Shown: one piece after another, positions 1 through 46,382 of the stretch | Numbering within the stretch: position 1 is the first letter of the stretch | How the letters are laid out: each line of letters opens with the position of its first letter | Sequence record: DRR723986_8697 | Strand: one strand, 5' to 3' | DNA: 46,382 bases | Position numbers and translations under genes: made by a program | Notes under the pieces: generated by a model | What the model saw: the letters and a program-made list of their open reading frames with translations, nothing else | Database searches by the model: none | What the model was told of the DNA's origin: nothing

Positions 1-27
1 CCTTTGAGGTCTTCAAGACCTCGAAGG
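1..27. repeat. REP-like imperfect palindrome, copy A (possibly clipped by window edge)
   Basis: CCTTTGAGGTCT-TCA-AGACCTCGAAGG, 12-bp stem with one T.G pair; inverted relative to copy at 245-275. Confidence 0.7.
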
Positions 28-244
28 TTTTGATTGAATAGTGGATTTAGTAAATTGGTTCAAATCTCATGACTTGGACATACCAAAATCAAGTCTTCAG
101 ACTTCTATTAAGTGAAGCATATAGGAGGGTCAGAAGACTAAATTTCATAGGACACAAGCTAAAGAATTACGCCAGAAAGGATCATTGAATCGCATTTGTG
201 CTCTCTGCGAAAACCTCCCTGCGCTTTGCGGTTCAACTAATCAA

Positions 245-275
245 GACCTTCGAGGTATTCCAAACCTCAAAGGTC
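245..275. repeat. REP-like imperfect palindrome, copy B
   Basis: GACCTTCGAGGT-ATTCCAA-ACCTCAAAGGTC; its reverse complement matches the arms of copy A. Confidence 0.7.
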
Positions 276-277
276 AT

Positions 278-307
278 AAAAAAGCCCGAAGGAATCTTCG
301 GGCTTTT
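278..307 (-). terminator. Intrinsic terminator of dnaN
   Basis: AAAAGCCCGAAG/CTTCGGGCTTTT stem followed by T6 on the minus strand, 20 nt after the dnaN stop. Confidence 0.85.
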
Positions 308-327
308 CGTTTTATGGTTTGTGGTTA

Positions 328-1452
328 TTATACGTAGTTATTCAACATCACAGGCATTACTAGCATTAGGATGTCTTCGTTTTCATCCTGCTCAGCCGGA
401 AGGATCAAACCTGCACGGTTAGGCGCAGAGAACTTCAAGCTAACTTCTTTGCAAGAAAGGTTATTCAACATTTCTACCAGGAATTTAGCGTTGAAACCGA
501 TTTCGATATCCTCTCCATCGTGCTCACAGGAAAGTCTTTCGTTCGCCTCGTTAGAGAAATCAAGATCTTCAGCAGAAATCATCAATTCGCTACCCGTCAA
601 TTTCAATCTTACCTGATGCGTGGTTTTATTTGCATAGATCGCGATACGACGAAGTGAACTTAACAATTCTGAACGGTCAATAGTCATCACGTTCGGGTTT
701 TCCGCAGGAATTACATTTTCGTAATCAGGGAAACGCTCGTCGATCAAACGACAAATCATCTTGATGTTATTGAAGTTGAAATAGGCGTTTGACTGATTAA
801 ACTCTACAGTTACCGGAAGATTTTCTGAAGGCAAAGTTGACTTCAAAAGGTTCAATGCTTTACGAGGAATAATCAAAGTAGCAGCATCCTGTGAAGCGAT
901 ATCTACTCTTCTGTATCTTACCAGTCTATGTCCGTCAGTTGCTACGAAGGTAGTATTTGTTGGGCTTAGATTGATGTAAACACCAGTCATTGCAGGACGA
1001 AGTTCATCTGAACTAGTTGCGAAGATCGTGTTAGAAACAGCTGAAGAAAGCACCTCAGTAGACATGTCTACAGAAGTAGCGTTGCTTACAGTTGGGATTT
1101 TCGGGAAGTCAGTTGCATTCTCACCAGCCAATCTATATCGACCATTGTCAGAACTGATCTCAACCGCGTAAGTATCATGATCAATGCTGAAAGTAACCGG
1201 CTGCTCTGGTAGGTTTTTCAACGTCTCGATCAAAATCTTTGCAGGCACCGCGATATTTCCATCTTCCTTAGCCTCCACGTTGATTTCAGTAATCATAGAA
1301 GTCTGCAAATCAGATGCGGTAATGGTCAATAGACTCTCTTTGATCTCAAAAAGAAAATTTTCCAAAATTGGCACTACGGGATTGGTTGTTACCACACCGT
1401 TGATAGCCGAAAGCTGCTTTAATAATGCAGAAGAGGAAACAATAAATTTCAT
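328..1452 (-). CDS. dnaN: DNA polymerase III beta sliding clamp
   Basis: 374 aa; ITASDL, VATDGHRL, FPDYENVIP, IGFNAKFL and C-terminal LVMPV motifs. Confidence 0.98.
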   Translation of the reverse strand: MKFIVSSSALLKQLSAINGVVTTNPVVPILENFLFEIKESLLTITASDLQTSMITEINVEAKEDGNIAVPAKILIETLKNLPEQPVTFSIDHDTYAVEISSDNGRYRLAGENATDFPKIPTVSNATSVDMSTEVLSSAVSNTIFATSSDELRPAMTGVYINLSPTNTTFVATDGHRLVRYRRVDIASQDAATLIIPRKALNLLKSTLPSENLPVTVEFNQSNAYFNFNNIKMICRLIDERFPDYENVIPAENPNVMTIDRSELLSSLRRIAIYANKTTHQVRLKLTGSELMISAEDLDFSNEANERLSCEHDGEDIEIGFNAKFLVEMLNNLSCKEVSLKFSAPNRAGLILPAEQDENEDILMLVMPVMLNNYV

Positions 1453-1475
1453 ATGATTATAATTTTTCTATTGAA

Positions 1476-1544
1476 GGTCATATGGAATCTCGCATAGATT
1501 ATGAACATCCCAATCTGAGAAGTTTAGTCATGCTCGATTTCATA
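1476..1544 (-). promoter_or_regulatory. Conserved 5'-leader hairpin element, copy 1 (candidate cis-regulatory RNA)
   Basis: Minus strand TATGAAATCGAGCATG...TATGCGAGATTCCATATGACC, ending 23 nt before the dnaN ATG; shared with 27726-27798 and 39876-39945. Confidence 0.6.
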
Positions 1545-1664
1545 TCGTAGGGCTTAATATATTTTTACTTTTGAATGGGGGTAAATTTATAAATAAATTC
1601 TAATTCGAACCGTCGTATAAATGAATCTCTGACAAAATAATGAAATAGAACCTATTTTTTTGAC

Positions 1665-3353
1665 TCAGTTTATTCTGCGGCTATACTTATTCTTTCTAAT
1701 CCACCACACCAATCCTCCAAAAATCACCAAAACAATCACCGGTGCTAGCACATTCAATCCTTGCCAGAATGCCTTTTGCTGCGCAATCTTAGCCTTATTC
1801 AAAGGACGAATCTGAAAAGATCGGGTACGGGAGGCAATAATTCCTTCCGGATCAGCAAGATATTGTGCTAGGTTTTTCAGGAAAAGCTTATTTGCAAAAG
1901 TCGTCTGACTAAAGGGATCTTCGCCCAAGGCCAAAGGCGTTCCATCCTCCAGATTTGTTAATGCTTGAAAAACATCACCATCACCTACTACGACCACTTT
2001 TCCTTTACCACTTTCCTTAAAATCTGCTTTCGCAAAGCCTTCTGGTAGGAAACGGTTTTTGTACAAGGAAGTGAATTCCCCTTCCAATAAATAGGCAAGT
2101 GGTAAATTTCTTAGCCCAAATTGCTTCACATCAGGCTCCTGCTCCATATCTGCAAAAGCCACACGCACGGGCGCTTGCAAAATACGTGACAAATCAGAAC
2201 TAAAGACCAAAGGTGTTTTAGTTACTCCATCAGCTTTCACAGTATCAAGGCTACTAGCAAATCGAAACTCAACCACATCCAAGCCTTTGGTAATCGCATG
2301 CTCCTGCATCCTACCAGCCAAAATATAAAATGGCCAAGGCAAAGAAACCATCTGCTGCTGATCTCCGAAATTCCCTCCCATCACTGGAATATAGCCAAAG
2401 TTCAAGTCCTGAATCAAATCTTTATTCACACGTATTCCATAGCGGAAAAGAAGCTGATCCAAACCTACATCTACAGGCATTCCTAATGTGCCTTCACCTC
2501 CAGCATTCTCAATATCGACAGCCACGCCGTCTAGCAATACCACGAGATTTCCGCCTCCCATCACGTATTGATCAAGCAGGTAAATCTCACGTTCGGTAAA
2601 TGCTTCCTTAGGTCCTTGGATAAAAATCATCTCAAACCCAGCTAAATCTGCTGGTGTTTTCGCTTGCTCAAGCGGCACCTTGAATAACTCAAAATCACCA
2701 TCCAAAGCCTCTACCATGCCGTAGCCTTCATCCGAACTCATTTCTCCATGGCCCATAATCATGGCAATCGAGGAAGACTCAGGGGAAATCAATTGCCGGA
2801 TCGCATTGCTTAACTCGAACTCCAAATTCTCAATGGATTGATTTAGAGTTTGATCTGGACTCATTCCGCGCTCTCCTTTGAGAATTAATGCTCCCGTTTC
2901 ATATTCTTCATTGCTGACAAGAATACCCGGGAAAATAAGTTGCGTCTGCAAACCAGTAGGCTTATTGACAGAGAGATTGGTAGGGTTAATTCCGTACTGA
3001 GTTAAGGAAAGTATAAATTCCTCCTGCAGATCAGCTTCTATGCTTAATGGATCAAAATAAGAAAAAGTGATTTTCTCAGGACTGTAAGCATTAAAGGTGC
3101 GAACCGTTTCCTCAATAGATTTTTGCAATCTCCGCATGCCGCCGGGAAGGTCTTCACTCACCAAAAGAATATCCACGTGAAGCGGTTCGGTGATTTGCGA
3201 AAGCACTTCTTCTGTAGCAGGATGCAGAGAATAACGGTTTTCCTCAGTAAGATCAATTCTGAAATTCAGGAATTGAGCCAAAAAGACAAACAACAAAACA
3301 CCTCCGAAAAGTATCAACCAAGGCTTAGCAATATGTAAAGCGGCGTTTTTCAT
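1665..3353 (-). CDS. gldG: Gliding motility-associated ABC transporter auxiliary component GldG
   Basis: RIDLTEENRYSL N-terminal motif, LDQYVMGGG, two TM anchors; follows gldF and precedes dnaN. Confidence 0.92.
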   Translation of the reverse strand: MKNAALHIAKPWLILFGGVLLFVFLAQFLNFRIDLTEENRYSLHPATEEVLSQITEPLHVDILLVSEDLPGGMRRLQKSIEETVRTFNAYSPEKITFSYFDPLSIEADLQEEFILSLTQYGINPTNLSVNKPTGLQTQLIFPGILVSNEEYETGALILKGERGMSPDQTLNQSIENLEFELSNAIRQLISPESSSIAMIMGHGEMSSDEGYGMVEALDGDFELFKVPLEQAKTPADLAGFEMIFIQGPKEAFTEREIYLLDQYVMGGGNLVVLLDGVAVDIENAGGEGTLGMPVDVGLDQLLFRYGIRVNKDLIQDLNFGYIPVMGGNFGDQQQMVSLPWPFYILAGRMQEHAITKGLDVVEFRFASSLDTVKADGVTKTPLVFSSDLSRILQAPVRVAFADMEQEPDVKQFGLRNLPLAYLLEGEFTSLYKNRFLPEGFAKADFKESGKGKVVVVGDGDVFQALTNLEDGTPLALGEDPFSQTTFANKLFLKNLAQYLADPEGIIASRTRSFQIRPLNKAKIAQQKAFWQGLNVLAPVIVLVIFGGLVWWIRKNKYSRRIN

Positions 3354-4069
3354 TTATTTCTCAAAGCCAATACTGCACCGCCCAAAAACAACCAGATCAT
3401 CCCGAACAAAAAGAATAGATCTGCCGAATCAACCACCCCTCTACTCAAATTGATGTAATGAAAACTTAAGCTCACTTCATCTGCCCAATAGGAAATATTT
3501 CCAAGCTGCATATCCGCCAATGCCGAGAATCCAAAATACAAGACAAAACATAAAAACACACCCAACACGAAAGCAACTACTTGCTGTGAAGTAAGAGCAC
3601 TCGCGAATAAGCCAACTGCAGCGAAAACCGCTCCTATCATAATCAAACCTATCCAAGAGCCAAAAAAACCAGCTTGATCAAGGTTTCCGACAGGATCACC
3701 AAGTTGTATAATGCTATAGAAATAAAGCAAAGTTGGTACAAGCGCTACCAGAACCAGACAAAGCAAGGCTAGGTATTTGGCCAAAATAATCTGCACCAAC
3801 GACAGTGGTGAAGTTCTTAAAAGCTCCCAAGTTCCGGTTTTGCGCTCATCAGCGATAGCTCGCATAGAGAGGGCCGGAACCAGAAAGGTAAATACATAGG
3901 GAGTATAAGTGAAAAGTGCCTCAAGATCTGCATATCCATATTCCAATACGCTTGTTTCCGGAAAAACCCAGACGATCAACCCTAAAGCCACCAAGAATAA
4001 GGATAGCACTAGGTAACCTAACAGGCTACCAAAAAATGAATTGAATTCTTTTAGAAAAAGGCTGCTCAT
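3350..4069 (-). CDS. gldF: ABC transporter permease GldF
   Basis: KEFNSFFGS, MRAIADERKTGTWELLRTSP motif, multiple TM helices; 4-nt overlap with gldG. Confidence 0.92.
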   Translation of the reverse strand: MSSLFLKEFNSFFGSLLGYLVLSLFLVALGLIVWVFPETSVLEYGYADLEALFTYTPYVFTFLVPALSMRAIADERKTGTWELLRTSPLSLVQIILAKYLALLCLVLVALVPTLLYFYSIIQLGDPVGNLDQAGFFGSWIGLIMIGAVFAAVGLFASALTSQQVVAFVLGVFLCFVLYFGFSALADMQLGNISYWADEVSLSFHYINLSRGVVDSADLFFLFGMIWLFLGGAVLALRNK

Positions 4070-4971
4070 CTAGTGATCTCTCTAAAAATCTGTTCCAAAT
4101 TCTTTTTACTCTGATTCAAACTAATCAGGTTCAAGGATCGCTCCTGCACGATGTTCATCACAGCTTTCCTTCCTAAAGCTGCATCTTGACAAGAAATCAT
4201 CAGCTCTGAGGTTCCTTTGGAACCAAAGATCACAGTGCCAACATTCTCAAACCACTCCAGCTGTAACTCCTCCTCTGTCTCCAGAATCAATTGAACTTCA
4301 TTCGTTCCAGATTTCAACTTACTAAGTGAATCTGAAGCTAGGATTTTCCCTTTATTAATGATCACCACATCATGGCAAATAGCTTCTACCTCCTGCATGA
4401 TGTGCGTGGAAAGAATAAGCGTTTTGTCCTTTGCCACTTCTTGAATCAGACTTCTTATTTCTACCAATTGATTTGGATCGAGACCAGTCGTCGGCTCATC
4501 CAAAATGATCACTTGAGGATCATGGATCAAAGCTCGCGCAAGTCCTACCCGCTGCCGATAACCTTTGGAAAGTTGTCCTATTTTCTTGTGCTGCTCCGGC
4601 TCTAGTCCGGTGCGATGAAGCAATTCCTTGGTTCGGGATTTTAAGATTTGACCAGACATTCCATATAAGCCTCCGGAGAATTCCAGAAATTCCCGCACAT
4701 ACATATCAAGATATAAGGGGTTATGCTCAGGCAGGTAGCCAATGAGTCTACTCACTTCCTTCGGTGAATTCACAGCATCCTTTCCCATCACAGTAACTCC
4801 GCCAGAGTTGGCAGAAATGTAACCAGTAATCACCTTCATGGTGGTTGATTTCCCCGCTCCATTTGGTCCCAAAAAACCAAGTATCCTTCCCGGCGTAGCC
4901 GAAAATGACACTTCATCAAGTGCTTTTTGTGTTCCGTAAAGTTTGGTGAGCTGGCGTACTTCTAGAGACAT
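4066..4971 (-). CDS. gldA: ABC transporter ATP-binding protein GldA
   Basis: Walker A GPNGAGKST, signature LSKGYRQR, Walker B IILDEPT; coupled to gldF. Confidence 0.9.
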   Translation of the reverse strand: MSLEVRQLTKLYGTQKALDEVSFSATPGRILGFLGPNGAGKSTTMKVITGYISANSGGVTVMGKDAVNSPKEVSRLIGYLPEHNPLYLDMYVREFLEFSGGLYGMSGQILKSRTKELLHRTGLEPEQHKKIGQLSKGYRQRVGLARALIHDPQVIILDEPTTGLDPNQLVEIRSLIQEVAKDKTLILSTHIMQEVEAICHDVVIINKGKILASDSLSKLKSGTNEVQLILETEEELQLEWFENVGTVIFGSKGTSELMISCQDAALGRKAVMNIVQERSLNLISLNQSKKNLEQIFREITR

Positions 4972-4989
4972 TGGGCTTTTTTAGTCATT

Positions 4990-4997
4990 CAAAAGTA
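4990..4997 (-). promoter_or_regulatory. Bacteroidota -7 promoter element for gldAFG
   Basis: TACTTTTG (TAnnTTTG) 18 nt upstream of the gldA ATG. Confidence 0.6.
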
Positions 4998-5047
4998 GGG
5001 AAAAAATGTAGCTTTCATTAGCAAAGACTTGCTTGACTTACTTAACG

Positions 5048-5097
5048 AAAAAAAGGGGCAATTCTGATTTTGATAATCTAGCCAAATCAGAATTACC
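5048..5097 (-). terminator. Intrinsic terminator after redoxin gene
   Basis: AATTCTGATTT/AAATCAGAATT stem, then a T7 tract on the minus strand. Confidence 0.65.
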
Positions 5098-5105
5098 ACC
5101 CCGAA

Positions 5106-5630
5106 TTATTTACCAGCGCTCAATTTCTCAAGTAAAAGCTCAATCTTGGTGATCCCTACATATTCGGCAACCAATTGTTTTTTACCATCATAAACGTAAA
5201 TTGAAGGCACACTTCTTACTTGATAGAAACTAGCTACTTTCATTTCAGAATCAAGTAAAAAATGAACGTTGCTCTTGTCCTTAATTCCTAGACCATCTGC
5301 AAAATCTATCATTTCCTCCATAGGCTGCACCGTTGTTAGAATTAAGTTGTAGTCCTTAAACTCTTCAATTCTTTTGGAAATATTCCCGAGTTCCTCTTGG
5401 CAAAGATGGCAGGTGGAGTTGTAGTAAATGAATAGTGTCGGCTTTGCCCCCGCCACTCCGTGAATTGAGGTTGCCTTTCCATTGATATCATTCAAGGTAA
5501 AGTCTGGCAGTTCGCTTGGAGCAGTGAGAATAGCAGCTTCAGCGGAAGTTCCTAGTTGAGACAAATACCCCATGTAGGATGCACCACCTAAAAGGACTAT
5601 CAGTAGAATTATCAGATTTGTTTTTTTCAT
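5106..5630 (-). CDS. Membrane-anchored TlpA/redoxin-family thioredoxin-fold protein
   Basis: N-terminal TM/signal, LPDFTLNDING, CxxC (CHLC), cis-Pro loop VPS. Confidence 0.8.
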   Translation of the reverse strand: MKKTNLIILLIVLLGGASYMGYLSQLGTSAEAAILTAPSELPDFTLNDINGKATSIHGVAGAKPTLFIYYNSTCHLCQEELGNISKRIEEFKDYNLILTTVQPMEEMIDFADGLGIKDKSNVHFLLDSEMKVASFYQVRSVPSIYVYDGKKQLVAEYVGITKIELLLEKLSAGK

Positions 5631-5734
5631 AGCTCAAAAGATATTTTTCAAAATAAACACATAACTCGCTCAAAACAATTTTAAAGCATGCCAAATGGCT
5701 ATTTTCTGGCTTCTAAAGCCATAATAAATCTCAT

Positions 5735-5776
5735 AAAAAACACCGATGAGCCTCTTTAAAATACTCATCGGTGTTT
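5735..5776 (-). terminator. Intrinsic terminator after SDR gene
   Basis: AAACACCGATGAG/CTCATCGGTGTTT 13-bp stem with T-tract on the minus strand. Confidence 0.75.
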
Positions 5777-5798
5777 GAATTATTTTTACAGTATATTC

Positions 5799-6497
5799 TT
5801 ATTTCTTGCCTTTTGGCCTCAAAGGTCTGCATTCCACATCAGCCACAAAGTAGTTCGGATGAGTTTCTAAAGTCTGTACCATAGTGGTCGCCACATCAAT
5901 TGGTCTCATCATATTTTCGTGGGCATCCACACCCGGTATTTCGTCGAAGAAATTGGTTTGAATTGAGCCAGGATAAATCGTGGATACTTTAATACCAAAA
6001 TCTCTTAGCTCCATATAAAGTGAATGGGAAATCCCTCTCACCGCATGCTTGGTACCTACGTATCCAGCAAACTTATTCACTCCATTCAATCCTGCGATAG
6101 ATGCCACATTCAAAATATGTCCTTCATCTGCAGCTTTCATACCAGGAATCAAGCGCTTGGTGGTGTAGAAAATCCCATGAACATTGGTGTCAAACATGGC
6201 TTTCCAGTCCTCTGAGGAGAAAGTTTCTGTATCCCCAGCTACCCCAAATCCAGCATTGTTTACAAGGATTCTAATATCTTTTCCAAGTTTTCCAGTAGTT
6301 GCTTGAAACGCATGTTCCACTGACTCTTCTTTTGCCACATCACAGCTAAAAAAATGGAAATTTTCATGCTGAAAGTCTGGTGCATTTCTCCCCCAGCCAG
6401 CGACTACAGTTCCTTTTTCAAGCAGTAATTTTACTAACTCCAGTCCTATACCTTTACTTACGCCAGTTACTACAGCTATTTGATTATTGAGTTGCAT
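5799..6497 (-). CDS. Short-chain dehydrogenase/reductase
   Basis: TGVSKGIG, NNAG, catalytic YVGTK (YxxxK). Confidence 0.93.
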   Translation of the reverse strand: MQLNNQIAVVTGVSKGIGLELVKLLLEKGTVVAGWGRNAPDFQHENFHFFSCDVAKEESVEHAFQATTGKLGKDIRILVNNAGFGVAGDTETFSSEDWKAMFDTNVHGIFYTTKRLIPGMKAADEGHILNVASIAGLNGVNKFAGYVGTKHAVRGISHSLYMELRDFGIKVSTIYPGSIQTNFFDEIPGVDAHENMMRPIDVATTMVQTLETHPNYFVADVECRPLRPKGKK

Positions 6498-6610
6498 AGA
6501 TTCTTATTATATGATTGTTCTATACAAAGTCATTTGAATTGAAATAGTTCTTTTCAATGAGACTTTTAAGCATTTGGCTTTGAAAAAGCTTGAGCATTAG
6601 CACATTTTTC

Positions 6611-6618
6611 TAAATTTG
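6611..6618 (+). promoter_or_regulatory. -7 promoter element for amidohydrolase
   Basis: TAAATTTG 26 nt upstream of the ATG. Confidence 0.5.
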
Positions 6619-6644
6619 ATAAATACCAATACATAGCACCAACC

Positions 6645-7946
6645 ATGAAATACCTTTTATACTCACTGTTTTTTGTGTCAATGTTCGTAGGAACAGAAAC
6701 GCTTGTGGCACAAACAGCACTCCGCTCAACTATCGACACAAAAGCAAACGCAATTGAAGCCAAAGTGATCGAGTGGCGCAGGGATATTCACATGCACCCT
6801 GAGCTGGGAAATCAGGAGTTTCGCACTGCAAAGAAAATAGCAGACCATCTTCGCTCTCTTGGAATTGAGGTGACTGAAAATGTAGCTGTAACTGGAGTAG
6901 TTGGTGTGTTGGAAGGTGGAAAGCCTGGACCTACAGTCGCGCTTCGGGCAGATATGGATGGGCTCCCAGTCACCGAGCGCAATGATTTGCCTTTTAAATC
7001 TGTAAATACAGCAACTTACAATGGTCAGGAAACCGGAGTAATGCATGCCTGTGGCCATGATTCTCACGTCGCCATATTGATGGGAGTGGCAGAAGTGTTG
7101 GCCAGCATGAAAGGCGAACTACAAGGCACAGTGAAATTTCTTTTCCAACCAGCAGAAGAAGGAGTTTTTGATGCAGATATAGCTGGTGCTGAGCTAATGG
7201 TAAAAGAAGGAGTGATGGATGACGTGGATGCCGTTTTCGGCTTGCATATCAATTCCCAAACCGAAGTAGGAAAAATCGGTTATAGATCTGGACCGATCAT
7301 GGCAGCAGTAGACAATCTGGAAATCACCGTCAAAGGTGTACAAGCACATGGCGCTTATCCTTGGTCAAGTGTGGATCCAATAGTCACTAGTTCACAGATC
7401 ATCATGGGGCTTCAGACTATACTTTCCAGAAGTGTAAACGTCACCCAAAATCCTGCTGTAGTGACAATCGGAGCTATTCATGGAGGAATCCGCCATAACA
7501 TTATACCTGAGGAAGTGGAGTTGATCGGCACAGTTAGAACATTTGGCGATGAGCAGCAAAAGCTGGTACATAAGCGGATCAATGAGATCGTAATAAATAT
7601 TGCTGAAAGCGCAGGCGCTACCGTTGACTTGAAGCTCGAGAAACTATATCCTTCCACGGTCAATCATCCAGATTTGACAAAGGAAATGCTTCCATCATTG
7701 GAAGCCGCAGCAGGAGCAGAGAATTTAATCTATCTCAATCCAGTAACTGGCGCAGAGGATTTTAGCTTTTTCCAGAGAGAAAAACCAGGTGTGTTTATCT
7801 TTCTAGGTGGCATGAAAAAAGGCGGTGATCCATTGACTACACCTTCGCATCATACGCCTGGATTCTATATCGACGAAGGTGGATTTGTGCTAGGAATGCG
7901 AACCTTGAGTTATTTCGTTGTGGATTATATGGAACAAAATAAATGA
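6645..7946 (+). CDS. Secreted M20D-family amidohydrolase (N-acyl-L-amino acid amidohydrolase-like)
   Basis: Signal peptide; HMHPELG, LRADMDGLP, MHACGHD, FQPAEEG, GAEDFS, HH motifs. Confidence 0.92.
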   Translation: MKYLLYSLFFVSMFVGTETLVAQTALRSTIDTKANAIEAKVIEWRRDIHMHPELGNQEFRTAKKIADHLRSLGIEVTENVAVTGVVGVLEGGKPGPTVALRADMDGLPVTERNDLPFKSVNTATYNGQETGVMHACGHDSHVAILMGVAEVLASMKGELQGTVKFLFQPAEEGVFDADIAGAELMVKEGVMDDVDAVFGLHINSQTEVGKIGYRSGPIMAAVDNLEITVKGVQAHGAYPWSSVDPIVTSSQIIMGLQTILSRSVNVTQNPAVVTIGAIHGGIRHNIIPEEVELIGTVRTFGDEQQKLVHKRINEIVINIAESAGATVDLKLEKLYPSTVNHPDLTKEMLPSLEAAAGAENLIYLNPVTGAEDFSFFQREKPGVFIFLGGMKKGGDPLTTPSHHTPGFYIDEGGFVLGMRTLSYFVVDYMEQNK

Positions 7947-7967
7947 GTAGAATAATAGCTCATGACT

Positions 7968-8378
7968 ATGAAATCAACTCTAGCCATACTTTAAATTGTA
8001 ATCTTTTCTATTCTTGCTTTAATTCATTTTTACTGGGCAAGTGGAGGGGTTTGGGGATTTGAAAGTGTCATACCTACAAATGAACAAGGGCAGCAAATGC
8101 TGAGTCCGCAGACATTTGACAGCATAATTGTTGGGTCTGGACTAACTCTATTCGCAGCATTTTACTGGATAACCTTCATTTCGGCAAATCGCAAATTACC
8201 GTTTTGGGTTAGAATAATTGGGCTTTGGGCTGTCCCACTAATTTTTGGGTTGAGAGCTTTGGGTGATTTCAAATACATTGGTTTTTTCAAGCAAATTAAA
8301 TCATCAGAATTTGCGAAAACAGACACCTTATTCTTTTCTCCTTTGTGTTTAATTATAGCGATAGTAGGATTTATATAA
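7968..8378 (+). pseudogene. DUF3995-like membrane protein with in-frame TAA at codon 9
   Basis: ATG 7968 reads MKSTLAIL*IVIFSILALIHFYWASGGVWG... in frame with ORF 8097-8378 (RALGDFKYIGFFK, FSPLCL); TAA at 7992-7994. Confidence 0.7.
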
Positions 8379-8401
8379 CTGTATAAAAGCCGGCAAATTT
8401 C

Positions 8402-8440
8402 AAGAAAAACCAGTTCTATTTGAACTGGTTTTTCTTTTTT
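8402..8440. terminator. Bidirectional terminator
   Basis: AAGAAAAACCAGTTC/GAACTGGTTTTTCTT stem between convergent genes. Confidence 0.8.
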
Positions 8441-8458
8441 AGGAATTCATAGTATAGA

Positions 8459-9622
8459 TCAAAAAAGAGGTGGCACTTTAAAGTCACCCTCATAATATTT
8501 TTCGAAGATGAAGGTATCATCAGACAACTTTTTATAAGCTGCAATCTTTCCTGAAGTATCATTGCTAATGAAGGCATTTATTAAGTCATTGAAGGCAGAA
8601 AGCCCTAGAGCTTGCTGAAATCCATGACCATCTCTGAGTAAGAGCAACGTGCAATTAGTATAATTCTCTGCGAGCACATCGTATGATTTGGAGTAAATCA
8701 AATGGTCAAAAGCTCCTCCAATCAGAATCATCTTCCCCTCAAATCCCAACAATCGATCGTAGTTGGTTCCATAGAAATCGAAGTTGTCATTTTGATAGGT
8801 GATCCAAAGTGGATTACTCAATTTTTTCAGTACTTCTAAGTTTGGATTGATCTTTTGAGAAGAATCTTGCATTCCCGAGACGGCTATAGCATGTTCAAAT
8901 GCCCGCACAAGTAATGGGATATTTGTTGCAGAATCTTGGGTAGAAGCCAACCCCTTCAGCACATCCTGAAAAATCATAAACTCAATTAGATTGTGCTTCG
9001 CAGCGGCCTTTCGCCCCAAATTTACATTGTAGAAATTTGCATAGTAACTGAAATCAAAGTTCTGCTCATCATTAAGTGTCAAACCTTGAAAGGTTAATCC
9101 AGAGGAAGAAAAACTCATGTTCTTTTGAACGTCAAAAACCAAGGGATTGACGCTGATCATTCTACTTACATGCTGAGGAAACAAGGAAAGGTAATGCTGC
9201 AACACCATGGCCGAAGAGGAATATCCAACCAAAATCACCTGCTCATCCCCAAGCAATTCCTGCCTAATTACCTCTATATCACGAGCTACTTGATCTTGAT
9301 TATAAAGGGTGTAAGCCAATTGATAATCTAGACTTCCAGAAAGCATCACGCCTCTTTTTAGCTCCTCATTATCCTTTCTCCCCTTGATCAAAACAAAATT
9401 GCTGGACTCAGAGAAATCCAGCAATTCATGAAAAGGCATATAAAGTTCATCGAAAGCATCCTCTAATAGAAATACCGTTTCCTTTTCTGCATCAAACTCA
9501 TTTAAGAACTCAACCTGAATTTCGATTTTTCTTGAATCGGGTAGCTGATGGTTGTATGGAACCAAAAAAGATTGTGCCTGAAGGGAAGCACTGACAAAAA
9601 CAAAAAATAAAACTAATCTCAC
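8459..9622 (-). CDS. Secreted alpha/beta-hydrolase-fold protein (atypical)
   Basis: GTG start, signal peptide (AQS), ARDIEVIRQEL...LVGYSSS...FPQHV elbow region, candidate Asp (GAFD) and His (DGHG). Confidence 0.7.
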   Translation of the reverse strand: MRLVLFFVFVSASLQAQSFLVPYNHQLPDSRKIEIQVEFLNEFDAEKETVFLLEDAFDELYMPFHELLDFSESSNFVLIKGRKDNEELKRGVMLSGSLDYQLAYTLYNQDQVARDIEVIRQELLGDEQVILVGYSSSAMVLQHYLSLFPQHVSRMISVNPLVFDVQKNMSFSSSGLTFQGLTLNDEQNFDFSYYANFYNVNLGRKAAAKHNLIEFMIFQDVLKGLASTQDSATNIPLLVRAFEHAIAVSGMQDSSQKINPNLEVLKKLSNPLWITYQNDNFDFYGTNYDRLLGFEGKMILIGGAFDHLIYSKSYDVLAENYTNCTLLLLRDGHGFQQALGLSAFNDLINAFISNDTSGKIAAYKKLSDDTFIFEKYYEGDFKVPPLF

Positions 9623-9704
9623 ATCTCAAATTTTATCATTACAAATAAAACTTCAAACAGATGGAGATTAGTTTTAGAGAAAATTAACCTTTCTTAGTTA
9701 TAGG

Positions 9705-11078
9705 CTATTTCCCCTTATTTTTCTGATGCTTGGTCTTCAGCTGATTTCTATTGGTCTTGGCTTTAGAATTTTTATTTCCACGCTTTTTCTCTTTTTCTTG
9801 AGCTTCTAGATGCGGGTTTGGCTTTTTATGTTCCTTTTTCTCATGAAAAGCTCCTTTGTAATCAGGATTATCGCGTTGGAGTAAACGATCCAATTCACGC
9901 GCATAGGCTTGTTTTTCTTCATAGGGAGTCGGCGTTATGTCCACTTCAGAAGGAATTTCAGCCTCTTCAACTTTCATTCTGATGATCTCCTCGATCTTGT
10001 CAAAGTGATATTCCTCGGCAGGATTCACGAAACTGATAGCCTTACCTTCATTCGTCGCTCTTCCTGTCCTCCCTATTCTATGCACATAATCCTCATAGAT
10101 CAACGGCACATCAAAATTCACCACGTGAGATACCATTGTTACATCCAATCCTCTGGAAGCAACGTCTGTCGCCACCAAAATCCGAACGTCCCCACCTTTA
10201 AAATCCTCAATGGAGTTGATTCTTGTATTCTGTCCTTTATTGGCATGGATCACCCGAACTTCGCCATAACTTCTATGACTCAAAAAGGCGAAAACCTCTT
10301 CTGCATTTCTTCTTGATCTGGTAAAAATGATGGCTCTATTGATCTCTTCATTTCTAAAGAGATGAGCAAGAAGACTAAGTTTGGTCTTAATATTTGGAAC
10401 CAAGTATTTCACCTGACCAATAGTCTCAGCCGTAGTAGCCTGAGGAGTAACTTCTACTCTTTCCGGAAATTCCAAAAACTCCGCTGCAAAGCGATCGATT
10501 CGTTCTCCAAAAGTCGCGGAGAAAAGTAGGTTCTGTCGCTTTCTAGGAATGATTTCCAAAATCGATCGGATCTGAGGCATAAAGCCCATGTCCATCATTT
10601 TGTCAGCCTCATCCAGCACCATGGTTTTTATTTCTTTGGTCAGGATTTTTCCTTTTCTATAAATATCCAGAAATCTCCCCGGGGTAGAAACGATGATATC
10701 CACGCCTTTTTCTAGGATTTCTATCTGAGTTTTTGGTCCCAAACCTCCATAAAGCGCAACCATTCTCAGGTCAGTATTCGCTGACATTTGAACCACCACT
10801 TCTTCGATCTGCATCACCAACTCACGCGTGGGAGCCAAAATAACTGCTCTGGCATGATCGCCTTGAGCGTATTTCACTTTCATGAGAACCGGCAACACAT
10901 AGGCAGCAGTCTTCCCTGTCCCTGTCTGAGCGATACCTAACACATCGTGACCAGCAAGAGCAAGCGGAATAGCTTTTTCCTGAATTGGGGTAGGATGAAC
11001 ATATCCGGCGTCCGCCACGGCATTCAATAGCTGTCTATTTAGCTTAAATGCTTCAAATGTTGAGGCCTCATTGCTCAT
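9705..11078 (-). CDS. DEAD-box RNA helicase (RhlE-like)
   Basis: Q motif PTPIQ, AQTGTGKT, PTREL, DEAD, SAT, HRIGRTGR, basic C-tail. Confidence 0.96.
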   Translation of the reverse strand: MSNEASTFEAFKLNRQLLNAVADAGYVHPTPIQEKAIPLALAGHDVLGIAQTGTGKTAAYVLPVLMKVKYAQGDHARAVILAPTRELVMQIEEVVVQMSANTDLRMVALYGGLGPKTQIEILEKGVDIIVSTPGRFLDIYRKGKILTKEIKTMVLDEADKMMDMGFMPQIRSILEIIPRKRQNLLFSATFGERIDRFAAEFLEFPERVEVTPQATTAETIGQVKYLVPNIKTKLSLLAHLFRNEEINRAIIFTRSRRNAEEVFAFLSHRSYGEVRVIHANKGQNTRINSIEDFKGGDVRILVATDVASRGLDVTMVSHVVNFDVPLIYEDYVHRIGRTGRATNEGKAISFVNPAEEYHFDKIEEIIRMKVEEAEIPSEVDITPTPYEEKQAYARELDRLLQRDNPDYKGAFHEKKEHKKPNPHLEAQEKEKKRGNKNSKAKTNRNQLKTKHQKNKGK

Positions 11079-11125
11079 GATTCGTTAATTTTGGTTGAAA
11101 TAGTAAAATCCAAAAAGGAATAAAG

Positions 11126-12469
11126 ATGAAAAGTATTCTGATCACCGGTGCAAATATAGTCAATGAAGGCCGGATAAGTCTTGGCGATGTATTAGTAGAA
11201 AATGGAAGAATTTCAAAACTGGGTGACAACCTCAGTGCTGAGCAGGCAGATATCCATATAGACGGAACTGGAAAACATCTTTTCCCAGGGCTAATTGATG
11301 ATCAGGTACACTTCAGAGAGCCGGGACTTACACACAAAGCAGAGATCTATACCGAAGCTAAGGCGGGAGTCGCTGGTGGTACCACTTCCTACATGGAAAT
11401 GCCGAATACCATTCCCCAAACCACGACGGTGGAATTGCTCGAACAGAAATACTCCAGAGCTGCAGAAGTTTCATTAGCGAACTATTCATTTTTCATGGGA
11501 GCTACTAACAGCAATTTGGATGAGATCATGAAAGTGGATTTTGAAAAAGTTTGCGGATTGAAGATTTTTCAGGGCTCGTCTACCGGAAATATGGTCGTGG
11601 ATAACATTGAGTCTCTGGAAGGAATATTTAAGGAGTGTAAAGCAATAATCGCTATCCACAGCGAAAACGATGACATCATCAAAGCAAATTTCGATAAATA
11701 CAAAGCTATCTACGGGGATGATATCCCTGTCAAATTTCACCCAAAGATCAGATCAGAGGAAGCTTGCTATGATGCATCTAGCCGTGCAGTAGCCATGGCA
11801 GAAAAGCACGGCACACGACTTCACATTTTACATATCAGCACAGCAAAGGAATTGGAATTGTTCACTAATACAATTCCTTTGGAACAGAAAAAAGTAACCG
11901 CGGAGGCTTGTATCCATCACATGTGGTTTGCTGAGGAAGATTATGATTCAAAAGGCACCTTGATCAAATGGAACCCAGCGGTAAAGACTGCAAAAGATAG
12001 AGATGCAATCTTCAATGCAATGCTTGACGGAACTATCGATGTGATCGCCACTGATCACGCTCCTCATACCTTAGAAGAAAAAGCACTGCTGTATACCAAA
12101 GCTCCTTCCGGAGGCCCATTGAATCAGCACAGTTTAGTCGCTATGCTTGACTTCTACCATCAGGGTAAAATCAGCTTAGAGAAAATTGCTCTTAAAATGT
12201 GTCACAACGTAGCCACACTATTTAATATTAAAGAAAGAGGATTCATCCGGGAAGGATATTATGCTGATTTGGTACTGGTAGACTTAAATAATCCATGGAA
12301 GGTATCCAAAGAAAACATTTTATCGAAGTGTGGCTGGTCGCCATTCGAAGGACACACATTTCAGTCAAAAGTCACACACACAGTCGTTTCTGGACATTTA
12401 GCGTACGAAAACGGTACATTTCATGAAGAGAAGAAAGGTGACAGACTTATTTTTTCTATAAATTTTTGA
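11126..12469 (+). CDS. pyrC: Dihydroorotase
   Basis: DDQVHFREPG, EMPNT, HILHIST, KWNP, IATDHAPH motifs. Confidence 0.92.
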   Translation: MKSILITGANIVNEGRISLGDVLVENGRISKLGDNLSAEQADIHIDGTGKHLFPGLIDDQVHFREPGLTHKAEIYTEAKAGVAGGTTSYMEMPNTIPQTTTVELLEQKYSRAAEVSLANYSFFMGATNSNLDEIMKVDFEKVCGLKIFQGSSTGNMVVDNIESLEGIFKECKAIIAIHSENDDIIKANFDKYKAIYGDDIPVKFHPKIRSEEACYDASSRAVAMAEKHGTRLHILHISTAKELELFTNTIPLEQKKVTAEACIHHMWFAEEDYDSKGTLIKWNPAVKTAKDRDAIFNAMLDGTIDVIATDHAPHTLEEKALLYTKAPSGGPLNQHSLVAMLDFYHQGKISLEKIALKMCHNVATLFNIKERGFIREGYYADLVLVDLNNPWKVSKENILSKCGWSPFEGHTFQSKVTHTVVSGHLAYENGTFHEEKKGDRLIFSINF

Positions 12470-12500
12470 TAATCCTATTGCGCTGATTCAGCTTAATCAT

Positions 12501-12508
12501 TACTTTTG
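12501..12508 (+). promoter_or_regulatory. -7 promoter element for tRNA-His
   Basis: TACTTTTG 37 nt upstream of the tRNA. Confidence 0.7.
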
Positions 12509-12545
12509 CAGACCGTTTGGAAGAAACCAGTTCAAACGTATACAT

Positions 12546-12620
12546 GGTGATTGTAGCTCAGCTGGTTAGAGCGCTGGTTTGTGGATCCAGAGGTCGCCGG
12601 TTCGAACCCGGTCTTTCACC
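12546..12620 (+). tRNA. tRNA-His (GUG)
   Basis: G-1/C73 identity pair, D-arm GCTC..GAGC, anticodon loop TTGTGGA, T-arm GCCGG-TTCGAAC-CCGGT; full CCA not encoded. Confidence 0.95.
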
Positions 12621-12621
12621 C

Positions 12622-12650
12622 AAAAGCCCCTCATTTTGAGGGGCTTTTCT
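12622..12650 (+). terminator. tRNA-His terminator
   Basis: AAAAGCCCCTCA-TTT-TGAGGGGCTTTT. Confidence 0.85.
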
Positions 12651-12963
12651 TATTAATAGAGCCTCTATTGGCACAGCATTTGATAAATCCTGCCAGAACT
12701 AAACCAACTTCAGATGTTCACTTTGTTCAAAACTTCGCCAAAATTCCCACAGGTAAAACCTATCAATATCAGAATGGCAAAAAGTTACCTGATGAAATTC
12801 GAAGAATCGCTAAAAAATTTCGAAGAAGTCCAAAAAGAGGCGATTCATTCTTAATTATTTCAACAAAGACAAAAGGTTATGGAAACATAACCTTTATTTT
12901 TTACCATTTCATTTTTCTTGTCGGTGCAAAACTCTATTTTTAACAACATAGAATTTTCCCCGC

Positions 12964-14880
12964 ATGAGTTATATCCATTTCGATAAAACACAACTAATCA
13001 ATCTGAATTATTCTCTTGAGAGAGAGATCATCAGATCCAATCGTTCCGGCGCCTATACCAGCACTTCAATAATTTGCTGCAACACCCGTAAATACCATGG
13101 GCTACTCGTAGTGCCTCAACCAAAAATCGACTCACAAAGCCACGTAATGTTATCTACCGTTCATGAAACGGTAATCCAACATGGAGCCAGTTTTAATTTA
13201 GGGATAAGCAAATTCCCGGGAAATTACTCCCCACGAGGCCATAAATACCTCGAGGATTTCGATTCTGAACCCATCCCTAAACTAACCTATCGTGTAGGTG
13301 GAGTTCTTTTGCAAAAGGAGTTGATACTGGATACCAACAGAGATCGCTTGATGATACGCTACACCTTGCTAGACGCACATTCGCCGACTAAAATACGTAT
13401 ACAACCCTTCTTGGCATTTAGAGGTTACCACGACCTCTGCAAGGCCAATACTTACATAAACAAGAAATATAAAAAAGCTCCAAATGGAGCAATTTTCCAC
13501 TTATATGACAAGTATGACCCACTTTATCTGCAGGTATCAAAGAAGGTAGAGTTTGTTCCTGCACCTGATTGGTATTACAATGTAGAGTATATTTTAGAAC
13601 GCGAGCGAGGGTATGACTATCAGGAAGACTTATACGTCCCCGGGTATTTTGAATTTGAAATAGAAAAAGGTGAGTCTGTCATATTTTCAGCAGGACTGAC
13701 AGAAGCAGATCCAAAAACACGTCAAAATGCCTTCGAGAAAGAAATCGCGAGGCGAATACCTAGAAGTAATTTTGTAAACTGCCTGAAGAATTCAGCAGGC
13801 CAATTTTTACGTCAGCGAGACGGAGACACCAGGGTAATTGCTGGGTATCCATGGTTTGGCTGGTGGGGTAGAGATACTTTTGTAGCCGCTCCAGGACTTA
13901 CACTCACCACAGGAGATAATAAGACTTTTCTTGATATCATGGACACCATGTCCCGCGATTTGAAAGGCCCACTTTTTCCTAATGTCGGAAGCGGAGTCAC
14001 AACTAATATGAATTCCATTGACGCACCATTATGGTACTTCTGGGCACTACAACAATACATCAAGTATACAGGCGATAGCAAAACAGTTAAAGAACGCTAT
14101 TTGGGTAAAATGAAAGGTATTATTGATGGGTACCTCAATGGTACTGATTTCAATATTCACGTTTTAGAGAATGGCCTAGTGTATGGTGGAGAGGAGGGTA
14201 AAGCACTTACCTGGATGGACGCCGTAACCCCAGATGGTCCTGTTACTCCACGGATGGGGTGCCCAGTTGAAATCCAAGCCTTATGGTATAACGCTTTGTG
14301 TTTCTATCATGAATTAACTGGAGATGAAGAAATAGCAGATCATGCAACAAAAATCGGCCATACCTTTGAAAAAGAGTTTTGGTCTGATGAGCATGGTTAT
14401 CTGGCAGATTACATTGACGGGGAAGAAAAAGACTGGGCAATTCGTCCAAATATGATTTTTGCTACCTCTCTCCCTTATGTCATGCTGAGTGATGAAAAAT
14501 GTGATCAAGTGTTGGAAACTGCCAAATCAAAACTTCTCACAACCAGAGGCATGAGATCTCTTTCTCCTGACGACCCAGCTTACAAAGGCTACTATTTCGG
14601 TGATCAAATTAGTAGAGATGAAGCTTATCACAATGGAACAGTTTGGGTTTGGCCCCTAGGTCACTTTGTAGAAGCATACATTAGGCTACATGGTAAGTCT
14701 GGTGCGAATTTTATTCAAAAAATTGTAAAGGGTTTTGATGGCGTAATGACTCAATATGGAGTGGGAGCTGTGGCAGAAATTTATGATGGTGATCCACCGC
14801 ATCGCCCTAAAGGCGCAATATCACAAGCGTGGAGCGTATCAGAATTGCTTAGAATGATGGATTTGGTCAAAAAGATATAA
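12964..14880 (+). CDS. Glycogen debranching enzyme, amylo-alpha-1,6-glucosidase (GH133-like)
   Basis: NTRKYHGLL, IAGYPWFGWWGRDT, LTWMDA, YHNGTVWVW, QAWSVSE motifs. Confidence 0.92.
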   Translation: MSYIHFDKTQLINLNYSLEREIIRSNRSGAYTSTSIICCNTRKYHGLLVVPQPKIDSQSHVMLSTVHETVIQHGASFNLGISKFPGNYSPRGHKYLEDFDSEPIPKLTYRVGGVLLQKELILDTNRDRLMIRYTLLDAHSPTKIRIQPFLAFRGYHDLCKANTYINKKYKKAPNGAIFHLYDKYDPLYLQVSKKVEFVPAPDWYYNVEYILERERGYDYQEDLYVPGYFEFEIEKGESVIFSAGLTEADPKTRQNAFEKEIARRIPRSNFVNCLKNSAGQFLRQRDGDTRVIAGYPWFGWWGRDTFVAAPGLTLTTGDNKTFLDIMDTMSRDLKGPLFPNVGSGVTTNMNSIDAPLWYFWALQQYIKYTGDSKTVKERYLGKMKGIIDGYLNGTDFNIHVLENGLVYGGEEGKALTWMDAVTPDGPVTPRMGCPVEIQALWYNALCFYHELTGDEEIADHATKIGHTFEKEFWSDEHGYLADYIDGEEKDWAIRPNMIFATSLPYVMLSDEKCDQVLETAKSKLLTTRGMRSLSPDDPAYKGYYFGDQISRDEAYHNGTVWVWPLGHFVEAYIRLHGKSGANFIQKIVKGFDGVMTQYGVGAVAEIYDGDPPHRPKGAISQAWSVSELLRMMDLVKKI

Positions 14881-14890
14881 TAGACTTTTT

Positions 14891-16177
14891 ATGAAGGTGC
14901 TAATGTTTGGGTGGGAATTTCCACCACATATTTCTGGAGGTCTTGGGACGGCGTGTTATGGCTTGGTGAAAGGGATGGCTCACCATAACCAAGACATCAT
15001 ATTTGTAGTACCTAAACTTTGGGGAGACGAGGAACCATTGGCAGATTTTGTCAATGCAAGTGATGTTACGATAGACTACCGTGAAAAACGATTCAAAAAA
15101 TTCTGGAAAAACCTCACTTATTTAGAAGTAAGTAGCTTTTTGGTCCCCTACTTAGGACCTGATGAATTTAAGAAATATACTGATTATGCCATCCATGGCA
15201 GGACTGATGTTGATGAAAGTGTATTCTCAAACAAATTTGAATTCAGCGGAAAGTATGGGAAGGACTTAATGATGGAGGTTTCCCGCTATGCTTTAGTAGC
15301 AGCTCATATTTCCAAAAATAAGGAGCACGATATCATTCATGCCCATGACTGGCTTTCTTTTCCTGCCGGGATCGCTGCTAAAGAAATCAGTGGAAAGCCT
15401 ATGGTAGCCCATGTGCATGCGACTGAATTTGACCGATCAGGCGAATCTGTAAACCAGGTGGTTTATGATATAGAGCGCGCAGGCATGGAAGCTGCGGACC
15501 ATGTGGTTGCAGTAAGTCAGCTAACCAAAAACATTATCATAAAAAAATATGGCATCCCTGCTGAAAAAGTAACGGTCCTTCATAATGCTGTCCTTGACGC
15601 CAGTATTATCAAGTCTAGTTATCAAAAAAAGGTACCAGAAAAGATTGTTACTTTCCTTGGAAGAATCACCTTCCAAAAAGGCCCTGAATACTTCGTAGAA
15701 GCAGCAAAAAAGGTCATTGAGCGAGATCCTAACGTACGTTTTGTAATGGCGGGTAATGGGGATTTGCTCAATCGAATGATTGATCGAGTGGCAGAACTTC
15801 GAATGGGGACAAAGTTTCATTTTACAGGATTTCTCAAAGGTGACGATGTGGACCACATGTATGCCATTTCAGACGTATATGTAATGCCATCAGTATCTGA
15901 GCCCTTTGGCATCTCTCCTTTAGAAGCTGTTAGACATAATACTCCTGTAATTATCTCCAAACAATCTGGTGTGGCCGAGGTCCTAAATAATGCCATCAAA
16001 ATCGACTTTTGGGACATTGACTCCATGGCAGATGCCATTTTTGCTTTGCTACATTATGATGGTATATCTAAAATGTTCAAAGAGCTTGGAACAGAAGAAT
16101 TGAAAAAATTAAAATGGGAGCATGTGGCTGAAAAATTGATCACAGTGTACCGAAAAACATTATCGAAGAAATCATGA
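14891..16177 (+). CDS. GT4-family glycosyltransferase (putative alpha-glucan synthesis)
   Basis: GWEFPPHISGGLG, IHAHDW, HVHATE, SEPFGISPLEA (Ex7E). Confidence 0.9.
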   Translation: MKVLMFGWEFPPHISGGLGTACYGLVKGMAHHNQDIIFVVPKLWGDEEPLADFVNASDVTIDYREKRFKKFWKNLTYLEVSSFLVPYLGPDEFKKYTDYAIHGRTDVDESVFSNKFEFSGKYGKDLMMEVSRYALVAAHISKNKEHDIIHAHDWLSFPAGIAAKEISGKPMVAHVHATEFDRSGESVNQVVYDIERAGMEAADHVVAVSQLTKNIIIKKYGIPAEKVTVLHNAVLDASIIKSSYQKKVPEKIVTFLGRITFQKGPEYFVEAAKKVIERDPNVRFVMAGNGDLLNRMIDRVAELRMGTKFHFTGFLKGDDVDHMYAISDVYVMPSVSEPFGISPLEAVRHNTPVIISKQSGVAEVLNNAIKIDFWDIDSMADAIFALLHYDGISKMFKELGTEELKKLKWEHVAEKLITVYRKTLSKKS

Positions 16178-17394
16178 GAACCATCTGCTTTTACTTCCAG
16201 GTTCATCAGCCATACCGTCTGAAGCCTTATCGTTTTTTTGACATCGGAGACGATCATCATTACTGGGACGATTTCCTGAATCGTAGTGTCATGCGAAAGG
16301 TAGCTCAGAAATGCTATTTACCTATGAATGCTTTATTGTTGGAAATGATCAACAAGTATAATGGCGCATTCAAAGTGAGTTTCTCTATGTCGGGCGTATT
16401 TTTAGATCAGTTAGAGACTTACGCCCCTGATGTTTTGGAAAGTTTTCAAAAACTAGTGGCAACTGGTCATTGTGAATTGCTCAATGAAACTTATGCCCAC
16501 ACATTAGCAGCTTTGAAAAGCAAGGATGAGTTTCAAAGTATGGTGAAAAAGCATCAGGATAAAATCAAGAAACTTTTCAATGGGTACAAGCCAAAAGTAT
16601 TTAGAAATACGGAGCTTATTTACTCAGATCAAATCGGCGCTATGGTCGCAGAAATGGGTTTTGATGCCATTTTAACGGAAGGAGCAAAGCACGTGCTTGG
16701 ATGGAAAAGCCCAAATTATGTTTACGTAAACAGCATTGATCCTAAGCTGAAAGTATTGCTGAAAAACTTTCAGCTTTCGGATGATATCGCATTTAGATTT
16801 GGAAACAAAGGCTGGGATGACTATCCGCTAACTACGGACAAGTTCGTAAAATGGATAAACAACGTTCCTCAAGAAGAAGAGACAATTAATCTATTCATGG
16901 ATTATGAGACTTTCGGGGAACATCAATGGGCTGAAACGGGAATTTTCGAATTCATGAGGGCTCTTCCAGACGCAGTTTTCAGTAAGACTAACTTTACATT
17001 TTCTACCCCATCAGAAGTTGCCGATAAGATTTCTCCAGTTGGGAAAATCCATGTTCCAATTCCTATTTCTTGGGCAGATGAGGAGCGTGATTTGACAGCA
17101 TGGTTAGGTAATGACCTACAAGACGAGGCATTTGATCGACTTTTTGAAATGGAGAAGTTGGTAAAAGGAATTGATGACGATGATATTCAGCGCGACTGGG
17201 CATATCTACAAACCAGTGATCACTTCTATTACATGTGTACTAAGTTCTTTTCAGACGGAGATATTCATGCATATTTCAGCCCATATGATTCGCCATATGA
17301 AGCATTTATTAATTACATGAATGTCCTCAGTGACTTTATGATAAGGGTGAAAGAAAAACTCAGTGAAAAGGAAGCCAAGGTTTCAGATGTATAG
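16174..17394 (+). CDS. GH57-family alpha-amylase-like glycoside hydrolase
   Basis: HQP, FRNTELIY, DYETFGEH, SWAD motifs; 4-nt overlap with GT4 gene. Confidence 0.92.
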   Translation: MRTICFYFQVHQPYRLKPYRFFDIGDDHHYWDDFLNRSVMRKVAQKCYLPMNALLLEMINKYNGAFKVSFSMSGVFLDQLETYAPDVLESFQKLVATGHCELLNETYAHTLAALKSKDEFQSMVKKHQDKIKKLFNGYKPKVFRNTELIYSDQIGAMVAEMGFDAILTEGAKHVLGWKSPNYVYVNSIDPKLKVLLKNFQLSDDIAFRFGNKGWDDYPLTTDKFVKWINNVPQEEETINLFMDYETFGEHQWAETGIFEFMRALPDAVFSKTNFTFSTPSEVADKISPVGKIHVPIPISWADEERDLTAWLGNDLQDEAFDRLFEMEKLVKGIDDDDIQRDWAYLQTSDHFYYMCTKFFSDGDIHAYFSPYDSPYEAFINYMNVLSDFMIRVKEKLSEKEAKVSDV

Positions 17395-17406
17395 ATAAAA
17401 ACAATT

Positions 17407-17432
17407 AGACCGATTAGCTTCGGTCTTTTTTT
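17407..17432 (+). terminator. Terminator of alpha-glucan operon
   Basis: AGACCGA/TCGGTCT stem followed by T-tract. Confidence 0.75.
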
Positions 17433-17817
17433 ATGGCAAAATTTGCATCAAACCTAGGCAAATTTTTAAGGCACTTTCTAAGTTTTGAATAAAATAGCTT
17501 ACTAATCTTCTGGTTGATTAATCCTGAAATTTTCAATTCCAGAGGTAAGAGTATCTAACGATTCTGATAGATTTTGATGAGCAAAAGGGTTTGTGACGCA
17601 TACTTTTTCATACGACAAATGCCCTATTTAATAGATCAACTAATTGTTAGTATATGGAGAGCCCCCCTTTCACCAACCTGATTTACAGACGTTTAACAAA
17701 ATTTTAAGCAAATAACAAGTAAACTAACAAGCCGCTTCGCATTTAAAAATCCCACGTCTATCATCTAATTTAGAGCTATCAGAATCACAAAAACGTCTCG
17801 CATTAATAACTCTAATT

Positions 17818-18903
17818 ATGAAAATTACACTACTTACAATTCTTCTGTTTCTGACAGGAATTCTACAGTCAGCTGATCCTTATATTTCATCAAAGGATTA
17901 TGATGTCAGTACTTTTCACCGTGGCAAGCAATCATCAAAATCTCCAAAGCGGGTTTATATCCAAAAATTCAGAGCCCTATTTGAAGTGTATGAGGAAGCT
18001 TCTGCAAGTACAGCAGCATCTAAAAATGACCGTGCGAATCGTACTACCACTGTATCAGGCACTAAAACCAGAATGGGAGTACAATTGAGCGGTGTGGATA
18101 TCCCTGATTTCCAGAAAATAGTTGATGAGGCATATGCCGATTTTGTAGCACAGCTGGAAGCTGAAGGGTATGAAATCATTTCTGCTGATGAGGCTGGAAA
18201 AACTGATTACTATTCAGGTTATACAAAAATGAAAGGTGGTGCCTCCTCTACTGATCAAGCTACAGGATACGTCATGGTGACTCCTACAGGATATGACTAC
18301 TGGGTAAAAGACGTCTCTAGCAGCGGCCGTGAGAAAGGAACATTCACAGATACTAGTTCCAAATTATCTAAAGATCTGGGTGACGCCTATGTTGCGGAAG
18401 CCACTTTCATATTCCCATTTGTGAATTTGGATGCAAGCTCAACCAGCTTTGCAAACTATGCTTCTTCTAAAGTAAAGGCTGACATTAATTTGAGAATGGC
18501 CGCAAGTGTAGGATCTATGGACAATGAACAAATGAGTTTAGGTAAGTTTGCAAAAGGGTTTACTACCTCGCCTACTCAGTCTCTATTAGCATCCAAAGTA
18601 CGATTTGTAGCAGGCCATATGGCGAGCTCACCACTTTTTGACTCTTCCACTGCCCTGAAAAGAGACGTATACTTTGGAGAAATCTTTGCCGAAGACAAAT
18701 TGGTAGAAGTTACTTCTGCTGAAGTAGCTACCTTTTCTAAAACAGCTTATCCACAATTGGTCATGGTATCTGGAGGGGAAATGACTCTTGCTTCGCATTA
18801 TGTAGCATGTGATCATGAAAAGTACATCGCCTCTGCAAAAGGTTCCATTATGGAAATGATAGGAAGCGGAATTAGCAATTTCAAGGAGCTTGTAAAAGAT
18901 TAA
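17818..18903 (+). CDS. Hypothetical secreted protein
   Basis: 361-aa ORF with N-terminal hydrophobic signal, AT-rich translation initiation region, own terminator; no family recognised. Confidence 0.8.
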   Translation: MKITLLTILLFLTGILQSADPYISSKDYDVSTFHRGKQSSKSPKRVYIQKFRALFEVYEEASASTAASKNDRANRTTTVSGTKTRMGVQLSGVDIPDFQKIVDEAYADFVAQLEAEGYEIISADEAGKTDYYSGYTKMKGGASSTDQATGYVMVTPTGYDYWVKDVSSSGREKGTFTDTSSKLSKDLGDAYVAEATFIFPFVNLDASSTSFANYASSKVKADINLRMAASVGSMDNEQMSLGKFAKGFTTSPTQSLLASKVRFVAGHMASSPLFDSSTALKRDVYFGEIFAEDKLVEVTSAEVATFSKTAYPQLVMVSGGEMTLASHYVACDHEKYIASAKGSIMEMIGSGISNFKELVKD

Positions 18904-18919
18904 ATAAACCACTACACAT

Positions 18920-18961
18920 AAAAAAAGGGCGTATCATTTAAAGATGATATGCCCTTTTTTT
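18920..18961. terminator. Bidirectional terminator
   Basis: A7-GGGCGTATCAT/ATGATATGCCC-T7 between convergent genes. Confidence 0.85.
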
Positions 18962-18975
18962 ATGAATTAGCATTT

Positions 18976-19797
18976 CTAATAACTTTCCTTCTCATTCGGA
19001 AAGTCCTGGCTCTTTACGTCCTTGATGTATTGGCCGAAGGCCTCCATCATGATGCCCTCGAGGTCTGCATATTGCCTCAAGAATCTTGGCTTGAACTCCT
19101 GAGTGATCCCGAGCATATCGTGTACAACCAAAACTTGCCCATCAACTCCTCCACCTGCACCTATACCGATAATTGGAATAGAAACTGACTCGGCCACTTT
19201 CTTAGCAAGGTCCGCAGGAATTTTTTCCACAACGATAGCAAAACAGCCTAGCTCTTCCAGAAGCTTAGCATCCTCCACTAGCTTTCTTGCCTCAGCTTCC
19301 TCTTTTGCTCTTACTGTATATGTGCCGAATTTATAAATGGACTGCGGAGTAAGGCCCAAATGCCCCATTACCGGAACTCCAGCACTTAATATTCTCGCAA
19401 CAGATTCCTTGATTTCAGATCCACCTTCTACTTTCACAGCATGAGCACCGGATTCCTTCATGATCCGAATCGTAGATCGCAATGCTTCAGAGCTATTTCC
19501 CTGATAACTTCCAAAAGGAATATCCACCACCACAAAAGACCTGCTCACTGCTCTTACGACTGAAGAAGCATGATAGATCATCTGATCCAAAGTAATCGGC
19601 AAAGTAGTCTCATGACCTGCCATCACATTGGAGGCCGAGTCACCGACAAGAATAATATCGATCCCAGCAGCATCCACAATTTTTGCCATGGAATAATCGT
19701 AGGCTGTGAGCATGGAGATCTTCTCACCACGATCTTTCATTTCCTGAAGGATGTGCGTAGTGATACGTTTTACGTTTGCGGAGGAGTGTACTGACAT
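18976..19797 (-). CDS. panB: 3-methyl-2-oxobutanoate hydroxymethyltransferase
   Basis: [34 protein letters not shown]. Confidence 0.97.
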
Positions 19798-19801
19798 AAT
19801 T

Positions 19802-20293
19802 TTAATGTAGATAGACGAAGTAATTTTCTCCGGAGAAATCTACTTTGATATGTTCGTTGAGTGTAGTGGAAAGCTCGAAACCTGTGTAATCAGGACGAAT
19901 CGGAAAAAGTCCATGACTTCGGTTGACAAGTACCGCGATTTCCATTCGATACAATTCCTCATCCAAAAAAGGCTTCATTGCATAGACTAATGTTTTGCCT
20001 GTATTGAGAACATCATCTACTAGAATCAATGTTTTCCCCTGCAAATCTATCTCATTGGAAAGCTGAACTTCCTCTGAAGCTACATGTGCCTTGTCCAAAA
20101 TGATTTCTGTCTTTTCAATAATCAGCGGAGAAATCGCTTTAAGTTCTGTAGCTAGAAGATCAGAAAGAAACCTTCCCATTCCAGAGATCCCAGCAAACAC
20201 GACGGCTTTTGAGTTGAGATTTCGCTCATAAATCTCATACGCCATTCGGGTGATTTTCTTCTTTATCTGTTGGTGATTGAGTACTTCGCTCAT
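19802..20293 (-). CDS. PyrR-like phosphoribosyltransferase
   Basis: [14 protein letters not shown] motif [19 protein letters not shown]. Confidence 0.85.
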
Positions 20294-20354
20294 GGTATTT
20301 TATAAAAATGAAAATTAGGCCAATTCTACTTGGATTCAAAATCAAGCAGGCAGC

Positions 20355-21278
20355 TTATCTATAGTCATCCTCCTCATTCAGGATATTCAAATAGCTTTCG
20401 TATCGGTAAGGATGAATATGACCCGCTTCCACTTTCTCAAGCACGACACAACCTGGCTCATTCACATGTTGGCAGTTATTGTACTTGCATTGCCCAAGAT
20501 ACTTTCTCATTTCTGGAAAATAATGTGAAAGCTCATGATCCTCGATATCCAGAATCCCAAACTCCTTAATACCCGGAGTATCGATCAGATCCCCGCCATT
20601 TTCCAGCCTAAAAAGCTCCGCAAAAGTAGTCGTATGTACACCTTTAGAAGTGAATCCAGAAACTTCTTTTGTATGCTGGCTAGCTTCCGGCACCAAAGCA
20701 TTGAGCAAAGTCGATTTCCCTACACCTGAATGTCCTGAGATTAAAGTTGATTTTCCTGAGAGTACTGAATCAAACTTTTCTTTAAGATTTTCTTCTTTCA
20801 AAGCCGAAACCTCAAGCACCTTATAGCCTAATGGCTCATAAATCTCATGAATATCCAAGAGCCAGTCATCTGCTTTTTCGCCGGACATTTGATCCATCTT
20901 ATTTACTACCAGAATAGCTGGAATCCTAAAGCTCTCCGTACTCACCAAAAACCTATCAATAAAACCCAGAGATGTTCTTGGGCTTTTCATGGTGATGACC
21001 AAAATTGCCTGGTCGAGATTGCTCGCAATGATATGAGAAAAATGTTGCTTCCGAGTAGACTTTCGAATTACGTAGTTTTCTCGAGGCAAAATATCAGAAA
21101 TCACCGCCGTCTCCTGATTGTCTTCTTTTTCCAATTCTACCCAGTCTCCCACTGCAATAGGATTAGTCAACTTTAGCTCGTCCTGTTTGAATTTCCCCTT
21201 TAATCTAGAAGAGACTACCTCTCCTTCAGTCTGAACAAGATACCAGCTCCCTGTAGATTTTATTACTCTTCCCCTCAT
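20355..21278 (-). CDS. rsgA: Ribosome small subunit-dependent GTPase A
   Basis: Circularly permuted GTPase NKMD, GHSGVGKST, HTT, DTPG, zinc finger CKYNNCQHVNEPGC. Confidence 0.96.
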   Translation of the reverse strand: MRGRVIKSTGSWYLVQTEGEVVSSRLKGKFKQDELKLTNPIAVGDWVELEKEDNQETAVISDILPRENYVIRKSTRKQHFSHIIASNLDQAILVITMKSPRTSLGFIDRFLVSTESFRIPAILVVNKMDQMSGEKADDWLLDIHEIYEPLGYKVLEVSALKEENLKEKFDSVLSGKSTLISGHSGVGKSTLLNALVPEASQHTKEVSGFTSKGVHTTTFAELFRLENGGDLIDTPGIKEFGILDIEDHELSHYFPEMRKYLGQCKYNNCQHVNEPGCVVLEKVEAGHIHPYRYESYLNILNEEDDYR

Positions 21279-22519
21279 TTCTTTGAAACTAGTTTTTCCA
21301 CCTTTTCTATAATTTTTGCTGCTGCTCCAATATTCATATCAAGCCATTTCTGAGCAGATTTCACACTTTCCTGATAAAATTCAGGTTGCTCCAATTTCTC
21401 AAATACAAGACTCAAACTCTCTGCATCACTTACTTCAAATCCGCACCCCTTGGCCTGGCTTTCAGCTGCTTCAGGAAATTTATCCACCTTCGACAATTTG
21501 CCGAATATCACCGGGACTTTGAATCCAATCGGCTCTAATATATTGTGGAGCCCTTTTCCAAATGCACCGCCTACATAAGCTATCCTAGCAAATTGATACA
21601 AAGAGCTTAGCATTCCAATATTATCTATAAAAAGCACATCTGGAGAATCGTCCGAATCCCAAAGGGAATACCTGACGGCAGACAAAGATAACTGATCCGA
21701 CCAACGATTCATTGGCTCAGGACTCAAATCATGCGGCGCTATTATCCACCGATAACCTGGCGTTGAATTCATCAGCGGAATTAGCAGATCCATATCCTCC
21801 TGCCAAACAGAACCAGCCACTAAAGTTGGTTTATCCCCAACCCATTTAGCCATCTCTGGATAGTCCTTCTGATTACCTGCAGTTTCCGCAACTCTATCAA
21901 ATCTAGTATCCCCAGTTACGTTTGTATGTTGGTAACCTATAGACTTAAGTAGGTCGAATGTGTTTTTATTTTGGGTAAAAATGTAATCGAATTGAAACAA
22001 GATTTTTCTAAAAAATCCATCTCTTCTGAAATAGATTTGATTAGGTCGAAAAGATGCTGAGAATAGAAAAAGTGGGGTATTACGGGATTTTACTGCAGCA
22101 ATATGATGATACCAAAGATCATACTTGACAAAAAATGCCATGCTAGGGTTCAGGGTATTCACAAAATTATCTGCCAGCTTTTTACTATCCAGCGGCAGAT
22201 ATGTAATAAAATCTACATTAGGCTGAGATTTTTTAATCACATTGTCATAGCCAGATGGGCTGAAGAAACTAACAACAACCAATTGAGCTGGCTGTAAGCG
22301 TTTTAACTCAGCAATAACCGGCCTAGCCTGTTCATATTCCCCTAAGGATGCTACGTGAAACCACGCTAGCTCACCTTTATTTTTAGACCTAAATACTATC
22401 AGTCTTTGAAATAGATTTTTTCTGCTAGAAGAGAAATGTCTAATTTTGGGTATAAAGAGTCCGCTTATCAATAAAAGTATTCTGGCAAAAAATATCCCGA
22501 TTCGATAAATCCATTTCAT
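21275..22519 (-). CDS. waaA: Kdo transferase
   Basis: WFHVASLGE, YLPLD, TGDTRFD, AYVGG...HNILEP. Confidence 0.93.
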   Translation of the reverse strand: MKWIYRIGIFFARILLLISGLFIPKIRHFSSSRKNLFQRLIVFRSKNKGELAWFHVASLGEYEQARPVIAELKRLQPAQLVVVSFFSPSGYDNVIKKSQPNVDFITYLPLDSKKLADNFVNTLNPSMAFFVKYDLWYHHIAAVKSRNTPLFLFSASFRPNQIYFRRDGFFRKILFQFDYIFTQNKNTFDLLKSIGYQHTNVTGDTRFDRVAETAGNQKDYPEMAKWVGDKPTLVAGSVWQEDMDLLIPLMNSTPGYRWIIAPHDLSPEPMNRWSDQLSLSAVRYSLWDSDDSPDVLFIDNIGMLSSLYQFARIAYVGGAFGKGLHNILEPIGFKVPVIFGKLSKVDKFPEAAESQAKGCGFEVSDAESLSLVFEKLEQPEFYQESVKSAQKWLDMNIGAAAKIIEKVEKLVSKK

Positions 22520-22523
22520 TTAT

Positions 22524-22531
22524 CAAAAGTA
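22524..22531 (-). promoter_or_regulatory. -7 promoter element immediately before waaA
   Basis: TACTTTTG-ATAA-ATG on the minus strand. Confidence 0.6.
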
Positions 22532-22705
22532 GTTATTTGACATGAAATACTATTATTAATGATTTATTCAGGCTAAAAGGCTCTTTGAAAGCATGGATTT
22601 GAATATTCATACAAAAAAGACGAATCTCGCCGTGCATTTCCCCCTAAAAATAGCTACTTTCAAAGCCTTTGTTTTTCAAGTAGCTAATTAAGTTCAGCTA
22701 ATAAT

Positions 22706-23191
22706 ATGATTAGAGTTTTATTTGTTTGTTTAGGTAATATATGTAGATCACCTCTTGCAGAAGCTATTTTTAATTATAAAGTAGAGCAAGCCGGCATGAA
22801 ATCACAATTTAAAGCTGATAGTGCCGGTACTTCAGATTTTCACATTGGAGAACTGCCTGATGAAAGAACAATAAAATGTGCCAATAAATATAATTTACCT
22901 CTTAATCATCGCGGCAGACAAGTAAATCGTACAGATTTCAGGGATTTTGATTACATCCTTGCAATGGATGACAACAACCTTCGAAATCTTAATAACTTAA
23001 AAGCAAGGTATGGTTTTAAGGACAAAGGAATTTACCTCATGCGTGACTTTGTGGCTGAAACGCAGGGAATGTCAGTTCCAGATCCATATTATGGAGGAGA
23101 AGAGGGTTTTGAGGAAATATACCAAATATTGGATGAGGCCCTTGATCGTTTTCTAATACAGGTTAAAGCGACCCATCATCTCTATGCTTGA
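22706..23191 (+). CDS. Low molecular weight protein-tyrosine phosphatase
   Basis: FVCLGNICRSP P-loop, DSAGT, VPDPYY. Confidence 0.95.
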   Translation: MIRVLFVCLGNICRSPLAEAIFNYKVEQAGMKSQFKADSAGTSDFHIGELPDERTIKCANKYNLPLNHRGRQVNRTDFRDFDYILAMDDNNLRNLNNLKARYGFKDKGIYLMRDFVAETQGMSVPDPYYGGEEGFEEIYQILDEALDRFLIQVKATHHLYA

Positions 23192-24059
23192 CCAGCACGA
23201 GATCTACGAACAAATACTTTTTGAAAGCCTAGGTACTATGGCTGAATTAAAATCAGCTTCTCTTGTAGCAGCGGGAAATCATAATCAAGGTATCCGAATA
23301 GAAAGCAATTCAGGCGTATTTTTTCTAAAACTAAACTTCGATCATGAAAGGGATATTCTTCACAAAGAGGAAGAAGGGCTAAATCTTCTACGTCAATCCA
23401 CTTTTCTCAAAGTTCCAGAAACTTATGGTTGTGGAAGAGTGGAGGATTATAATTTTTTGCTGTCTGAATTCATCCCTGAAGGTAAGGCCAAACTTGACTA
23501 TTGGGAAAACTTGGGATTTGGCTTGGCTCATCTTCATTTGACATCTCGAAATGAATTCGGGTTAGAAAAGGACAATTACATTGCATCTATTCATCAAAAA
23601 AACCTACAAACATCCAATTGGGTAGACTTCTACATTGAGCAGCGATTGGAACCTCTAATTGGGAAAGCCTATTTTGATCGCCTGATTCCTTTGGAATTCT
23701 TAAAGAAATTTCAAGAAATCTACCCTAAGCTGGAAAGCAATTTCCCCAAGGAAAAACCTTCTTTGGTGCATGGCGATTTATGGTCTGGAAATGTGATTGC
23801 CACACCTAATGGAGAGCCATGCTTTATAGATCCTGCCGTCTATTTTGGACACCGAGAAATGGATATAGCCTTCAGTCGCCTATTTGGGGGATTTGACTCG
23901 AAATTTTATGCCTCTTATGAATCTGTTTTACCATTAGAGCCAGGTTTTGAAGACAGAATGGGATTATATAATCTGTATCCACTACTGGTTCATTTGAATC
24001 TTTTTGGCGTAGCCTATCTTCCAGGGATCGAGCGGATCATCAACCGATTTGTTAAATAG
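23184..24059 (+). CDS. Fructosamine kinase family protein (FN3K homologue)
   Basis: FFLKLN, PSLVHGDLWSGN, IDPAVYFGHREMDIA, YNLYPLLVHLNLFG; overlaps LMW-PTP by 8 nt. Confidence 0.93.
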   Translation: MLDQHEIYEQILFESLGTMAELKSASLVAAGNHNQGIRIESNSGVFFLKLNFDHERDILHKEEEGLNLLRQSTFLKVPETYGCGRVEDYNFLLSEFIPEGKAKLDYWENLGFGLAHLHLTSRNEFGLEKDNYIASIHQKNLQTSNWVDFYIEQRLEPLIGKAYFDRLIPLEFLKKFQEIYPKLESNFPKEKPSLVHGDLWSGNVIATPNGEPCFIDPAVYFGHREMDIAFSRLFGGFDSKFYASYESVLPLEPGFEDRMGLYNLYPLLVHLNLFGVAYLPGIERIINRFVK

Positions 24060-24079
24060 GCTACCCCATTGTAAAGATT

Positions 24080-25204
24080 TCAACTTAAATTCAGAAGTAC
24101 TTTTTCTCCAGTTTCTACAGCTTTGAAAATAGCATCTATTATCTTCATATCCTTCACTCCTTCTTCTCCATCTACGGGTACTTCAGGCTTTTTCCCATCA
24201 AAAATTATAGCTGCCATTTCATCCATTTGAACTGTCTGATGCGTGACGATTGGCTCAGTTAAAGGTCCTTTATTGGTTTCTCCTTTTATAGGACCATAGC
24301 CTGTCGAAGGCTGCATTTCTGCCCAGCCTTTGCTTCCATTCAGATAAAACCTATCTAGATTATTCATATTGTAGGTAGATAAGCAAGAAGCAATTACCCC
24401 ACTTGGGAAGCCAAGTTGGAATGTGATCGTCTCATCAATTCCCTCTTTAAATTTTTCAGGATTGGTTTTGACCTCCTGAGCGGTCACCCAAATTGGTTCC
24501 TCTCCAATCATATACCGGGCACCATTAATCGAATAAATACCGATATCCATCATGGCGCCACCGCCTGAAAGTTTCGGATCTAGTCTCCATTGAGTTGGAT
24601 CTCCAATGGTAAAACCACTTAGTCCCTGAAAAAATCGAATGTCACCAAATTCTCCTGCCTTTCTCATTCGAATCACTTCTAATGTATTTGGCTCAAAATG
24701 CATTCTATATCCAATCAAAAGATGAACGCCTGCCGTTTTGCACGCATCGACCATCGCTTGACCATCTGCTGCGTTCACAGCCATCGGTTTTTCGCAGATA
24801 GCATGCTTTCCAGCTTTGGCTACTCGGATTACCTGATCCTTATGTAGAGCATTTGGAGTGATCACATAGACGGCGTCAATGTCAGGGTTATCCTTGATTG
24901 CATCGAAATTCTCATAGTTGTAGCAATTTTTCTCAGGAATACCATACTTCTCTCTCCAAGCAACCACTTTTGAGGGAGTTCCACTGATTACTCCAACCAA
25001 TTTGGTTCGCTGGCAACTTTGAATCGCTTCCGCAACTCGGGTGCCGTAGCTACCAAGGCCCATGATTGCAACACGCAAGGTTTTTGAATCTTTAGCATAT
25101 TCAGAAATTTGATCAGCCATAACAGAAAATGGGTTTAAAACGGGCACAGTCAATGCCATAGCAGAAAGACTGGCTCTTTGTAAAAATACTCTTCTAGTTT
25201 TCAT
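24080..25204 (-). CDS. Tat-exported Gfo/Idh/MocA oxidoreductase (glucose-fructose oxidoreductase-like)
   Basis: Twin-arginine TRRVFL, GLGSYG, TPNALH, CEKPMA, GGGAMMDIGIY. Confidence 0.9.
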   Translation of the reverse strand: MKTRRVFLQRASLSAMALTVPVLNPFSVMADQISEYAKDSKTLRVAIMGLGSYGTRVAEAIQSCQRTKLVGVISGTPSKVVAWREKYGIPEKNCYNYENFDAIKDNPDIDAVYVITPNALHKDQVIRVAKAGKHAICEKPMAVNAADGQAMVDACKTAGVHLLIGYRMHFEPNTLEVIRMRKAGEFGDIRFFQGLSGFTIGDPTQWRLDPKLSGGGAMMDIGIYSINGARYMIGEEPIWVTAQEVKTNPEKFKEGIDETITFQLGFPSGVIASCLSTYNMNNLDRFYLNGSKGWAEMQPSTGYGPIKGETNKGPLTEPIVTHQTVQMDEMAAIIFDGKKPEVPVDGEEGVKDMKIIDAIFKAVETGEKVLLNLS

Positions 25205-25295
25205 AGGGTAAGGTTAGGTTATCGAGTTTATATCCTGAAACTATTGATTTTTGATGAAATACCAGTGGTTTCAGGAAATGACTTTTATCGAAAGT

Positions 25296-26564
25296 CTAGT
25301 TTAACCGTCTCGCTACCTGCACCATATTTCTGGTGCTTTGCTCCAGCAGCACCTCATACCCATCCAATAGAGACGGGATCGAATCCGGCTTTGGATGTAA
25401 TACCGTCAACAACTCTAAGCCTTCATTGTATCGTATTATAAAATCATTTTTAAGTTTGGCCAACAATTGCTCCAATTTGAACAGTTGGGAGTCTACCACG
25501 ATGGAGATAGTTATCGCTGAGGTTTGCAACATGTTTGCCCTGAGCTTTAACATTTGCAGCTGCTCATACACTTGATGAATGTGCTTTTCTTCAATAAAAG
25601 TGAAATCCGTCACCTTAAAAGACACTAGAATTTGATCCTTTTTCAAAATAATAGTCGGCACTGTTTCAGCCTTTGCTGTCTTATGGATTTTTGTCCCATT
25701 CTCTTCCGGATGGAGAAAAGATTTGACGAAGAGTGGAATCCCTGCATTCGCCAATGGCTTAATAGTCTTAGGATGAATCACCGAAGCTCCGTAATAGGTC
25801 ATTTGTGCTGCTTGCTGATAATCCAGCTCACTAAAAAGCTTCGTATCCTTGAATAATTTTGGATCAGCATTGAGCACACCAGGCACATCCTTCCAGATCG
25901 TGACCGATCCGGCATCAAGGCTAGTGGCTAGAATTGCCGCAGTAAAATCAGACCCTTCTCGACCTAACGTTGTCGGTCTTCCAGATGAATCAGCACCAAT
26001 AAATCCTTGAGTCAAAACAGGAAACTGGTCCAATTTCGGTCTCAATTGTGATTGGCAATTCCTGCGCGTTTTCTCCCAATCTAGCTTAGCAAATCGAAAA
26101 TCACTATCTGTACAGATCAGTTCCCGTGCATCTTGCCACAGGACAAGTAATTCCTGCGAGCATAAATACTCCATGACAATTCTGGAAGAAAGCATTTCTC
26201 CAAAACCAATTACCCGATCATAATACTCATCGTAGTTCTCCTTAGAAACAGGTTTGTTGAGTTCATGATGGAGCAGGATGAAGTAGTTCTCGATTTTGGG
26301 GAAAATTACATGTCCCTCGGGAAATAACTCTGTGCAAATATCCAGGTGGTAAGACTTCAAATTTGAACTATTCCAAGAATAATCCTGATTTGTTAATTTA
26401 AGAGAGAGAATAGTTTCAAGATGATTTGTAGTTTTTCCCATGGCTGAAACCACAATCACAAAATTATTTCGCAATCGATTACGGAGAATATTAGCCAAGT
26501 TTTTAACTGCAGGGGCATCTTTTACAGAAGCTCCGCCAAATTTATAAATCTGAGTTTTTGTCAT
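25296..26564 (-). CDS. lysC: Monofunctional aspartate kinase
   Basis: KFGGASV, VVSAMGKTT, TTLGREGSDFTA, IWKDVPG, VIHPKT. Confidence 0.9.
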   Translation of the reverse strand: MTKTQIYKFGGASVKDAPAVKNLANILRNRLRNNFVIVVSAMGKTTNHLETILSLKLTNQDYSWNSSNLKSYHLDICTELFPEGHVIFPKIENYFILLHHELNKPVSKENYDEYYDRVIGFGEMLSSRIVMEYLCSQELLVLWQDARELICTDSDFRFAKLDWEKTRRNCQSQLRPKLDQFPVLTQGFIGADSSGRPTTLGREGSDFTAAILATSLDAGSVTIWKDVPGVLNADPKLFKDTKLFSELDYQQAAQMTYYGASVIHPKTIKPLANAGIPLFVKSFLHPEENGTKIHKTAKAETVPTIILKKDQILVSFKVTDFTFIEEKHIHQVYEQLQMLKLRANMLQTSAITISIVVDSQLFKLEQLLAKLKNDFIIRYNEGLELLTVLHPKPDSIPSLLDGYEVLLEQSTRNMVQVARRLN

Positions 26565-26621
26565 TAAAATATTTGCTTACTTTTCAATAAGATTAAACCA
26601 CCAATTGAACTATTCCAATAT

Positions 26622-27659
26622 ATGAAAATTCTTCCTTACCAACCTGACCAAAGCGGACTAGCCTACTCTGTCGGCACTACCTTAGACAGATTTATTAAAC
26701 TCAAGCAAAGCGATTTCCCTTTTGCTTCAGGTGAACTTTCACAACTTCTGCGAGATATCGCACTTGCAGCCAAGATAGTAAATCGCGAAACCACTAGAGC
26801 CGGACTATCAAATATCGGTGGAGCCTTTGGTCAAGTCAATGTACAAGGAGAAGAGCAACAAAAGCTGGACGTCATTGCTAATATCCGATTTATGCGTGCC
26901 CTGAGTAAGGGTGGCGAAGTCTGTGCCATAGTTTCTGAAGAAGAGGATTCTGTGATTGATTTACAAAATAGCTCTGGAAAGTATGTAGTTGCTATAGATC
27001 CCCTCGATGGCAGCTCCAATATTGATGTAAATATTTCCATAGGAACAATATTTTCGATTTACCGCAGAAAGACTCCGGCTGGAAGCCCTATTCAAAGAGA
27101 AGACATCATGCAAGCAGGTACGGAGCAGGTCGCTGCTGGTTATGTGCTCTATGGCTCTTCGACAATGTTAGTTTACACCACTGGATGCGGAGTAAATGGC
27201 TTTACATACGAACAATCTTTGGGGGAATTTTTCCTTTCTCACCCCAATATTCAGGCTCCAAAAAACGGAGAAATTTATTCCGTAAATGAAGGTTCTCAGA
27301 AAGAATGGGAAGAAGGAATGAAGGCTTATGTAGACCAATGCAAGGATAGGAGATACTCTGCCAGATACATTGGCTCCTTGGTAGCAGACTTCCATAGAAA
27401 CTTGCTAAAAGGTGGGATTTACCTTTATCCTGCTACTCATAAGAACCCATCCGGAAAATTACGATTGTTGTATGAAGCAAATGCCCTGGCACTTATAGCG
27501 GAGCAAGCTGGTGCAATGGCAACAGATGGATGCAACCGGATTTTGGAGATCCAACCGACCACGCTTCATCAAAGAACACCACTGCTGATTGGTTCATCAG
27601 AGATGGTACAGGAAGCAGAAGCATTCATGAATTGCCCGGTAGAAAAGCCGACTTCCTAA
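26622..27659 (+). CDS. fbp: Fructose-1,6-bisphosphatase class 1
   Basis: [36 protein letters not shown]. Confidence 0.96.
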
Positions 27660-27667
27660 GCAGGTCA

Positions 27668-27721
27668 TGTAAATAAGCTGCAAGATTTCAAAGATGTATT
27701 TTATCTTGCAGCTTATTTACA
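27668..27721. repeat. Perfect 19-bp inverted repeat after fbp
   Basis: TGTAAATAAGCTGCAAGAT-16 nt-ATCTTGCAGCTTATTTACA; no U-tract. Confidence 0.85.
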
Positions 27722-27725
27722 ACGC

Positions 27726-27798
27726 TATGAAATCGAGCATGAGTAAGAACCCCTTGCATAAAGGTTTTACTGTAATGCATGCGAGATTCCATGTGACC
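27726..27798 (+). promoter_or_regulatory. Conserved 5'-leader hairpin element, copy 2
   Basis: TATGAAATCGAGCATG...CATGCGAGATTCCATGTGACC, ending 21 nt before ATG 27820. Confidence 0.6.
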
Positions 27799-27819
27799 GT
27801 TGGAAAACAATATATACAC

Positions 27820-28986
27820 ATGACAAAAAACAAACTATACCTGCCTATCGCTCTCGTAGCATCTGGCATCGCCTTAGCAACATCTTGCTCACCTAAAGAG
27901 CAAGAAGCTGTAGTCGAACCTATCGATGAGACTTACGCTGTTCAAACTGAACAGCTATTAATCAATGTTGACACCCTTTATACTGGATTTGAAAATCCTT
28001 GGGGCATGACATGGCTATCTGATGGTAGAATGCTTGTTACTGAGAAAAAAGGAGAAATCCTTATTTTCAAAGACGATAAATTCACCGGAGAGAAAGTACA
28101 GGGGCTTCCTGAGGTTTGGACAAAAGGTCAATCTGGTTTGTTGGACGTTACAGCTCATCCAAAATTTGATGAGAATGGCTGGATCTATATTTCCTATGGC
28201 AAGCTAATGCCAGATAGCACATCCGCTACAACGATCACAAGATTTAAGCTAGAAGGCAATAATGCAGTCAATCAAGAAGAGCTGATTCAATCGCTTCCAG
28301 CATGGAAAAGCAATGCGCATTACGGTAGTCGAATTGTATTCGATAACGACGGATACCTTTACTATTCTAGTGGAGACCGTCAAAACACTCCTACAAATGC
28401 ACAGGATTTGACCAACTCTCATGGAAAAATTCACCGAATTCATGACGATGGCAGAATCCCGACTGACAATCCATTTGTAGATACTGAGGGTGCCGTAGCT
28501 TCAATCTGGACTTATGGAAACAGAAACCCTCAAGGCTTGTATTTCGACAAAGAAAATAATAGACTTTATGAAACTGAGCACGGTCCTCAAGGTGGTGACG
28601 AGTTGAATTTGTTGGAAAAAGGAAAAAATTACGGTTGGCCAGTGATTACTTGGGGAATTGGATATGATGACAAACCAGTTTCTGACATTCAGGAAAAAGA
28701 AGGAATGGAACAACCATTAACTTATTATGTACCATCCATCGCTACTGCGGGTATGACAATGGTCACTTCAGATAAATATCCGGCTTGGAAAGGCGATATT
28801 CTTATCGGTGCATTAAAGAAAATGCACATCAACCGTGTAGACATGAATGGATCTACCGCCGGAGAGCAAGAAATTATGCTTCAGGATATCGGACGTGTAC
28901 GCCAGGTTTCTCAAAGCCCAGATGGCTATATTTATGCTATTACTGAAGGTACAGGCTTAATGGTAAAGTTGATTCCGATTAGATAA
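27820..28986 (+). CDS. PQQ-dependent soluble sugar dehydrogenase (GdhB/YliI-like) lipoprotein
   Basis: Start moved to 27820 so the lipoprotein signal (MTKNK...LATSC) is N-terminal; PWGMTW, GLLDV, HYGSRI, YGNRNPQG, EHGPQGGDELN. Confidence 0.9.
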   Translation: MTKNKLYLPIALVASGIALATSCSPKEQEAVVEPIDETYAVQTEQLLINVDTLYTGFENPWGMTWLSDGRMLVTEKKGEILIFKDDKFTGEKVQGLPEVWTKGQSGLLDVTAHPKFDENGWIYISYGKLMPDSTSATTITRFKLEGNNAVNQEELIQSLPAWKSNAHYGSRIVFDNDGYLYYSSGDRQNTPTNAQDLTNSHGKIHRIHDDGRIPTDNPFVDTEGAVASIWTYGNRNPQGLYFDKENNRLYETEHGPQGGDELNLLEKGKNYGWPVITWGIGYDDKPVSDIQEKEGMEQPLTYYVPSIATAGMTMVTSDKYPAWKGDILIGALKKMHINRVDMNGSTAGEQEIMLQDIGRVRQVSQSPDGYIYAITEGTGLMVKLIPIR

Positions 28987-28999
28987 GAAATAATAACAA

Positions 29000-29045
29000 A
29001 ATTAGAAAAGCCACTTTTGATCACTCAGAAGTGGCTTTTCTAATT
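29000..29045. terminator. Terminator, likely bidirectional
   Basis: AATTAGAAAAGCCACTT/AAGTGGCTTTTCTAATT stem between convergent genes. Confidence 0.8.
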
Positions 29046-29183
29046 GTACTAAACGCCACACTTCTCTCAAAAATCTGACAGATCACTAGTTGGCATATGG
29101 TAGTGCTTCAAATCCTACTTCAAGGGAAGCAAGTTAAATCTGTGCTCACTGTATAAAACTCTGTGTCCATTGCAGCCAAAAGT

Positions 29184-30242
29184 CTACACAAAATCTACAT
29201 CCACATTGAATGGGTATTTCATCAAAAACTGTAGTGCATCTTCTATTTCTAAATCATCAAAAAGCACACGATATAAATTTTCTGTGATCGGCGCCCGGAG
29301 ATCAGCAGTTTCCAGGAATGCTTTAATTATTCTAACCGTATTTATACCTTCTGCCACTTCTTCCATATCTGCAAGAATCGAATCAAGGGTCTCTCCTTTC
29401 GCAAGTCGGTAACCTACAGTAAAATTCCTTGAATGTATAGAATTGCAGGTCGTAACCAAATCGCCAATTCCTGCCAAACCCATCACGGATTTAATACTCC
29501 CTCCCAGTGCATTTCCCAGGTGAATCATTTCCACCATACCCCGGCTGATCAGCAATCCTTTGGCATTTTCGCCCAAACCTAAACCTGCTAATGCACCTGA
29601 GGCGATGGCAATAATATTTTTCAATACTCCACTTATCTCCACGCCGATAATATCGGAATTTCCATAAACCTGAAATTTCTCAGACCTCAACAAACTCTGA
29701 CCTTCTAAAATCACTTCATTGTATTTACTGGCTATCACAGTAGCTGCAGGTTGACCTTGAGCCAGTTCCTTGGATAGATTTGGCCCTGCTAGACACCCAA
29801 CTCTTACAGCCACAGTTTCTTGCAGGATTACTTCGCTCATCGTCAGTATTTGACTACGTTTGATCTTCTTGACTGTTTCCAGTGTTTCTCCAGACTTGAG
29901 ATTCAAACAGAGCCCTTTGGTACCATGAATAATCAAGTGATAAGGAAACAAATAGGGCGAAAAAGTCTTCACTACTTCCTGAAAGCCTGAAGATGGAATC
30001 ATCAAGAAAAGCACATCACAGCTTTTGCAAAGTTGTGCAGGATCATTAGAAGCAATTATATTTTTTGCCAATGCTTTTCCTTGAGCAGAATGAGACGAAT
30101 TAATTTCATCGACTACTTCCTCCTTTCGGGCATAGACCATCACAGGGTTTTTAGCCGCTAGAATATTTGCGATGGCCGCGCCAAAGCTTCCCACTCCTAC
30201 CACTCCGATATACTTAGCTTCAGTAGAGTTTTTCGAGTCCAT
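29184..30242 (-). CDS. gpsA: NAD(P)H-dependent glycerol-3-phosphate dehydrogenase
   Basis: GVGSFG, TKG, GPN, LKNIIAIA, GIGDLVTTC, SRN, AEG. Confidence 0.94.
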   Translation of the reverse strand: MDSKNSTEAKYIGVVGVGSFGAAIANILAAKNPVMVYARKEEVVDEINSSHSAQGKALAKNIIASNDPAQLCKSCDVLFLMIPSSGFQEVVKTFSPYLFPYHLIIHGTKGLCLNLKSGETLETVKKIKRSQILTMSEVILQETVAVRVGCLAGPNLSKELAQGQPAATVIASKYNEVILEGQSLLRSEKFQVYGNSDIIGVEISGVLKNIIAIASGALAGLGLGENAKGLLISRGMVEMIHLGNALGGSIKSVMGLAGIGDLVTTCNSIHSRNFTVGYRLAKGETLDSILADMEEVAEGINTVRIIKAFLETADLRAPITENLYRVLFDDLEIEDALQFLMKYPFNVDVDFV

Positions 30243-31917
30243 ATCCGGTTAATCTGTTATGATAAAAATAAAGTAGGCTCATGTCATCAGTTCCTATATT
30301 CCCATTTTTGTCACGGATAATAGGGCGTTTAGCATGGTACATACCCACATTTTCCATCCCTCGACTGATTATTTCATCCAAATCAAGCGAAAGATGGGGC
30401 GCAGTATTGATCAATCCCTGTGACTTCAATTCCTTGATTTTGTCTAGCACAAGCTGACAATTTGCCTTAAACTCCTCATAAGGAATAGCGATATCTTCCT
30501 CTGGCAATCTTAGTAAGTCAAACAAATCAAGTTTTCTGTTTTGCTTTTTGATCAGCTCAAAAGCCACAAAAGCCACCAAATGAGAATTAAACACCCGGTT
30601 GATTTTGTGAAATTCCTCCACAATTCGCTTTCCAAGCATATTCGTGTATTCTTCCTCCCGCTGATTATCCACTGAGACTTTCCCGTCAGAAATAAAATAA
30701 TCCCTCGTATCAATCACCCGACCATGTTTATCCAAGCTTCTGCCATCCACATCCACGTAGTTCCCTAACACATCCATTGCCTTACCTACAGACACTGAGA
30801 TATCAGATCCTTTGGTGAAAAACTTGATTAGGAACTTGGATATCTTGTACGAATTGGAGAACTCATCATTCTCCTTATAATAACGCTCTTGACCGGTGAT
30901 GCTCAAGTGATCTCGGATCAAACTCGGCGCTTCCAGTACAAAGTGATAATTAATCGTAACCGGAACGATGAAAATCTTACCTGAGATATCATTCAATCCA
31001 TTTTCGAAATTTGCCCGCTGTGCCTCGATCGCAGTACTTAAAAGGCCAAGTTTGAGTTTGGACTCGATCATCCCACTTCGGGATCTAGTTCCTCCAGGGA
31101 AAAATAAAGAATGACAGCCAAATTGAATAGCTTCCTTAGAATAGGTTTTGAGCGTCTCCAGATACATCAAATTCTTTTTCCTCCGATCCACTTTATAGGC
31201 TCCGAGAGAATTCATGAAGTAGGCAAAAATGGAAATATTGAAAAGATTCAATCCTGCTCCATAAATAAAAGGCGGTAAGCCTAAAACAGAAATCACCCAT
31301 CCGATCAAGATACTATCAAGATTACTGAAGTGAGTGGGAACCATCACCACGGTGCCTTTAGTAGCCAGGTCACGCAATTGATCAGTTTCGCCAGTGATCT
31401 GTATTTTATCCTGTAAGGTGTATTGATTGCTGAAAATAGACTTGAAACCCTTCACACGAGCTGCATTCAGCAATCTCGAAAACCCATAAGTAACCACTGA
31501 TCGGGTAAACTTATAATGGGTAGTTTTGAAATTACTGGCAATTTCCTCTGCGTAGCGAGCTGTGATTTGATTCAAAACCACCTTGTAAGCCTGCAGTTTT
31601 TTGACCTTATTTTTTACTGTTTCGGTACTTATTTGTACCAAAGAAGACTTTACTCCACTCCAAAAAGACGAATCATCATCAGGATCTACAACCCAAGGAT
31701 TTTGCTTAATTCGAAGTTTCTCACGGTATAGCGTCGTTTCCAATTCTTCTTTGAGAATATCAGGATTGTTGCCAGTGAGATTGAGAATCCTATCCTCCGA
31801 CAAGTCAGCGACTTTCTTCACAAATTCCTTCCTCTCTCTCGCCAATTTCACTACTGGCCATTCCTCTTTACTAGGGTGAATCGGCTCGTACTTATGCTTG
31901 ATGTATTTCTCCTCCAA
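30220..31917 (-). CDS. PlsB/GPAT-like glycerol-3-phosphate acyltransferase
   Basis: TTG start; HxxxxD (HFSNLD), GAGLNL, FFPGGTRSRSG, KLGLL, IVPVTINY; overlaps gpsA by 23 nt. Confidence 0.8.
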   Translation of the reverse strand: MEEKYIKHKYEPIHPSKEEWPVVKLARERKEFVKKVADLSEDRILNLTGNNPDILKEELETTLYREKLRIKQNPWVVDPDDDSSFWSGVKSSLVQISTETVKNKVKKLQAYKVVLNQITARYAEEIASNFKTTHYKFTRSVVTYGFSRLLNAARVKGFKSIFSNQYTLQDKIQITGETDQLRDLATKGTVVMVPTHFSNLDSILIGWVISVLGLPPFIYGAGLNLFNISIFAYFMNSLGAYKVDRRKKNLMYLETLKTYSKEAIQFGCHSLFFPGGTRSRSGMIESKLKLGLLSTAIEAQRANFENGLNDISGKIFIVPVTINYHFVLEAPSLIRDHLSITGQERYYKENDEFSNSYKISKFLIKFFTKGSDISVSVGKAMDVLGNYVDVDGRSLDKHGRVIDTRDYFISDGKVSVDNQREEEYTNMLGKRIVEEFHKINRVFNSHLVAFVAFELIKKQNRKLDLFDLLRLPEEDIAIPYEEFKANCQLVLDKIKELKSQGLINTAPHLSLDLDEIISRGMENVGMYHAKRPIIRDKNGNIGTDDMSLLYFYHNRLTGYGLEKLY

Positions 31918-31944
31918 GTGGCTGGTTTTTATTAAAAATCAATC

Positions 31945-31952
31945 CAAAGATA
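31945..31952 (-). promoter_or_regulatory. -7 promoter element for acyltransferase-gpsA
   Basis: TATCTTTG on the minus strand 27 nt upstream of the TTG start. Confidence 0.55.
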
Positions 31953-31996
31953 GTGAAAAGCCCTTTCTTATATGAATGATCCCTGTGAAGTAATGC

Positions 31997-32482
31997 TCAT
32001 GTTTGAGACTTTGACTTAACAAAAATAGCTACAATAGCAGAAGTGAGCAGTCCCATCACTAACGCCCCTATTACGGATTGGAATATATAACTTTTCAAAT
32101 TGAAATATCCTTCTGCTTCTGCTTGTGTCATATTACCAGAACTCACAGCATAATTTATAACGTTCGGAAAATATTCAGGCGTGATAAATTCAATGGTAAT
32201 GTATTGTGAAAGTGGGCTAAGGGCCGCCACAATCACCGAAATAATAAGACCTGAAATAAAGCCTTGCTTGTAGCTCATCACACCATGATAAAAATTCCTT
32301 CGCTTATCAAGCAATGCAAAAATGTAAATCGCAATGGAAGGAATGGCCACAAAATTTGTGAAGAATGGATGGTCTTCTATCTTCTCATCATGATATCCCA
32401 GAGACTTTTCAAAAAACATCCAGGCCAACATCATGGCTACAAATATCAATGCCCATTTGATTTCAATTTTAATATTTTTCAT
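31997..32482 (-). CDS. DUF4199-like membrane protein
   Basis: 4 TM helices, IEIKWA, MSYKQGFISG, ITPEYF. Confidence 0.75.
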   Translation of the reverse strand: MKNIKIEIKWALIFVAMMLAWMFFEKSLGYHDEKIEDHPFFTNFVAIPSIAIYIFALLDKRRNFYHGVMSYKQGFISGLIISVIVAALSPLSQYITIEFITPEYFPNVINYAVSSGNMTQAEAEGYFNLKSYIFQSVIGALVMGLLTSAIVAIFVKSKSQT

Positions 32483-32629
32483 AGTCTGTAGGGTTTTAGG
32501 TGCAAAAACGTAGTTACAAAATACCTAATTTATCAAAATCAACGTCATTTTCAATTGATTGCTGGTCCTAGCCTATCAAAACCTTGTCCATGAGCGAAAG
32601 GGTATTATTTTTACGGCATCAAAGACCGG

Positions 32630-33604
32630 ATGAAACCAGACCTTAAGCAAATACAGATACCAATAGAGAATGAAATGGCTCAATTTGAGCTGAAATTTCG
32701 GGCCTCTATGAAATCTAAGGTCAAGCTCCTCGACCACATCACTAATTACATTGTCAAGCGCAAAGGCAAGCAGATGCGCCCAATGTTCGTTTTTTTGACT
32801 GCGGGAGTTTGTGGTGGAATAAATGACTCTACGCATAGAGGCGCTGCGCTAATTGAATTACTGCACACTGCAACGCTGGTTCACGATGATGTGGTAGATG
32901 ATGCGAATTACCGTCGTGGATTTTTCTCTGTAAATGCACTTTGGAAAAACAAAATCTCGGTTTTAGTTGGTGATTACCTGCTTTCCCGAGGGCTACTTTT
33001 GAGCGTAGAAAACAATGATTTCAAACTGCTTAAGATCGTATCAAACGCAGTTAAAGAGATGTCTGAAGGTGAATTACTTCAAATCGCCAAAGCAAGGAAA
33101 CTCGATATCACGGAGGAAGTTTACTACGACATTATTCGTCAAAAGACTGCCAGTTTATTGGCTTCCTGCTGCGCAGTAGGTGCTTCCAGCACAGACAGCA
33201 GCGATGAAACCATCTCCAAAATGCGGGAATTTGGAGAGAAAGTTGGGATGGCCTTCCAGATCAAAGACGATCTTTTTGACTACGGTGAAGATGAAATCGG
33301 CAAGCCTGTCGGAATAGATATCAAAGAAAAGAAAATGACGCTGCCTTTAATTTTTGCGTTGCAAAAGGCGGATTGGTTTGAGAAAAAGAAGATCATTAAT
33401 TTGATCCGAAATCGAAGTGAAGATAAAAAAGCAGTCAATCAGGTAATCGATTTCGTGAAGAAAAGTGGTGGACTGGAATACGCCAAAACCATCATGGATA
33501 GATTTTATCAGGAAGCATTGGATATCCTGAAAACCTTTCCTGAATCGGAATATAAAACTTCACTTGAAGGACTGGTGAGCTATACGATTGAAAGGAAGAA
33601 ATAA
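32630..33604 (+). CDS. ispB: Long-chain polyprenyl diphosphate synthase
   Basis: GKQMRP, LVHDDVVD, RRG, KTA, AFQIKDD, GKPVGID. Confidence 0.88.
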   Translation: MKPDLKQIQIPIENEMAQFELKFRASMKSKVKLLDHITNYIVKRKGKQMRPMFVFLTAGVCGGINDSTHRGAALIELLHTATLVHDDVVDDANYRRGFFSVNALWKNKISVLVGDYLLSRGLLLSVENNDFKLLKIVSNAVKEMSEGELLQIAKARKLDITEEVYYDIIRQKTASLLASCCAVGASSTDSSDETISKMREFGEKVGMAFQIKDDLFDYGEDEIGKPVGIDIKEKKMTLPLIFALQKADWFEKKKIINLIRNRSEDKKAVNQVIDFVKKSGGLEYAKTIMDRFYQEALDILKTFPESEYKTSLEGLVSYTIERKK

Positions 33605-33652
33605 AAGATACGTATTTTAAAGAGCTTATCTCTCAAATTTTTACCTCTCTGT

Positions 33653-33694
33653 TCTTATCAGTGATAGTATCAAATGACATTATCACTGATAAGA
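33653..33694. repeat. Perfect 14-bp inverted repeat
   Basis: TCTTATCAGTGATA-14 nt-TATCACTGATAAGA. Confidence 0.8.
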
Positions 33695-33819
33695 TTTTAA
33701 TCTTACACGAGAAATCTAAAGGAATTTCAATACTCTCAAAATCCCTCTACCAATAAGGGTCAGAATGTCAGTTAAGAGAAAATGGATCAGATGAAATATT
33801 TCATGCCCTCTAAATAAAA

Positions 33820-34221
33820 ATGAATAAGCGCTTTAACAGGTTCTCAACTAAAGAAATGCTCTCAGTAGTTCTAATAAGTCTATTAACCATTTCTATTTTA
33901 TTCACTGCACAATTGATGACGCCAATTAGCATTGTTTGGCCTTATGCAACAATTACATTTTTATTTCCAATACCTATAATGCACTACATCTATTATAAAG
34001 ACCACAATAGATTCAATTCACTATTTGGAAGAATAATTCAAGACACAGCATTAGTAATTATACTATGCTTACTATTATTCACCTCCCTACATTCAAACAA
34101 TATCTTTTATAAGATCGGAAGCCTCCCAAATTTGATTACGTTCGTTACACTTTGGGTTGTTATGTGCGAAATCCTATTTTCAGTGTTTTATTCAATAGTT
34201 TGCCTAATAAGGAAAAAGTGA
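33820..34221 (+). CDS. Hypothetical 4-TM membrane protein (AT-rich)
   Basis: 133-aa hydrophobic ORF, A-rich upstream of ATG, GTGA overlap with next gene. Confidence 0.6.
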   Translation: MNKRFNRFSTKEMLSVVLISLLTISILFTAQLMTPISIVWPYATITFLFPIPIMHYIYYKDHNRFNSLFGRIIQDTALVIILCLLLFTSLHSNNIFYKIGSLPNLITFVTLWVVMCEILFSVFYSIVCLIRKK

Positions 34222-35174
34222 ACAAACAATATAAAATACTAGGTATACTTTTTTTACTGGCATACAACGCTGCTCTGTTTGATTACTACAGAAAAAATAA
34301 AGACTCCTCTTTTGAAAGATATAAAATTCTTGATGATACTTCGGAATTAGAAATCTCTGACTTTAAAAGTTTAACAGAAATCTGGAGCAGTTCGAACGCA
34401 AGAATACGGTTAGGATTAACATTAACAAACAGTTCGGAAATTGAAGCCAGGGCATTTATTGACAGGCATGAATCATGGTATAGAAAGCAGTTTATAAATT
34501 CGGATGAGCTATTCAATCACGAAGTTTACCATGTAAAACTTGCTCAGGCTTTAGCAAAAGATCTTAACAAAAAAATCAAAACATATAAATACGATAGGGA
34601 AAAGACCGTCTCTAAACTATCATTTTATCGGGAAAAGTTAAAAAACTTACAAGCTAAATACGACCTTGAATCAAACCATAGTCTGAATAAGGCAATGCAA
34701 GATTACTGGGAGTATAAAATCGATTCAATGTTTAACTTGGGGAAATCATATGATTTTTTCAATAATGTCTCAGTCTTTTTCCCAGAAAAACCAAAAGTAA
34801 ACTACCTACTATATGATCAAGATACATTCTTAGGATATACAGTGAAAAAGAAAGAAATTGAATTTACTATATGGAATTTGAATGAAGTCTATCTAGACAC
34901 ATTACTGTTAGAAAATTGGTCAGTGGATTTCCTTTTTAATCAAGGACTCACGAACATAATAATCAATTATAACTCCAGCTTCCCAAACCTTTTCTTAGAT
35001 AATCATTCTGAAGATAGTCTAACTATGAAAATATTTAAGGACAAATTACTAATTGATAAAAACAATCAACTCTACTATGCGAGATACTCTTATCCCAATA
35101 ATCCACTTACAGATAGCATCTACTTAAAAATGGGGAATCAGTATTTCAATTCCATAAAAATAGACTCAAAGTAA
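34218..35174 (+). CDS. DUF922-like HExxH protein with C-terminal extension
   Basis: Probable GTG start overlapping the upstream TGA; N-terminal TM; LFNHEVYHV...LQAKYDLESNHS...QDYWEYKI resembles the DUF922 pattern. Confidence 0.65.
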   Translation: MNKQYKILGILFLLAYNAALFDYYRKNKDSSFERYKILDDTSELEISDFKSLTEIWSSSNARIRLGLTLTNSSEIEARAFIDRHESWYRKQFINSDELFNHEVYHVKLAQALAKDLNKKIKTYKYDREKTVSKLSFYREKLKNLQAKYDLESNHSLNKAMQDYWEYKIDSMFNLGKSYDFFNNVSVFFPEKPKVNYLLYDQDTFLGYTVKKKEIEFTIWNLNEVYLDTLLLENWSVDFLFNQGLTNIIINYNSSFPNLFLDNHSEDSLTMKIFKDKLLIDKNNQLYYARYSYPNNPLTDSIYLKMGNQYFNSIKIDSK

Positions 35175-36464
35175 ACCTTTCAAATACCCCTTAAATGCCT
35201 CAAAATCATTCCCCATCGCTTCTACTTTTTTCTCGCCATCCATAAAAGCAGCTAATCTCTCTGGAAGCTCAAGCTTCAAGTTCAATGCTTTTTCTACAGT
35301 TTCCTTGAATTTACCTGGGTGAGCTGTTTCCAAAAACACACCTTGGAAACCATTATTTTCAGCCATAAAATCCTTTAAGCCTTTATACCCAACAGCTCCG
35401 TGAGGATCTAGGGTATAGCCAGATTTTTTCACTTCTTGCATCGCTGCCTCCGTTTCTGTATCTGAATAGAAATAACCCTTCACATTTTCCTTGAGCACCT
35501 GCTCATCATTACCATAAAGCGCCAAAAGCCTAGGAAAATTACTTGGGTTCCCCACATCCATGCTGTTGCTGATCGTAGCTATAGATGACATAGCCGCAAA
35601 ATCAGCTCCGTTCAAAAAGTCTGGAACTACTTTATTTACATTCGTCGCAGCCACAAATTGATCTACAGGCAAGCCCATTCTTTGAGCTAATATTCCTGCT
35701 GCTATATTTCCAAAATTCCCTGAAGGAACAGCAAAAGCTACTTTTTTACCGTTTTGCGGAAGTCTGGAAAAAGCGTAGAAATAGTACAAACACTGAGGAA
35801 TCCAGCGGGCAACATTGATAGAGTTTGCTGAAGTCAGCAACAGTTTTTCGTTTAACTCAGCATCCAAAAATGCTTCTTTAACCATCTTCTGACAATCGTC
35901 AAACACACCATCAACTTCCAGCGCTGTGATATTTTGACCTAGCGTAGTAAACTGCTTTTCCTGAAGCTCACTTACTTTTCCTTTAGGGAAAAGAATGATC
36001 ACATCCACTCCATCCACTCCCAAGAATCCATTGGCTACCGCACTCCCAGTATCACCTGAAGTCGCTACCAGCACCCGGACTTTCCGATCAGACTTCTCCA
36101 TTAGCATGCTCATCAGTTTGGAACAAAAACGTGCTCCGAAATCCTTGAATGCCAATGTAGGCCCGTGAAAAAGCTCCAAGCTATAGACATCTTCTTCCAC
36201 TTTCACCAGAGGCGCATCGAATGTCAGCGTATGATTTACCAAATCTTTGATCTGCTCTTGGTTGAGCGCCGAAGAAAACAAGGCTCCTATGACCTCGTAT
36301 CCTATTTCCTGAAAGGTCATTTCTGGAAACGTATTCAACAGTTCTTTTGGTAAAACCGGGATTTCCGTTGGCATATATAAACCTTGATCGGGCGCCAAAC
36401 CTTTGATCACCGCTTCAGTAAGATTTACCTGATGTGCAGAATTATTTGTGCTATAAAACTTCAT
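35166..36464 (-). CDS. thrC: Threonine synthase
   Basis: Start MKFYSTN at 36464; GLAPDQGLY, LELFHGPTLAFKDFG (PLP Lys), ATSGDTG, VPSGNFGN. Confidence 0.96.
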   Translation of the reverse strand: MKFYSTNNSAHQVNLTEAVIKGLAPDQGLYMPTEIPVLPKELLNTFPEMTFQEIGYEVIGALFSSALNQEQIKDLVNHTLTFDAPLVKVEEDVYSLELFHGPTLAFKDFGARFCSKLMSMLMEKSDRKVRVLVATSGDTGSAVANGFLGVDGVDVIILFPKGKVSELQEKQFTTLGQNITALEVDGVFDDCQKMVKEAFLDAELNEKLLLTSANSINVARWIPQCLYYFYAFSRLPQNGKKVAFAVPSGNFGNIAAGILAQRMGLPVDQFVAATNVNKVVPDFLNGADFAAMSSIATISNSMDVGNPSNFPRLLALYGNDEQVLKENVKGYFYSDTETEAAMQEVKKSGYTLDPHGAVGYKGLKDFMAENNGFQGVFLETAHPGKFKETVEKALNLKLELPERLAAFMDGEKKVEAMGNDFEAFKGYLKGLL

Positions 36465-36468
36465 CCTC

Positions 36469-37404
36469 TTATTTTTCTTCGATAACGTAAGCGCCTTGAG
36501 TGTTGATTTCAGAGAAATAAACATCTACGTCAAGACCAATTTTTGAAAATATTTCTTTGCCTGCTTCGCCTACGGCATCGGCAGTTTCTTTTCCCCGAGA
36601 AAGGGCAAAAAGTGTAGGACCAGAACCTGAAATCCCCATTCCTAAAGCACCGGCAGCCTTCAAGGCTTCTCTTACTTCATAAAAGCCCGGAAGCAAAACC
36701 GCTCGATAAGGTTCTGCGATCACATCCCGAAGAGATCTGGAAATCAATTGAAAATCACTTTCGTACAAGCCTGCTATTAACCCAGCGACATTTCCAGACT
36801 GTATGGTTGCATGCTTCATAGGAATTTGGTCTCTCAGTACAGATCTAGAATCTGCAGTTTTTAGCTCATAATGTGGATGCAACAAGGTGCAATAAAGACC
36901 GTCAGGCACAGGAAGTTTGATCACATCCAGCGGATGGTAATCTCTTACCAACACAAAGCCTCCTAATAAACTTGGGGCAACATTATCTGCGTGCCCGGCT
37001 CCACAAGCCACTTTCTCCGCCGCTATCGCAAAAGGCAATAAATCTTTCTTTTCAAATGGATCACCCAAAACCCTGTTGGCAGCTGCCAATGCAGCCACGG
37101 CACTTGCAGCACTTGACCCCATACCTGAGCCTAAAGGCAATCCTTTAGTCAGATATATATTCATTCCAACATTGGAATCCAACTCATCCAACATGGCTTG
37201 AATAGCCACAGCACAGGTGTTTTTCTCCGCTTCAAGAGGGAGCTTCCCGTCGTCTCCATCAATAGAAACAACAACTAACCCCGGCTCATCCTTCAGAACC
37301 AGCTCTACAGTATCCCCCATCGCATCGATCGCAAATCCAAGGATATCAAATCCACAAGATACATTTGCTACAGTTGCTGGGGCAAAGGCTTTGACGGAGT
37401 GCAT
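36469..37404 (-). CDS. thrB: Homoserine kinase
   Basis: APATVANVSCGFD, PLGSGMGSSAAS, HADNVAP, ISGSGP. Confidence 0.96.
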   Translation of the reverse strand: MHSVKAFAPATVANVSCGFDILGFAIDAMGDTVELVLKDEPGLVVVSIDGDDGKLPLEAEKNTCAVAIQAMLDELDSNVGMNIYLTKGLPLGSGMGSSAASAVAALAAANRVLGDPFEKKDLLPFAIAAEKVACGAGHADNVAPSLLGGFVLVRDYHPLDVIKLPVPDGLYCTLLHPHYELKTADSRSVLRDQIPMKHATIQSGNVAGLIAGLYESDFQLISRSLRDVIAEPYRAVLLPGFYEVREALKAAGALGMGISGSGPTLFALSRGKETADAVGEAGKEIFSKIGLDVDVYFSEINTQGAYVIEEK

Positions 37405-39854
37405 TATTCTCTAGTGTAGTTACCTATACGAATCACATCTGCAAACACTCCTGCAGCAGTTACGTCTGCACCTGCACCTGGACCTCGGATGATCATTGGT
37501 CTATCACGATATCTATCTGTAGTCAATAGAATCATATTGTCACTTCCTCCCAATCCACTAAATGGATGAGAAAGTGGAAGGGAATTCAACCCTACTTTCG
37601 CTTTGCCATTCTCCAAAGTTGCCATGAAGCGAAGTTTTTCTCCTTTTGCTTCAGCTGTTTTCAGCATGTCTTCAAAATCAACATCATGCGTTTTCAACAC
37701 TTCAAAAAACTCTGGAACAGTACCTAAATTTTGACAATCTTCAGGTACCATGCTTTGGATCTCGATAGAGTCAAACTCCAAATCCTGCTCTGCCTCACGA
37801 CCCAAAATCAGGATCTTCCTAGCCACATCCATTCCACTCAAATCATCTCTAGGGTCTGGCTCAGTAAAGCCAAGTTCTTTCGCTTTTTTTACCACCTCAG
37901 AGAAAGGATCACCTTTTTCAAGTTCAGAGAAAATATAATTCATCGACCCAGAAAGTACCGCTTCTATACGAATCACCTTATCTCCACTTAGCATCAAATC
38001 CTGTAACGTATTGATTACTGGAAGTCCTGCCGCTACGTTGGTTTCATACAGGAATTTCACACCACGTTTTTTTGCCAAACGCTTAAGTGATTTGTATTGC
38101 TCCATGGAGCCAGAATTGGCTTTTTTGTTTGGAGTAACGATTGCAACTTTAGCTTCCAAAATCTGAGAATAAAGCTCAGCCACATCCTGGCTTGCGGTAC
38201 AATCCACAAATACAGAATTGGAGAAGTTCATCTCTTCCATAGTTCTGATGAATTTACCCAAATCAGTTTGATCATCAGAATCACTCAGTTCATATGGATT
38301 GGAAAGGTCGAAGCCATCTTCATGGAAAGCCATATATCGACTGTTCGCAAGACCGTGGATCTGAATATCCAATTCATTATCCCCACGGAGCTTTTGCTGT
38401 TGGTTAGCTATCATTTTGATCAGCGCTTGACCAATCAACCCTGTACCAACCAAAAATACGTGAAGCACCTTATTTTCTGATAGGAAAAACGCCTCATGAA
38501 GCGCGTTCAGCGCCTTCTGCAAATCTGGCTGAGGAATCACAGCCGAGATATTCAACTCCGAACTCCCCTGCGCAATTGCTCCTACGTTAATATTGTTTCT
38601 TCCCAAAGCACGGAACATACGTCCCGAAGCACCTGGGTTATGCTTCATATTTTCGCCAACTACGGCTACAGTAGCCAAGTTATGTAGCAGTATGACCTCA
38701 TCCATTTCTCCGGATTTGATTTCATAGAAAAACTCCTTTTCCACTGCCTCTTTTGCCAAATACGCTTCCTGAGTTTTGATCGCCAAGCAGATACTATGTT
38801 CAGAGGAAGCCTGAGAAATAAGCAAAATATTTACTCTCGCCTCAGCCAAAGCTTTGAATACTCGACTCGTCCCAACTGCAGAATCCAACATTCCTGGACC
38901 TTGAACCGTCACAATAGAAACATTTGGAATAGAGCTAATCCCTTTGATCAATGCTCCAGGGCTTACTTCCCCGTTGATCAGTGTTCCTGGATTTTCAGGC
39001 TCAAAGGTGTTTTTAATATAAATAGGGATGCTATTTCGCATCGCTGGCTGCATGGTCGCCGGGAAAATAACTTTGGCACCAAAATGCGAAAGCTCCATCG
39101 CTTCATTATAACTCAGCTGAGGAATGGTGAAGGCAGTGTAAACCAACTTCGGGTCTGAAGTCAACACGCCCGAAACATCTGTCCAGATTTCAAGACACTC
39201 AGCATTTAAAGCTGCCGCAAAAATGGCCGCTGTATAATCTGAGCCTGATCTTCCAAGTGTAGTAGTTTCTCCTTTTTCAGTAGATGCGATAAAACCAGTG
39301 ATTACTTTGATTCCCTCATGCTTTGCAAAATAGTTTTTGATGGCAGCGTTGGTGACATCAAAGTCAACCTTCGCCTGACCGAATCGATCATTGGTACGGA
39401 TTACTTCGCGTGCATCAAGAAACTGAGTTTTCAGTCCATGTCCCTGCATGGATTCTGCAAGGATAAATGCCGCCAGCCTCTCTCCAAAACTTGCCACATA
39501 ATCCAGTGTGCGAACAGAATTTTCTTTGATCAGGTAAATGCCATGAAAAAGATCCTCTAACTCTTTGAATCGTACTTTCACAAAGGTCATCACGGTTGAC
39601 TGGCTCTGTACAGAGATCAACTGACGTACGATGGTCAGATGCTTTTCTTCCAAAGATTGTAGGACTTCACGGTACGCCTCATCTCCTTCTCTAGCCAACT
39701 GGGCTATCTTCAATAAGCTTTCCGTCACTCCTCCAAAAGCAGAAAAAACAATAGCTGTTTCATGTTCTTTGAGCGTTTCCTTAATGATAGAAAAAACTCG
39801 CTGTATATTTTCAGGGTTCGCTACGGATGAGCCACCGAACTTGATGATTTTCAT
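37404..39854 (-). CDS. thrA: Bifunctional aspartate kinase/homoserine dehydrogenase I
   Basis: KFGGSS, TTLGRSGSD, two ACT domains, GTGLIG, YETNVAAGLP, TEPDPRDDLSG, GPGAG. Confidence 0.97.
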   Translation of the reverse strand: MKIIKFGGSSVANPENIQRVFSIIKETLKEHETAIVFSAFGGVTESLLKIAQLAREGDEAYREVLQSLEEKHLTIVRQLISVQSQSTVMTFVKVRFKELEDLFHGIYLIKENSVRTLDYVASFGERLAAFILAESMQGHGLKTQFLDAREVIRTNDRFGQAKVDFDVTNAAIKNYFAKHEGIKVITGFIASTEKGETTTLGRSGSDYTAAIFAAALNAECLEIWTDVSGVLTSDPKLVYTAFTIPQLSYNEAMELSHFGAKVIFPATMQPAMRNSIPIYIKNTFEPENPGTLINGEVSPGALIKGISSIPNVSIVTVQGPGMLDSAVGTSRVFKALAEARVNILLISQASSEHSICLAIKTQEAYLAKEAVEKEFFYEIKSGEMDEVILLHNLATVAVVGENMKHNPGASGRMFRALGRNNINVGAIAQGSSELNISAVIPQPDLQKALNALHEAFFLSENKVLHVFLVGTGLIGQALIKMIANQQQKLRGDNELDIQIHGLANSRYMAFHEDGFDLSNPYELSDSDDQTDLGKFIRTMEEMNFSNSVFVDCTASQDVAELYSQILEAKVAIVTPNKKANSGSMEQYKSLKRLAKKRGVKFLYETNVAAGLPVINTLQDLMLSGDKVIRIEAVLSGSMNYIFSELEKGDPFSEVVKKAKELGFTEPDPRDDLSGMDVARKILILGREAEQDLEFDSIEIQSMVPEDCQNLGTVPEFFEVLKTHDVDFEDMLKTAEAKGEKLRFMATLENGKAKVGLNSLPLSHPFSGLGGSDNMILLTTDRYRDRPMIIRGPGAGADVTAAGVFADVIRIGNYTRE

Positions 39855-39875
39855 GTGTTATAAGTTGATTTTATG

Positions 39876-39945
39876 GGTCACATGGAATCTCGCATAGTTG
39901 ATAATCATACCTCTGTGTAAACCTTCGGCTATGCTTGATTTCATA
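39876..39945 (-). promoter_or_regulatory. Conserved 5'-leader hairpin element, copy 3
   Basis: Minus strand TATGAAATCAAGCATAG...CTATGCGAGATTCCATGTGACC, ending 21 nt before the thrA ATG. Confidence 0.6.
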
Positions 39946-40032
39946 AATTTTACTTCTGGAATTAATTACTTGGGAAATTAATATTAGCCAATTAAGGCCT
40001 AGGGGGCGGGTACTTAAAATATATAGACGGGA

Positions 40033-40098
40033 TTAACCCGTAATCGTGGTACCAATCCATGTCGTCATAGAAAAAGTGGTGCAGGCTCTCGCTTCCAT
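40033..40098 (-). CDS. Putative thr operon leader peptide (21 aa, MEARACTTFSMTTWIGTTITG)
   Basis: 7 Thr and 2 Ile in the last 15 codons; same strand as thrA, stop 178 nt upstream of the thrA ATG; alternative in-frame ATGs at 40146 and codon 11. Confidence 0.7.
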   Translation of the reverse strand: MEARACTTFSMTTWIGTTITG

Positions 40099-40362
40099 AG
40101 CTGGAAGTAGATCTAGGTCTGAAGAGATTTTTACTGCAAATACCATAACTGGACAATTGACATGACAATCTTACTGCCAAAATTTTTATTACCCAAACAA
40201 TCCATTGGGGATTTTCAAAAAAAACTGAAAGTTCATTGTAAATAACACAAGAATTTCCCCGAAAACTGAAATTCAAATAGAATCACTTTCTATCTCTCCA
40301 TATAACGAAATTGAATTTGGAATCAAATTCATTAAATTAAAGGAGCCCAAAACCCTGCCGCT

Positions 40363-40785
40363 ATGAGCGTTTTAAAAACTGTATCGATTGGATTAATATT
40401 CCTGCTATTCATAAATTGTACAGGTACCAAAGAAATTAATCCACTAAACCACCTCAAAAGTACAAGCTGGGCCCTTTCATCTTTAATGGGCCAAGGTCTA
40501 GATTTAAATCAGTTTAGCGGAGGACTACCAATGCTGAATTTCCTGGATGATGGTAAACTTGCCGGATTTTCAGGATGCAATAATTTCTCTGGAAACTTTC
40601 TACTGGAAAGCAGCGGGCTTCTACTTGATCCTGGTGCGATAACTAAAAAAATATGCCCAGGAAGAGGAGAACAAGATTTTATTGCGGTAATGAAAAAGGT
40701 AAAGAATTTTAAGATCAGTAAAGACAAACTCATCTTACTCGATGGTGACACCGAGTTGATGAGTTTTGTCCCAAAGAAGCAGTAA
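40363..40785 (+). CDS. META-domain (HslJ-like) lipoprotein
   Basis: Lipobox-like FINC, W-x-L, GFSGCNNFSG, TKKICP. Confidence 0.85.
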   Translation: MSVLKTVSIGLIFLLFINCTGTKEINPLNHLKSTSWALSSLMGQGLDLNQFSGGLPMLNFLDDGKLAGFSGCNNFSGNFLLESSGLLLDPGAITKKICPGRGEQDFIAVMKKVKNFKISKDKLILLDGDTELMSFVPKKQ

Positions 40786-40792
40786 TGTTGTT

Positions 40793-41248
40793 TTAGAGCA
40801 ATTCTGTGATCGTAAGATTCCTACCACGGAATTCCACTTGGTCACCTTTCTTGCGTCCCACTAAAATTTCACCTAATGGAGAGCTTTTACTCAACATGAA
40901 TAGTTTTTGTCCATCCACATTGACCTGTCCTAGGCTAATTGAAATCAAATATTGGTCAGATCCAACTTGAACCAAACTACCTTCCTGAATTGTAGCAGAA
41001 GGTTCTTTGATTGCCTGAAATCTACACAATTCATCAAACTCGAAATTAGCCTGCTTAAGCTGATTCTCTACAGTCATGAGATCTCGAGACATGGTTTCTC
41101 TGCCAGTTTCAAATTTATCCCCAGCACTACTTTTTGTGTCTTCTAAAATCCCATCATTGATCGCCTTTCGCTCGGCTTTCAATAGGTTGATTTTCTCTTT
41201 CACCTGCGCAATCGCAGTTTGGTAAACTTTTTCTTTAAACGTATTCAT
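40793..41248 (-). CDS. GreA/GreB-like protein
   Basis: Predicted coiled coil with KSSAGDKFETGRE tip; C-terminal SSPLGEILVGRKKGDQV matches the Gre C-domain pattern. Confidence 0.7.
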   Translation of the reverse strand: MNTFKEKVYQTAIAQVKEKINLLKAERKAINDGILEDTKSSAGDKFETGRETMSRDLMTVENQLKQANFEFDELCRFQAIKEPSATIQEGSLVQVGSDQYLISISLGQVNVDGQKLFMLSKSSPLGEILVGRKKGDQVEFRGRNLTITELL

Positions 41249-41254
41249 AAAATA

Positions 41255-41707
41255 TCAAGAGCAGCCGTCTTTTCGGCGAGTATCGATGATGTAAACTATT
41301 TTCCAGCCTGAGGCCATTTTTACTAATTGAAAAGAATTCACGCCGCAATGGCTGAATTTGTCATTAAAATAAAACTCGTACGGAGTCCATGCTGTCGCCA
41401 TTGGACCATCAATGTTAATTTGGTAATCGGTAATCCTTTCATCCAATTTTGCCTCTTCAGGCAGACTACCAATTCCCTTCACAAAGTCTGCCACAGATCC
41501 AGCCTTCACCATACCCGTTTCTCCGGTGGTTTCTATGGTCTGCATAATTGCATTTTCGGAAAAAACCGCCCCAATTTGGTCTACATTTTTCGCACGCATT
41601 CCATCAAAAAGAGACTCAATCACAGCCTTAACTTCAGCTTCATCCGACTGCGAAAATGCAGGAAAGACCAAAATAACGGAGAATAGGACCAATAGTAAAT
41701 TTTTCAT
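41255..41707 (-). CDS. Secreted NTF2-like (lumazine-binding/SnoaL-like) protein
   Basis: Signal peptide from MKNLLL; AWTPYEFY, HCGVNSFQL, WKI. Confidence 0.8.
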   Translation of the reverse strand: MKNLLLVLFSVILVFPAFSQSDEAEVKAVIESLFDGMRAKNVDQIGAVFSENAIMQTIETTGETGMVKAGSVADFVKGIGSLPEEAKLDERITDYQINIDGPMATAWTPYEFYFNDKFSHCGVNSFQLVKMASGWKIVYIIDTRRKDGCS

Positions 41708-41723
41708 TTTCGATAGTTTTAAC

Positions 41724-42401
41724 TTAAACTTCACCGTAAAGTTTGAATGTCATATTTCTTAATGCATGCGTATTGACCGCATAATGCATAGCCTCAGCAA
41801 TTTCGTCTGCTCTCACCCACTTGCTGAAATCAGCGTCCGGCATAGACTCCCGATTTGGAGGCGTATCAATAATGCTTGGCACAAAAACATGCGATCTAAT
41901 CGGAGTGCTTTTTGTCTCTTCACCTACTATCTCTGCAAGCGAAATCACCAATTTCTTACTCAAGGCATAAGCCAAAACATCCCTGGCATCCTCTACTTGC
42001 AGTGCCGGTCTAGCACCCACGAAAAGGAAAGTGCCTTTGCCCTGCTTTTTCATATGAGGCAAAAACCCTTTGACTAAGTGAAAAGCAGAGAAAAAATTAA
42101 GCGTAAACATTTTTTCTAAATCCGACTGATTGGTATCTGATATACCTCCCATTGCAAAACCTCCAACCAAAAACGCCAATGCATCTACATCTCCGTATTG
42201 TAGGTAATATTCTTTAATAAAAGCTGAAACAGCCTTCTCATCAGTCACGTCTACTTCGTAAGAATCATCCGATTCTTCCACCTCTTCATTTTTTCCCGGA
42301 TGAAGAAGTGCAATAATATGATATCCTTCACGCTTAAACTTTTCGACTACTGCCGAACCTAAATTCCCTCCTGCGCCTGTGATTATGATATTTCTGCTCA
42401 T
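41724..42401 (-). CDS. Short-chain dehydrogenase/reductase
   Basis: Start MSRNIII; TGAGGNLG, YALSK, PSIIDTPPNR. Confidence 0.88.
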   Translation of the reverse strand: MSRNIIITGAGGNLGSAVVEKFKREGYHIIALLHPGKNEEVEESDDSYEVDVTDEKAVSAFIKEYYLQYGDVDALAFLVGGFAMGGISDTNQSDLEKMFTLNFFSAFHLVKGFLPHMKKQGKGTFLFVGARPALQVEDARDVLAYALSKKLVISLAEIVGEETKSTPIRSHVFVPSIIDTPPNRESMPDADFSKWVRADEIAEAMHYAVNTHALRNMTFKLYGEV

Positions 42402-42459
42402 ACTACTCCAATATTCTTTCTGATATTTGTTAAAATTAGGCTTAATTTTTCGAAAAGGC

Positions 42460-43353
42460 ATGAATCAACTTAAAAGCATCATCAAGAATCAGGAAAACAA
42501 ACGCAGGAGAAATTTCTTTTTAAAGTTTCTCCTACTTGTGGTTTTGATCACAGCTTTTGAATCAAATAGCTGGTTTAGCCCATTCTTCGATACGCATATC
42601 ATCGCATCAAATCTGATCAGAGCTGCAATTTTCTTACTAAGTGGGAACTTGATTATTTCTCTAGCCAGAATTATCACGCTACAATTTTACCTGAAAAGAA
42701 CGGAGGAATCGAGAGTTCAACCCAACTTTGTGATCGGTATTGATCGTCTTTCCAGCTTGCTAAATATTATTGTGTTTTTAATCACCTTGATGCTTGCTTT
42801 TGGAGTTCGTCCGTTGGAATTTCTCACTAGTATCACGATTGTTGCAGCAGCGATAGCTCTATTGACCAAGGATTACATCACCAATATTGTCAACGGTTTG
42901 ATCATTATGTTTTCGGATCAGCTGGAAATTGGTGACAAGATTTTGATTGGAAAAAATGTGGGTTTTATACGGGATATTACACTGATCAACATGGTGCTGA
43001 AAACTGAGACAGGTGAGATAGTTATCGTTCCAAATACGCTTGTTTTGACCTCTGAAGTAGTAAATTATTCCAAAAACAACTCCCATCAAGTCATCCTGGA
43101 TTCGGAGATCCCTTTTTATTCGGTGATTCAGTTGAATGATCTGGAAAAGGCTCTGAATAAATCTCTGACTGAATTTTCAGACTACATCTATGTGGAGGGG
43201 GCTCAGCTGAATGTAATCGAAAGAAAGCCAGAAAGCATCGTCGTCCGCTATCAATTCCCCATAAAATCCGGTGAAAAAGCCATAGAGAGGAATGTCACTA
43301 AAACCGTCAATCAAGCCCTTATCAGTTGGTCTAATGAAACCCGAAAAGCCTAA
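42460..43353 (+). CDS. MscS-family mechanosensitive channel
   Basis: TM region then KDYITNIVNGLII...IGDKI...G.IRDI...VIVPN...VVNYS. Confidence 0.85.
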   Translation: MNQLKSIIKNQENKRRRNFFLKFLLLVVLITAFESNSWFSPFFDTHIIASNLIRAAIFLLSGNLIISLARIITLQFYLKRTEESRVQPNFVIGIDRLSSLLNIIVFLITLMLAFGVRPLEFLTSITIVAAAIALLTKDYITNIVNGLIIMFSDQLEIGDKILIGKNVGFIRDITLINMVLKTETGEIVIVPNTLVLTSEVVNYSKNNSHQVILDSEIPFYSVIQLNDLEKALNKSLTEFSDYIYVEGAQLNVIERKPESIVVRYQFPIKSGEKAIERNVTKTVNQALISWSNETRKA

Positions 43354-43672
43354 TTACTTCGATCTCGTATACCAGGTAGTTCGCTTGATTCCGAGCGGAA
43401 GAGTAACCAATTATGGCGCAATCGCACATTATTTGGGTATAAAAAGTGGTGCAAGAATGGTCGGATATGCCATGAATGCGGCGCACACAATATCAGATGT
43501 TCCTGCGCATCGCGTGGTGAATAGTCAAGGTTTGCTTACCGGAAAAGGCCATTTCGAAACACCCACTAAAATGCAGGAATTGCTGGAAATGGAAGGTGTG
43601 GAAATAGTGAAAGACAAAGTCCAGAATTTTGACAAGGTTTTTTGGAACCCAGAGGTGGAATTGGCGATATAA
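43334..43672 (+). CDS. Alkyltransferase-like (ATL/MGMT family) protein
   Basis: IPSGRVTNYGAIA, ARMVG, PAHRVV (Ala in place of catalytic Cys), LEMEGV. Confidence 0.88.
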   Translation: MKPEKPNYFDLVYQVVRLIPSGRVTNYGAIAHYLGIKSGARMVGYAMNAAHTISDVPAHRVVNSQGLLTGKGHFETPTKMQELLEMEGVEIVKDKVQNFDKVFWNPEVELAI

Positions 43673-43707
43673 TAAATGGATTTTCAGAATTATAGGAAAA
43701 ACACCAT

Positions 43708-43871
43708 GCGTTCCGATGGAACGCTCTGTTGTCTCCTATCGCTTATTTCTACCGACCAGATGTCCCTCCGGGACAAGTATTCTTATTAACTGCGAATAAT
43801 GATCCCGCCATAGGAAGGTCTCGTCGGTAGAAATAATAGAGCTTGAACGATTTGGTCGTTCCGTAGGAACG
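43708..43871. repeat. Composite palindromic REP/MITE-like element
   Basis: Terminal hairpins CGTTCC-GAT-GGAACG and CGTTCC-GTA-GGAACG, 14-bp IR TTATTTCTACCGAC/GTCGGTAGAAATAA, inner hairpin TGTCCC-TCC-GGGACA. Confidence 0.75.
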
Positions 43872-43883
43872 TTTGGCGAGAAA

Positions 43884-45326
43884 TCACCTTCTCCTCAATA
43901 AATACAACCCAACGAACATAATCAGTCCATTCAGGATCAGGGCTTCGAAACCGAATTTATAACCCCAGAATAATTTCTCCGAATTAGAAGCTATCGCAAA
44001 AGTCATGGCAGGAGCAATAACAGCGAGGTAAGGCACAAACTTATCCTTCACCTGCCATTTGGTAAATAATCCAAAAGCATATAGTCCAAGCAAAGGCCCA
44101 TAGGTATAGCCAGCAATTACAAAAACAGAATTGATTACACTCTGGTCATTGATCCAATGGAAAGCCAAGATCACAACAAACATCACAAAGGTGAATACGA
44201 TATGGACTTTCTTCCGAACCGAAACCCGCTTTTCCGCAGGATACCTTTTCTCTATCTCTAAAAAATCTATACAAAATGAAGTTGTCAGCGCAGTCAAGGT
44301 GGAATCTGCACTGGAATAGGCTGCAGCTGTAATGCCCAATACAAATATTATTCCTGCAAACGGTGAGAAATATTCTGTGGCAAGAAGTGGGAACAGCTCA
44401 TCAGTTTTAGCAGGAATCTGAACGCCCTGAGTCTCTGCATAAAGAAAAAGTAACACACCGAGCGCTAAGAAAAGTAAGTTCACAAAGACCAAAATCGTCG
44501 TAAACCAGAACATGTTTTTCTGAGCCTCACCTATGTTCTTACAGGTCAAATTCTTTTGCATCATATCCTGATCCAAGCCTGTCATCACAATGGTGATAAA
44601 TGCTCCAGAGATAAACTGCTTAAAGAAATTGGTGCCGGCTTTCCAATCCCAATTGAAAATCTGTGATCGTGGATCATTGGAGACTGCTTTGAAATAATCA
44701 CTCACTCCATCGAAGTTTAGTGCATTCCCCACCATGATTACACAAACCACCACTGCGGCAAGCATGAAAAAAGTCTGAAGCGTATCTGTCCACACCACCG
44801 TCTTGATACCGCCACGATGCGTATAAAGCCAGATCAGCCCAACTGTAATCAATACCGAAACCCAAAAAGGAATACCCAAGGAATCGAAGAGAATGAGTTG
44901 AAGGACACTTGCGACTAAAAAAACCCGAATCGAGGAGCCCAAAGTTCTGGAGAGAATAAAGAAAAATGCTCCTGTTTTATAGGACCAAAATCCGAACCTA
45001 TCTTCTAGGTAAGAGTAAATTGAAACGAGATTCAGTCGGTAATAAAGTGGCAAGAGCACTTTGGCTATCACGAAATAACCCAGCGTGTAACCCAAAACAA
45101 CTTGGAAGTAAAAGAAGTTAGTATTGCCGACTTCTCCGGGAACAGAAATGAAAGTCACTCCTGAAAGAGAAGCACCAATCATCCCAAAAGCGACCAAGAA
45201 CCATGGAGACTGACGGTCTCCAGTGAAGAAGGTATCGGCAGAAACTTTTCGGGAGGTAAACCAGGAAATAAGGAATAACAGTAAAAAATAGCAACAGATT
45301 ACCAGTAGGACTAATTGGGAATTCAT
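43884..45326 (-). CDS. Sodium:solute symporter family protein
   Basis: Start MNSQLV; FFTGDRQSPW, SGVTFISVPG, GGIKTVVWTD, GLDQDMMQK; many TM helices. Confidence 0.92.
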   Translation of the reverse strand: MNSQLVLLVICCYFLLLFLISWFTSRKVSADTFFTGDRQSPWFLVAFGMIGASLSGVTFISVPGEVGNTNFFYFQVVLGYTLGYFVIAKVLLPLYYRLNLVSIYSYLEDRFGFWSYKTGAFFFILSRTLGSSIRVFLVASVLQLILFDSLGIPFWVSVLITVGLIWLYTHRGGIKTVVWTDTLQTFFMLAAVVVCVIMVGNALNFDGVSDYFKAVSNDPRSQIFNWDWKAGTNFFKQFISGAFITIVMTGLDQDMMQKNLTCKNIGEAQKNMFWFTTILVFVNLLFLALGVLLFLYAETQGVQIPAKTDELFPLLATEYFSPFAGIIFVLGITAAAYSSADSTLTALTTSFCIDFLEIEKRYPAEKRVSVRKKVHIVFTFVMFVVILAFHWINDQSVINSVFVIAGYTYGPLLGLYAFGLFTKWQVKDKFVPYLAVIAPAMTFAIASNSEKLFWGYKFGFEALILNGLIMFVGLYLLRRR

Positions 45327-45367
45327 AAATCGTATTGAAGTAGGTTCGCTAAGTTGTTCAATATTCT

Positions 45368-45375
45368 TAATTTTG
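45368..45375 (+). promoter_or_regulatory. -7 promoter element immediately before clpS
   Basis: TAATTTTG-CAAA-ATG. Confidence 0.6.
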
Positions 45376-45379
45376 CAAA

Positions 45380-45673
45380 ATGAATCATTCAAACGACCCA
45401 TTTCCATACATTGAGGAATCAGAAGTTCTGGTGGAGGATTTGATAGATATTGAATCTAATGACTTGATTGTCTACAATGACGAATTCAACACATTCGATC
45501 ATGTAATCAAGATTCTGATGAAAGTCTGCAAGCATAGCATAGAGCAGGCAGAGCAATGCACCATCACCATACACTATAGAGGAAAATGTGCGGTAAAAAA
45601 AGGAAGTATCACAGAGCTAAAACCTATGTGTGAAGCTATATTAGATGCTGGAATCCAAGCCGCAATCGTTTAA
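45380..45673 (+). CDS. clpS: ATP-dependent Clp protease adaptor ClpS
   Basis: LIVYNDEFNTFDHV, AEQCTITIHYRGKCAV. Confidence 0.9.
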   Translation: MNHSNDPFPYIEESEVLVEDLIDIESNDLIVYNDEFNTFDHVIKILMKVCKHSIEQAEQCTITIHYRGKCAVKKGSITELKPMCEAILDAGIQAAIV

Positions 45674-45685
45674 ATCCACTCAGAA

Positions 45686-46306
45686 TTGAATTTCCCTTCC
45701 AAACTGATAGAGGATGCTGTCACCGAAATTTCCCGACTTCCGGGTATTGGTAAGAAAACAGCCCTTCGACTAGCTCTTCATCTGCTCAAGCAGCACGAGG
45801 CAAACACCGAAGCTTTAGCTTTGGCGATCACCCGTATGCGCTCTGAGATCCAATATTGCAAAACCTGCCATAATATCTCCGATGCCGAAGAATGTAGCAT
45901 CTGCCTAAGTCATCGGCGCGACGGCTCCCTACTTTGCGTGGTCGAAGACATTCGTGATGTACTCGCAATAGAGAATACAAATCAGTATCAAGGAAAGTAT
46001 CACGTGCTTGGCGGGGTAATTTCGCCGATACAAGGTATAGGACCGGAGGAATTGAAAATAGAATCTTTGCTAGCTAGAGTAGAAGCAGCTGCGCAAACTG
46101 AACCAATCAAAGAAGTGATTTTGGCACTAAGTGCAACTATGGAGGGCGACACTACATCCTTCTATCTCGCAAAAAAGCTGAAAGAAAAAGGAATTCAGGT
46201 GAGTTCTATTGCTCGGGGAATTCCTGTAGGCGGGGAATTAGAATTTACAGATGAAGTCACTCTTGGCCGAAGTATCATGACCCGAATTAATTACGCAACC
46301 GAGTAA
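45686..46306 (+). CDS. recR: Recombination mediator RecR
   Basis: TTG start; HhH LPGIGKKTA, C4 zinc finger, Toprim VVE, YHVLGG, EGDTT, GIPVGGELE. Confidence 0.97.
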   Translation: MNFPSKLIEDAVTEISRLPGIGKKTALRLALHLLKQHEANTEALALAITRMRSEIQYCKTCHNISDAEECSICLSHRRDGSLLCVVEDIRDVLAIENTNQYQGKYHVLGGVISPIQGIGPEELKIESLLARVEAAAQTEPIKEVILALSATMEGDTTSFYLAKKLKEKGIQVSSIARGIPVGGELEFTDEVTLGRSIMTRINYATE

Positions 46307-46313
46307 AATTTCT

Positions 46314-46344
46314 TTTGCACAGCAAAAACCTAGGTCTATATTTG
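46314..46344 (+). promoter_or_regulatory. Bacteroidota sigma-70 promoter (-33/-7) for the tRNA
   Basis: TTTG-19 nt-TATATTTG, matching the consensus. Confidence 0.8.
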
Positions 46345-46355
46345 CAAACCCAAAT

Positions 46356-46382
46356 GGGGGATTAGCTCAGCTGGCTAGAGCG
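46356..46382 (+). tRNA. 5' part of a tRNA, probably tRNA-Ala (truncated by window end)
   Basis: GGGGGATTAGCTCAGCTGGCTAGAGCG acceptor 5' strand and D-arm typical of tRNA-Ala; anticodon not visible. Confidence 0.8.

Follow-up and report, generated by a model that had tools for sequence, protein, structure and literature searches.

Mycobacterial MIRUs, as portrayed in the passages of a review that deal with them (PMC12548453, for Supply et al. 1997), are short interspersed repeats of tens to ~100 bp which are oriented with transcription, apparently mobile, inserted at start codons and found in tandem arrays, and whose internal ORF, coupled at -4 nt, limits the harm of insertion. The repeat unit described here shares their size range, orientation, apparent mobility, start-codon placement and tandem arrays. 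MITEs and structured repeats (Correia/CREE, ERIC, RUP, BOX, Nezha) are likewise small, non-coding and of high copy number, with imperfect inverted arms, short flanking direct repeats, presence/absence polymorphism, nested insertions and co-transcription with neighbours, the last of these being inferred for our unit; the BrickBuilt MITE of Porphyromonas, as outlined in part of PMC4596501, belongs in the same group.

REP/BIME-RAYT systems and the IS200/IS605 PATEs resemble the unit in having a strand-specific imperfect palindrome with guide-like complementarity to the target and to their own end, and the unit, as they are, may be read as single-stranded DNA. Pairing of a guide to the cleavage site is a feature of IS200/IS605. 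The integron attC site, to which the likeness is one of architecture only, has a stem that is conserved at its base, where mismatches are obligatory, and that becomes complete only at the junction of the circular form; it also has an unpaired spacer within, a terminal structure of variable form and length, and strict strand polarity. Riboswitches, T-boxes and ribosomal-protein leaders are comparable as structured, sense-oriented 5' leaders lying by the initiation region, with covariation and many copies per genome. Against this background, the leader repeat found before dnaN and two other genes is probably one unit of a MITE-like, non-autonomous mobile DNA repeat which homes to start codons.

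The three copies in the window

The window, that is the whole 46,382-nt stretch of DNA that was analysed, contained three matches to a two-arm pattern, where the first-pass annotation had placed them and on the same strands (Table 1), while none was found in 100 dinucleotide shuffles. The 20-nt 3' block alone (≤3 mismatches) also gave three matches against an expected mean of 0.02, and the covariance-model (CM) scores of copies 1, 2 and 3 were 93.4 bits (1445-1545), 78.4 bits (27725-27829) and 95.7 bits (39847-39946), respectively. With the downstream gene ATGs at 1452, 27820 and 39854, the distances from TGACC to ATG were 23, 21 and 21 nt, as had been reported, and Pfam confirmed the gene assignments as DnaN, a GSDH-family (PQQ-type) glucose/sorbosone dehydrogenase and a bifunctional aspartokinase/homoserine dehydrogenase. 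The start codon at 27820 was fixed by orthologue comparison together with the Pfam GSDH match on 27820-28986. The ORF listing instead starts this gene at 27694, since copy 2 leaves that frame open, an example of how the duplicated ATG and an open frame through the unit mislead start calls in annotation. A conserved box was noted upstream of dnaN, 5' of the insertion point, in filled and empty genomes alike, and a Thr/Ile-rich leader peptide upstream of the thrA copy.

Table 1. Coordinates of the three repeat units and their parts in the window
Feature	Position	Strand	Basis
Copy 1, whole unit, 91 nt, before dnaN	1453..1543	-	sequence and CM match
Copy 1, 5' arm: decoy AUG within AUGAAAUC (1543-1536), GA loop (1535-1534), GCAUG (1533-1529)	1529..1543	-	
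Copy 1, variable interior; inner hairpin degenerate here	1497..1528	-	
Copy 1, 3' arm: UAUGC (1496-1492), GA (1491-1490), GAUUCCAU (1489-1482), N-U-G (1481-1479)	1479..1496	-	
Copy 1, ACC and A-rich tail (1478-1453) ending CAU, then dnaN start (1452-1450)	1450..1478	-	
Copy 2, whole unit, 93 nt, before GSDH-family dehydrogenase gene	27727..27819	+	sequence and CM match
Copy 2, 5' arm: AUGAAAUC, GA, GCAUG	27727..27741	+	
Copy 2, 3' arm: CAUGC, GA, GAUUCCAU, then G-U-G	27778..27795	+	
Copy 2, ACC and A-rich tail ending CAC, then ATG (27820-27822)	27796..27822	+	
Copy 3, whole unit, 90 nt, before thrA	39855..39944	-	sequence and CM match
Copy 3, 5' arm: AUGAAAUC, AA, GCAUA	39930..39944	-	
Copy 3, 3' arm: UAUGC, GA, GAUUCCAU, then G-U-G	39879..39896	-	
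Copy 3, ACC and A-rich tail ending CAC, then thrA start (39854-39852)	39852..39878	-	

The element had been noted as 69-73 nt ending at TGACC; the whole unit is longer, about 87-93 nt, as it opens with a duplicated ATGAAA and runs on through an A-rich tail until immediately before the ATGAAA of the gene. Its parts are, in order, a 5' arm, a variable inner hairpin, a 3' arm and the tail. The inverted arms (AUGAAAUC-GA-GCAUG and CAUGC-GA-GAUUCCAU) are 15-18 nt long, imperfect and co-varying, and the right arm lies ~30 nt internal to the unit, becoming terminal solely across a circle or tandem junction. Arm pairing, the conserved A.C mismatch and the RA/GA internal loop were all present as first described, and the 5' arm positions of copy 1 were invariant or nearly so in the family alignment. 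The TGACC motif, which had been called invariant, is TGRCC in the family. Compensatory changes in GCATR/YATGC held for the three copies (G.U, G-C and A-U), but the fifth pair of this second stem is weak family-wide (Watson-Crick in 43, G.U in 20 and other in 18 of 81 copies), and its G may close the inner hairpin instead. The tail of ~25 nt is A-rich and G-poor, with its 3' end, CA-N', directly before the ATG, so that position -3 is C and not the favoured A. The ATG-to-ATG spacing was mostly 90-92 nt, most commonly 92 nt, and 87-93 nt across the phylum. The unit codes for no transposase, the sole ORF being an upstream ORF (uORF) of at most 32 codons.

Hairpin structure and spread of the family

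Paired cells in the alignment amounted to 90.4% against 84.6% in shuffles, none of 500 shuffles reaching the observed value, and sliding the partner lowered the figure to 16-46%. The arms were observed to change together between lineages (UGGCC/GGCCA, UGACC/GGUCA, CCC/GGG, UAUCCAU/AUGGAUA), and it is on these arm classes, not on ungapped scores, that the claim of arm covariation rests. Ungapped complementarity was modest for own arms relative to cross pairs (5.27 versus 4.05 of 9; by a second scoring, 9.2 versus 8.1 of 14) as a result of asymmetry in the internal loops and of some wrongly chosen 3' arms. The A.C mismatch was kept in 80 of 91 copies, confirming the strand-specific hairpin with a conserved mismatch that had been proposed.

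The first-pass annotation had missed a further pairing, in which the 3' end of the 3' arm (three bases) and the N-U-G that follows pair with CA-N'-AUG at the gene start. N and N' formed a standard pair in 76/90 copies (GC 38, AU 19, CG 15) and a Watson-Crick pair in 118/127 copies across the phylum, where all four pair types occurred. At dnaN the CAUAUG of the start can pair with the CAUAUG of the 3' arm, and in the minimum free energy (MFE) folds of copies 2 and 3 CAUGUG pairs with CACAUG, the real start codon included. At a circle junction, a tandem junction or a gene start the stem is extended, CA-N'-AUGAAAUC pairing with GAUUCCAU-N-UG.

The inner hairpin shows family-wide covariation, but its mismatches were equally common as G.U (25) and A.C (21), and because of this the individual copies look to be decaying neutrally, which weakens the claim of a maintained RNA function. 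The covariation signal of the unit is equally expected for a DNA hairpin. Folding z-scores were ordinary, with five copies ranging from -0.4 to -2.9 and six rpmJ copies from +0.3 to -1.6, and the predicted folds offer weak thermodynamic support for a stable RNA. A further pairing, of the interior UGAUUAU with AUAA(A/U)CA before the start, was tried and rejected, since 56 of 83 copies break its middle pair with no compensatory change.

Comparisons within the genus were built on the nearest genome, G001, and its relatives. A relaxed pattern gave 2-94 matches per genome in 11 of 25 genus genomes and none in the reversed control, and the covariance model gave matches in 24 of 31. The suggestion that many copies would be found genome-wide was confirmed by this model, with 66 copies in G001 and at least 130, 125, 113 and 108 in the largest genus genomes, the large genomes carrying 60 to more than 130 copies each. 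These counts depend on the search, since cmsearch with default filters reported 39 copies in a 798-kb sample of G014 where an nhmmer core model found 48; tandem units are under-reported by cmsearch because adjacent matches overlap.

Beyond the genus, the covariance model matched 54 of 101 family genera, 10 of 121 order genomes and 38 of 151 class genomes. The 3' arm-tail-start pattern was present in at least 120 named contigs (Algoriphagus, Cyclobacterium, Sphingobacterium, Chitinophaga, Flavobacteriales, Bacteroidales), and relatives with co-varying arms were found in the family, order and class and also in named Flavobacteriales, Sphingobacteriales, Chitinophagales and Bacteroidales. All hosts were Bacteroidota, save for metagenome-assembled contigs labelled Limnohabitans. 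An interior segment, CACAcAGrGGGAUGAUUAU, is conserved within the genus but is not kept across the phylum.

As the first pass had anticipated, no known RNA family was recognised. Rfam 15 gave no match at gathering thresholds for the whole window, no family match at E≤10 or E≤1 for four copy-bearing stretches, and no match for 14 loci from other families and orders. Sub-threshold Rfam matches were noise or fell on a terminator hairpin at 27666-27723. No match to a consensus-like copy was obtained in plasmid and phage collections. In the main text of openly accessible papers no description of this element was found, and its sequence strings returned unrelated primers only.

Insertion sites and alternative explanations

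Among 91 distinct flanked copies, the aligned ATG opened an ORF of at least 60 aa (or rpmJ) in 75, two more were start-placed once a misalignment was corrected, and about 10 were followed by another unit. ATGAAA was present at the 3' junction in 81/91 copies and on both sides of the unit in 81/91, with the shared flank reduced to ATG or ATGA at genes opening with ATGCAA, ATGACA or ATGAAT; these shared flanks could be either a true target-site duplication or homology at a crossover. All units were inserted in a single orientation, the direction of translation, in agreement with the fixed polarity and fixed distance to start codons noted at the outset. The downstream genes are unrelated in function (dnaN, thrA, the dehydrogenase, rpmJ, lpxC/fabZ-like genes and many encoding secreted proteins).

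An unbiased sample of 798,082 bp of G014 contained 48 copies. Of these, 26 coincided with the ATG of an ORF (≥60 aa), a further 2 came within 9 nt of such an ATG, 11 stood before another unit and 9 were elsewhere in intergenic DNA, with none inside genes; 39 of the 48 were start-associated directly, within 9 nt or through an array. With crude gene calls (first ATG of ORFs ≥100 aa), units occupied 26 of 136 predicted ATGAAA starts (~19%), about 10 of 219 other non-coding ATGAAA sites and none of 852 within ORFs. The enrichment of start codons over other non-coding ATGAAA sites, about 4-fold, may come either from targeting or from selection. In one Algoriphagus-like genome ~4% of all genes sampled carried a unit. 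The 5' flanks were enriched in A at -12 (53/83) and -11 (46/83), as expected for native initiation regions; the sections of Baez 2019 (PMC6847099) dealing with initiation list A among the positive determinants at -12/-13, -6 and -3, and describe AUG as depleted near starts.

Filled and precisely empty sites, with the same junction between flank and ATGAAA, were found at four loci, namely dnaN, the GSDH gene, infA-rpmJ and thrA. The orthologous dnaN site was empty in other genus genomes, reading ...ccctacgat followed at the junction by ATGAAATTT, and it was empty even in G014 with its at least 130 copies. At the GSDH gene G001 carried the unit (98% identity), G014, G025 and G045 had an empty site, and in G046 the site was degenerate. 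The thrA site was filled in G001, G014, G025, G015, G006 and G022 and empty in G045 and G046 (...agaagtaatattt joined to ATGAAAATC) and in 19 other genomes. The rpmJ copies sit within the infA-rpmJ operon, where the empty site is a 6-nt spacer. Compared at the level of sequence, presence or absence at orthologous sites would fit gain or loss alike.

Head-to-tail arrays of two or three dissimilar units were also observed, in which neighbouring units were 0.71 identical (n=10) compared with 0.70 for random pairs (n=770), while identical cores occurred at unrelated loci and near-identical copies in genome-specific bursts. The first-pass annotation had preferred a vertically inherited cis-regulatory RNA and offered a REP/MITE-like element with insertion bias as its alternative. 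Empty orthologous sites, unrelated genes, dissimilar arrays and bursts argue against the former, and therefore the alternative is the better description; what stands of the earlier interpretation is the structure, polarity and copy number, and not the cis-regulatory reading. A MITE-like description thus fits the repeat better than that of a riboswitch-like regulator, and its insertion bias is of an extreme and specific form, at ATG-AAA.

For such a mobile unit, the arms and the junction-spanning stem would be the substrate of a recombinase or transposase, and the moving form would be an excised circle or a junction in which CA-N' is joined to ATGAAATC. New copies land on the ATGAAA of genes and of resident copies, giving arrays of unlike units. 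The unit would survive at start codons, transcribed within the 5' leader, by being built to be harmless: the hairpin would hide the duplicated AUG and internal AUGs, the A-rich tail would recreate the unstructured, A-rich initiation region lacking a Shine-Dalgarno (SD) sequence that Bacteroidia ribosomes use, and in some copies a uORF from the old AUG would end on or just before the real AUG, with an ATGA overlap. We infer these RNA roles, namely decoy-AUG masking, a portable SD-less initiation region and uORF coupling, and an effect of the unit on translation at the RNA level is plausible. As regards the mobilising enzyme, no autonomous IS with the same ends was present in the 798 kb of high-copy G014, where the long repeats all lay within one large repetitive gene.

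It is rather doubtful that the unit is tolerated through translational coupling of the MIRU type, in which ribosomes would start at the old AUG with its native upstream region, translate a uORF of ~30 codons through the unit, terminate either in an ATGA overlap or a few nt before it, and start anew at the real AUG. Coupling of an ORF at -4 nt in repeats inserted at start codons has its precedent in the MIRU passages of PMC12548453. Of 101 distinct genus, family and order copies, 29 had a uORF ending in the ATGA overlap (-4), which the commonest ATG-to-ATG distance of 92 nt produces, 34 had one stopping 0-20 nt before the gene ATG and 2 had one in frame with the gene, but in 27 the uORF stopped early. 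Across the phylum early stops were found in 69 of 112 copies with a 5' ATGAAA, compared with 18 overlapping at -4 and 21 stopping near the start. Orthologous rpmJ copies, compared by eye, had the uORF broken at codon 2, 5 or 16 in three of five species with the stem kept, unit lengths differ by non-multiples of 3, the invariant blocks lack synonymous third-position variation, and the decoy AUG would itself be paired if the stem forms. A conserved leader peptide or small protein was rejected as a general feature, given uORFs that often stop early and are broken in rpmJ orthologues.

More tentatively still, the hairpin might be a folded single-strand recombination site, like attC or an IS200/IS605 end, with target recognition through pairing of its 3' arm. 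UUCCAU would bind the target ATGAAA and N-U-G the unit's own end CA-N', and the A.C mismatch would prevent a reverse-strand ATGAAA target from arising inside the unit. Such an element would be a transposon homing to Met-Lys start codons throughout Bacteroidota, doubling as a portable SD-less initiation module in which an anti-AUG switches between old and real start, and the host would gain a ready-made handle on hundreds of genes.

A cis-regulatory leader RNA, with the hairpin as a sensor or protein-binding site, is improbable. In that case the CCAU of the 3' arm would toggle between the decoy AUG and the real AUG and so set the translation of many genes together, mobility being merely how the regulon was assembled. 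The unit does always lie in sense orientation adjoining a start codon, its 3' arm can pair with either AUG, and the MFE folds of two copies pair the real start; the N/N' covariation supports such a start-codon helix, although a junction-spanning DNA stem explains it equally well. Conservation of the interior segment within the genus is in its favour, but that conservation does not extend across the phylum. The rpmJ copy is retained in five small genomes that are without nearly all other copies, and there keeps long stems of differing sequence. On the other hand, no pathway or function unites the downstream genes, and each of the four loci has close relatives in which the orthologous site is empty. 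A sensor arrayed two or three times over would make no sense, wobble lacks an RNA-type bias in the inner-hairpin mismatches, and the folding z-scores are ordinary.

Least probable is that a Y1 HUH transposase (IS200/IS605 or RAYT) mobilises the unit as a PATE/REP-type element. The imperfect hairpin would then be recognised by this enzyme in single-stranded form, and a guide beside the hairpin would locate the cleavage and target sites by pairing with them. The strand-specific hairpin with its conserved mismatch, a 3' arm complementary to the target ATGAAA, an N-U-G complementary to the unit's 3' end CA-N', clean empty sites and Y1_Tnp genes in 29 of 31 genus genomes are what one would expect of such an element, but the Y1 transposase was rejected as mobiliser, with no copy-number correlation (PF01797 was not found in G022 and G002, which have 108 and 13 copies, while Y1_Tnp was present in small genomes with 0-1 copies), no unit ends shared at the 12 Y1 loci examined, a geometry unlike that of IS608 ends (a single hairpin, 3' of which the guide lies), and ATG(AAA) direct repeats flanking the unit where IS200/IS605 makes no duplication.

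If the mobile start-codon repeat is what we take it to be, the copies before dnaN, the GSDH gene and thrA belong to a phylum-wide family of tiny mobile elements in Bacteroidota whose niche is the start codon itself. The tail would then be a naturally selected, generic SD-less initiation region placed before hundreds of unrelated genes, and the unit could serve as a compact insulator and initiation cassette for Bacteroidota. The orientation- and sequence-specific target, together with the junction-spanning hairpin, would point to a mechanism undescribed in the phylum. Even if merely a passive MITE, it would be a repeat family worth masking and usable as a strain marker.

Comparison with known systems

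The unit differs from riboswitches, T-boxes and ribosomal-protein leaders in that its genes have no common function, its orthologous sites can be empty, it forms tandem arrays and it has no Rfam family. From attC sites it is set apart by the lack of a box consensus, of a cassette gene and of an integron arrangement, and by its targeting of chromosomal start codons in their hundreds. REPs are mostly found downstream of genes, in either orientation, and no link of the unit to Y1 transposases was found. Unlike MITEs, it has its right inverted arm ~30 nt inside the unit, it is inserted in one orientation only at a start-codon sequence of 3-7 nt, with ~19% of ATGAAA starts occupied, and neither 798 kb of G014 nor 12 Y1 loci yielded an autonomous partner sharing its ends.

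Judged by analogy, the closest counterpart is the mycobacterial MIRU. The two belong to different phyla with different translation systems, Bacteroidia being SD-less, and probably lack sequence similarity. Only 29 of 101 copies of our unit have the -4 uORF, which is mostly broken across the phylum, the arrays are made of unlike units rather than slipped identical repeats, and where MIRUs are short interspersed repeats with a coupled ORF, this unit is a long imperfect hairpin with co-varying arms, followed by an A-rich initiation tail.

The repeat unit and its copies

Re-reading of the sequence at all three places confirmed the copies reported in the first-pass annotation, with 23, 21 and 21 nt between the end of each copy and the ATG of the gene that follows. 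A two-arm pattern matched three times in the window and not once in 100 dinucleotide shuffles, the 20-nt 3' block gave three matches with up to three mismatches in the window against 0.02 expected, and a covariance model search of the whole window returned these three copies only.

The comparison was based on G001, the genome nearest to the window, and its relatives, from which 35 copies with flanks were aligned (38 copies, minus one duplicate and two with an extra inserted palindrome). The repeat itself stood, but its proposed end at TGACC did not, since conserved sequence in this alignment extended beyond TGRCC, took in an A-rich tail and reached CA-N-ATGAAA, the start codon. From 5' to 3' the unit consists of ATGAAATC, GA and GCATG; the inner hairpin; further interior sequence, conserved across the genus; CATGC, GA and GATTCCAT; N-TG-RCC, where N is the base after the 3' arm; about 22 A-rich nt; CA-N', where N' is the base before the gene's ATG; and the gene's own ATGAAA. 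The ATG-to-ATG spacing was 92, 91 or 90 nt in most copies. The 5' end stays ATGAAATC where the gene begins ATGAAT, ATGACA or ATGCAA, so the shared stretch may shrink to ATG. At copy 2 a mechanical ORF call gains 42 spurious residues because the frame is open through the unit, and such units will mislead start-codon annotation. The long hairpin preceding copy 2 is probably the terminator of the upstream gene and was the sole source of sub-threshold miRNA-like Rfam matches.

Coordinates of the features discussed (window positions unless a genome contig or locus is named)
Feature	Position	Strand	Remark
Copy 1	1476-1544; gene ATG 1452	-	DnaN
Copy 2	27726-27798; gene ATG 27820	+	GSDH-family PQQ-type dehydrogenase
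Copy 3	39876-39945; gene ATG 39854	-	aspartokinase/homoserine dehydrogenase (thrA)
Open frame	27694-27819	+	from ATG 27694 through entire copy 2 unit into dehydrogenase gene
Near-perfect hairpin	27666-27723	+	between upstream gene's stop and copy 2
Short ORF	40033-40068	-	about 90 nt upstream of thrA copy; MTTWIGTTITG-stop
Short contig	L231 (G264:C6:1-2633)		2.6 kb, other family
Three-unit array	L060 2055-2345 (G024)	-	second subfamily; upstream of dnaN promoter box
1507-aa ORF	G014 C1:18630-21900		follows one unit
CCCGATAGCTATCGGG-core palindrome	L017 ~1559-1577; L029; L039 1380-1508; G014 C1:65969-66021, C12:269459, C34:265630; Arenibacter L272; Chitinophaga L269		nested in units
CTGCCT...AGGCAG palindrome	G014 C12:180243-180371, C1:65969-66021, C34:105210-105288; L106 1614-1715		nested in units

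Copy number and spread

The expectation of many copies genome-wide was borne out. In the genus, 11 of 25 genomes had matches to a relaxed pattern (2 to 94 each); 16 other genera of the order had none, and the reversed-pattern control gave none in any genome searched. The 35-copy alignment was then used to build a covariance model for genus, family, order and class searches. This model matched 24 of 31 genomes of the genus, with at least 130 copies in one of the largest genomes and 125, 113 and 108 in others, 66 in G001 and 0-1 in a clade of small genomes. With one genome per genus, 54 of 101 matched in the family (several with at least 39 copies), followed by 10 of 121 in the order, six of these outside the family, and 38 of 151 in the class, a tally that counts one unpublished genome (G339) and a doubtful match in G264. 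The latter lies on a short contig whose sequence around the element is identical to that of locus L034 in the window's genus. Bin contamination is the probable cause, and this class-level match is therefore not to be counted.

Among named contigs the 3' arm-tail-start pattern matched at least 120 stretches. Hosts among the matches listed were Algoriphagus (many), Cyclobacterium, Lunatimonas, Lunatibacter, Aquiflexum, Sphingobacterium, Chitinophaga, Chitinophagaceae, Kordia, Polaribacter, Arenibacter, Aestuariibaculum, Lutibacter, Crocinitomicaceae, Draconibacterium, Prolixibacteraceae and Aureispira. Judging from these hosts, the window itself probably belongs to Algoriphagus. Complete units with co-varying arms (L239, L247, L304) were also seen on MAG contigs labelled uncultured Limnohabitans, a betaproteobacterium; these contigs are probably mis-binned or mislabelled Bacteroidota and not a host outside the phylum.

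Filled and empty sites, target and arrays

Four loci were filled in some relatives and cleanly empty in others, with the junction identical. The dnaN site is empty in G014 despite the 130 or more copies in that genome. Unrelated loci within one genome share identical cores, and the closest pair of non-adjacent copies in the G014 sample described below was 96% identical.

Occupancy of four loci in the genus (slash, junction)
Locus	Empty form	Empty in	Filled in	Other
dnaN	...ccctacgat/ATGAAATTT	G046, G045, G014, G003, G011, others	window, G001, G025, G023, G044, G016, G024	G022 two units; G006, G015, G047 very diverged copies
GSDH gene	flank/ATGAAA	G014, G025, G045	window, G001 (98% identity)	G046 degenerate
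infA-rpmJ	6-7-nt spacer before ATGAAAGT	16 genomes	five small genomes, G006	G020 5'-truncated; G047 unrelated 227-nt spacer
thrA	...agaagtaatattt/ATGAAAATC	G045, G046 and 19 others	window, G001, G014, G025, G015, G006, G022	

From 97 covariance model matches, two reverse-strand palindrome echoes and two fragments were removed and duplicates collapsed, leaving 91 distinct flanked copies. The aligned ATG opened rpmJ or an ORF 60 aa or more in length in 75 of these and in two more once a misalignment was corrected; another unit lay downstream in about 10 and neither in about four. The 3' junction was ATGAAA in 81. Because these loci had been selected as best matches, a sample of 798,082 bp was also drawn from the high-copy genome G014 regardless of matches. 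A core HMM found 48 copies in it (about 60 per Mb). On inspection, 26 of these sat right at the ATG that opens an ORF of 60 aa or more, two lay within 9 nt of such an ATG, 11 were followed by another unit and nine occupied other intergenic sites, for the most part upstream of a same-strand gene. None of the 48 lay inside a long ORF.

In a rough census of ATGAAA in this sample (unoccupied sites outside elements; genes called simply as non-overlapping ORFs of 100 aa or more, each starting at its first ATG), 26 sites at predicted starts were occupied and 110 unoccupied (~19%, 26/136), against about 10 and 209 at other non-coding sites (~4.6%, 10/219) and no coding insertion among 852 ORF-internal sites (0%). 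True starts are thus favoured about four-fold over other non-coding ATGAAA, whether by targeting or by selection. ATGAAA accounts for 130 of 610 predicted starts versus 89% of element junctions, so the target takes in the AAA after the ATG. Comparison of these sequences shows both mobility and choice of target.

Array neighbours in the G014 sample were no closer to each other (0.71 identical, n=10) than random pairs (0.70, n=770), so the arrays grow by repeated insertion at each unit's ATGAAA and not by slippage. The array of L060 (arms AUGAAAUACCC/GGGUAUUCCAU) terminates at the non-genic site ATGAAATTAACAGGATAA, so non-start ATGAAA is also used. The 1507-aa ORF encodes a large repetitive protein, probably at the cell surface; its extensive internal tandem repeats recur about every 180-210 nt.

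Many units contain a second tiny palindromic repeat with core CCCGATAGCTATCGGG and variants, usually directly after GATTCC and also in distant Bacteroidota, which looks like a separate mobile palindrome targeting this start-codon element. In some units a third nested palindrome, of CTGCCT...AGGCAG or CCTGCCGGCAGG type, interrupts the 5' arm at GAGC^ATG or lies close to the 3' arm. No mobilising enzyme was found. A Y1 transposase was considered as mover and rejected, as in the genus it did not track copy number and at 12 Y1 loci it shared no ends with the element. No IS-like repeat was found in the 798-kb sample, nor were any copies on plasmids or phages in the collections searched.

Pairing, leader context and known systems

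On the supplied structure 90.4% of cells were paired versus 84.6% in shuffles (0 of 500 reached the observed value), and sliding the partner strand lowered this to 16-46%. Within the genus the arms are nearly constant and the inner hairpin co-varies, its second pair being AU 51, UA 9, GU 4, GC 2, UG 2 and CG 1. Between lineages both arms change jointly while AUGAAA and UUCCAU stay fixed, giving UACCC/GGGUA in one case within the genus, C-GA-GCAUG/CAUGC-GA-G, CCC/GGG, UGGCC/GGCCA, UGACC/GGUCA and UGCCC/GGGCA in other families, and UA-G-CCAUG/CAUGG-CG-UA, UAUCCAU/AUGGAUA, UCUCCAG/CUGGAGA and others across the phylum. The A.C mismatch, described earlier as invariant, is retained in 80 of 91 copies, with A-U in eight and G.U in two.

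A second pairing, absent from the first-pass annotation, would join the end of the 3' arm (CAU-N-UG) to the start codon (CA-N'-AUG). N and N' formed a standard pair in 76 of 90 copies (GC 38, AU 19, CG 15), and on the 35-copy alignment this helix was 93.9% paired versus 27-58% when slid. In one lineage a further position of this helix has also changed on both sides (CAUCCG/CGGAUG). Phylum-wide, with N and N' unconstrained in the search pattern, they were Watson-Crick in 118 of 127 copies, and each of the four pair types occurred. This complementarity also lengthens the main stem over a tandem or circle junction (CA-N'-AUGAAAUC / GAUUCCAU-N-UG), and so is as compatible with a DNA substrate as with an mRNA helix. 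Two findings weigh against RNA function being maintained in ordinary copies: in the inner hairpin G.U (25) and A.C (21) mismatches were equally common, and folding energies were unexceptional.

Many copies of the genus encode a readable peptide of about 30 codons from the 5' ATG. Among 101 distinct copies this uORF ended in an ATGA overlap in 29, stopped 0-20 nt before the gene ATG in 34 and early in 27, ran in frame into the gene in two and past its ATG in one, and one of the two ATGs was missing in eight. Early stops were found phylum-wide in 69 of 112 copies with 5' ATGAAA, three of five orthologous rpmJ copies, which lie within an operon, are broken at codon 2, 5 or 16, unit lengths differ by non-multiples of three, and the invariant blocks of the alignment hold no synonymous variation. 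Some copies may benefit from such coupling, which is not the general constraint.

Filled and empty genomes alike have a conserved box some 35 nt upstream of dnaN, on the 5' side of the insertion point, which probably resembles the Bacteroidetes -7 promoter element. The short ORF upstream of the thrA copy has five Thr and two Ile in 11 codons, followed by a G+C-rich segment, and has the look of a threonine/isoleucine attenuator leader peptide. A peptide ending TT(I/M)ITG-stop is conserved at this place in most of the genus's large genomes; the Rfam Thr-leader gave no match here.

In the 5' flanks, positions -12/-11 show the A-richness typical of native initiation regions; in the tail, A occupies -4 to -6, -8 and -11 to -13, and C, not A, stands at -3. 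In Flavobacterium johnsoniae, according to one study, initiation is favoured by A at -3, -6, -12 and -13 and low structure, Shine-Dalgarno sequences are unused and extra AUGs near starts are depleted (PMC6847099). The composition would fit an element that hides AUGs in helices and supplies an open A-rich tail. The element would then be harmless by design at the RNA level, and its DNA hairpin may be a recombination substrate.

The first-pass annotation favoured a regulatory leader RNA, which the data do not show; they support, in a sharper form, its alternative of a MITE-like element biased in where it inserts. Taken together, the comparisons support a MITE-like, start-codon-homing mobile repeat spread across Bacteroidota. 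As had been supposed, no Rfam 15 family matched the window or 17 related loci, and we found no description of the element in the literature, subscription papers and supplements lying outside the search. The nearest described system is the mycobacterial MIRU, which according to a 2025 review is apparently mobile and inserts at start codons with a -4 coupled ORF (PMC12548453). Both occupy the start codon, but the Bacteroidota element belongs to another phylum, differs in sequence, has a dominant hairpin and a tail for SD-less initiation, builds its arrays differently and depends little on the uORF.

Follow-up and report, generated by a model that had tools for sequence, protein, structure and literature searches.

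A small hairpin repeat, probably mobile, lies directly before ATGAA gene starts in Cyclobacteriaceae genomes

Immediately upstream of a sugar dehydrogenase gene, in a 46,382 bp stretch of DNA that we refer to as the window, lies one copy of what is probably a small, non-coding DNA repeat of ~92 nt that is, or formerly was, mobile. The repeat unit runs from ATGAAAT... to ...CAN and is located directly 5′ of the sequence ATGAA. We put the probability that this is a mobile repeat inserted before ATGAA, rather than an inherited regulatory leader, at roughly 0.8; the mechanism by which such a repeat would be moved lies outside of that figure and is considered separately below. The element is absent from the same gene in relatives, is found next to unrelated genes, varies widely in copy number and occurs in tandem arrays, and it is this combination that amounts to the behavior of mobile DNA.

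Results

Extent of the element at the sugar dehydrogenase gene

The full repeat unit at the dehydrogenase gene (copy 2) is 93 nt long and occupies positions 27727–27819 of the plus strand. Its limits are based upon a comparison of filled and empty orthologous sites and upon a covariance model, R1, which was built from 28 copies of the element and matches copy 2 with a score of 93.3 bits (E = 6e-17). The unit begins with a 5′ arm, ATGAAATCGAGCAT (27727–27740), the first 6–7 bases of which (ATGAAAT) repeat the target sequence, and continues with a variable middle (27741–27778) that differs among copies and, in the predicted fold, forms an extended apical stem-loop. It is followed by the 3′ arm, ATGCGAGATTCCAT (27779–27792), and the bases GTGACC, which together span 27779–27798. 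The unit closes with an A-rich tail that ends in CAC (27799–27819, plus strand) and consists of conserved columns that are missing at empty sites.

Both arms are located where the original prediction had placed them. The element as a whole was correctly positioned too, except for its 3′ boundary, which had been set at 27798, whereas the unit continues to 27819, the last base ahead of the start codon (27820). The tail is the sequence immediately 5′ of the dehydrogenase start codon, and an alignment of the three copies found in the window reveals that conservation runs on through the A-rich tail up to the start codon. Copy 2 separates the native 5′ UTR from the start codon of a lipoprotein gene (27820–28986, plus strand) that encodes a glucose/sorbosone dehydrogenase of the GSDH family (Pfam PF07995, E = 2e-123, as measured on the orthologue from G001, the nearest relative genome used for comparison).

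The pattern of the 3′ arm matches the window three times, compared to an expected 0.35, and none of 100 shuffled sequences reached three matches. The 5′ arm pattern alone is not significant in the window (five matches versus 2.27 expected; 12 of 100 shuffles reach five). When the covariance model was applied to the window, exactly three copies were identified at E ≤6e-17, with match spans of 1442–1556 (minus strand), 27714–27830 (plus strand), and 39844–39957 (minus strand), and the next match had an E-value of 0.66. Copy 1 (1453–1543, minus strand) is immediately upstream of the dnaN start at 1452, and copy 3 (39855–39944, minus strand) is immediately upstream of the start of the aspartokinase/homoserine dehydrogenase gene at 39854. 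The limits of both were assigned from the model match and from the empty sites of relatives, which for copy 3 are those of G045 and G046.

We also inspected contigs from four DNA runs (≥95% likeness). All of them carry the element at the dehydrogenase locus, and no empty allele in which the flanks are joined was seen, a result that bears upon this locus and not upon activity elsewhere. In the public DNA runs X6 and X7, contigs stop inside copy 2, at positions 27759–27785 of the window, and the element probably breaks assemblies. Farther upstream, a perfect 17-bp hairpin (TAAATAAGCTGCAAGAT / ATCTTGCAGCTTATTTA) without a T run is found after the fbp stop codon (27670–27719, plus strand). The loop and 3′ half of this hairpin contain TTTATCTTG, which is located ~8 nt upstream of copy 2 and bears a resemblance to the −7 promoter box of Bacteroidetes.

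The in-frame ATG and the true start of the dehydrogenase

The ATG at the 5′ end of the element (27727) is in frame with the dehydrogenase gene and is not followed by a stop codon, since it forms part of an open frame that extends from 27694 to 28986, in agreement with the original prediction. Because this decoy ATG is both in frame and open, gene callers add 31 residues to the dehydrogenase, and the suspicion that the element would be absorbed into the coding sequence in this manner was justified: P0001, a public cluster of 26 sequences called at 419 aa, begins MKSSMSKNPLHRGF.... An exact look-up of three possible starts of the dehydrogenase protein gave no match in the collection.

It could be argued, from the frame that is open into the gene and from the 419 aa call that makes use of it, that 27727 is the real start and that the element encodes a 31-residue N-terminal extension. 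However, nothing of this kind precedes the gene at 28 of the 30 orthologous loci, and in 26 of the 30 the alignment reaches the first residue of a protein whose start corresponds to 27820. Directly after 27820 comes a signal peptide that, as read from the sequence, has a lipoprotein-like cysteine. Furthermore, the 5′ ATG of the element is in frame with the downstream gene in 9 of 29 G001 copies and in 18 of 65 copies overall, yet the frame is both in phase and open to read-through in just 2 of the 65. We therefore see next to no chance that 27727 is the true start, and the in-frame, open ATG at this position is a matter of chance. The start at 27820 that had been deduced earlier is thus upheld by the orthologues, and the stretch beginning MKSS... 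is indeed non-coding, as the searched orthologues that lack the insert show no N-terminal extension.

Copies of the element abut the start codons of unrelated genes

At all 30 loci examined in G001, as well as at the three in the window, an ATG located 17–23 nt beyond the 3′ arm opens an ORF of between 72 and >490 aa. We then compiled 75 distinct copies, a non-random sample in which 30 copies came from the pattern search and 12 from dnaN orthologues. Seventy of these lie immediately before a real gene start (an ORF of ≥60 aa in 65 cases and rpmJ in five), and the sequence ATGAA follows 71 of the 75. In these genomes, ATGAA is most often a gene start, encoding Met-Lys, Met-Asn, or Met-Glu.

The proteins encoded downstream of the 30 G001 copies are functionally unrelated, and none of them is a transposase. 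They include aspartokinase, DnaN, OmpH, four SusD-like proteins, PFK, L25, PRAI, RsmB, and LacI. Some copies are organized in tandem arrays that share a single ATG, and some of these arrays mix sub-families with different arms. One array is located at ATGAAATTAAC, a non-genic ATGAAAT that does not open any gene, which argues that the target is a sequence rather than a function.

Filled and empty orthologous sites

At four loci (sugar dehydrogenase, dnaN, thrA, and rpmJ), the element is present in some species and cleanly missing from close relatives. The insert always comprises exactly the unit ATGAAAT...CAN placed before ATGAA, and the empty sites at these four loci carry no footprint.

Amongst 30 sugar dehydrogenase loci, one is filled (that of G001), one is occupied at this very position by another, degenerate insert, and 28 are empty. 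Empty sites in orthologues with 90% and 86% protein identity read ...taattaactgact joined directly to ATGAAAAAT. The copy at the dehydrogenase is specific to the species of the window and to G001. The gene now starts with ATGACA instead of ATGAAA, and the 3′ arm of the G001 copy has changed (CCAACTG), from which it would appear that copy 2 may no longer be mobile.

Twelve of 80 dnaN loci are filled. The locus in the window reads ...aagccctacgat, followed by the element and then ATGAAATTT, whilst in relatives with 98–99% DnaN identity ...aagccctacgat (...ccctacgat) is joined to ATGAAATTT, again with no footprint. At thrA, 6 of 30 loci are filled (a count that leaves out one locus flagged by a loose pattern, in which no element was seen on inspection), and G045 and G046 are cleanly empty. 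The 22 resolved infA-rpmJ loci comprise 15 with a 6–7 nt spacer between the genes, 6 with the element, and 1 with a remnant.

The region upstream of the aspartokinase/homoserine dehydrogenase gene also contains an 11-codon ORF, MTTWIGTTITG (40033–40068, minus strand), with five threonine and two isoleucine codons, which congeners have retained and after which a short hairpin (ACGGGTTAATCCCGT) is found. Judged by its sequence, the ORF looks like a threonine attenuator leader peptide. Copy 3 stands between this ORF and the ATG of the aspartokinase/homoserine dehydrogenase gene.

Family size, age, and distribution

The 3′ arm pattern matches G001 32 times, compared to none for the reversed control, and the covariance model identifies at least 70 copies in G001 and 73 on the complete chromosome of Algoriphagus yeomjeoni. 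Within the genus, the element was found in 18 of 25 genomes searched, with 0 to at least 90 copies apiece. Across the family, with one genome per genus (reported as 121 genera), it occurs in 60 of 121 genomes, a count that takes in the unpublished G158 on the basis of one match. Outside of the family, yet in the same order, 2 of 16 genomes have a single match each.

The G001 copies are at most 79% identical to one another (mean 57%), and we therefore conclude that there has been no recent burst in that genome and that its copies are old. The conservation of arms and tail in such old copies fits continued selection, either for mobility or for use by the host.

A scan of the window against Rfam at the gathering score returned a tRNA, but no family for the element, and a more permissive scan of three copies gave only a chance match to a miRNA (E = 0.89). 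No description of the repeat family was found in full-text searches of the literature on Algoriphagus for MITEs and REP repeats, or with wider terms.

Within the 3′ arm of the element, after GAGATTC/CAT, there is a further hairpin repeat of much smaller size (TCCCGA...TCGGGA, in many cases with CAGG behind it). It occupies the same point in at least eight copies from different genomes (L031, L051, L103, L145, L216, L225, L229, and L289), and such nesting at one fixed point suggests that it is another element with a related target preference.

Structure and covariation

The unit is made up of three parts: a hairpin with outer arms that are conserved or co-varying, a variable middle, and a 3′ tail that pairs with the start codon. 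The last of these pairings involves CCAT-N-TG and CA-N′-ATG, which spans the start-codon junction, and is represented in copy 2 by CAUGUG (27790–27795), which is complementary to CACAUG (27817–27822). The N/N′ pair was tabulated over 74 cells, and it is GC in 27, AU in 22, CG in 13, UA in 2, GU in 1, and some other combination in 9, so that 65 of the 74 have a standard pair and all four Watson-Crick types are represented. The covariation score of the whole structure was above that of all 500 shuffles and of all slid controls.

The UUCCAU of the 3′ arm has two alternative partners, namely the AUGAAA at the 5′ end of the element and the AUGAAA of the gene. More fully, UUCCAUNUG pairs either with CAN′AUG(A)AA across the junction or with the element's own AUGAAAU end. 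Sub-families with compensated arms were found (AAUCGAGCAU/AUGCGAGAUU, AAUGCC/GGCAUU, and AAUACCC/GGGUAUU), and another compensated pair of arms, AACCCGCAUG/CAUGCGGGUU, was found in a genome from another family. Arms and inner stem form one composite hairpin with compensated changes, and separate left-end and right-end hairpins are not evident. The numbers of G.T and A.C (37 versus 29) show no strand preference; one invariant A.C on the gene strand, which corresponds to G.T on the other strand, is only suggestive as to which of the two strands folds.

As RNA, copy 2 has a minimum-energy fold of −24 kcal/mol (z = −2.85; none of 200 shuffles was as good), in which the inner helix of the arms, the extension at the apex, and, over the start codon, the CAUGUG/CACAUG helix are all formed. 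The additional folding of the middle that had been noticed earlier (GAGUAAGAA/UUUUACU and CCUU/AAGG) is present in this minimum-energy fold.

Given such a structure, one has to consider that the element might be a conserved cis-regulatory RNA leader belonging to a vertically inherited regulon, in which the 3′ arm would act as a translational switch by alternating between the 5′ arm and the start codon as its pairing partner. This was the view taken by the original prediction, and several observations agree with it. The two pairings of UUCCAU are mutually exclusive, the start-codon helix co-varies, the fold is more stable than that of the shuffles, and arms and tail are retained in old, diverged copies. 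In addition, five small genomes keep the rpmJ copy as their sole copy, with some compensated pairs, the six rpmJ sequences being too few to decide on conservation of the structure. However, a shared leader is difficult to reconcile with the orthologous genes of close relatives, which are cleanly devoid of the element at four loci (at the dehydrogenase, in orthologues as close as 90% and 86% protein identity), with downstream genes that have no common function, or with a copy number that varies from 0 to at least 90 inside one genus. Nor would it account for tandem arrays in which sub-families are mixed or for the copy at a non-genic ATGAAAT, and the element has no match to an Rfam family. We consequently consider an inherited regulatory leader to be very unlikely, and favor a mobile repeat.

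How the repeat might move

As to how the mobile repeat is moved, a folded single strand is probably involved, and we tentatively suggest a mechanism in the manner of the IS200/IS605 elements and their non-autonomous derivatives, the PATEs; to this particular mechanism we give somewhat less than even odds. Read on the other strand, the target TTCAT lies 5′ of the element, the element itself ends in TTCAT, and a complementary "guide" is located at the foot of the hairpin, ~22 nt from TTCAT. As TTCAT is ATGAA on the gene strand, such a target would explain the apparent homing to start codons.

Precedents for these steps are described in parts of a study of the IS200/IS605 family, according to which the adjacent motif of the element ISGst5 is TTCAT, the transposon-adjacent and transposon-end motifs pair and co-vary with DNA guides lying within the sub-terminal ends, and gene-less PATE derivatives exist (PMC10055086). 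Compared with PATEs and ISGst5 as they are presented in those parts, the element is similar in its precise, footprint-free insertion next to a fixed TTCAT (the reverse complement of ATGAA), in carrying that same TTCAT motif at its far end, in its gene-less copies, and in a guide at the foot of the hairpin that is ~20 nt from the cleavage site and shows covariation (PMC10055086). It is unlike the IS200/IS605 elements in that it appears to have one composite hairpin where those elements have separate ones at the left and right ends, in that neither a cognate Y1 gene bearing the ends of the element, at the loci scanned, nor a TnpB, in five high-copy genomes, was found, and in that it has no replication-linked orientation bias. 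IS200/IS605 elements are usually biased in their orientation relative to replication, owing to insertion into the lagging-strand template. On the complete chromosome, no replication-linked bias was detected, with 33 copies on the plus strand and 40 on the minus strand, and 41:32 as the best split between half-chromosomes; such a bias could be obscured by rearrangements and by the age of the insertions.

Y1 genes of the IS200/IS605 type were found in 29 of the 31 genomes examined from the genus, among them genomes devoid of the element, and their presence is not correlated with copy number. In G022, which has at least 90 copies, there was no Y1 match at E ≤1e-5. The Y1 genes of G001 match the model for the IS200/IS605 transposase. 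A covariance model scan of 12 Y1 loci from the genus found the element at none of the 12, and pattern searches of the five remaining G001 Y1 loci, along with L099, gave no good match to the arms. Among 19 Y1 loci in a further five genera, a single locus has an ordinary, unrelated copy ~1 kb away, so that there is no linkage beyond chance. TnpB was not found in any of the five high-copy genomes.

Other repeats were seen at some of these Y1 loci. L099, a G001 Y1 locus that was analysed for repeats, is flanked by its own, different REP-like hairpin repeats, and the flanks of four other G001 Y1 genes (L243–L246) also look like separate hairpin families; L247, from the same genome, is a partial Y1 match only. 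Hence, several REP systems may coexist in one genome. At L291 (G097), a degenerate copy of the element, several REP hairpins, and a Y1 gene are nested together within ~1040–1970. The tail of the element (ATTGAAAAACAAATTATAAATAA) is located there directly after the Y1 stop codon and before the ATG of the next gene; we did not count this arrangement as linkage.

A serious rival to an IS200/IS605-like mechanism is a site-specific recombinase acting upon the shared ATGAAAT core. Rather than being moved by a single-strand HUH enzyme, the element would be exchanged within the 6–7 bp (ATGAAAT) that it has in common with its target, as a folded hairpin resembling the attC site of an integron. In attC sites, each side bears two inverted 7-mers, there are internal mismatches, and the center is variable; the arms of the element have a similar layout. 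Every insertion has ATGAAA(T) at its two junctions, and one copy of this sequence, without any footprint, is retained where a site is empty. The lack of a replication-linked orientation bias is also in keeping with recombination, as are the many tyrosine recombinase genes that are present. On the other hand, an integron integrase (TIGR02249) scored above the curated cut-off in none of five genomes, linkage of the element to a recombinase gene was not observed, and a simple core exchange leaves both the conserved 3′ tail and the pairing that spans the junction unexplained. On balance, we consider recombination of this kind unlikely, whilst taking it seriously.

The inverted arms, variable core, and high and variable copy number of the element, together with the direct repeat of ATGAAA(T) at both of its junctions, are also reminiscent of a classical MITE, which a DDE transposase would move in trans, duplicating a strongly preferred 6–7 bp target, ATGAAA(T). 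However, the inverted arms are not terminal, and the conserved 3′ tail of ~27 nt has no 5′ partner. The supposed duplication is always the same sequence, and empty sites have no footprints. Among the G001 arm matches listed, no pair of arms 0.5–5 kb apart stands out, and a longer element bounded by these ends was thus not observed. A MITE is accordingly improbable.

Comparison with other repeat families

The element is an abundant mobile repeat in an unusual position at start codons, and its closest kinds are the PATE derivatives of IS200/IS605 and the REP/REPIN repeats. It shares with the latter, which are associated with RAYTs, the form of a short hairpin repeat with conserved arms and a variable loop that is present in tens to hundreds of copies, and Y1 genes with REP-like hairpins of their own are found in the same genomes. 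It differs from them in its asymmetric tail and in its fixed place before ATGAA, rather than anywhere between genes, and the G001 Y1 genes that were examined are flanked by other hairpin families.

A position immediately upstream of genes, together with internal stem-loops, is shared by the REP2 repeats of Neisseria and by upstream repeats of Borrelia, as described in part of PMC3184786. These repeats include the promoter, the ribosome-binding site, and the ATG itself, and because they carry the translation start region, many unrelated genes come to share a leader (PMC3184786, same part). Set against that description, the element differs in that the ATG is that of the host gene, no promoter was identified, and the sequences are unrelated (PMC3184786).

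Resemblance was also noted to the NTS/SRM repeats of the Ssn system, which, in the portion of PMC11893778 that deals with them, are hairpin repeats found in many copies around genes, are recognized as single-stranded DNA, and flank the ssnA gene. With respect to that account, the element has a different motif, and no linkage to an ssnA-like gene was seen (PMC11893778). The Ssn/SRM system was rejected as a candidate, as 1 of 30 GIY-YIG loci from five high-copy genomes had a copy of the element within 1.5 kb, which is approximately the number expected by chance.

Discussion

If the element is mobile DNA, the TTCAT target gives a simple reason for its apparent homing to start codons. For those who annotate these genomes, its presence has a practical consequence, since the element creates false N-terminal extensions, such as that in the public 419 aa call with its 26 member sequences.

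The possible consequences for the genes that receive a copy follow from its location. Lying directly before the start codon or, at rpmJ, in the spacer of an operon, an inserted element would presumably be transcribed as part of the 5′ UTR or of the intercistronic space. It would supply an A-rich region of its own before the ATG and would hold the start codon in a short helix, with a possible effect on translation, and it would leave a decoy AUGAAA behind the native upstream region of the gene. One could go further and envisage a family of elements that homes to start codons, with a target motif that reads, on the opposite strand, as the most common gene start of these bacteria, and in which each insertion swaps the translation start region of a gene for a portable, structured leader that hides the start codon and sets a decoy start upstream of it. 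We regard this reading, taken as a whole, as speculative and, at present, doubtful.

The region before the start codon has been replaced by the same structured sequence at no fewer than 70 genes in each of two genomes and at least 90 in others, and the genes affected include essential ones. These bacteria are generally held to start translation without a Shine-Dalgarno sequence, and the element would thus be a natural experiment that bears upon the upstream requirements of such ribosomes at an ATG. Were the start-codon-homing reading true, some ~70 to at least 90 genes per Cyclobacteriaceae genome, dnaN, rpmJ, pfkA, and thrA among them, would share one leader, which may have been taken over by the host for global translational control that responds, for example, to temperature or to a binding factor.

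Follow-up and report, generated by a model that had tools for sequence, protein, structure and literature searches.

What stands between the threonine leader and thrA at this locus, and is it there to serve threonine biosynthesis? The window, a stretch of 46,382 nucleotides from sequence record DRR723986_8697, carries in order on its minus strand a Thr-rich mini-ORF (MTTWIGTTITG and a stop codon, 40033..40068), a hairpin-forming element, and thrA, which encodes an aspartokinase/homoserine dehydrogenase of 816 amino acids (37404..39854). The stop codon of the mini-ORF lies within a hairpin of its own, ACGGGUUAAUCCCGU (40027-40041). The sequence immediately before thrA is one copy of a dispersed, hairpin-forming repeat of roughly 90 (typically about 92) nucleotides. 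The best explanation, and in our judgment probably the right one, is that this copy is a non-autonomous mobile repeat with hairpin-guided insertion at start codons, carried as a harmless leader with no Thr-specific role. Statements about whole genomes refer to the nearest genome, G001, and its relatives.

The Element at thrA

The unit occupies 39944..39855 of the minus strand and ends directly at the thrA ATG (39852-39854), its landing site. It begins with a 5' arm, AUGAAAUCAAGCAUAG (39929..39944), whose initial ATGAAA copies the target start codon and opens a 28-codon upstream ORF (uORF); this arm is at least 90% conserved across 47 copies from G001. A variable interior follows (39898..39928), represented in the family consensus by a small hairpin, GACGnnnnCGUC, and then ACACAnnGGGAUGAUUAU. 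The 3' arm, CUAUGCGAGAUUC (39885..39897), is the partner of the 5' arm in a helix interrupted by a tandem purine-purine loop. Next to it is a CAUGUG box (39879-39884) complementary to CACAUG (39852..39857), which consists of the last three bases of the element and the thrA start codon; this helix is present in the minimum-energy fold. Its loop is formed by an A-rich tail, ACC CAUAAAAUCAACUUAUAA CAC (39855..39878), which replaces the gene's own upstream region and which comparison with empty sites assigns to the insertion. The spacing from the 3' arm to the gene's ATG is 17-23 nt in 30 copies from G001.

The preliminary description of this DNA had set the bounds of the element at 39876..39945. 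The element is there, but 39945 lies one base beyond the uORF ATG (39942-39944), and 39876 cuts the unit short of its true end at 39855. The compensatory change in the arms and the AA/GA loop reported in that description are both present on the minus strand: GCAUAG (within 39929-39944) and CUAUGC (within 39885-39897) form six Watson-Crick pairs where other copies have GCAUG and CAUGC, and the internal loop is AA/GA, the family consensus being GA/GA.

Copies in the Window and in Other Genomes

The window holds two more copies, one of 91 nt on the minus strand (1453..1543), directly before the dnaN ATG (1450-1452), and one of 93 nt on the plus strand (27727..27819), immediately followed by a lipoprotein-like gene whose ATG is at 27820. 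Covariance model R1 recovers exactly these three units, with scores of 98.2, 97.6, and 81.6 bits. When at most three mismatches are allowed, a 17-mer taken from the 3' arm likewise has three matches in the window against 0.12 expected, and none of 100 shuffled sequences reached three; the agreement among the three copies is more than chance would give.

In G001 the covariance model finds 70 matches, and an 18-mer from the 3' arm finds 55 (control, 3). Matches to the 5' arm number 74 in G001 and 263 in genome G014, with controls of 3 and 7. The copy number per genome spans zero to more than 250. Carriers make up 18 of 25 genomes of the genus and 38 of the 71 sampled genera of the family, six of these genera having at least 51 matches; elsewhere in the order, one of 16 other families contains a carrier, and the representative of that family, G028, has a single real copy. 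Named records of Algoriphagus and of other Cyclobacteriaceae also contain the element. Some copies are arranged in tandem, repeating about every 92 nt, and neighboring units share an ATGAAA. In alignment A1, which consists of 47 G001 copies, the arms are far better conserved than the interior, and this includes the 5' arm, which was not used for finding copies.

Reading Frames within the Element

The uORF at thrA (39858..39944, minus strand) reads MKSSIAEGLHRGMIINYARFHVTHKINL and ends in TAA, which is followed by CAC and then by the thrA ATG. The preliminary description had noted this frame with its end 3 nt before thrA, together with a 14-codon ORF in the dnaN copy and an LHKG reading in the copy at 27727..27819; all of these were seen again, in part through near-identical counterparts of the copies in G001 (L007 and L036). 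A small functional protein, some 28-31 residues in length with the consensus MKSSMTxxSHxGMIIxHARFH[MVL]TxKxQIINx, would account for a consensus frame that is open from the 5' ATG to a TGA overlapping the gene's ATG. It would also fit the 64 cross-species copies: the frame stops at +1 or -7 in 34 of them (17 each), is fused to the gene in seven, and stops early in only eight. Against such a product, the entropies of the first, second, and third codon positions (1.13, 0.75, and 0.97) follow a non-coding pattern with position 1 the most variable, and the arms are invariant even at synonymous positions. Indels of ±1 nt occur in 14 of 47 G001 copies, a 52-nt class makes up 12 of the 64 cross-species copies, and 16 of the 47 G001 copies, among them the one before the essential gene dnaN, have a stop codon in the frame ahead of the 3' arm. 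A bias toward multiples of three, for which the preliminary description had proposed to look, is absent from the G001 distances between 5' ATG and 3' arm: of the 47 copies, 27 have a spacing of 51 nt, 14 differ from it by one nucleotide (50 or 52 nt), and only four differ by 3 or 6 nt. We consider a small protein very improbable and treat the uORF as a reading of the element whose status as a gene is not supported; the doubt about a peptide role that had already been voiced was justified, given the lack of codon periodicity, the common ±1 indels, and the broken frames.

The thrA Leader

Orthologues of thrA were found in 25 of 26 genomes of the genus, and 23 loci could be compared. The Thr-rich mini-ORF is conserved in 15 of them, whether or not the element is present. 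The element lies downstream of it, in agreement with the proposal that this copy is within the thrA leader. RNA-library contigs from a relative point the same way: one bridges the Thr mini-ORF into the element, and others hold the element tail with a gene start. These data comprise one run, with 0.06 of sampled words, and consist of contigs only, without transcript ends, strand, or level; they are a weak hint that the element is transcribed within the thrA leader.

Its position between a conserved Thr-rich mini-ORF and thrA invites the idea that the copy is part of a threonine attenuator, for example as an extra terminator or antiterminator stem. Nine of the 15 thrA loci that have the mini-ORF lack the element, however, and six have it; about 70 unrelated genes in G001 are preceded by this repeat, and no U run follows the element hairpins. 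We regard an attenuator role as extremely unlikely. The folding of the Thr leader itself was not significant (z -0.5 to -1.3).

Comparison of thrA leaders across the genus, suggested by the preliminary description, showed the element at six of the 23 loci and a clean empty site at the other 17. The notion of a leader element dedicated to thrA does not survive this comparison, nor the presence of the same repeat before many unrelated genes. Because the thrA sites of relatives are empty and the host genes are unrelated, we interpret the copy as an inserted mobile repeat, any RNA role of which would be generic and not specific to threonine.

Insertion at Start Codons

Sister genomes with empty alleles show that insertion was precise at both thrA and dnaN. 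Where the empty allele has the flank joined to ATGAAA, the filled allele has the flank, then ATGAAATCGAGC...CAN', then ATGAAA; the inserted segment thus spans its own ATGAAATCGAGC... to ...CAN', and the gene's ATGAAA stands at both ends. At dnaN, eight loci of the genus are filled and 16 empty (n = 24), and the empty site in G014 precedes a DnaN 99% identical to that of G001. The patterns of filled and empty loci suggest that, if insertions were independent, thrA and dnaN each received at least three; alternatively, each site may have been filled once and then emptied precisely in some lineages. The infA-rpmJ site is filled in four small genomes of the genus. An ancient rpmJ leader was ruled out by 30 other genomes of the order, in which the infA-rpmJ spacers are short (1-109 nt) and without the element.

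Of 50 copies from G001, 47 (29 of 30 and 18 of 20 in two sets) have the sense orientation and are immediately followed by a long ORF, which starts at the ATG of the tail. The gene start reads ATGA in all 47 copies of A1 and ATGAA in 46. ATGAA occurs 206 times in the window, 17 of these sites being gene starts and 31 being intergenic without being starts; the motif alone fails to explain the restriction to start codons. That restriction may be due to a targeting cue that we have not recognized, or to selection that kept only the copies at start sites, and the latter would favor a function for the host. The 27 downstream genes that were scanned are all ordinary and mutually unrelated; genes behind copies include dnaN, pfk, rplY (ribosomal protein L25), trpF, queA, SusD-like genes, and many others.

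Pairing, Covariation, and a Possible Regulatory Role

Helix 1, formed by the 5' and 3' arms, is 89.6% paired in A1, and its internal loop is conserved as G·A in 41 and A·G in 42 of the 47 copies. The interior hairpin P2 is paired in 60% of cases in A1 and 80% in A2 (n = 73), with double changes at four of four pairs in both alignments. The start-codon helix, CAUNUG with CAN'AUG, is paired in 93% and 97%, respectively, and its variable pair, formed by the middle base of the box (N, column 91) and the base at -1 of the gene start (N', column 119), has the highest mutual information of any pair. The combinations are GC 16, AU 13, CG 7, GU/UG 3, and other 8 in A1 (n = 47), and GC 26, CG 24, AU 13, GU/UG 2, and other 8 in A2. 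Pairing of the CAUGUG box with the thrA start codon was absent from the preliminary description.

Fold predictions for single copies gave modest support (z -1.1 to -3.05), and an RNAalifold consensus of the 47 copies was weak, with seven pairs and -0.49 kcal/mol, for which reason the helices were defined by hand and then tested. The junction hairpin of tandem copies has energies of -10.4 to -17.4 kcal/mol (z -2.0 to -5.3). Selection at the RNA level would be expected to leave an excess of G·U over A·C mismatches; there is none, the counts being 10 and 10 in P1 and 5 and 4 in the start helix. The mismatches are thus strand-symmetric and give no sign of which strand or molecule folds. Two other candidate pairings were rejected: that of the base preceding the 5' ATG with N of the box does not covary and is outside the top 25 pairs, and that of interior AUGAUUAU with tail AUAAUCAU fits copies L024 and L025, fails elsewhere, and is not among the top pairs.

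The helices bear on a reading in which the element would be a cis-regulatory RNA module of the host, spread by mobility and kept by selection. The CAUNUG box would sequester the start codon, and the arm hairpin with its tandem G·A loop would bind a common factor or melt with temperature, bringing the translation of many genes under joint control. Such a module would be consistent with the covariation of the start-codon helix, with the sense orientation of nearly all copies at start codons when so few ATGAA sites are starts, and with arms that outconserve the interior. The conserved tandem G·A/A·G loop, moreover, makes a stable motif in the sense strand but not in its complement. Finally, the four single-copy infA-rpmJ orthologues retain the long hairpin with three compensatory pairs, which suggests constraint in place even without ongoing mobility. 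Opposed to this are the lack of a function common to the downstream genes, the close relatives that have no element at thrA and dnaN, the range of copy number from zero to more than 250, and the missing G·U excess. When the window is compared with G001, a TG-to-AC change has cost the copy at 27727..27819 its helix, and orthologous thrA copies are 67-68% identical when their flanks are 84-86% identical. Nor is there a match to an Rfam family; Rfam 15 returned only a tRNA for the whole window at gathering score, and three matches, all far below their gathering scores, for the region 39780-40400 at E values up to 10. An RNA function of the element is plausible, and we judge the full module, with selection for co-control, to be unlikely.

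Search for a Mobilizing Enzyme

No enzyme that would move the element was found in the places searched. Y1 transposase (PF01797) occurs in 24 of 26 genomes of the genus, including genomes with zero or one copy of the element; G022, a genome of 100% completeness with at least 92 copies, gave no match to it. This transposase was rejected as the mobilizer, its presence showing no correlation with element copy number. Inspection of copies in G001 revealed no long autonomous version; two orphan 5' arms without a standard 3' arm nearby belonged to ordinary copies in which the 3' arm had diverged or hairpins were nested. There was no transposase among the 27 downstream genes, and in low-copy genomes of five other genera, where four of ten matches were resolved, no recombinase gene lay behind the element. 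Carriage by phages was also rejected: the 5' arm was present in none of the 118 viral-contig matches listed, and none was a real copy. The Bacteroidota-type promoter motif, TAnnTTTG, was not seen by eye on the sense strand of the consensus.

Comparison with Known Systems

Small non-autonomous repeats are common in bacteria. MITE-like repeats such as Correia/NEMIS, ERIC, RUP, and the Rickettsia RPE are described, in the parts of the two papers available, as non-coding sequences of about 100 nt that are high in copy number, restricted to a lineage, co-transcribed, and able to form a long imperfect stem-loop, and the Rickettsia elements tolerate being read by ribosomes (PMC2229807, PMC10969869). 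As far as these descriptions go, the element resembles these repeats in size, non-coding character, high copy number, confinement to one lineage, and an imperfect stem-loop, and probably in co-transcription; like the Rickettsia elements, it would also tolerate the passage of ribosomes. It differs from the repeats so described in having no inverted repeats at its true ends and no TA duplication, as well as in its position and orientation fixed by the start codon, its internal box that pairs with the start codon, and its tandem arrays that share ATGAAA. The term "start codon" does not occur in the available main text of either paper (PMC2229807, PMC10969869).

The ends defined by the alleles, ATGAAATCG... 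and ...AAnCAN', lack the terminal inverted repeats of a classical MITE derived from a DDE insertion sequence, and about 40 nt separate the right arm from the right end. A classical target-site duplication, fixed in length and made from any target sequence, is not clearly recognizable at these ends. ATGAAA(T) stands at both ends and is identical in every copy, and it may be a shared core or a terminus of the element instead of a duplication.

In the IS200/IS605 family, subterminal hairpins take the place of terminal repeats, and insertion is strand-specific and seamless beside a short target, without duplication; the cleavage sites are specified by base pairing to a guide sequence within the element, next to the hairpin. 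By analogy with these elements and their miniature derivatives, the PATEs, the CAUNUG box beside the hairpin would be such a guide, pairing with the element end and the target. The element differs from IS200/IS605 in building one hairpin from both of its ends, in its canonical 6-bp helix, and in its target, ATGAA; its hairpin and covarying box are arranged differently from those of IS608, and Y1 genes do not track its copy number.

Integron attC sites form an imperfect hairpin with obligatory unpaired bases. Recombination splits their core, which leaves a short core sequence at each end of the cassette; insertion is oriented, and the cassettes form head-to-tail arrays. The junction hairpin that would run continuously through tandem copies of the element resembles them. 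Unlike integron cassettes, the element has no cargo gene; its copies are not collected in one array beside an integrase but scattered along the chromosome where housekeeping genes start, and its core, ATGAAA, is unrelated to the GTTRRRY of attC. With start-codon-sequestering leaders, such as RNA thermometers and coupled uORF leaders, the element has in common a start codon held in a weak helix and a uORF that ends at or near the AUG; unlike these, it is mobile, stands before unrelated genes, and has no Rfam match.

Proposed Mechanism and Implications

Complementarity and covariation suggest that a single internal segment, the 3' arm with the box, GCGAGAUUC-CAUNUG, could pair with both termini. 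The helix of the 3' arm with the 5' arm would be interrupted by the tandem G·A loop, which is conserved, and by an A·C mismatch; the CAUNUG box would pair with ATG and the three element bases that precede it. The two pairings would fuse, in tandem copies or at a circular junction, into one continuous imperfect hairpin, a candidate site for strand-specific, hairpin-guided insertion and seamless loss, with an insertion logic comparable to that of IS200/IS605 ends or attC sites. Once inserted, the element would be transcribed in the 5' leader of the gene, at thrA downstream of the Thr mini-ORF. The former upstream region of the gene would then drive the short uORF, and the A-rich tail would supply a new initiation region, with the start codon in a weak 6-bp helix; the gene would thereby stay expressed, by direct initiation or by termination-reinitiation.

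Taken to its full extent, this scheme would describe a new kind of bacterial mobile element, with the start codon as its programmed landing site and the 3' arm as a built-in guide that pairs with both termini and with the target AUGA(A). Gain and loss of the element would be seamless and strand-specific, and its presence harmless or even useful through the uORF ending at or beside the AUG and the fresh initiation region in the tail. We put this forward tentatively, as a possibility that may well prove wrong. The available portions of the literature contained no description of a bacterial mobile element that inserts precisely at start codons and always in the same direction, supplies an initiation region of its own in place of the former one, and forms base pairs with the start codon.

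If the scheme is true, start codons throughout a genome are a niche for a selfish element, and there is a ready-made route by which many unrelated genes could be placed under one start-codon-masking hairpin. Real targeting would raise the questions of how a start codon is distinguished from other ATGAA sites, which enzyme moves a 92-nt hairpin seamlessly, and what follows for translation in Bacteroidota when dozens to hundreds of genes gain the same leader. Bacteroidota are reported to lack Shine-Dalgarno pairing. For such questions, the filled and empty alleles that occur in nature at essential genes (dnaN, thrA, and rpmJ) provide built-in controls.

The element also calls for caution in annotation, as it generates false long ORFs and N-terminal extensions. 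At the plus-strand copy in the window, for example, a 430-amino-acid ORF begins at 27694, and the likely start of the gene is the ATG at 27820.

The Element Preceding thrA Belongs to a Large Repeat Family

On the minus strand, the thrA ORF (37404..39854; 816 amino acids, ATG at 39854..39852) is preceded by a 5' arm, AUGAAAUCAAGCAUAG (39944..39929), a 31-nt interior (39928..39898), a 3' arm, CUAUGCGAGAUUC (39897..39885), a CAUGUG box (39884..39879), and ACC followed by an A-rich stretch with a final CAC (39878..39855). A 28-amino-acid upstream ORF (uORF) was called on the same strand at 39858..39944. The preliminary description had noted GCAUAG/CUAUGC arms and an AA/GA loop in this copy, a uORF stop 3 nt 5' of the thrA ATG, and a 14-codon frame in copy 1 (before dnaN), all of which are present in the sequence. 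Its designation of the segment as a leader element of thrA is not borne out: the segment belongs to a large repeat family found before many unrelated genes, and the thrA copy is a passenger between a Thr-rich mini-ORF and the gene.

A 17-mer from the 3' arm has three matches in the window versus 0.12 expected, and none of 100 shuffles gives three. A covariance model of the element matches the window only at these same three copies (1442-1550 and 39844-39951, minus strand; 27720-27830, plus strand), and an Rfam scan of the window returned no family matching the element. In G001, the genome nearest to the window (63% of sampled 31-mers common), the 3'-arm 18-mer with at most three mismatches has 55 matches, versus three for a reversed control, and inspection identified 50 of them as real copies with a 5' arm. 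Alignment A1 holds 47 of the 50, L001, L010, and L015 being omitted for large internal indels; L043-L046 and L052 lack the 5' arm and hence are not in A1. The covariance model gives 70 G001 matches at E ≤ 0.01, and the 5'-arm 13-mer with at most one mismatch gives 74 there and 263 in a second relative, G014 (controls, 3 and 7). By eye, the family consensus is AUGAAAUCGAGCAUG-ACGnnnnCGU-CACACAnnGGGAUGAUUAUnAnnCAU-GCGAGAUUC-CAUNUG-RCC-nUUAAAAAnCAAAUUAUAAnCAN', followed by the gene's AUGAAA.

Distribution

Of 25 genomes in the genus, 18 contain the element, with between 1 and at least 93 matches each; among 16 other families of the order, represented by one genome each, only G028 has any. In the family, surveyed with one genome per genus, all at least 90% complete, 38 of 71 genera are positive at E ≤ 1e-5; six of these have at least 51-53 matches and many have 1-3. 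A 15-mer scan of public genomes gave at least 122 loci, and the 5' arm is present in 57 of the 122 matches listed. Named records among the matches listed are many Algoriphagus species, the other Cyclobacteriaceae Pararhodonellum, Lunatibacter, Cyclobacterium, Negadavirga, Lunatimonas, Aquiflexum, and Anditalea, and, further, a Roseivirgaceae MAG and a Cytophagales MAG. Matches in unrelated phyla have no 5' arm and were dismissed as chance; none of the 118 matches listed for viral contigs is a real copy.

The single G028 copy (L089) has arms AAACCCGC/GCGGGUU instead of AAUCGAGC/GCGAGAUU. Its arm is one base shorter and fully Watson-Crick, with Watson-Crick pairs replacing the G·A loop, and the copy retains the CAUCUG...CAGAUG helix and the tail. 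The product of the gene behind it presumably resembles acyl-CoA reductases.

Insertion at Start Codons

A long ORF begins at an ATG 17-23 nt past the 3'-arm 18-mer in 29 of the first 30 G001 loci, and 18 of 20 further real copies are open through the at least 59 codons available; L040, one of the two that are not, stands first in a tandem pair. The genes behind the copies are unrelated, with no transposase among 27 proteins scanned. They include thrA, dnaN, and genes for a LacI-type regulator, FKBP isomerase, phosphofructokinase, OmpH, a sugar epimerase, three SusD-like proteins, a radical-SAM methylthiotransferase, UbiA, PspC, RsmB, CcmD, an HlyD-type protein, ribosomal protein L25, PRAI (trpF), QueA, an alanine-dehydrogenase-like protein, a glycosyltransferase, and a pseudouridine synthase. 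Gene starts in A1 read ATGA in 47/47 and ATGAA in 46/47. By a crude gene call, the window's 206 ATGAA sites comprise 17 gene starts, 31 intergenic non-starts, and 158 sites within coding sequence; with 17 of 206 sites being gene starts, the motif alone is insufficient to explain why 47 of 50 copies lie at start codons, a restriction that could reflect either targeting or selection. All G001 copies are in sense orientation, and this constancy, with the restriction to start codons, argues for a function of the element in the transcript or in place.

Across the genus, where the preliminary description had proposed comparing thrA leaders, the element is present at 6 of 23 readable thrA loci (G001, G014, G025, G006, G015, and G022) and absent from 17; it is not a fixed thrA leader. 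Empty sites read ...ttt|ATGAAAATC and the filled G001 site ...ttt|ATGAAATCAAGC...AACAC|ATGAAAATC, with flanks homologous to the empty sites; the upstream sequence is closely similar in G016 (empty) and G022 (filled). At dnaN, 8 of 24 readable loci are filled (G001, G025, G023, G006, G015, G016, G024, and G022, the last with two units in tandem) and 16 are empty, among them G014, whose DnaN is 99% identical to that of G001. The flank ...taagccctacgat adjoins ATGAAATTT when empty and ATGAAATCGAGC when filled. Filled and empty sites together define the inserted segment as ATGAAATCG... to ...CAN', with ATGAAA(T) at either end (N' is the base before the gene's ATG). The element is a mobile, non-autonomous repeat that inserts seamlessly and in a single orientation at ATGA(A) start codons, and its copies are gained or lost between close relatives.

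Such switches between very close genomes favor a different reading, that the element is a movement site subject to neutral decay afterwards, as does the identity of the thrA copies of G001, G014, and G025 (67-68%, versus 84-86% for their flanks). In favor of a function in the transcript or in place are the infA-rpmJ copies of four small genus genomes, orthologues that are the sole copies in their genomes and keep a long hairpin with three compensatory pairs; the element occurs there only in this spacer, which spans 1-109 nt without an element in 30 other genomes of the order. These copies (L090-L093, in G009, G018, G004, and G017; 2.2-2.6 Mb) each give exactly one model match, and their interior is a long compensated stem. 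The infA-rpmJ copy is a candidate for one that became fixed or useful.

Structure and Covariation

An unbiased mutual-information scan of A1 ranked first the middle base of the CAUNUG box with the base before the gene's ATG (0.77, versus 0.35 for the next pair), the variable pair, N:N', of a start-codon helix between the box and CAN'AUG. In helix counts made on a hand-drawn structure, this helix is 93% paired (N:N' being GC in 16, AU in 13, CG in 7, UG in 2, GU in 1, and other in 8), the arm helix P1 90% (one pair being GC in 38, AU in 4, and GU in 4), and the interior hairpin P2 60%, with double changes in 4/4 pairs. None of 500 shuffles scored as high in covariation, and merely 15-40% of cells pair when the structure is shifted by 1-3 columns. 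A2 comprises 73 copies from many species, fitted to the model and, because they were found via the exact 3' arm, biased for it. There, pairing reaches 97% in the start helix (GC 26, CG 24, AU 13, GU 1, UG 1, other 8) and 80% in P2, with double changes in 4/4 P2 pairs. Minimum-energy folds of six copies place the arm hairpin beside the start-codon hairpin in most, with z only -1.1 to -3.05.

The tandem G·A/A·G loop is conserved in 41/47 and 42/47 A1 copies; an A·C opposition occurs in 44/47, and the same C lies opposite the gene's +4 A in 44/47. Tandem G·A is stable on the sense strand, the opposite strand having C·T/T·C, and the 5' arm, which was not used in the copy search, is far more conserved than the interior; both points support action in the transcript or in place. 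Decay after movement is favored by helix mismatches that are strand-symmetric and by the broken start-codon helix of copy 2, whose box is CAUGUG in the window versus CAACUG in G001. The RNA data are sparse. In an RNA library of a relative, in which DNA contamination is possible, one contig of 270 nt (40147 to 39886) covers the Thr mini-ORF and reaches into the element, and three further contigs, which for other copies match the 3' arm and tail only, continue into a gene start.

Coding Potential

The consensus frame runs uninterrupted from the 5' ATG to a TGA overlapping the gene's ATG. Of 64 copies taken across species, 17 have the stop at +1, 17 at -7, and 12 at -19 to -21, whereas 7 have a fused frame and 8 stop early; in G001, only 13/47 end at +1 and 16/47 stop 5' of the 3' arm. 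A bias toward lengths in multiples of three, suggested earlier as a check, did not emerge: lengths of 50 or 52 nt (14/47 in G001) far outnumber those of 48, 54, or 57 nt (4/47), and the 52-nt class accounts for 12/64 copies across species. Entropy per codon position is 1.13, 0.75, and 0.97, and the arms are invariant at synonymous positions. The constraint acts on nucleotides, not protein. Insertion inevitably creates a short uORF, since the sequence formerly upstream of the gene then leads into the element's AUGAAA.

In-frame versions of 90 or 93 nt (7/64 cross-species copies) would yield false N-terminal extensions in annotations. Copy 2, before a lipoprotein-like gene, is 93 nt without an in-frame stop, so ORF callers stretch that gene to 430 amino acids (27694-28986, plus strand) from an ATG upstream of the element; its true start is likely 27820.

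Tandem Arrays and a Possible Mechanism

The element forms tandem arrays with a period of ~92 nt, an ATGAAA hexamer being common to neighboring units. One lies at G001:C1:297131-297324, and arrays of three units lie at G024:C49:1302-1613 and G136:C11:112803-113087; upstream sequence read by eye has a tandem unit in 7 of the 17 non-Algoriphagus loci listed. At five junctions, the 3' arm, tail, and next 5' arm fold with -10.4 to -17.4 kcal/mol (z -2.0 to -5.3). Because the 3' arm is complementary to either terminus, tandem junctions form a single continuous imperfect hairpin; in a lone copy this site is divided over two helices, that of the arms and that of the start codon. The split hairpin could serve as the site of recombination in a process that is strand-specific and hairpin-guided, and in which the 3' arm would align both element termini and the box would set the right-hand junction at the start codon. 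Once inserted, the element would become part of the mRNA leader, and gene expression might be kept via the A-rich tail, reinitiation after the uORF, or both.

Y1 transposases were rejected as the mobilizer since their occurrence does not follow that of the element, and neither the two orphan G001 5' arms inspected nor the genes scanned downstream of copies revealed an autonomous version. An exact 13-nt 5'-arm match (L083, G001:C7:206326-206338; context ...GENFMKSSRPEQ...) lies within the 3' end of the CDS upstream of trpF, 89 nt 5' of a real element, and may be chance or a tandem-unit remnant absorbed into the gene end.

Many copies carry a second hairpin of ~20-27 nt, often UCCCGA-loop-UCGGGA, nested at a constant position, with GAGAUUC(C) on one side and the CAUNUG box on the other (G001 L082, L085, L086, and L088; thrA L058, L065, and L069; dnaN L375). 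It is present in the G025 thrA and dnaN copies and not in their G001 orthologues, which indicates that it was inserted secondarily. It could represent a further tiny mobile hairpin or an expansion hot spot.

Comparison with Known Systems

By analogy with what is generally known of IS200/IS605 ends and integron attC sites, the element's logic would seem closest to these, and the membership tests applied placed it in neither. Correia, ERIC, RUP, and RPE repeats, as treated in passages of two reviews (PMC2229807, PMC10969869), have size, copy number, and hairpin RNA in common with the element, which lacks their terminal repeats and TA duplication; "start codon" has 0 occurrences in the main text of these reviews. 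We found no description of a start-codon-targeting bacterial repeat in the full-text literature, subscription journals lying outside its coverage, and there is a genuine possibility that the principle of targeting is new.

Sequences Adjoining Copies 2 and 3

The copy 2 box (27789-27794) differs from its G001 counterpart (L036) by two neighboring changes, within a stretch of ~110 nt that has two other differences. Between the upstream gene's stop and copy 2 lies a long perfect palindrome, AAAUAAGCUGCAAGAU...AUCUUGCAGCUUAUUU (27670-27716, plus strand), that resembles a terminator. If it is one, the downstream gene may depend on read-through or on an undetected promoter.

The Thr-rich mini-ORF upstream of the thrA copy (40033-40068, or 40027-40068 with its hairpin, minus strand) occurs in 15 of 23 genus thrA loci, reading MTTWIGTTITG* here and ...TTMITG* in relatives (L056-L070). 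Folding of the region is not significant (z -0.5 to -1.3). The mini-ORF's stop codon falls within a conserved small hairpin of ACGGGGUGACCCGU type, and 3' of the mini-ORF are a conserved GUACCCGCCCC box and a GGCC...GGCC hairpin; the region, which is not in Rfam, looks like a threonine/isoleucine attenuator.
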